Source of the DNA: an uncultured Candidatus Saccharibacteria bacterium
GTDB lineage: Bacteria; Patescibacteriota; Dojkabacteria; SC72
Reading direction: 5' to 3'
Length of the DNA stretch: 30,359 nt
NCBI GenBank assembly: GCA_964544555.1
Contig: CAZJBF010000004.1
Location: forward strand, 1-30,359
Position numbers and translations under genes: made by a program. The number at the start of each line of letters is the position of its first letter. Within the stretch, counting starts at the first letter, position 1. Positions 1 to 30,359 of the stretch are shown one piece after another. The notes under the pieces are model-generated. The model saw nothing but the letters and a program-made list of their open reading frames with translations. It searched no databases and was not told where the DNA came from.

Positions 1-1
1 A

Positions 2-424
2 TGTTTGATTCTCAGATATAAAATCAAAATCATTATTCTCGTAATATCTAAAAAACTTTTTTCCTGATATACTTTCCAACAAATTACCTATTAAAAATTC
101 TTCATGTCTATATCTTCCATCCGGACCAATACCTAACCTTCGCTGATTCTCCTCTAAAGGATGTTCACCACATACATAACCCTTTTTAAGAGAAAGTAGT
201 GTTTGAACTAGAATATCTTCAGATGAATTATCCTTTTCCAAAAGGGCATTAACAAGTTGAGTTTTTTTCTTTAGTGATATTCCTCTTCTAGATAAATCAG
301 AAAGTACATACAGTGAAGATATTTTATCTTGTGTTGCAATTACTCTTCTAGTTGTTTCAATTGCAGATGACGGGTATATGAATATATTATCATAAATTTG
401 TAAATTTTGAACTACTTGTATGAG
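2..424 (-). CDS. Partial hypothetical ORF running off the left edge
   Basis: Hand translation: 141 stop-free codons (LIQVVQNLQIYDNIFIYPSSAIETTRRVIATQ...ENNDFDFISENQT). No in-frame ATG; nearest ATG (434) is in another frame. No recognisable motif. Confidence 0.4.
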
Positions 425-582
425 CTACATACATATACTCTAAGATTAATATAAAAGGAATACCTTAATTGTTCTCTCTAATACTATAAAAGTTATCTAT
501 TTTGAATCGTACATTTCATAATTATCCCAACTAAGATATTGAGCTGTACAGTTTAATTATAGATGCTATGGACTATTTCAAG

Positions 583-1983
583 TTATATACTATATTTTCT
601 TTTGTAAATTACTGTTCCTATTAAACCAACCAAAGAAATAGAACCTAAAGCAATCCATGTTACTATTCCATCATAAGTTTCTGGATTTGCTTCAGTAACT
701 TGATCTGCTATTTCTTCTGATAATGTATAGATACTGAAGTGGTTTGTTGTAAATACAGCATAACCATTACTTACAGAAACTTCATGCTCTTCTACATCAC
801 CTTCTGAAGGAACATAGTAAACTATCAAATCTTTTCCTTCTAATTTTGAAGGAACAGGAACCTTTACTTCAAATGTTCCATTTGATAATTCAGTAATATT
901 ACTATTTAACGATTTAGAATATAACTTTAAATCAAACATCTGTACATCTTCATTATTTAAAGTTTCTACTATCTCATCATATTCATCTCCACTAGTTAAT
1001 ATATTCGCATTGATAGCAGAATCTAATGGGATATCTGGAATCAAAGTACTAATTTGTGCGTTAGTTATTAAATCTTGTGTTATTAAACTAGGAGTTACCA
1101 TCTTAGTACTATCAGCAATTATTAAGAAATTGTAGCTAGTCTCTTCGTAAGTCAATGTATAATATCGATCAACACCACTTACTTCTAGTTCTTCCAAAAT
1201 AGATGCCAAATCTTCAGGATCAGGAATTAAACTTGATAATTCTCCTCCTGTAGATAAAACTACCTCACTGTTACCCAAATAACTATTAATTCTCTCTTGT
1301 GCTACTTCCATATATTCATCTTCTGCAGTATCAGTTGGAACATAAAGAATATTTTTATGTCTAACTGTAACAAATGGTTTGTAACCATATCCGACATCAT
1401 TGAACCTTAAAACAATATCTCCAGATGCCATTTTGTAAAGAGGAGCGTCTGACCCTGCAGCTGTTGCTGTTCTGAAATCGACAAAGATATTTGAATTCTC
1501 CAACTTATTTTTTAATTCACCGGAGTAATTTGCCATCATAACTCTATCAGCAATCGTACCTGAATATACTCTAGTACTATTGGTTATATAGTTTATTACT
1601 TCTAAATCATTTATATCGAATACTGCATTATCTCCCATAGAATCTATAAAACTATCTACCCTGCTTTTCACAACACTATTAGTTGGCTGATATACTATTT
1701 CCAAGGTTTCAGTCGAAGAACTGGAATCAGAAAAATAGGCAGAAACTTCACAAACGGAAAAATCAGAATTACATGAATTTGCAGTACCACTAAGAACTCC
1801 CTCTTTGCCCATTAGATAGGAGCCAATATAGTCATATGCCTCTTCCCAACTGGTTGGACTAATAGAGTTTACTTCCAACTTTCCATCTACTAAATAATCA
1901 TTAACACTAGCAGCATATGCTTTTGATGAGAATAAAAAACTTAAAGTTACAACACTTAGAATGGTTAAAACTTTTCTATTCAT
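583..1983 (-). CDS. Secreted cell-wall-anchored surface protein, putative class B sortase substrate
   Basis: Signal peptide ending AYA-A; C-terminal NPETYDG + hydrophobic helix + KRK tail; FTTNHFSIYTL module before the anchor, typical of Firmicutes surface proteins. Confidence 0.8.
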   Translation of the reverse strand: MNRKVLTILSVVTLSFLFSSKAYAASVNDYLVDGKLEVNSISPTSWEEAYDYIGSYLMGKEGVLSGTANSCNSDFSVCEVSAYFSDSSSSTETLEIVYQPTNSVVKSRVDSFIDSMGDNAVFDINDLEVINYITNSTRVYSGTIADRVMMANYSGELKNKLENSNIFVDFRTATAAGSDAPLYKMASGDIVLRFNDVGYGYKPFVTVRHKNILYVPTDTAEDEYMEVAQERINSYLGNSEVVLSTGGELSSLIPDPEDLASILEELEVSGVDRYYTLTYEETSYNFLIIADSTKMVTPSLITQDLITNAQISTLIPDIPLDSAINANILTSGDEYDEIVETLNNEDVQMFDLKLYSKSLNSNITELSNGTFEVKVPVPSKLEGKDLIVYYVPSEGDVEEHEVSVSNGYAVFTTNHFSIYTLSEEIADQVTEANPETYDGIVTWIALGSISLVGLIGTVIYKRKYSI

Positions 1984-2085
1984 GAAGCATTACATTTATA
2001 ATTTAACTTGATCAGTTTTTTTGTTCCGGTATTAACTATAATAACATATAAAAAATATTTGTCCATTTTTGTATAATAAATTATT

Positions 2086-2937
2086 ATGTTGATTACAAAG
2101 ATTAGAAAAGAAAGGAGATTAGAACAGAGATACAATAAAAAGTTATTATATTCCTTAATTATCATATTCATAATTTTGATATTACTATCTTGTTTTAAGG
2201 TAATAAGACACTATTTAGATGATAAAAAAACAATTAATCAACTTGATGAGATAAATGATGTAGTAGCAATAGAAGAAATAGATAATGATGAAGAGGATAT
2301 GGAAATAATTGAGCAGGAAGAAAAGATAGAAGAATCTAATCCATATTGGGATTATATAAAAATGAATATTATTGATGTTGATTTTAATGAGTTAAAGAAA
2401 ATAAATAAGGATATAAGAGGATGGATTCAAGTAAATGGAACTAATATTAATTATCCTTTTTTCCAAACAGATAATAATTCTTTCTATCTAAATCATTCTC
2501 TTGATAGATCATATAACTCAGCTGGATGGATATTTTTGGATTATCGAAATAATATATCTAGTGATGATAGGAATACCATTATTTATGGTCATGGAAGAGT
2601 AAGTCCTGTTATGTTTGGTTCGTTGAAGAATATTCTTACAAATGGATGGTTAAATAATTCTTCTAATTATGTCGTTAAATTATCTACAGAATATCAAAAT
2701 ACATTGTGGCAAGTATTTAGTGTATATCATATACCTACTACATCTGATTATATTCAAACAAGTTTTAAATCGGATAGAGAATATAATACTTTTATAAATA
2801 TGATTCTTAATAGAAGTGCTTTTAACTTTGATACTACAGTTTCCACTAGTGATAGAATATTAACCTTATCTACTTGTTACAATGATAATGATAAGGTTGT
2901 ATTACATGCAAAATTAATTAAGAAAGAAAATAAATAA
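2086..2937 (+). CDS. srtB: Class B sortase
   Basis: N-terminal TM; GWIQVNGTNINYP, YLNHSLD, GWIFLDYRN, NTIIYGH, MFGSL and TLSTC motifs of SrtB. Confidence 0.9.
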   Translation: MLITKIRKERRLEQRYNKKLLYSLIIIFIILILLSCFKVIRHYLDDKKTINQLDEINDVVAIEEIDNDEEDMEIIEQEEKIEESNPYWDYIKMNIIDVDFNELKKINKDIRGWIQVNGTNINYPFFQTDNNSFYLNHSLDRSYNSAGWIFLDYRNNISSDDRNTIIYGHGRVSPVMFGSLKNILTNGWLNNSSNYVVKLSTEYQNTLWQVFSVYHIPTTSDYIQTSFKSDREYNTFINMILNRSAFNFDTTVSTSDRILTLSTCYNDNDKVVLHAKLIKKENK

Positions 2938-2962
2938 GATAGTTTAGTTTACCTATTAATAA

Positions 2963-3384
2963 TGGTGGAGACGATGGGAATTGAACCCATGTCCAAAAGT
3001 GTCATCTAAAACCATGTACAAACATATCTAACCCTGCATAGTAAAATATTTCTAAAAGGATTAGCGAAAAGAAATATTTCCTCAGTTATATTTCTCAATC
3101 AATTATCTTACTGACCAGACAATTAATCATACCTCGATAACGACTATCTAAAACCCCCTATCAAGGAAAGAGATAATAGACATTAGTCAAAATTAATTGA
3201 CTAAACCTTAAGCAAAGTTATACTCGTAAGCTGGAGTAGCAAAAGCTGCTCTAAACTTAGCTGTAAATTCTTTAGCCAAGGCGACAATGTTATTTTTTAC
3301 ACTTATTCTTGTGTGTTGGATAACGCACCAACGAACGGTTTGTGATTAAAAGAATCTAGCTTCTGTCGAAAGCCTTACGTCCCC
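2963..3384 (-). ncRNA. ssrA: tmRNA (422 nt)
   Basis: 5' GGGGACG pairs with 3' CGTCTCC-ACCA including the G3.U alanine identity pair; T-arm ATGGGTTCAATTCCCAT; internal tag ORF 3300->3208. Confidence 0.93.
3208..3300 (-). other. tmRNA tag reading frame (A)VKNNIVALAKEFTAKFRAAFATPAYEYNFA*
   Basis: Hand translation; resume codon placed after AATAAGT (inferred); followed by hairpin TTAGTCAA/TTGACTAA (3183-3204). Confidence 0.7.
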
Positions 3385-3405
3385 ATATTGATAAAGAACA
3401 ACGAT

Positions 3406-3414
3406 ATTATACCA
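3406..3414 (-). promoter_or_regulatory. Extended -10 promoter of ssrA (TGGTATAAT)
   Basis: TG-n-TATAAT 21 nt upstream of the mature tmRNA 5' end. Confidence 0.6.
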
Positions 3415-3415
3415 T

Positions 3416-3715
3416 TTATTTATATACTTTTGAACTACCTGAATGACCACCAATTCTAAATAATATGACTCTATTTCCATCTCTTATATCCCAAAGTATT
3501 CTAATATCACCTGTAACCATTGTGCTATATACTCTTCCAAAAGAACGAATCTTGACAATATGGGTATTTAGAGAAGAAGAAAATGGGTCTATCTCCATCT
3601 TCTTTAAACATATACTTACCTTTTTCTTCAAAATATTATTCTTCTTAGTTAAGTTTTTCTGCTCTCTAACAAATCTAGATGTAACTTTTAATTTATAGTC
3701 AATATTACTCATCAT
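3416..3715 (-). CDS. Type II toxin, RelE/YafQ-like mRNA interferase
   Basis: 99 aa, basic; LNTH..., GDIRILW and C-terminal RIGGHS resembling YafQ RIGTHS; overlaps upstream antitoxin by 11 bp. Confidence 0.8.
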   Translation of the reverse strand: MMSNIDYKLKVTSRFVREQKNLTKKNNILKKKVSICLKKMEIDPFSSSLNTHIVKIRSFGRVYSTMVTGDIRILWDIRDGNRVILFRIGGHSGSSKVYK

Positions 3716-4016
3716 CGTCTAGAGAAGCAAAGTAAGCATCTATCTCCTCAGGACTACTTAGAGTAGTACACTTTCCCTCCTCATACTCTTTTATACCCTC
3801 TTTAATTGTATCTACCAATTCTTTGTCATCAATATATTCTGTTGTACCTAAATAGAAATCTTCTCTATCAATATCTTTCGTCAAAACATATCTCACATAT
3901 TCAGGAAATGAATATCCAAACATCTTGGCCCTACTGTCTACCATATCCATCAACTTACTTGGAAAAGTAATCTGTCTTGTCACACTTTTTCTGTAATCAA
4001 TATTTTTCTTACCCAT
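3705..4016 (-). CDS. Cognate antitoxin, ribbon-helix-helix-like N-terminus, acidic C-terminus
   Basis: RQITFP strand + helices (SFPEYVRYVL); acidic tail; directly upstream of the toxin. Confidence 0.7.
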   Translation of the reverse strand: MGKKNIDYRKSVTRQITFPSKLMDMVDSRAKMFGYSFPEYVRYVLTKDIDREDFYLGTTEYIDDKELVDTIKEGIKEYEEGKCTTLSSPEEIDAYFASLDDDE

Positions 4017-4026
4017 TTATATATAC

Positions 4027-4048
4027 TTTGTATAATTTAGTATACAAA
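4027..4048. promoter_or_regulatory. Palindromic operator upstream of the TA operon
   Basis: TTTGTATA-N6-TATACAAA perfect inverted repeat overlapping a minus-strand TATACT -10; extra TATACAA half-site at 4063-4069. Confidence 0.55.
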
Positions 4049-4081
4049 TATAACACAAATGATATACAATGGCAAAAATAT

Positions 4082-5314
4082 CTAACTATTTCTCCCTATT
4101 AAATCTTTATAGAAATATCCACTCTTCCTTACCTTCCTTTTCATACTAACAGGATCTATAGAGGCTAAACCAAACTTAGGCCAAAATCCATCTGTCCACT
4201 CAAAATTATCCAACAAAGACCAATGCATATACCCAATCAAATTAACACCACTCTTCAAGGCATTCTCCATAGCATTAAAACTCTCATCCAACCACCACTC
4301 CCTATACTGATCCAAATAGTCAGCAACACCATTCTCCGTTATCATAACTGGCAAATTAAAACATTTCAAATCCATCAGAACATTATACAAAGACCCTGGT
4401 TTCATCCACCAACCCATATCAGAAACCCTATCATTATCATTCCTAATACCTCTCACCCCTATCTTGTTATGAAAATAAAAATTAATACCAATAAAATCTA
4501 GGCTATTAGATACAAATCTTAAATACAAAATATTTTCGAAAAAATGATAAACCTTAGAAATAAAAACATTAATTAATCTCCTGTCATATGGTTCAACAAA
4601 AGAATTATTCTTAGACACACCTATCATAGCCTCTGGATTAATTTTCTTAATCTCATAGTATCCCACCTTATGTAGGTTAACCATTCTAAAATAGTAAAGA
4701 TACAATGTTTTAAAAATATTCCTTTTACATGGAGGCCACACACCAGACAAATATGAATTATACGAAATAACATCTGGTTCATTAAGTGTAATCCAATATT
4801 TAACATCGTTACCAAAATTCTCTGCTAAAATCTTGAAATACTCTCTAAAGTACACAACTATGCTCTTAGACATCAAACCACCTTCCTCTTCAAGCCACAA
4901 AGGTAAAGTCCAATGCCAACATGTTAAAACAGGCTCTATACCATTCCCCTTCAACTCTTTAATCAATTTTCTGTAATATTCCAAACCATATTCAGATACT
5001 TCCCCTTTCTTAGGAAAGATTCTCGACCACTCGACAGAAAACCTGTAACTATTCATACCTAGCTCATTCAATACACCAATATCTTCTTTCCACATTCTAA
5101 AGCTATCACAGGCCTCCCCAGACAGTCTTTTAGAGATGTCCGTAGCTTCATTCAGTAAACCCTTAGGAAATTCATACCAAGTAGGAACATTTCTAACTCT
5201 TTCTTCAGCAGTTTTCTTCTCCCACTCTGACCAATTATTAACATTTTCTCCCTCTATTTGATAACTTGATGTAGATGCTCCCCAAAGAAAACCTTTTGGA
5301 AATATACTACCCAT
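4082..5314 (-). CDS. Glycoside hydrolase family 1 (beta-glucosidase-like)
   Basis: FLWGASTSSYQIEG, YRFSVEWSRI, TLNEP (acid/base), ITENG (nucleophile), DNFEW motifs; no signal peptide. Confidence 0.95.
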   Translation of the reverse strand: MGSIFPKGFLWGASTSSYQIEGENVNNWSEWEKKTAEERVRNVPTWYEFPKGLLNEATDISKRLSGEACDSFRMWKEDIGVLNELGMNSYRFSVEWSRIFPKKGEVSEYGLEYYRKLIKELKGNGIEPVLTCWHWTLPLWLEEEGGLMSKSIVVYFREYFKILAENFGNDVKYWITLNEPDVISYNSYLSGVWPPCKRNIFKTLYLYYFRMVNLHKVGYYEIKKINPEAMIGVSKNNSFVEPYDRRLINVFISKVYHFFENILYLRFVSNSLDFIGINFYFHNKIGVRGIRNDNDRVSDMGWWMKPGSLYNVLMDLKCFNLPVMITENGVADYLDQYREWWLDESFNAMENALKSGVNLIGYMHWSLLDNFEWTDGFWPKFGLASIDPVSMKRKVRKSGYFYKDLIGRNS

Positions 5315-6041
5315 TCCTCCTCCTTACCTCCCACAACCCTATACTTGTTGCAACAGACAAATTCAAAGAATCAATATCTTTAGAATGAGGTATATATACA
5401 CTCTGTCCAATATTTTTGTATCTAGAATCTAACCCTCTACCCTCATTACCTTGTATGAAAGATATGGGATATACAAACTCAACATCTCTAATATCTTTAG
5501 CTCCGTCTAACATAAATGGATACATATTATGATTAGAAAATATCTCTAAATACTCCTCAATACTATTGAAATATTCAAAATTAATATGGAATATAGCTCC
5601 CATTGTTGATCTAACAACCATAGGATCAAAGATATCAACTCCAGGACGTATAATGGCTAAATCTTTAAAATCAAATCCTAACATAGTACGAATAATCGTA
5701 CCTAAATTGCCCATATTACTAGGTTCTACCAAAACAACATGATTATCTTCACTACTCAAACTACACTCATATTTCTTGAATATACCAACAACATACGTAT
5801 TTTCCTTGTATGCAATTTTTTCAATAGCCCTGCTATTCTCCTCAAAAAGAATATTTTCATTTTTACAAAAATCTAAAATTTCACTTACTCCATCACTCTT
5901 CAAACCATCCTCCTTAACAAGAACCTTAAGAACCTTCTCTTTGTGATATTCAAGTAAATCAAGTGTAGGATATGCACCAAAGGAATATGAAAAATCAAAC
6001 TTTTTCTGATACCTCTTTAATTTTGGTAAAAATATTCCCAT
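5307..6041 (-). CDS. TrmH/SpoU-family RNA methyltransferase
   Basis: NLGTIIRT, GNEGRG and SLNLSVA SPOUT motifs. Confidence 0.9.
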   Translation of the reverse strand: MGIFLPKLKRYQKKFDFSYSFGAYPTLDLLEYHKEKVLKVLVKEDGLKSDGVSEILDFCKNENILFEENSRAIEKIAYKENTYVVGIFKKYECSLSSEDNHVVLVEPSNMGNLGTIIRTMLGFDFKDLAIIRPGVDIFDPMVVRSTMGAIFHINFEYFNSIEEYLEIFSNHNMYPFMLDGAKDIRDVEFVYPISFIQGNEGRGLDSRYKNIGQSVYIPHSKDIDSLNLSVATSIGLWEVRRRNG

Positions 6042-6044
6042 GTA

Positions 6045-6965
6045 CTACTTCCTCTTCTTCCCAACATTAATCTTTTTTCCCTTACTCTTCTCAACAAGAT
6101 CCCATTTCTCTTTCCTAATAACTAGATATGCCTCTTCTACTTTCTTCTTAGTCAATACTAATTCATTCTTAATTTCAATTTCTTTAGCATACAATTCACT
6201 AATGCTATTCAAAAAACCAATTAGTAATGAAATATATCCAAAAAATTGTGACAATACAGAAAGATTTACCATATTTTCAAATTCCAAATTCAGGAAAGGT
6301 AAGTAGAATATTTGTGAGAGTATGAAGAAACATATTCCAAATATTAGCCAGAAATCAAAATTGTCATACAACCAATTTTTTCTGAAAAAATACCCTGCAA
6401 GAGAACCAATTAAAAACATTAAAGCTACTACACTAACTATGATTGTTAAAATTGATTCAGTTACGATATTGGTTGACAACAGGAATATGAGACCAAAGAC
6501 AAAAAAGAAAGAAAGAAAAAGAGTTATATATATTACTAGGAGTTCTTTCTTCTTTTGTTTTCCAGTTTCTTTTGTGAAGAACCAGCTCAGAAATAGCAAT
6601 AGGGCTAGGAAACCTTTAGAGAAAACAGCTTTCAAAGAATATGCTTCCATTGTAGGTGCAAATAGATTACTAAATTCTCCAATATCAAGAATTAAGGAGA
6701 ATATATCTAGTAGCCCTATACCAACAAATCCCATTCCTATGAAGAGAAATTTTAAAGAAATTCTTTGTGTGTAATACCTTAGTAAAGATATTAATCCTGC
6801 AAATATTGCAAAGATACCAGAGAGTAGAACAACAAAATTTCTAAAATCTTTCAACCATATGATATTCCCAATATATGATGCAAAGAAAAGAAATGCTAAG
6901 AGGGATATTAGCATCATTAAGAACTGAAGTTTAACATGTTTTGAATCTAATAATTTTTCTTTCAT
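6045..6965 (-). CDS. Multi-pass membrane protein, MASE3-like sensor domain without output domain
   Basis: About 7 hydrophobic segments; LLRYYTQR...FLFIGMGFVGIGLLD resembles MASE3 by recall; short charged coiled-coil tail. Confidence 0.5.
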   Translation of the reverse strand: MKEKLLDSKHVKLQFLMMLISLLAFLFFASYIGNIIWLKDFRNFVVLLSGIFAIFAGLISLLRYYTQRISLKFLFIGMGFVGIGLLDIFSLILDIGEFSNLFAPTMEAYSLKAVFSKGFLALLLFLSWFFTKETGKQKKKELLVIYITLFLSFFFVFGLIFLLSTNIVTESILTIIVSVVALMFLIGSLAGYFFRKNWLYDNFDFWLIFGICFFILSQIFYLPFLNLEFENMVNLSVLSQFFGYISLLIGFLNSISELYAKEIEIKNELVLTKKKVEEAYLVIRKEKWDLVEKSKGKKINVGKKRK

Positions 6966-6983
6966 TCTTTTTATGATGATAAT

Positions 6984-7529
6984 TTAATATACATATTTCG
7001 TAAAAGAAATAGAGATGTTTCTTTCTGCATATGGAGCACATATTGTTACTTGCCCTGCTCCGTCATGAGCTATGAAGTAACCAGTTCCATTAATTGTCTT
7101 ATTCTCAGGATCAATTGGCAAAGAGATTATTTGTTGTATATCTTCTCCTTCAGACATCTCAGAGAGATTTACAAGGCCAGTACAATCGTATGGACCTGCT
7201 TTACATATTTCATGTCCAACCTTTACACATTCATCGCTAGTAGGTATTTCTGTAGGTACTTCTCCTGTTTCTTGTACATAGCTGTATATGGAAGTTAATA
7301 ATGATGATATGTCTGCGGTACGACGAATATTTCTAGTATCAGAACCTTCTTTGTCAGGATTAATAAATAGGTAGCCTAGAAATCCAACAACAAAGAGAGC
7401 AGATATTATTACCAAAAAATCTAGAAAAGAGAATCCTTTTTGTATTTCTTCTTTTACAGGAATAAATATATTCTCCCTATTTTCCATTTGTGGGAAAGTT
7501 GAGTTTTGAGCAGTTACAAATTGTTCCAT
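6984..7529 (-). CDS. Type IV pilin-like protein
   Basis: QKG|FSFLDFLVII prepilin-like motif + TM helix, four Cys in the globular part. Start moved from 7583 to ATG 7529 because a -10-like TATTAT lies just upstream of it. Confidence 0.65.
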   Translation of the reverse strand: MEQFVTAQNSTFPQMENRENIFIPVKEEIQKGFSFLDFLVIISALFVVGFLGYLFINPDKEGSDTRNIRRTADISSLLTSIYSYVQETGEVPTEIPTSDECVKVGHEICKAGPYDCTGLVNLSEMSEGEDIQQIISLPIDPENKTINGTGYFIAHDGAGQVTICAPYAERNISISFTKYVY

Positions 7530-7666
7530 ACAATAATAATACATAAGTTTTTGAAAAAGTTCTACAAACAAATTAATAAACACTAAATACTATTACCTAT
7601 AGTTCGATAATTAAAAAATATAGTAATTTAATTTCTTAAAAATCTTTTATTAAAGGTATTTTTTAC

Positions 7667-7709
7667 ATATACACAAGAGTTATCCACACCTTTTTAGAAT
7701 AGTGGAAAA
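7667..7709. promoter_or_regulatory. Satellite DnaA-box cluster
   Basis: TTATCCACA (7680-7688, perfect), ATATACACA (7667-7675), AGTGGAAAA (7701-7709). Confidence 0.45.
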
Positions 7710-7959
7710 CAAATGTAAGAAATTTGAATAACTAAAACTATGAGATCAAATAAAAATTGGATAGAAAGTATCACATCTCAGATATAATCTGAATGATGAA
7801 TTAAAATATAAATAGAGTAATCTTTGAAGAAGGTTTAGATTCTTTGGATTTAGGATTGATAACTTGAGGAGTATATTCAAAATATTTAGAAATCAGTTGC
7901 TGTAGAAATCAAAAGTCTAAAACCTTCAACTTTACTATTATTTCAAAAAAACAATTACA

Positions 7960-8049
7960 TGGCGGAGGGAGAGGGATTCGAACCCCCGGTCTGGAAACCC
8001 AGACAGAGCTTTTCGAGAGCTCCCCTATCGACCACTCAGGCATCCCTCC
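7960..8049 (-). tRNA. tRNA-Ser(CGA)
   Basis: GGAGGGA acceptor, anticodon arm GAGCT-CT-CGA-AA-AGCTC, long variable arm, GTTCGAATC, encoded CCA. Confidence 0.95.
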
Positions 8050-8054
8050 ATAAC

Positions 8055-8729
8055 TTAAACCTTCTCTAAAGGAATATATTCACCATAACTAATCTTATCT
8101 ATCCTACCCTGTTTCCTCACATCTTTGTAAAGTAATCTTTCCTGTAATAAAACAAATAATGCATCCTTATCCTTCTCTGATACTAAAAGTGTTAAAAGGT
8201 TAGGAAAATTCAATTTAGTTTCAATTAACAAAAAAAAAGCATCCTCTTTTTTACAAAAATAGAAAGAATCAAGCATATACCACTCATACAACTTATCATA
8301 TGTATCAATACCTCTTGCAGTCACCTTATGTTTAACCAAATTAGGCTTAGTAGTACCAGAGACATAAAGCAAGAAAAGTGCAGCTATCATTGCTACCATC
8401 ATGAAATAATGACCTAATATTGCTAAAAGAAGTATAAATACCAAAGACATAACAACAACCATCAAAAATCCTTTGTTATTAAATTTGACTTGATACCTAT
8501 CATTAGCTTCCCATTCAAATAGCTTAATATTTTGTACAACCTCTTTCTCCTGAACAGGATCCACTTCTAACTTAACAGAACCTTTAACTATTTCAGCTCT
8601 TCTTTTGTTTTTTTCTTCCTTAATAGCATTCCTTTTCGCTTCTTGTATAACCCTCTCCTTCTCTCTAAGAGACTTCTCACCTGAAATAATATCGTAAAAC
8701 TTATCTAATGTATTTTTTTCTTTTTCCAT
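8055..8729 (-). CDS. Hypothetical membrane protein (DUF5673-like by recall)
   Basis: Charged N-terminus, two adjacent TM helices, small soluble C-terminal domain. Start moved from 8747 to ATG 8729 (TG-T-TATATT 8 nt upstream). Confidence 0.6.
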   Translation of the reverse strand: MEKEKNTLDKFYDIISGEKSLREKERVIQEAKRNAIKEEKNKRRAEIVKGSVKLEVDPVQEKEVVQNIKLFEWEANDRYQVKFNNKGFLMVVVMSLVFILLLAILGHYFMMVAMIAALFLLYVSGTTKPNLVKHKVTARGIDTYDKLYEWYMLDSFYFCKKEDAFFLLIETKLNFPNLLTLLVSEKDKDALFVLLQERLLYKDVRKQGRIDKISYGEYIPLEKV

Positions 8730-8733
8730 ATGA

Positions 8734-9105
8734 CTATAATATAACAAAAAGAAGTATTAATACAACAATTAACAAAGGAATTCCAAAAGTAATCTCCAAT
8801 ATGTGAAAAAAATGAAGAACAAAAACAATTAGTAAACCTAATGTAATTATTCCTGAGTATTTAATACATCTAAAAGATTTCTTCTTTAGGATTTTTTCTT
8901 TATCAAAAATACAAAAAATTAAATAGGTTAATATTGAAAAAAAAGAAAATATTGCAACTAAAGAAAGAATAATTGTAGATAATATATTTATCCAATTATT
9001 CTCCCCTATTGTATCTATTGGTAAGAAATTAGGATTATTCAATAAATAATACAAAAATCCTACTGAGAAAATAAATAGGAATATTTGAGAAGAAAGAAAT
9101 TTCAT
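8734..9105 (-). CDS. Hypothetical small membrane protein
   Basis: 123 aa, about 4 hydrophobic segments. Confidence 0.65.
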   Translation of the reverse strand: MKFLSSQIFLFIFSVGFLYYLLNNPNFLPIDTIGENNWINILSTIILSLVAIFSFFSILTYLIFCIFDKEKILKKKSFRCIKYSGIITLGLLIVFVLHFFHILEITFGIPLLIVVLILLFVIL

Positions 9106-9186
9106 AAATGATAGTTCTCTAGGTTTTCATAATTAAATAATAAATAACTAATATGTTTATACTAAATTTTCAAAAATATATTAGTT

Positions 9187-9864
9187 ATGAATATCTTAAT
9201 TATAGAGAATTCCATCACTCTTTCACAATTAATTACAAGAACATTGGAGGCATATGAGTATAAAGTAACTGTAGATAATGATAATTTCGCAAATAAGAAA
9301 TTAATAGGAAAAGATATTTTTGATTTTGTAATTTTAAATACTAATTTAGGTAATGATAAAACAGCTAAAATACTTGATTATATAATCAAAAAGAAATCGA
9401 ATATTAAAATATTAGGAGTTTGTAACAAAGGAAATTGGACAGAAAAGGTACAATTTTTGAATAAGGGTGGTGATGATGTATTAACATACCCTTTTCCTAT
9501 GCAAGAACTTCTTGCAAGAATACAATCTTTATTAAGAAGACCTGTGAGTTATGTTGATAAGAATATTTATATTGGTAATTATATTCTAGATGTTGATAAT
9601 AAATGTGTATATAAAGATAACTCTGAATTAGATATTAGAAGAAAGGAATATGATCTATTTGAATACTTGGTAAGAAATAAGGATAGAGCAATATCAAGAT
9701 GTGAACTTTTAGATCATGTATGGGATTACAGAGAATATATTGGTTCAAATACAATAGATGTACATATACGAAGACTTAGATCAAAACTAAAAGATAGTAG
9801 TATGATAGAAACAATACATGGTATCGGTTATAAGGTTAAAAACAAAAAAACTAAATCATCATAG
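9187..9864 (+). CDS. OmpR/PhoB-family regulator with pseudo-receiver domain
   Basis: Intact winged helix (KEYDLFEYL, SRCELLDHVW, NTIDVHIRRLRSKL, IETIHGIGY); receiver catalytic residues substituted. Confidence 0.9.
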   Translation: MNILIIENSITLSQLITRTLEAYEYKVTVDNDNFANKKLIGKDIFDFVILNTNLGNDKTAKILDYIIKKKSNIKILGVCNKGNWTEKVQFLNKGGDDVLTYPFPMQELLARIQSLLRRPVSYVDKNIYIGNYILDVDNKCVYKDNSELDIRRKEYDLFEYLVRNKDRAISRCELLDHVWDYREYIGSNTIDVHIRRLRSKLKDSSMIETIHGIGYKVKNKKTKSS

Positions 9865-10972
9865 GCATAACCAAATGTACAAAACTCTCATCTCCTTCTA
9901 TTTTGAAAACTCCTGGTCTAACAGCTTCTGAACATTCAAAAACTATTTCTTCTGAATTTAGATGGCTAAGAATATCACCTAGAAGTTTTGCACTAAAAGC
10001 TATCTTGATATCATCTCCTTCTGCACTACATGATAGATTACTCTGATTTTTACCTAAATCACTTTGAGTTGCAGATAGAGTTATTTTTCCATCTTTAGAA
10101 TTAATATCCAATATGGTCTTATTTCCTAAAACAGATCTAGCAATAATATTGATAATTTTAATAGAGTTAACAAGCTCATTCTTTTTAATTCCACATCTAG
10201 TTTTAAATCCTGTAGGGATTATTTGTTTGTATTCTGGAAATTCTCCATCTATTAATCTAGATATTAAATCAACATCTGCAAACCTAAAAAGTACCTGATT
10301 TTTATCTTCTAACATATATATATATACCCATTCCTCATCAGTATCCAAAGCTGAAACAACATATGATAGTTCTAAAAATGCTCTAACAGGAACTAAGAAA
10401 TTCTTTTTTTTACTTCCCTTCTCAACTTTTATACTTTGTTTTGATAATCTAAGACCATCTGTAGCTACAAAAGAAACAGTATCATCATCTACCTCTACTT
10501 TAACACCAGTCAAAACTGGTTTAATATCATCAGTAGCTGCAGCAAAAGCTACTCTGTCTATTGAACTTACTAAATCATTCTTTTTAATTCTAACAATATG
10601 ATCATCTTTTTCTATTGTAGGAATATTAGGAAAATCATCAGAAGGCATAGTATTGAAACTAGCTGAGTTATTAGATGTAGATATATTAAAATTCTGTTTA
10701 ACAACCTCTATATCTACTTTTTCTTCAGGTATTGAATTAACAAACTCTGCTAACTGCTTTGCTGGTACTGTAACAACACCATCTTCTTTGATATCTGCTC
10801 CTATCCATGTAGTTATACTTAATTCTAAATCTGTTGTTTTAAGAATCAACTTTCCTTCTTTACTTTCAAAAGAGACATTACTTAGTATTGGTAAGCCGGG
10901 TTTGTTACCTACTACTCTACTTACTATGTTTAAATATTTAGAAAATGTATCTTGATTACATGAAAACTGCAT
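9851..10972 (-). CDS. dnaN: DNA polymerase III beta sliding clamp
   Basis: LPILSNV, TDLE, ATDGLRLS, SRLIDGEFPEY, LVMPM motifs; downstream of dnaA. Confidence 0.97.
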   Translation of the reverse strand: MQFSCNQDTFSKYLNIVSRVVGNKPGLPILSNVSFESKEGKLILKTTDLELSITTWIGADIKEDGVVTVPAKQLAEFVNSIPEEKVDIEVVKQNFNISTSNNSASFNTMPSDDFPNIPTIEKDDHIVRIKKNDLVSSIDRVAFAAATDDIKPVLTGVKVEVDDDTVSFVATDGLRLSKQSIKVEKGSKKKNFLVPVRAFLELSYVVSALDTDEEWVYIYMLEDKNQVLFRFADVDLISRLIDGEFPEYKQIIPTGFKTRCGIKKNELVNSIKIINIIARSVLGNKTILDINSKDGKITLSATQSDLGKNQSNLSCSAEGDDIKIAFSAKLLGDILSHLNSEEIVFECSEAVRPGVFKIEGDESFVHLVMPMMI

Positions 10973-11422
10973 ATGTTTTATATATTAATCTTAATTATTT
11001 GGCAGTTTTAAGATGTTATATCTTTATACTAATTATACAGAAAATTTTTATTTAGTGTATCTATTATATTTTTTTATTTTAATTAATTTTAGTTCAAGTA
11101 GTAGTAAGTATGGATAAGTTGATAACTATTACTTTGTATTAAAGAATTATTATATCTACAATATTTATATCTATTTTCTTTATGTGTATATCTTATCTTT
11201 ATATTCCATTGTTAAAATTAAAGATATCTATACACAGTACAGTTGTTTAGTGTGTATAACTTACTGGTATAAGTTTGGATAACTTCACTTATTCTGTGTA
11301 TATTGTATATCTTAAAAATCTTCTCTTAACGGCATTTCTATATAAATAAAGCATTTCTTTACTGTGGAGATATTCTAAGTTATTAGACAGATATCCTATA
11401 CTTATTCACAGAGTTATCCACT
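10973..11422. promoter_or_regulatory. Replication origin oriC (dnaA-dnaN intergenic)
   Basis: Perfect TTATNCACA boxes at 11251-11259 and 11402-11410; near-perfect boxes at 11109, 11117, 11183, 11228, 11274, 11295, 11414; TAG trios at 11097-11108; AT-rich stretch 11041-11096. Confidence 0.85.
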
Positions 11423-12868
11423 TTAGTTTCTTAACATTCTCATACAATTTTGTATTTTCTCCTCTAATCTAGAATCCTTTTGTTTTAATTTATCAATCTT
11501 TTCGCATGCATGTAGTACAGTTGTATGATCCTTTCTGTTTACTTCTCTTGCAACTTTTTCTAGTGGAAGTTCAAGTTCTTTTCTTAATATGTACATAACT
11601 ATTTGTCTGCATTGTGCGACATAGGCTGTTCTTCTATCCCCTTTTATGTCAGATGCTTTTACATCAAAAATCTCAGATACAGCATTTATTACTTTACTTG
11701 GTGTAATTCTTTTTCTTTTGTAATCTATATCTATTTGAAGAATTTTAGAAATATCTTCTTCAGAAGGCTCTATTCCCAATTTAAAAAGTGAAGCAACTTT
11801 TGTAAGTGCTCCTTCTAGTTCTCTAACATTACTTTCAATATTTTTTGCTATTAATTCTATATATTTCTCATCAACTTTAACGTTTTTTTCATCCAATACT
11901 TGTCTTAATATAGCTATTCTAGTCTCGTAATCAGGTGGTTGTATATCAGCTACCATACCTCCTTCAAATCTAGTTCTTAATCTATCTGTTATATTTTTTA
12001 TTTCTTTTGGAGGTCTATCAGAAGCTAATACTATCTGTTTATTTGCTTGATACAAAGCATTAAATGTATGGAAGAGTTCTTCTTGTGTTCTTGGATATGT
12101 CTCAACGAATTGAACATCATCTATTATTAATAGGTCTACTGCTCTGTATTTATTTCTGAAATCTTCATTTTTTTTAGTTCTAATTGCTTCTACCATTTCA
12201 TTAAGAAATTGTTCTATGGAAATATATACAACTTTTTTATTTGAATTATTTCTTATTACTTCATTACCTATTGCTTGCATGAGATGTGTTTTACCTAAAC
12301 CTGTATTTCCGTAAAAGAAAACAGGATTATATGCATTGCCTAAATCTTCTACTACTGCCTGAGCAACTGCTTCTGCTAATCTATTGTTTGTTCCAACTAC
12401 AAAATTAGAGAAAAGATATTTAGGATTTAATTGAGAATCATGTAATTTCTTTTCTAAAACATTTTTTTCATTTTCAGAAGCTGAGAAGAGAGTAATAGTT
12501 TCTCCTTCATTAGGATTATGATATTCATACTTCTCTTCTCTCGTATGAGTTTTTTGTTCTTTTATATTTACTTCTATTTCAAAATTTTGTCCGCTAGCTT
12601 TGTAAAGTGCTTGTTTTAGAGATGCTTTGTAGTCTCTTAATATTTTTTCTCTTTTGTATGCTGAATCGCAAGATATTTGTACTACCCCATTATTTATATC
12701 TTCGATGTATGAATTATTGAAGAGTCCTAAGAAAACTCTGTTAGTAATCATTAGTTTGAGATGTTCTTTAGTTATCTTCCAGAGTTCTTCTGGGTTTTGA
12801 GATGTTGTATAACTGTCTGTACTTTTCTCAATATTTTCAAGATGATTTTCAAAATCTGCTTTTTGCAT
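11423..12868 (-). CDS. dnaA: Chromosomal replication initiator
   Basis: YNPVFFYGNTGLGKTHL Walker A, LLIIDDVQF Walker B, RKDHTTVLHA domain IV signature. Confidence 0.98.
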   Translation of the reverse strand: MQKADFENHLENIEKSTDSYTTSQNPEELWKITKEHLKLMITNRVFLGLFNNSYIEDINNGVVQISCDSAYKREKILRDYKASLKQALYKASGQNFEIEVNIKEQKTHTREEKYEYHNPNEGETITLFSASENEKNVLEKKLHDSQLNPKYLFSNFVVGTNNRLAEAVAQAVVEDLGNAYNPVFFYGNTGLGKTHLMQAIGNEVIRNNSNKKVVYISIEQFLNEMVEAIRTKKNEDFRNKYRAVDLLIIDDVQFVETYPRTQEELFHTFNALYQANKQIVLASDRPPKEIKNITDRLRTRFEGGMVADIQPPDYETRIAILRQVLDEKNVKVDEKYIELIAKNIESNVRELEGALTKVASLFKLGIEPSEEDISKILQIDIDYKRKRITPSKVINAVSEIFDVKASDIKGDRRTAYVAQCRQIVMYILRKELELPLEKVAREVNRKDHTTVLHACEKIDKLKQKDSRLEEKIQNCMRMLRN

Positions 12869-13207
12869 AATCAGAGTACATTGTATATATTAAAAGGCAG
12901 TTTTCTTGAAGGGCAGTCACGGTCGATTGGGACTTTTCTCAATTATATTGATTTTTCTTAGGATGTGGATATCTTCTTTTGAGTTGTATGAAATGCCTTA
13001 TGGATAAAGTATTTCGATATTTAGAAAAACACTCTAGTAATTTTGGAGGAATATGTGAGTATGCTTAATAGTTAGTATATGAAAAGGATTTTTACGAGAT
13101 AGCTGGTATTTTAGTAAGTTTTAATATTCAATAAAAGAGAACACGATTCCTGATATAATGGAAGAATGAAAAATTTAGGACTGAGTTTTAGATATAGTTA
13201 ATTCGAA

Positions 13208-13546
13208 GTGAATAATATTCAACATAAAAAACAAGCTTCGGGTCCTTGGCAAAAGAAGTCTTTCTTAGAACAGATGGCAAATATAGGTAGTGAAGTATAT
13301 AGAGCTATTAATTGGAGAAAAAAGGGTAATGAAGAATATGCTCAAATGGCATTTGAGAGATCCTTAGAACTTTTTGATTTATCTAAAGAATCAAAATTAT
13401 CATATCCTCAATACAAAGAACTACTTAGAATGAGAGAGATATGTGTAGATTATTTCAAATATGACAATGATTATAATTCCTCAGCAGATAGTATAAATCG
13501 TTATTTTATGTATATAACTATAGCCTTTAAATCCTCTAAAAAATAA
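13208..13546 (+). CDS. Hypothetical helical protein
   Basis: GTG start; EQMANIGSEVYRA...AFERSLELFD amphipathic helices; extended -10 TGATATAAT at 13151-13159. Confidence 0.7.
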   Translation: MNNIQHKKQASGPWQKKSFLEQMANIGSEVYRAINWRKKGNEEYAQMAFERSLELFDLSKESKLSYPQYKELLRMREICVDYFKYDNDYNSSADSINRYFMYITIAFKSSKK

Positions 13547-13580
13547 TCATATGTTTTCTTAATTCATAGAGTATATATAT

Positions 13581-13609
13581 TTGCTAAATCTCAGTCCTTA
13601 CTATATAAT
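13581..13609 (+). promoter_or_regulatory. Sigma-70-type promoter of the rpmH operon
   Basis: TTGCTA-17 nt-TATAAT. Confidence 0.65.
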
Positions 13610-13639
13610 CAGCTTGATTTCATATATAGTTATTTAGTT

Positions 13640-13822
13640 ATGAAGAGAACATATCAGCCAAACAATTTGAAAAGAATTACGAAACTTGGTTTTAGAGCCA
13701 GAAACAAGACTGTTGGTGGAAAGAAAGTACTTAAGAGAAAGAGGTTAAAAGGAAGAAAAGAGCTTTCTGCTTCTGAAGAGTACAAACTTTTGAGAAAAAA
13801 ACATACAGATCATATTAGATAG
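13640..13822 (+). CDS. rpmH: 50S ribosomal protein L34 with C-terminal extension
   Basis: MKRTYQPN...GFRAR...[17 protein letters not shown]; classical position upstream of rnpA. Confidence 0.95.
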
Positions 13823-13828
13823 TTTACT

Positions 13829-14167
13829 ATGCTACCTAAAAAATATAGATTGCCAGCAAAAGATTTTAAGTATATATATAGAAAGGGTTCTAAAGTTAAG
13901 GGTAAATATGGAATGCTGATTTCTCTACCTAATAATTCATCCTCCACTCTCTTCGGTTATGTTGTAAGCAAAAAGATAGGTAATGCAGTTCTAAGACATA
14001 GGTTTACTAGAATGTTGAGAAATATATCTATTGAAATTGTTAAAGAATTAGAAATAGATAATTCAGGATTGAGTTTCGAATATATAGCTTTTGAATTTAC
14101 GGATAATTCTAAATTATTAAAAGAGGAATTTCTTAGTCAGATTAAGAAAGCTCTTTTTAAGAGGTAA
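13829..14167 (+). CDS. rnpA: Ribonuclease P protein component
   Basis: MLPKKYRL; GYVVSKKIGNAVLRHRFTR (RNR-like motif); synteny. Confidence 0.93.
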   Translation: MLPKKYRLPAKDFKYIYRKGSKVKGKYGMLISLPNNSSSTLFGYVVSKKIGNAVLRHRFTRMLRNISIEIVKELEIDNSGLSFEYIAFEFTDNSKLLKEEFLSQIKKALFKR

Positions 14168-14170
14168 AAA

Positions 14171-14410
14171 ATGAAAAAGTTTATACTATTTTGTATAAAA
14201 ATATATCAAAAAACATTCTCATATGATCATGGGATTATTGGTAAAATATATTCAAATACCAGATATTGCAAATTCACACCTACTTGTTCAGAATATACAT
14301 ATGAGGCGATTAATAAATATGGTGTTATAAAAGGATCATTTCTAGGATTAAAAAGAATAATCAAATGTAATCCTTGGACTAAATCTTGTACATATGATCC
14401 TGTCCCTTAG
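14171..14410 (+). CDS. yidD: Membrane protein insertion efficiency factor
   Basis: [10 protein letters not shown]...YGVIKG...RIIKCNPW. Confidence 0.95.
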
Positions 14411-14461
14411 GCGAAATTTGTGATATATTCGCTAATGCATTTTATTTGATATTAAAGATTT

Positions 14462-15337
14462 ATGTTTTCTTTTATTTGGAATAATTTCTTCTACTATCCT
14501 TCACTGAATTTAATCGTTGTTTTATACGATTTACTGTTTAGTAACCTAGGGTTAGCGATCATAGCTATAGCTGTTATCTTCAGGTTAATAATTCTTCCTT
14601 TTATGAAGAGACAAAATGAGATGACCAGAAAAATGTCTTCTCTAAAACCTCAATTGGAAGCATTACAGAAGAAGTATAAGAATAATAAGGAGAAGTTATC
14701 CCAAGAGCAAATTAAACTGTATAAGAAGACTGGGTACAATCCTTTAGGTTGTCTAGTTACTTTTGTACCTCAACTTTTAATTCTTTCTGTTTTGAATCAA
14801 GTTATACGAAGAGTAACATCTGGTAATTTGGAAGGAATATATCCTTTTGTTAAGGATTGGTTTTTTGGAGGTTCAGATATTTCTGTTAATACCAATTTCA
14901 TAATATGGGATTTAACAAAATCATATTCTCAGATATCAGGGGAATTTGGAAAGTTTGCAACAATATCACTTCTCTACCTCCTACTTTGTTTGTTGGTAGG
15001 TCTATCTCAGTATTTAATGTCAAAGTTTAGATTGGTGATGCAAGATCCTTTAATGTCTATGAATAATGGGAGTAACAATAAAGATAAGAAGAAAAGTAAA
15101 GAAGATATGTCTCCTGAGGAAATGCAACAGAAGATGATGGGTTCTTTTACATTTCTACTACCTTTATCTACTGTATTCATAGCCATTAGTGCTCCGGCAG
15201 CATTGAGTGTTTACTGGATAGTTCAATCGTTCATGTTACTTTTGCAATATTTCATATTAGATTGGGACAAGACAAGGAAAGGTGTTCAGAATGCTGTAAC
15301 TATAATTAAGGAAAAAAGAAAGAAAGAAAAAGAATAA
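14462..15337 (+). CDS. yidC: YidC/Oxa1 membrane protein insertase (short form)
   Basis: LGLAIIAIAVIFRLIILP, LKPQLEALQKKY, GYNPLGC, ALSVYW motifs. Confidence 0.95.
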   Translation: MFSFIWNNFFYYPSLNLIVVLYDLLFSNLGLAIIAIAVIFRLIILPFMKRQNEMTRKMSSLKPQLEALQKKYKNNKEKLSQEQIKLYKKTGYNPLGCLVTFVPQLLILSVLNQVIRRVTSGNLEGIYPFVKDWFFGGSDISVNTNFIIWDLTKSYSQISGEFGKFATISLLYLLLCLLVGLSQYLMSKFRLVMQDPLMSMNNGSNNKDKKKSKEDMSPEEMQQKMMGSFTFLLPLSTVFIAISAPAALSVYWIVQSFMLLLQYFILDWDKTRKGVQNAVTIIKEKRKKEKE

Positions 15338-15381
15338 TTATTTCTGCCATTAACTTAGAATTAAATTTAAATAAATTATCT

Positions 15382-15861
15382 ATGAAAGATAAGGATATAA
15401 TTAAATTAGTGAAGGAAGAAGTAGAAACTCTATGTTCCCTACTGGATGTGGATTGTGAGAAAAAATTCTCACTAGAGGATGGTGAGGAAGATATTAAATA
15501 TATTAAAGTGGATTTTGAAGGAGAAGATTTGGGATATATGATTGGAAACAGAGGTAGACATTTGGATTCTCTTCAATTCATATTACAAGTAATGCTTGGT
15601 AGAAAATTAGAAGAGGATTACAATTTCAGAGTTTTCATAGATGTAGGAGGATATAGAAAAGAAAAAGATAGTAAATTAGAAGAATTAGCATTACAGAAGG
15701 CTGATGATGCAAGAATATTAGGAGAAGCGGTAGAACTTCCTCCAATGAAACCTTCTGATAGAAGAATTATTCATTTAGCACTGATGAAATTTAAAGATAT
15801 TCAAACAGAGAGTGAAGGAGAAGGTATGGATAGGCATATTGTTATAAAACCTATTAAGTAA
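15382..15861 (+). CDS. jag: Jag/KhpB RNA-binding protein (KH + R3H, no Jag_N domain)
   Basis: GYMIGNRGRHLDSLQ KH loop; DVGGYR; PMKPSDRRIIH R3H; SEGEGMDRH. Confidence 0.9.
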   Translation: MKDKDIIKLVKEEVETLCSLLDVDCEKKFSLEDGEEDIKYIKVDFEGEDLGYMIGNRGRHLDSLQFILQVMLGRKLEEDYNFRVFIDVGGYRKEKDSKLEELALQKADDARILGEAVELPPMKPSDRRIIHLALMKFKDIQTESEGEGMDRHIVIKPIK

Positions 15862-15886
15862 CCTTTTGTAATGATAGAATTACTTA

Positions 15887-17353
15887 ATGTTTGATAGAAG
15901 TTTTCTTAAAAAGAATATCCTATTTTTGATATTAGATATCTTTTTGGTTCTTTCAACAATTCTTTTTGTTGAAGAATCATTAGGTAGAGCAATTATTCTT
16001 GCCATATCATTTCTAATACATATATTCTTTCTTCTTTACACAAAAAATCCGGTATATTCTTCAATATTGTATATATTAATTACCCTGCCATTCAATATTA
16101 CATACCAATTACCGGAGTATGTTGAAATTTTAAGCTCAAGAATTCATATATATGATGCATATATTAATGGTATCTTTGTAAATTATCTTGTTCCAACAAT
16201 ATCTATTGTTGATATTGGGATATTTCTATTCCTCTTCTCTACCCTTTTTTACAAGGGAATAACTTTTCTAAAAAACTCTCTTTCGAAATACAAAATAATA
16301 CTTTCTATCTTTGTAATCTTCTTAATTATTCAAAATGTTCTTCTAAAGGACTTTGTAGTGGTTATAAATTCTTTTAGATTTGTATCTATATTTCTCTCAT
16401 TCATTTTTTTAATTGATATTATGAAAGAAAATGGACAGAAATTTTTTAAGAAAAATAATTTACTTGTTACTATTACTTTACTTTTAAATACCTTAATACA
16501 AGGATTTATTGGAATTATGCAATTTACAAGAGGAACATCATTAGCTCTATCTTCAATTGGAGAATCTCAGGTTGTCGCAGGAATGAGTGGATCTAGTTTC
16601 ATAGAATTGAATGACCAGTTATTTCTAAGAGCATATGGGACATTCCCCCACCCTAATATATTTGCAGGATTTTTGATTTTTTCTTCTTTAGTATCAGTAA
16701 TAATTTTTAAGAAGAATAAAGGTTGGATAAGATATTTAAATATTATGAATATCCTTTTTTGTTTTGTAATTATGTTTTTTACATTCTCTAGAGTTGGTAT
16801 ATTTCTAATTGTTTTAAATATTTTCATCTTTGTTTGTAAAGAGATGTATTCTAGAAAAATATTTAGAAAGAAAACATTTTCGTTTTTTCCAATTTTTGTT
16901 TTAGAAAGATTTGTTAATCTTTTTAATGGGGATGATAGTGGATGGAGAGATAGGAAAAATTTAATGGAAGCAAGTTTTAAAGTTATTAAGGAGAATATTA
17001 TCTTAGGTACAGGCTTTGGTAATTTTGTAAGGGCTATGGAAAATTATGTTCCTAGAACATCTAAAGGAATTATGTTATTACAGCCTGTACATAACATTTT
17101 TCTTCTTTTGTTTTCAGAGACAGGTATTATTGGCTTTTTACTCTTTTCCGTCTTTCTTTTTAAAATATTGAGGAAGAATATTAAGAAGATTACCATATTA
17201 GGAATTGTTGTCTTTGTTGATTTGATAGTTATCGGATTATTTGACCATTATCTACTGTCTCTGCCTCAAGGATTAGTAATATTTTTTTCATTAATATTTC
17301 TTATTATCCTAGAATCATATATTTCTAAGAAGAATAAATATGATGTAAAGTAG
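15887..17353 (+). CDS. O-antigen ligase-family membrane protein
   Basis: Multi-TM; RAYGTFPHPN, TFSR, GTGFGNF, PVHN motifs. Confidence 0.85.
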   Translation: MFDRSFLKKNILFLILDIFLVLSTILFVEESLGRAIILAISFLIHIFFLLYTKNPVYSSILYILITLPFNITYQLPEYVEILSSRIHIYDAYINGIFVNYLVPTISIVDIGIFLFLFSTLFYKGITFLKNSLSKYKIILSIFVIFLIIQNVLLKDFVVVINSFRFVSIFLSFIFLIDIMKENGQKFFKKNNLLVTITLLLNTLIQGFIGIMQFTRGTSLALSSIGESQVVAGMSGSSFIELNDQLFLRAYGTFPHPNIFAGFLIFSSLVSVIIFKKNKGWIRYLNIMNILFCFVIMFFTFSRVGIFLIVLNIFIFVCKEMYSRKIFRKKTFSFFPIFVLERFVNLFNGDDSGWRDRKNLMEASFKVIKENIILGTGFGNFVRAMENYVPRTSKGIMLLQPVHNIFLLLFSETGIIGFLLFSVFLFKILRKNIKKITILGIVVFVDLIVIGLFDHYLLSLPQGLVIFFSLIFLIILESYISKKNKYDVK

Positions 17354-18223
17354 TACTAAGCCAATGCTTTCTTTTTTAGAAATGTAGTATTTTCTTCCTA
17401 GTATTGAGAATATCCAAAATACAAATATTGCTATTAAGAGGAATATTATTTCAAAGATGAATGGTTTGAAATCTAATGGTACTATGAAAGAGGAAATACT
17501 AGGTATTAGAAGTATATTTATCAAAGTAGCTCCAAGTATATTTCCAATGCTTAATTGTAAATTTCCTTTTTTTATGACAGTGATAGATGTTATTAATTCT
17601 GGGATTGCTATTCCTATGGCTAGCATGAAGAAGCCTATTGTTGATCCTGTTATATTGAATTTGTTTGCAAATTCTAATAGGTTATCTATGCAAAATTTTC
17701 CAGATAGCATTAGCAGTATGGAAGAACATAGAAGAGTAACAAAATTGAATTTGATGGTACTTTCCATGGTTATTGTATGGTTGTTTTTGTTTGCTAGTAT
17801 TATCGATATACAGAACATTGTAATTGTTATTATTCCCATAACATAGTTCATTTGGAAGTTTGATATTGAGAGAAGGAAAACAAATATTCCAACGGAGAGT
17901 AATGTAAGAGGTATATTTCTTTTTATATCTATTTCCATTAGTTTGTATTTAACAAAGAAGCCTAAAGTTCCTAGTAAAAGAGTTATATTTACTAATGAGC
18001 TTCCTAAGAAAGTGGATATTGTTATATCTTGATGTCCTGTTATTGTTGAATATGTACTGATTACTAAATCGGGAAGAGATGTCCCTAAAGCAATTAGTGT
18101 GAACCCAATTAAGAAGCTGCTGACTTGTATTTTTTTTGCAAGTGCTACTGATTGATCTACGAAAATACCCGCTGATTTAAGTAAGACAATGAAAGAGATT
18201 ATAGCTATTAATATGTTTATCAT
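17315..18223 (-). CDS. Ca2+/Na+ antiporter family (YrbG-like)
   Basis: Two alpha-repeats ALGTSLPDL...GSSLVN and AIGIAIPEL...GATLIN; about 10 TM. Confidence 0.85.
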   Translation of the reverse strand: MINILIAIISFIVLLKSAGIFVDQSVALAKKIQVSSFLIGFTLIALGTSLPDLVISTYSTITGHQDITISTFLGSSLVNITLLLGTLGFFVKYKLMEIDIKRNIPLTLLSVGIFVFLLSISNFQMNYVMGIITITMFCISIILANKNNHTITMESTIKFNFVTLLCSSILLMLSGKFCIDNLLEFANKFNITGSTIGFFMLAIGIAIPELITSITVIKKGNLQLSIGNILGATLINILLIPSISSFIVPLDFKPFIFEIIFLLIAIFVFWIFSILGRKYYISKKESIGLVLLYIIFILLRNI

Positions 18224-18232
18224 GTTTCTATT

Positions 18233-18847
18233 TTATTCCTTCTTTAGGAAATAGTGAAATGATTTTTTACCTATTAATATAACTAGAAAATATTGAAGAG
18301 CTAGTAGTATTAATCCCCCTATTATGATTATTCCATATATTATTGTTTCTGTTACTTCGAAATTTAATCCTAACATTCCTTTTATGTTTTCACCTGTATA
18401 GGGATCTTTTAATGCTAGGTATGCTGAGCATATACAGAAGAATAGTAGTATGGAGGAACAGAATAATGCTGTATTATTTAAATTCTTTTTTAAGATTTCT
18501 TCTTTCTCATTATTCATAATAGTCTTTCTTGTGGTATATATGCTTGCTATTATTCCTAGTAGTGCATTGAATACAGGTACTCCCATAAAGAAGCCGAATA
18601 TGCCAATTGAATAGAAAAGATATATTGTTATTAGTATGATTGTTTTTTGATTGTACCCTATTGATATGAATTTGTTTAAGAAAATTTTGTTAATTATTAT
18701 TCCAATTATTAATCCTAATATTGCAAACATGAATATTAGGTTGTCTTGAAAGAAAGGAAGTGAACCCCACCATCCAATTAAAAACAGAAGTATTGGAATT
18801 ACAGGAGAGTATATAAAGGAGAGAAATTTTGTATCAAAATTTTTCAT
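18233..18847 (-). CDS. Hypothetical membrane protein
   Basis: 204 aa, 5-6 hydrophobic segments. Confidence 0.7.
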   Translation of the reverse strand: MKNFDTKFLSFIYSPVIPILLFLIGWWGSLPFFQDNLIFMFAILGLIIGIIINKIFLNKFISIGYNQKTIILITIYLFYSIGIFGFFMGVPVFNALLGIIASIYTTRKTIMNNEKEEILKKNLNNTALFCSSILLFFCICSAYLALKDPYTGENIKGMLGLNFEVTETIIYGIIIIGGLILLALQYFLVILIGKKSFHYFLKKE

Positions 18848-18869
18848 TAATTTTCATTCTATACTAGAA

Positions 18870-18956
18870 CGGAGAGAGTGGGATTTGAACCCACGGTATG
18901 ATTTCTCATACGCTCGCACTCCAAGCGAGTCCTTTCGACCACTCAGGCATCTCTCC
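18870..18956 (-). tRNA. tRNA-Ser(GGA)
   Basis: Anticodon arm CTCGC-TT-GGA-GT-GCGAG, long variable arm, GTTCAAATC; CCA not encoded. Confidence 0.95.
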
Positions 18957-18960
18957 TTAA

Positions 18961-19037
18961 TGGCGTACCTGGCCGGATTCGAACCGACAACCTACTGCTT
19001 AGAAGGCAATTGCTCTATCCGATTGAGCTACAGGTAC
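18961..19037 (-). tRNA. tRNA-Arg(TCT)
   Basis: GTACCTG acceptor, ATTGC-CT-TCT-AA-GCAGT anticodon arm, GTTCGAATC, encoded CCA; TGATAGAAT extended -10 at 19048-19056. Confidence 0.95.
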
Positions 19038-19169
19038 ATAACAGGAGATTCTATCAAGAAATGATGTGAAAATAAAGGATATGTATGAATTACATTGATA
19101 TGAGATTTATTCTATTCTGTGAATACGAATAGAGAAAATATACAAAGGAAGGACGATTTCAAGAAGTTT

Positions 19170-20174
19170 CTACTGTTTCGATAATAATACTAATGTTTTA
19201 TAATAGATACCGATAGGTTCTTTGTTCCTATATTTCTTTATACTATCGAAAAACATCTTTATGAAAATGAATCCTTCTGATTCTCGTGCATCAAGTTTTT
19301 TCTCAGTGTCCATCTTTAAACTATTAGAATTTGTATAAATTTGTTTAAAAAATTCATATGACAAGAAAATCTGAATTGCTCGCATAAAGGTTTCTTCAAA
19401 ATATGTTGTAGAGATACCATAATTTTGAAGTATACCTATATCTTTTGGTACTTTTTTTAGAATAACCTTCCCCAAAGATTTGCATATTTCTTTGTTTCTC
19501 TCTTTCAGTATTTCATTTTGAGAGATTGCATCCTTAAAGAAAGAATGTGAAAATTCATGGTAAATAGTAGAAATCATGTTTGTAGATTTGAACAAAATCT
19601 CTCCATTACAATTGCTTGCACCAATAACAGCATAGAAATTTTCATTAATAGACAAACCCGACCCACCTCCTACTCTGAAAAGATTAGGTATAAGATATAT
19701 ATCTGTTTTTGGGTCTAATTGCCAAAATTTCAATAATATTTTCTCTGGACGTAATGAATCTAGTTCTTGTTGTATATTGATACAAATATTTTCATACAGT
19801 GGTTTAAATTCCTTATTATATATTTCATCAAACTTACTCTCAAAATAAATATTTCTAACTAGAGGATATATCTTACGTTTATAAATTTTATATATTCCTG
19901 AAATATATTCATCTTGGATACAGATGTCTAGTAAAGTAAATTGGTTGGTAGTATATAGTGAAAATAGTAGATAATCCCATTGGTTTTGTGGGATATTTTT
20001 TTGTAAGAAAGTATTAACGAATTCTTTATATATAGGAAATCCTTTTATATATTTAAATTTTTCAACAATTTTGTTTGCTAGAGGGTGGCTCATCTGATCC
20101 CCTTCGTCACTGATTAAAACTAACAGTAGTTGGAAGAAAATTACATTTTTATTTGTTTGAACTTTTATAGACAT
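19170..20174 (-). CDS. Putative zinc metallopeptidase (DUF4932-like by recall)
   Basis: HEFSH (HExxH) plus downstream YFEETFMRA glutamate as possible third ligand; no signal peptide. Confidence 0.55.
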   Translation of the reverse strand: MSIKVQTNKNVIFFQLLLVLISDEGDQMSHPLANKIVEKFKYIKGFPIYKEFVNTFLQKNIPQNQWDYLLFSLYTTNQFTLLDICIQDEYISGIYKIYKRKIYPLVRNIYFESKFDEIYNKEFKPLYENICINIQQELDSLRPEKILLKFWQLDPKTDIYLIPNLFRVGGGSGLSINENFYAVIGASNCNGEILFKSTNMISTIYHEFSHSFFKDAISQNEILKERNKEICKSLGKVILKKVPKDIGILQNYGISTTYFEETFMRAIQIFLSYEFFKQIYTNSNSLKMDTEKKLDARESEGFIFIKMFFDSIKKYRNKEPIGIYYKTLVLLSKQ

Positions 20175-20194
20175 AAAATCTTTTTATAAGCTCT

Positions 20195-20225
20195 CCTCAG
20201 GGAAATATACAATATTCCCCTGAGG
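20195..20225 (-). terminator. Stem-loop between precursor peptide and peptidase genes
   Basis: CCUCAGGGGAAUAU-UGU-AUAUUUCCCUGAGG: 14 bp with one G.U on the minus strand; no U-tract, so stabiliser/attenuator rather than a strict terminator. Confidence 0.6.
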
Positions 20226-20245
20226 GTTTCAAATACTAGCGAGGT

Positions 20246-20413
20246 TCAATCCTCGTCTTTGGTGCATGGAGAATCTGGGCACGCTGAGTACGAGTCACAA
20301 TCGCAATCGCAGTCTTGACAATCGCCATAGCAATAGTCATTGCAATTTTGCGAAGCGAAACTTCGTCCTCTGGTGCCTAATTCTACCACATTACCTACTA
20401 CAATCTTAGGCAT
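20246..20413 (-). CDS. Unannotated 55-aa Cys/Asp-rich peptide, putative RiPP precursor
   Basis: MPKIVVGNVVELGTRGRSFASQNCNDYCYGDCQDCDCDCDSYSACPDSPCTKDED*; SD AAGGAG 6 nt before ATG; starts 15 nt after the rSAM stop. Confidence 0.88.
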   Translation of the reverse strand: MPKIVVGNVVELGTRGRSFASQNCNDYCYGDCQDCDCDCDSYSACPDSPCTKDED

Positions 20414-20428
20414 AAGGAACTCCTTTCT

Positions 20429-21694
20429 CTAAATTCTTTTCAAGAGCTTTGCCCAAAGAAACTGTTGTATCAATCGACAATGTTCTTCTGGCATTTTGCC
20501 CGAATTCAGCATTCTCGTATTGTGACAACCTCCAGCACAATACCATTTGGCAAAACAATTTTGGCATTGTTGGTAGCACATCACATTTAGATACCTCAAT
20601 TTACTTACTCTATCAGTATCAACGATGATTACAGATTCATCAATATTGCCAATCAAGAACGTATCAGCAAGATTATCTTCATCTCGTGTTATTCTGGAAC
20701 AACTAGAGATTTTTCCGTCAGGCAAAACACAACACATCTCTCCATCTCCAGAACAATAAAAACATTTTGGTAAGAATTTAGCATCGTATGTAGAATCTAA
20801 TCTTACATTGTTCTTTTTTGCTAATTCTTGGAGGTTAATATATCCATTATAGAAGTCTTCTAAGCACAATAGCTCAGTTTTATCTGCTCCTCTGCCCACA
20901 GGGGTAAATGGCTCAAGCTTTAAATCACAACTTAAGTCTTCAGCAATCATCATAATTTCAGCCATTCTAGACACATTTGTGTTTGTAACTGTAGCTCGAA
21001 TACCAAAATCTACACCTGCTTTTTGTAAATATTTCCCTCCTAGGATTGTATCAGCAAAAGAACCCTGTCCGTTAACTTTAGGTCTTTGAAAGTTTTGCAC
21101 ATCTTCAGGTCCATCAAGAGACAAAGTGACACGGAATCGATTTTCTGCAAGCCATTCAGCAATTTCCATAGTTACCAAAGTTCCATTCGTCACAACGGAA
21201 AAAAAAGTTTTATCTCTCCATATATGATAGGCATAATCAACACATTGCCTCATCATTGGAAAAGCCAATAATGGTTCACCACCACCATGAAATGTTATTT
21301 TGAAAATATCACCCCCTTTAATTATTAAGTTCTTAGTGATTGTATCAATTGCTGTTTTTGCATATAACCAAGGCATGAATTTCCCGTTCGAACCAGCACT
21401 AGCATAGCAGTATATACACTGCAAATTACAACTAGATGTTAGTGATAGAAGAAGCCTTGTTGGAAAATATCTCTCTCCTACACGATTATGGAGTAATTTA
21501 TAATTAACATGTAATGGATACCTTGCGAGCAGATTTTGAAATTCCTGCTCTTTTGAAAAAGCGACTACATCATCAACATTTGTAGAAAATATCTCAAATG
21601 TAATCATCCGACAAGGAGAATAAATTATACCTTTCTCCCCATTGGTAAGGAAATACAAATCCTCATCCAACGATACTTGTGTAATTGCATTCAT
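20429..21694 (-). CDS. Radical SAM/SPASM-domain enzyme (peptide maturase-like)
   Basis: CNLQCIYC; GGGEPLL; full SPASM motif C-x12-G-x4-C ... CQNCFAKWYCAGGC (Cx2Cx5Cx3C) ... C; about 75-aa N-terminal extension. Confidence 0.93.
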   Translation of the reverse strand: MNAITQVSLDEDLYFLTNGEKGIIYSPCRMITFEIFSTNVDDVVAFSKEQEFQNLLARYPLHVNYKLLHNRVGERYFPTRLLLSLTSSCNLQCIYCYASAGSNGKFMPWLYAKTAIDTITKNLIIKGGDIFKITFHGGGEPLLAFPMMRQCVDYAYHIWRDKTFFSVVTNGTLVTMEIAEWLAENRFRVTLSLDGPEDVQNFQRPKVNGQGSFADTILGGKYLQKAGVDFGIRATVTNTNVSRMAEIMMIAEDLSCDLKLEPFTPVGRGADKTELLCLEDFYNGYINLQELAKKNNVRLDSTYDAKFLPKCFYCSGDGEMCCVLPDGKISSCSRITRDEDNLADTFLIGNIDESVIIVDTDRVSKLRYLNVMCYQQCQNCFAKWYCAGGCHNTRMLNSGKMPEEHCRLIQQFLWAKLLKRI

Positions 21695-21840
21695 GGAGAA
21701 ACCCTTTCCCTAAGTTTATTTTTTAAAGAGCCGTACGGTATGGCTTATAGTATCTGTGGCACGAGATTATTATACATATAAAGTTCTCTTTGTACAATGA
21801 TATTAAAGAGTTATTTAATAATAATATGAACACATATTGT

Positions 21841-23751
21841 TTAGAAAACTTCCTTAATCTCTACTAATATACCTCCCTGCTTATCTGGGAAATATCTCAA
21901 ATTCTCTGGAAAATTAGTTGGATTAAACTCAATCTCTGCTTGTTTTTCAGAAAAATTCAAAGACTTCAAGTAACTATTACCACTTTCCCAATTCATTTCT
22001 TTTAGCTTATTTACAATATCATTTTTATCTATCTTTGGTTTAACAGAAGCTTTTGCAGTAAGCTTAATCTTAACTCCATTCTTATCATTCTGTATTACAG
22101 AAATATCCTTCTCAACATTATCACCCAATGCTAACTCCAGATTCTGTTCACTTTCAAAAAGATTCTTACTCTCAGCCTCATCAGTTAACAATTGAGAAAT
22201 CCCATCCTCTAAACCATCAGTCAGATAGTAAGTTGCAGTACTAATTGTCTTTATTGTTATATTAACATCACCAGCCTTTGCTCCCACTGCTACACTACTG
22301 TCTGTACTATTATCATCTAAAGTACTCGATATTGATGTAGCTATTATTTCCCAAGATCCAGCCTTATCCTTAAGCTCCTTCTCCCCTTCTTGTACAGCTA
22401 TCTCTTTCAAATCTGCTATACCCTTATTCAAATCAGCTTGTGAGAGAATGGTATATTGCTCTTTCTTTCCCCCTGTCAGAGCAGACCCTGAGTTCAATCC
22501 AAAAATCTTCTGGCTTGACTGCCCTTGTACAGTAAAAAACTGCCCAGCTGCTAAGTTATATTCTTCTCCCACCTCTATTGCAGTAATACCAACTTCTTGT
22601 ACAGCATTGCAATTTATTGTTATTGTTGTATCCAAAGTATATGCTTTATCCCCAGCAGAGATACTCTGCCCTTGTAAAAGATTTACAGAAGTACCCTCTT
22701 CACATCCGATATTCGTAATAGCTACAGTTCCTTTAGCCTTTTCTCCACTGTAAGCGATACCAGTCGCTTGTATAGTTGAAGACCTAGATTTCTCTACAGT
22801 CTCTTTTTTTGTTGGTATCTTAGATTCATCAAAGCTAATCTTTTTAATATTTTCATCCCCATCAAAAACTTTCTCTACACTTACCTCTTTAGCAGCAACG
22901 TATATACGTACCCTCACAAAAGGAACAGTAAAGTAATATATGAGTAATATTAATATTGTTACAAAAATACTTCCTACTAAAACAATGGGTAAAATTTTCT
23001 TAGCTTTTGGAGGAATAGTAGTACTCTTAAATATATTCCCCAAATTTGAGAAAAATGATGATTTGTGCAAATTCTTGTTCTTAACTATTGAAACTGTAGA
23101 ATCTTTTACTTCCAACTCACCTTCTTTAATACTAAAATCTTTTGTAAGAAGACTTGGCTCTTTATTCTCTTGTATATCATCAACACCATTCTCGTTACTC
23201 TCATTTTCTCCTTCTTCATATGTAATTGGAATATCATCATCTATGGTTATCATATTATCTTTTTCTTCACTATTTGAAGGAACTTTTGTTCTACTCTTCT
23301 CAATTGCACTATTTATCCTCTTTTGAAAATCTGAAAAAGTAGGTTCTATGATATTTTCTTTCTCCATAGGGTTTATTTCTTCCTTTCTCTCATCTTCTAC
23401 TTTTTCTATCTGTTTAACTTCTGAAGTCAACCTCTTATTTCTGTTAATTATTTCTCTCTCCCAAACATCTTCTGTGGGTAAATTAGGAGACTCTATGGTC
23501 ATCAAACCAGCTAGATTAGCATTTCTAACACCGGTAGTATTCTTAATGATTTGTGTGACTAAGAGCTTCTCTCTCTCATCGGCAGTTTCTAGTATCACTT
23601 TTAGATTGATTGGACTAATTAGTAAATCTGAATCTTCAGCAAAGGTTATGATGATCCTTTCATTTACAGAATCTAGGATACCAGTCACTATATCTGTTAA
23701 TTCATCATCTTTACTCACAACTATTTTTGTTATCTTTTTGTTAACTTCCAT
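21841..23751 (-). CDS. Bitopic membrane protein with large C-terminal domain (baseplate J-like annotation class by recall)
   Basis: Folded N-terminus, acidic low-complexity linker, single TM (ILPIVLVGSIFVTILILLIYYF), beta-rich C-terminal region; 2 bp from the FtsA-like gene. Confidence 0.6.
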   Translation of the reverse strand: MEVNKKITKIVVSKDDELTDIVTGILDSVNERIIITFAEDSDLLISPINLKVILETADEREKLLVTQIIKNTTGVRNANLAGLMTIESPNLPTEDVWEREIINRNKRLTSEVKQIEKVEDERKEEINPMEKENIIEPTFSDFQKRINSAIEKSRTKVPSNSEEKDNMITIDDDIPITYEEGENESNENGVDDIQENKEPSLLTKDFSIKEGELEVKDSTVSIVKNKNLHKSSFFSNLGNIFKSTTIPPKAKKILPIVLVGSIFVTILILLIYYFTVPFVRVRIYVAAKEVSVEKVFDGDENIKKISFDESKIPTKKETVEKSRSSTIQATGIAYSGEKAKGTVAITNIGCEEGTSVNLLQGQSISAGDKAYTLDTTITINCNAVQEVGITAIEVGEEYNLAAGQFFTVQGQSSQKIFGLNSGSALTGGKKEQYTILSQADLNKGIADLKEIAVQEGEKELKDKAGSWEIIATSISSTLDDNSTDSSVAVGAKAGDVNITIKTISTATYYLTDGLEDGISQLLTDEAESKNLFESEQNLELALGDNVEKDISVIQNDKNGVKIKLTAKASVKPKIDKNDIVNKLKEMNWESGNSYLKSLNFSEKQAEIEFNPTNFPENLRYFPDKQGGILVEIKEVF

Positions 23752-23753
23752 AT

Positions 23754-24983
23754 CTATTTTTTATTACTAATATCATATACAAACTTAGTTAATGATGCTG
23801 GAGTTATATCGAACACATTCCTTAATTCTCCACTTTTGTCTGTAATATTTTCCAATTTCTCTGGTGTGAAAAATTCAATTTTAGGAACTACTGGAAATGG
23901 TAAGAATTTCTTCCAAGGAAATTCTATCATAACCTCTTTTATTTCTGGTAACAATGATCCTCCTCCACACAAATATATCTGAGGTGGGAAAGAATCAATA
24001 TCATCACAATATGCCAAAGCAGATTTTAATGTTTTCATCCAAAGCTTTGCAACGGGGTACACAACTTTTTGTACTTCTCTGGTTAATTCTCTGTTCAATT
24101 CTTTCTTAGAATATTTCAATTTTCTCTGCTCAGCATACCTATATTCCAAATTAAGAACTTTAGACAACTCCTTCGTAAATGTTCTTCCTCCAAAAGCAAA
24201 CATTTTTGTTTCTACAACGTTACCCTTCTCTACGACAGCTATATCTGTTGTTCCTCCACCAATGTCTATGAATATTGCTGAAAAATCTCTGTTAGACGAT
24301 CCAGCATATGCTCTAGCAACAGAAAATGGTTGAGATACTATACCTAAAACATTCATTCTTAAATCAGAAGCAACTCTTCGTAATGCTTCTGTGTATGTCT
24401 TCGGAGCAAACGAAGCATAGTAGTTAAGCTTAACATCTTTTCCTTTGTACCCTATCAATGAATCTACAGGCATTCCTCCTATCTCCAAACCAGTTTTGGT
24501 GATATGCAATATATCTATATCATCATTTGCTAGCCCTATTCTTTGACTTAAATCTTCTTTACCATGTGTCTCTATCTTTGCCTCAATTTGTGAAATTATT
24601 TTTCTCTGCTCCTTCTCTGTAACTTCTTTCTCAAAATTCTCTTCTCTTTGGTAATTAACAACAATCGACACTCCCTGAATATATTCTCCAGCTATTCCCA
24701 TTACGACATATTTCGGAAATTCTTCTGGTGTAAGTCTCTCTGTTATTGCTGAAATGGAAAGTCTACAATTATCAAGTACTGTATCTAAATTGGTAATTAT
24801 TCCACTTCTCATAGCATGTTGTTGCTGCTCTATTCTTGAGATTTTTCTAATTTCTATTCCCAATTTGTCTACAGAGAAAAGTATACTTTTCAATTGTTCT
24901 GTACCAATATCTAAAGCAACAATATTATCATCTTTGCCAAAAGAATACGGTAAAGATTTTTTAAAAAAAGGCAGATTTAACAT
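23754..24983 (-). CDS. FtsA-like actin-fold ATPase
   Basis: ALDIGTE, FIDIGGGTTDIA, FGGRTFT, AEQRK, LCGGGSLL motifs; not in a dcw cluster, so orthology to canonical ftsA is unproven. Confidence 0.85.
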   Translation of the reverse strand: MLNLPFFKKSLPYSFGKDDNIVALDIGTEQLKSILFSVDKLGIEIRKISRIEQQQHAMRSGIITNLDTVLDNCRLSISAITERLTPEEFPKYVVMGIAGEYIQGVSIVVNYQREENFEKEVTEKEQRKIISQIEAKIETHGKEDLSQRIGLANDDIDILHITKTGLEIGGMPVDSLIGYKGKDVKLNYYASFAPKTYTEALRRVASDLRMNVLGIVSQPFSVARAYAGSSNRDFSAIFIDIGGGTTDIAVVEKGNVVETKMFAFGGRTFTKELSKVLNLEYRYAEQRKLKYSKKELNRELTREVQKVVYPVAKLWMKTLKSALAYCDDIDSFPPQIYLCGGGSLLPEIKEVMIEFPWKKFLPFPVVPKIEFFTPEKLENITDKSGELRNVFDITPASLTKFVYDISNKK

Positions 24984-25023
24984 ATGGAAAGTATATCATA
25001 TTTAATTAATTGAATCTTGACTC

Positions 25024-26715
25024 TTATATGATTGCAACTAATATAATGGGTTCTCTTTCTGTTTTTTTATATATTAATTTCCCTAAATCTTTTTCCAATT
25101 GTGTCATTAAAGATTTCTCATCATACTTTTTCGGATTCTTTTGGCTATTTAACCATTCTCTATGTGTATCAAATATGCAATTTTGAATTTCATTAAGAAG
25201 ACTTTGTGAATGTTTAAAATAGATGAATCCTCTTGAAAGGAATCTAGGTTTACCTATTATTTTCTTAGTATTCTGACTTAAATTTAGTATGACTGTAAAA
25301 ATTCCAAACTCTGAAAGCTGTTTTCTATCCTTCAATACGATATCTCCAATATCACCTACTCCAAGTCCATCTATTAAAATTGGTTTTGATTCTATTTTCT
25401 TTCCCCTCTTCCAATATCTTCCATTGTACTCCCACATCTGCCCATCATCTGTTAAAAATATATTATTGTTATTAATTCCCCAATTTTGAAGATTTAATTT
25501 GTGAAAATATCTAAAAGTTAATGATCCATGTACAGGCATCACATTTCTTGGTCTAATCATTTCTATCATTGCTTTTATATCTTCCTGATTACCATGACCT
25601 GTTGAATGTATTTTCATATTTACAGTATCTTTCATTAAATCAGCACCAAGGCCTATTATTCTATCCGTCATTTTCTCTATTTTACTAACATTCTCTGGAA
25701 TTTCTGAAGATGACATTATTACTAAATCCCCCTTCTTTATTTTTATTGTTCTATGTTCATTCAATGAAATTCTGTTTAATACTGCAAACCTTTCCCCTTG
25801 ACTACCAGTACAAAGTATCAGTAATCGATTATCTGGATATTTACTAATTTCTTTATCCTTGATGAATATTTCATCATCCACATTTATATATCTATTATTT
25901 CTAGCTATTGCGACTGCCTGATCTAAACTTCTTCCTGCAAGCAAAACCTTTCTATTTGTTCTTTTGGCAATTTCAATTACAGAATACAACCTAGTTATTA
26001 AAGATGAAAATGCAGAAAGAATAATCCTTCCGTTATACCCGGAGATGATTTCTTCCAAATTTTGAGAAATTACTGTCTCTGAAGGAGCTTTCCCAGGAAC
26101 TGTAGCATTAGTGCTCTCCATCAAAGCCAAGTCAACTCTTCCTCTTAAGCTAATGAGTTTCTGATAGTCAGACTCTGGTTCATTAGCTGGTGTAGCATCA
26201 AATTTAAAATCTCCCGAGAAGAAAAGATTCCCTATTGGAGATTCAAGAAATATTGAAAAAGCATCAGGTATACTATGATTAATACCTATGAATGTTGCTT
26301 TGAAGTATTTACCTATTGATATTTTCGATTTTCTATCTACTCCGTATATTTTTACTTTCTTGTCCATTTTGTATTCTCTCATTTTTAATTCAATGAGAGA
26401 TTTTGCAAAACCACCTGCATATATTGGAGGATAGTCTAATTCTGGCAATATCCATCTTAGTGCACCAATATGGTCCAAATGCCCATGTGTTATTAGTATC
26501 GCTTTTATCTTTTCTTTGTTCTTTTTTAAATATCTTGTATTTGGGATTAAGTAATCAATCCCATACATTTCCTGACCAGGAAAAGAATATCCTGCATCTA
26601 CCATCACTATCTCATCATCATATTGAACGAAATTCGAATTCCTTCCTATTTCACTTGTTCCTGAAAGTGTACATAGCTTTAGTAATTGCTGTTGTTGTTT
26701 GTTTTTATTTATCAT
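25024..26715 (-). CDS. rnj: Ribonuclease J
   Basis: EIGRN, THGHLDHIG (HxHxDH), NHSIPD, GDFKFD, ESTNA, HSTGHG, PVHG. Confidence 0.96.
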   Translation of the reverse strand: MINKNKQQQQLLKLCTLSGTSEIGRNSNFVQYDDEIVMVDAGYSFPGQEMYGIDYLIPNTRYLKKNKEKIKAILITHGHLDHIGALRWILPELDYPPIYAGGFAKSLIELKMREYKMDKKVKIYGVDRKSKISIGKYFKATFIGINHSIPDAFSIFLESPIGNLFFSGDFKFDATPANEPESDYQKLISLRGRVDLALMESTNATVPGKAPSETVISQNLEEIISGYNGRIILSAFSSLITRLYSVIEIAKRTNRKVLLAGRSLDQAVAIARNNRYINVDDEIFIKDKEISKYPDNRLLILCTGSQGERFAVLNRISLNEHRTIKIKKGDLVIMSSSEIPENVSKIEKMTDRIIGLGADLMKDTVNMKIHSTGHGNQEDIKAMIEMIRPRNVMPVHGSLTFRYFHKLNLQNWGINNNNIFLTDDGQMWEYNGRYWKRGKKIESKPILIDGLGVGDIGDIVLKDRKQLSEFGIFTVILNLSQNTKKIIGKPRFLSRGFIYFKHSQSLLNEIQNCIFDTHREWLNSQKNPKKYDEKSLMTQLEKDLGKLIYKKTEREPIILVAII

Positions 26716-27056
26716 TTTTTATTTATTTATATTATCTTCTATTTCTATTCAACCTTTATTATACATTTTTAATATATATTGTGTGAAAGAAATAACTTGG
26801 AGAAAATTATTTATGAAGTTGATACATTCTATCACAAATATTTTAATTTAGCTGGGGCTTGAAGGAATTTGCTTATGTGATGCATACTATATGGAGAGAT
26901 ATCATAAGAATTTAATATACTAGAGGACAGAATGTCTTGACAAAAAACTTCAAAATCAAAGGATTCTATACTCATAGTATATTAAATTTGTATGAAAAAG
27001 TTGTTATAGTATATATGCAGTACTGTTTTATATGCATATCTGACTCAAATATATTG

Positions 27057-27065
27057 TGATATAAT
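27057..27065 (+). promoter_or_regulatory. Extended -10 promoter of valS (TGATATAAT)
   Basis: Overlaps the ATG at 27064, so the true start is probably ATG 27079. Confidence 0.55.
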
Positions 27066-27078
27066 GAAGGCCATTAAT

Positions 27079-29358
27079 ATGGAAGAAATACCTAAGTCAT
27101 ACAATTCTGACGCAGAATCAGAAATATATACTCTTTGGAAGAAGTCAGATCTAGCTAATCCTGATAATATGGAGAAGTTCTTGAAAGAAAATGGATATAC
27201 TCCTAAAAGTTCTTTCACCATCACTCTCCCTCCTCCTAATGCTAATGGCAATTTACATTTAGGACATGTATGTGGATACTCTTTTCATGATGTAATTGGA
27301 AGATATATGAGGATGACATCGCATCCTACCCTTCTTTTACCAGGTAAAGACCATGCAGGTATCCAAACAGAATCTGTTTTTACAAAAATCTTAGAAAAAG
27401 AAGGTAAGAACAAAATCAAAATGGGTAGAGAAAAGTTCTATGAAGAAAGTTACAAATTTTGTCTTGATAATATGGAGAAGGCTAGAAAGCAGGAGCAAAG
27501 GATTGGGTTGTCTGCTGACTATTCCAGAGAACTTTTTACATTGGATCCAAAATTGACAAAAGTTGTGTATGAGACATTTTACAGGATGTTTGAAGAAGGT
27601 ATGGTTTACAGGGATAAAAGAATAATTAATCAATGTCCTAATTGTATGACTGCTTTGGCAGATATAGATACGGAACATGAAGAAAGAAGAGGAATTTTTG
27701 CATATATTGTGTATCCTTTTGTAGAAGAGGAAGACAAGAAACTTGCAAAGGAAAGATTTGGTGTGGAAGGTATTACTGTCGCTACAACAAGACCTGAAAC
27801 AATGCTTGGTGATACTGCAGTTGCAGTAAATCCTAATGATGACAGGTACAAAGATTTAATCGGAAAAAAGGTTGTTCTTCCAATAGCAGATAGGGAAATT
27901 CCAATTATCTCAGTTGAAGATGTTGATATAGAATTAGGTACAGGTGCTTTAAAAGTTACACCAGCTCACTCCCCTATAGATTTTGAAATTGGCAAAGCTC
28001 ATATGCTGGATACAGTTAATGTAATAAATGAGGAAGGAAAGATGGAAGGTGATATTCCGGATAGATTTAAGGGTATGGTGACAATTGATTGCTCAAAAGC
28101 TTTGTGTAAGGAATTAGATGATTTAGGTTTACTAGTTAAGATTGAGAATATTAAACATGAGGTTGCCATTTGTGAAAGATGTAAAACTCCAATTGAGCCA
28201 ATTATATCTAATCAATGGTACCTAAATGTTGAACCTTTAGCGAAAAAAGCGTTAACTGAAATTAAAAATGGAAATGTAAAGGTAGTACCATCTGGTCAAC
28301 AGAAAGCATTAGAGCATTTTTTTGAAAATATTCAACCTTGGTGTATATCTAGACAATTATGGTGGGGGCAAAGGATTCCTGTTTGGTATAGCGGAGGGAA
28401 GAAACTGTATGATTGGTTGCTAGAAAATCAAGGGAAAAATACTGAGAGTTATGAGAAAGAAACGGGAAAAGAAGCTAATGGATCAGGAAAAATATTTTTA
28501 GGTGAGAACGAACCTAATTCTGAAAATGGTGAAATTTGGGAACAGGAAGTTGATGTTTTTGATACATGGTTTAGTTCTGGGCAATGGCCATTTTCTACTT
28601 TAGGTGGTGAAGAGGGGGAAGATTTTAAGAAGTACTATCCTACTCAGACAATGATTCATGCTAGAGATATTCTTTTTTGGTGGTCAGCAAGAATGATTAT
28701 GATGGGTTTGTACAGGACAGGAAGAGTTCCTTTTAGTACTGTATTTCTTACAGGTATGATCTTGGCACCAGATGGTTCTAAGATGTCTAAATCTAAGGGT
28801 AATGGTATTGAGCCTAATGAGGTTTTCGAGAAATATGGAGCTGATGCTTTGAGACTTTGGTACTATTCTGATGCTTTACCAGGATCAAATGCTCCTCTTA
28901 GAGAAGAAAAAATCAAGGGTAATAGAAATTTCATTAACAAAATTTGGAATGCAAGTAGATTTATATTAATGAATATTGATAACTCTGAGTTGGAGAAAGT
29001 TTCTTCCTACCCTATTGAAGATACTGAAAGAATAGCTGAAACTAAAAAGCATATTGAGAAGATGATGGGTTATTTAGAAAAGTATCAATTTAATTTGGGA
29101 GCAGAATGTATCAGAGAGTTTTTCTGGCATCAGGTTTGTGATATATGGATTGAGGATATAAAGACAGAGATTAAAGATGAAGAAATTGGTAGTACTGTAC
29201 GAATACAGAAATTAGGAGAGCTTTTATATATATTGAAAGAGAATCTTAAAATTATGCATCCATTTATTCCTTTTGTGACGGAATCGGTATGGCAGGAGTT
29301 AGTAAAGTTGAAACTTGCTAGTGGGTTGTTAATGTCTCAGCAAATTGTTAAGGGATAA
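27079..29358 (+). CDS. valS: Valyl-tRNA synthetase (short, no C-terminal coiled coil)
   Basis: PPPNANGNLHLGH, DHAGIQT, TTRPETMLGD, WCISRQLWWG, DTWFSS, KMSKS. Confidence 0.95.
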   Translation: MEEIPKSYNSDAESEIYTLWKKSDLANPDNMEKFLKENGYTPKSSFTITLPPPNANGNLHLGHVCGYSFHDVIGRYMRMTSHPTLLLPGKDHAGIQTESVFTKILEKEGKNKIKMGREKFYEESYKFCLDNMEKARKQEQRIGLSADYSRELFTLDPKLTKVVYETFYRMFEEGMVYRDKRIINQCPNCMTALADIDTEHEERRGIFAYIVYPFVEEEDKKLAKERFGVEGITVATTRPETMLGDTAVAVNPNDDRYKDLIGKKVVLPIADREIPIISVEDVDIELGTGALKVTPAHSPIDFEIGKAHMLDTVNVINEEGKMEGDIPDRFKGMVTIDCSKALCKELDDLGLLVKIENIKHEVAICERCKTPIEPIISNQWYLNVEPLAKKALTEIKNGNVKVVPSGQQKALEHFFENIQPWCISRQLWWGQRIPVWYSGGKKLYDWLLENQGKNTESYEKETGKEANGSGKIFLGENEPNSENGEIWEQEVDVFDTWFSSGQWPFSTLGGEEGEDFKKYYPTQTMIHARDILFWWSARMIMMGLYRTGRVPFSTVFLTGMILAPDGSKMSKSKGNGIEPNEVFEKYGADALRLWYYSDALPGSNAPLREEKIKGNRNFINKIWNASRFILMNIDNSELEKVSSYPIEDTERIAETKKHIEKMMGYLEKYQFNLGAECIREFFWHQVCDIWIEDIKTEIKDEEIGSTVRIQKLGELLYILKENLKIMHPFIPFVTESVWQELVKLKLASGLLMSQQIVKG

Positions 29359-29483
29359 CATTTTCGTTTCCTCCTTCTAAAAAACATATATATCAAGAAA
29401 TAATAGTATAAAAGCTTTTTCTGTGATATACTCACCTCTAGTTGCACTTTATAACTAAAGAAAAGAATACAAAAGGAGAAAAA

Positions 29484-29942
29484 ATGGTCAAATTAGATAT
29501 TAAGAAGGACGATCCCTATTTGGATATTTTGAAAAGGATTCAAAATAGTCCATACATTGTTGGTTACTCGGATAGTTATTCTTCGAGAATATTTCTTTAT
29601 AAAGATGAAAGTAATAAATATCTTTTTGATGAAGTAATTCGAACAAAGGAAGGAATTATCCTTGTAATTAAGAATCTTTTTCCAACTGAAGTTATAACTC
29701 AATATGGGAAATGGAAATGTTGGGGAAATGGTAATGGAATTCCTAGAAGAGAGAGTGAAATAATGTCGTTATTGAATTTATTGGAAGCTAGGAAATTCCA
29801 GTGTCCATATCCTTGTTCATATAGAAAATATGAAAAACAGCCCTGTTCACATTCTTGTAAACATTCCAATGAAGAATACTTTTCTGTAGGAAAAGTGAAT
29901 GGGAAAGTATTGCCTGATGTAGTATTTTATTCTGAGAAATAA
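29484..29942 (+). CDS. Hypothetical protein with Cys/His-rich C-terminus
   Basis: AAGGAG SD before ATG 29484 (preferred over TTG 29442); TG-A-TATACT at 29424-29432; CPYPC...CSHSCKH. Confidence 0.6.
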   Translation: MVKLDIKKDDPYLDILKRIQNSPYIVGYSDSYSSRIFLYKDESNKYLFDEVIRTKEGIILVIKNLFPTEVITQYGKWKCWGNGNGIPRRESEIMSLLNLLEARKFQCPYPCSYRKYEKQPCSHSCKHSNEEYFSVGKVNGKVLPDVVFYSEK

Positions 29943-29963
29943 AGTTTAAAGTTGTAACAAAAT

Positions 29964-30045
29964 AGGCCTGAAGTTGGTATGAATGTGAGTATATTATATA
30001 TACTTCATAACACTACTTTGGATTTCTTCAGGCCTTTTTCTTCTT
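29964..30045 (+). terminator. Intrinsic terminator-like nested hairpin
   Basis: AGGCCTGAAG (29964-29973) / CTTCAGGCCT (30026-30035) followed by TTTTCTTCTT; inner stems TATGA/TCATA and AGTATAT/ATATACT. Confidence 0.5.
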
Positions 30046-30287
30046 GAGTTTGGAGTTTGTTTTGAGCTTTGAGCTTAGCTTGAATGTATAATAGTATCAC
30101 AACAAAGAATATTGATGTTTTTTAATCAGCAGTTAACATACTAGAGGATAACAGATCTTGACAAAAATATCCTACTTAATCTTATAGTATGTTAAATTAC
30201 TATTAAAATAATACGAAAAATATAGTCATGGAAAGAGTTCACATTCAAGCTAAGCTCACAGTGTTCTAGCTTAGAGCTCAAGCTCAG
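30044..30287 (+). repeat. Long imperfect inverted-repeat (rod-like) element
   Basis: Perfect 18-bp IR 30070-30087/30241-30258 and 11-bp IR 30133-30143/30185-30195 on the same axis; outer G.U-containing stem 30044-30058/30274-30287. Confidence 0.8.
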
Positions 30288-30310
30288 TGTTATGTTATAA
30301 TAAGATAATA

Positions 30311-30359
30311 ATGGATAAAATATATATAACTACAACTCTACCCTATGTAAATGCAGAGC
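30311..30359 (+). CDS. metG: Methionyl-tRNA synthetase, 5' fragment truncated by the window edge
   Basis: MDKIYITTTLPYVNAE matches the MetRS N-terminal YITTxxPYxN motif preceding HIGH; TG-T-TATAAT at 30293-30301. Confidence 0.85.
   Translation, partial: MDKIYITTTLPYVNAE

Follow-up and report, generated by a model that had tools for sequence, protein, structure and literature searches.

Most knowledge of REP/RAYT systems comes from Proteobacteria, Cyanobacteria and Bacteroidetes. Such systems include the REPtrons, the BIMEs of E. coli and the REPINs of Pseudomonas fluorescens. The REPtron pattern is that of one RAYT per repeat type (PMC6006769), and RAYTs in general have been reported as vertically inherited (10.1101/119735). 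Class-2 TnpA-REP proteins carry the signatures NH[IFV]H, WQ and YIxNNP (PMC6006769, Table 1). In subclasses 2.6 and 3, RAYT-flanking repeats that lack GTAG and have a weaker or unusual secondary structure have already been recorded, as have 'double foot' REPs in subclass 2.4 (PMC6006769). In our literature search, REP/RAYT terms did not occur together with Patescibacteria, the candidate phyla radiation or Dojkabacteria in any paper; proteins named RayT are auto-annotated in Patescibacteria-type MAGs.

Here, we analysed an element directly upstream of metG in the genome of a Candidatus Dojkabacteria bacterium (665,815 bp in 56 contigs, 31% GC, 96.6% complete). The window, that is, the whole stretch of DNA that was analysed, is 30,359 nt long and corresponds to C4:1-30359 of that genome. 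Relatives of its MetG at 70-78% identity come almost entirely from MAGs labelled Candidatus Dojkabacteria or otherwise Patescibacteria, obtained from digesters and bioreactors, and the public runs that contain the window DNA (X1-X15) are bioreactor, digester and wastewater metagenomes. The element had originally been predicted to be a 6S-like or other structured RNA. We favour, at a probability of about 0.8, the reading of it as a non-autonomous, palindromic REP/REPIN (BIME)-type repeat from a family served by a RAYT (HUH/Y1, IS200 superfamily) encoded on contig C8 between secY and adk.

The inverted repeat upstream of metG

The plus strand of the 244 nt at 30044-30287 folded at -65.0 kcal/mol, compared with -44.7 +/- 4.4 kcal/mol in dinucleotide shuffles (z -4.65; 0/200 shuffles as good). 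The minus strand of the same stretch reached -61.7 kcal/mol (z -4.73), and the 187-nt core folded as single-stranded DNA gave a z of -5.10. All stems of the original prediction (the 18 bp stem, the 11 bp stem, the AGGATA/TATCCT stem and the outer stem with G.U pairs) were present as described (Table 1). The structure at 30044-30287 is a real, non-random DNA inverted repeat. Because the two strands fold equally well, the structure is a property of the DNA duplex rather than of one transcript strand.

The natural recurring unit is the 187-nt core, not the 244 nt that were first delimited. The size of the core recurs at C5:17844-18030 (also 187 nt) and C2:42305-42500 (196 nt), and the exact 14-mer GAGCTTAGCTTGAA that forms its left terminus also terminates copies on C2, C5, C10, C18, C30 and C36. 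Beyond the core, extensions of 27-30 nt per side consist of degenerate GAGCTT(T) units, and GAGCT-rich extensions of a similar kind lie at C5:17800 and C2:4075. A length polymorphism between populations was observed at 30061, where the contigs of run X3 are shorter by 7 nt, one TGAGCTT repeat of the GAGCTT(T) tandem array. The 13-codon ORF noted inside the element does exist, but it sits in a part of the arm that varies among the other copies.

Outside the two conserved blocks, the arms of the metG-side copy are ~65-75% complementary, and the copies in the genome are ~70% alike; this copy is thus probably old, decaying and inert. No presence/absence polymorphism of it was seen in contigs from three studies, in which the element was unchanged.

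Table 1. Positions of the features discussed in the text; those given without a contig are window coordinates
Feature	Position	Strand	Remarks
Second inner REP doublet in the window	26894-27003	-	between a 563-aa ORF (-) and valS (+); nhmmer E 1.4e-15; CM 84.6 bits
166-aa Cys-rich ORF	29442-29942	+	between valS and metG in this genome only
Long GC-closed hairpin and U-run	29964-30040	+	-25.5 kcal/mol, z -4.76
Outer stem needing G.U pairs	30044-30058 / 30274-30287		in the MFE fold
Left extension, degenerate GAGTTT/GAGCTTT units	30044-30070		carries the G.U pairs of the original prediction
Perfect 18-bp stem	30070-30087 / 30241-30258		axis 30164
Core palindromic element, 187 nt	30071-30257		outer terminus to outer terminus
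Left outer inverted terminus GAGCTTAGCTTGAA	30071-30084	+	exact 14-mer
Inner REP doublet (REPIN-like hairpin)	30125-30203	-	arms 30125-30152 and 30176-30203; orientation set by TTGTCAAG; nhmmer E 1.5e-12; CM R1 73.4 bits, E 3.6e-11
Perfect 11-bp stem	TTAACATACTA 30133-30143 / TAGTATGTTAA 30185-30195		axis 30164, common to the 18-bp stem
AGGATA/TATCCT terminal stem	30145-30150 / 30168-30173
Loop motif CTTGACAA	30157-30164	+	equals TTGTCAAG on the minus strand
Right outer inverted terminus	30244-30257	-	TTCAAGCTAAGCTC on the plus strand; pairs with the left terminus in the perfect 18-bp stem
Right extension, AGCTTAGAGCTCAAGCTC units	30258-30287
Extended -10 box TGTTATAAT	30293-30301	+	between the element and the metG ATG (30311), ~9 nt before the ATG
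RAYT-like Y1/HUH gene	G000 C8:14816-15310 (L093:514-1011)	-	intact; antisense between secY and adk; 150-165 aa
Two other RAYT paralogues	C5:15499-15972 (L094:500-973); C1:61875-62357 (L095:476-958)		flanked by GGTCWGACCTAGGTC

A structured regulatory RNA gene on the plus strand, 6S-like or a new sRNA, forming a rod with a central bubble, would account for the strong rod-like fold, and on the plus strand of the window copy 9 G.U stand against 5 A.C mismatches. The 6S niche is also formally free, as RF00013 had no match in the whole genome at E<=1, whereas the same 6S model was positive in 5/14 control genomes. However, the search against Rfam, including 6S, returned nothing relevant in the region at gathering thresholds and no match at E<=10, and the minus strand folds as well as the plus strand. 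The G.U pairs had been read as a sign of selection at the RNA level, but C-to-T decay of the degenerate GAGCTT units in which they lie explains them; over 15 copies, G.U-type mismatches numbered 93 on the TTGTCAAG strand and 96 on the other (p=0.88). No convincing promoter or terminator was seen at the bounds of the element. A homologous element was present upstream of metG in none of about 37-38 relatives, whose regions were inspected and searched with the covariance model described below, hence there was no orthologous alignment in which conservation or covariation at metG could be followed. The sole RNA run covering any of the stretch, an activated sludge metatranscriptome (X22) of very low depth, too low to decide the matter, yielded no contig on the element; its one 210-nt contig was 96% identical to the 166-aa ORF and derived from the orf166 of a relative. 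We consider a regulatory RNA gene at this site extremely improbable, and the rod before metG should not be annotated as one.

The position of the element, directly upstream of metG and on the same strand, is that expected of a cis-acting leader (an attenuator, or a T-box-like or riboswitch-like element) controlling the expression of methionyl-tRNA synthetase. However, TGTTATAAT intervenes between the element and the ATG, and is by its sequence probably the metG promoter, from which a leaderless or nearly leaderless metG mRNA starting downstream of the element is predicted. Many relatives (L013-L052) keep this promoter-at-ATG layout without the element: the metG ATG is preceded at ~7-15 nt by a TATAAT box that often has a TG upstream of it, and no Shine-Dalgarno sequence was visible in those upstream regions, which suggests that the metG mRNAs of this Dojkabacteria genus are leaderless or near-leaderless. 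Additionally, there was no T-box or other Rfam match, and the same repeat adjoins unrelated genes and tRNA genes elsewhere in the genome. A metG leader is therefore a reading to which we give next to no weight.

On the other side of the element, the modelled hairpin with its U-run (Table 1) probably serves the 166-aa ORF as its intrinsic terminator and is not part of the element, and similar long hairpins followed by T-runs occur upstream of metG in relatives. As the element lies downstream of this separate terminator and upstream of the metG promoter, it is probably outside both neighbouring mRNAs.

At least 10 relatives have valS and metG ~100 nt apart, and in others different genes precede metG; here, the 166-aa ORF, the terminator hairpin and the element separate the two. 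The ~100-nt spacer is conserved in L014, L017, L018, L021-L023, L030, L036 and L037, where it holds a GATGTCCCnnTAGGGACAT hairpin across the valS stop codon and a TATATAATC...GATTATAT hairpin. The 166-aa ORF had no relative in Pfam, NCBIfam or Atlas, and a link between it and the RAYT ORF was rejected, the two showing no similarity. It should be noted that metG is intact and that the assembly breaks 72 nt past the element; the scaffold gap after 30359 consists of Ns, and the sequence then resumes with 50 nt that duplicate the start of metG (L001:1818-1916), an assembly artefact.

A dispersed repeat family and a RAYT-like gene with the same arms

When compared with its own genome by BLAST, the element gave diverged matches on ~20 contigs, so that the further copies sought by the original prediction do exist. 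An nhmmer profile of the inner hairpin recovered 17 full doublets of 79-91 nt together with partial copies. The alignment of 17 inner-hairpin copies, including the metG-side copy (A1), served to build a covariance model (R1), and nhmmer and R1 detected 18 inner-hairpin loci in the genome at E<1e-4. All 18 are intergenic, three or four being beside or between tRNA genes and five within ~800 nt of contig ends, and relative to neighbouring genes they point both ways (7 co-oriented, 5 not). Many dispersed copies with target-site duplications had been named in advance as evidence against an RNA gene, and 18 diverged intergenic loci in both orientations were found, with no such duplications seen. 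The second doublet within the window is likewise intergenic, and lacks clear outer termini.

The copies at contig ends are those at C30:1, C36:132, C33:557, C1:793 and C22:9204, and such repeats help to explain the assembly breaks in these MAGs. One copy (C22:9066-9425) lies exactly between two tRNA-Arg genes and another (C18:4843-5216) exactly between two genes that are tRNA-Ala according to aragorn; in both cases, the paired tRNA sequences differ.

The copies share one architecture, consisting of an outer GAGCTTAGCTTGMA block, ~45 nt of poorly conserved arm, an inner arm, a loop of 25-40 nt and the mirror image of these parts. Each arm is ~95 nt long and two-part, the outer and inner blocks flanking a diverged middle. 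The inner arm has the consensus TATTTCATAATAATTTAAYnTACTAKRAGG, with the motif TTCATAAnnATTTAAYnTACTA. The GT[AG]G foot was looked for and was lacking: the arm consensus reads ...CCTCTAGTATATTAAA / TTTAATATACTATGAGG, and GTAG occurs in 2/17 copies only. No convincing self-hairpin was seen within a single arm in the copies of this genome; the arm of the congeneric genome G001 holds a 10-nt palindrome, TAAATATTTA.

Mean column identity among the copies in A1 is 69%, and we saw no sign of recent activity of the repeat in this genome. Hairpin pairing in A1 amounts to 81.5% of cells, compared with ~43% when the partners are slid and a column-shuffled expectation of 78.7%. Complementarity between the arms of one copy (0.66) barely exceeds identity between copies (0.61) and covariation is weak (26 doubly-changed cells vs 16.4 expected), so the aligned sequences suggest that arm pairing was mostly inherited from a palindromic master or ancestor. 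Compensatory evolution between the arms was considered on the same figures and set aside, as they show no selection for pairing beyond shared descent.

The genome encodes three Y1 transposases, and the metG-type arm surrounds one of them only, that on C8. At C8:14762-15345, two inner arms (scores 27.1 and 21.5) lie 584 nt apart rather than the usual ~80, and enclose a 165-aa minus-strand ORF. The flanks form a 51-nt inverted repeat (75% complementary) and still show outer motifs in degenerate form: AGTTTAGGCTTGCA at one flank and CTGCTTAGCTTCAA, as its reverse complement, at the other. The enclosed ORF matched Pfam Y1_Tnp (PF01797) at 56.3 bits (cut-off 23). Its best NCBIfam match, over the full length, was NF047646 REP_Tyr_transpos (REP-associated tyrosine transposase) at 46.8-64.4 bits, which is under the equivalog cut-off of 80. 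Its motifs PNHFHLL (HUH), FQGR and KYIRDNP fit the class-2 TnpA-REP signatures, and the HUH and Tyr region aligns with the IS200 transposase 2F4F. Database homologues, including those of Microgenomates and Woesebacteria MAGs, are named 'REP element-mobilizing transposase RayT'. The other two paralogues are associated with a different repeat: GGTCWGACCTAGGTC is GC-richer, overlaps the 3' end of each of the two genes and occurs at about five loci in the genome.

The same arms therefore occur inverted around a RAYT gene and, without a gene, in at least 17 further copies in intergenic DNA. Because the ~18 scattered copies share the arms that flank the RAYT gene, we regard the element as most likely a small non-autonomous mobile element rather than a 6S-like RNA.

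The features of the family also bear on the classical MITE model, in which an insertion sequence gives rise by deletion to a derivative, and a DDE-type transposase would recognize the GAGCTTAGCTTG terminal inverted repeats and generate target-site duplications. The conserved 14-nt terminal inverted repeats, the length of ~190 nt and the intergenic location are all in keeping with such an origin. However, no direct-repeat target duplication was seen at the ends of any copy, the flanks being unrelated or extending the palindrome; this absence is expected for HUH/Tyr chemistry. The only gene found between matching arms is of the Y1/HUH type, not DDE; the Pfam search of the genome covered Y1_Tnp only. 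A classical MITE is accordingly very unlikely. Of the MITE or cruciform that the original prediction had offered as one option, the dispersed palindromic copies stand and the target-site duplications do not, and the idea can be sharpened to a RAYT-associated, REPIN-like repeat.

By analogy with E. coli TnpA-REP and IS608 TnpA, a hairpin of the REPIN-like repeat formed on single-stranded DNA at the replication fork would be bound by a RAYT dimer, and the HUH/Tyr site would cut and rejoin the folded strand, copying or moving the repeat. This mechanism is drawn from the biology of E. coli TnpA-REP and of IS200/IS605 (PMC6006769; PMC3479197), and we infer the action of the RAYT on this repeat from it. 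Any local role, for example as a barrier to read-through or as a protein-binding site at CTTGACAA, would be secondary and is putative.

RAYT genes and arm variants across the genus

RAYT homologues were found in 19/22 congeneric genomes searched, and secY and adk have a gene of the C8 type between them in 12 congeneric genomes. Judged by this common site, the C8-type RAYT is a syntenic, vertically inherited gene. Each of two congeners has its own arm variant, TTCATAAATATTTAAGATACTA, with 22 occurrences in G001 and 13 in G003, compared with 0-1 for a reversed control pattern. The RAYT of G001 has arms on both sides; that of G003 has one adjoining arm at the threshold used, plus an inverted repeat across the gene. 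The arms of G001 are mostly singletons and highly uniform, and those of G003 are doublets ~140 nt apart. The near-identity of the G001 arms suggests more recent activity in that genome. As these arms are mostly singletons, the unit that moves is uncertain. Elsewhere, R1 detected 3-5 loci in each of four further congeners, whereas other genera of the order had none. Repeats of the GACCTGGTC type, which resemble GGTCWGACCTAGGTC, flank RAYTs and lie upstream of metG in some relatives (L046, L048, L106, L108).

The properties expected of a REPIN-RAYT system can be compared with these data. RAYT genes are flanked by an inverted repeat on C8 and also in G001 and G003, the dispersed copies are intergenic, hairpin-forming doublets (17 doublets among 18 loci), and each repeat type has one cognate RAYT that is low in copy number and vertically inherited.

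The uniformity of the singleton arms in G001 is also what might be expected if the repeat, whatever its origin, were a cis element selected by the host, either as a site for a nucleoid or regulatory protein (at the CTTGACAA loop or an arm motif) or as a bidirectional transcription barrier. Along the same lines, TTGTCAAG is kept in 11/17 copies of the source genome plus two near variants, all copies are intergenic with several between tRNA genes, and E. coli BIMEs and Neisseria Correia elements carry IHF sites and affect transcripts (in part PMC3479197). However, the loop motif was not seen in the copies of G003, the orientation towards genes is mixed, promoter-like matches are not enriched, and host selection leaves the arms around the RAYT gene unexplained. 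A general promoter role of TTGACA in the loop was rejected, since 7 matches were found vs 5.3 +/- 2.0 expected and gene orientation is mixed; the loop of the window copy, read as a promoter (TTGTCA-18-TATGTT), scores 9/12, which is weak and not enriched over shuffles. We consider a host-selected cis element unlikely as the explanation of the family, and take the loop TTGTCAAG to be inherited from a master copy. By analogy with the IHF sites of some E. coli BIMEs, a protein-binding role of the loop is possible.

Returning to the RAYT-associated repeat, the genus-wide pattern leads us to speculate, tentatively and at somewhat less than even odds, that an ultra-small lineage of the candidate phyla radiation keeps a live, vertically inherited REPIN-RAYT system of atypical form; across the genus, its transposase gene would be fixed in antisense orientation at the secY-adk position of the ribosomal-protein cluster, with species-specific arm variants. 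If this were true, a REPIN-RAYT system would have been kept for host benefit despite extreme genome reduction, and a repeat with no GTAG foot and long two-part arms would represent a new structural class of REP. The secY-adk RAYT and its arm variants would make a compact natural system for studying why domesticated HUH transposases, together with their repeats, have lasted in genomes reduced to such an extreme.

Comparison with known systems

The resemblance to 6S RNA (RF00013) lies in the ~190-nt rod with internal loops. Unlike 6S RNA, the element has no covariance-model match, is strand-symmetric and multi-copy, and is not kept at one locus; its unpaired regions are decayed segments of the arms rather than a defined bubble that resembles an open promoter.

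Correia elements (CREE/NEMIS) of Neisseria and other bacterial MITEs (ERIC, RUP and BOX), like the repeat described here, are intergenic, 100-200 nt long and bounded by terminal inverted repeats around a conserved central motif; hairpins form both in their DNA and in RNA read through them, and they can place promoter-like hexamers near genes. However, Correia elements make TA target duplications, none of which was seen here, and have no known cognate Y1 gene, whereas the arms of the present repeat flank one.

The closest likeness is to REP/REPIN-RAYT systems. As in REPtrons, E. coli BIMEs and the REPINs of P. fluorescens, a single Y1/HUH gene lies between inverted copies of a dispersed sequence. 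Most of the dispersed copies are inverted doublets able to fold into long hairpins on either strand. The gene for the transposase occupies one syntenic site with vertical inheritance within the genus, and there are several RAYT paralogues per genome, with an own repeat type per paralogue. The element differs from canonical REPs in that it is without the GT[AG]G foot, in that a single arm does not appear to be a clear palindrome of 21-65 nt, and in its arms of ~95 nt composed of two blocks (outer GAGCTTAGCTTGMA, inner TTTAAYnTACTA). In contrast to known REPIN populations, the ~18 copies are ~70% alike and do not form a tight population around a master sequence, and the host is a member of the Patescibacteria with a 0.67-Mb genome rather than a proteobacterium.

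The RAYT motifs NHFH and YIxxNP resemble those of subclasses 2.4 and 2.7, a likeness at the level of motifs (PMC6006769), and FQ stands in place of the WQ motif. Subclasses 2.4, 2.6 and 3 were described from Bacteroidetes, Cyanobacteria and Planctomycetes; the element upstream of metG comes from a bacterium of the candidate phyla radiation. On these comparisons, the most likely identity of the element is an atypical, RAYT-associated repeat of the REPIN/BIME-like type, with long two-part arms and no GTAG foot.
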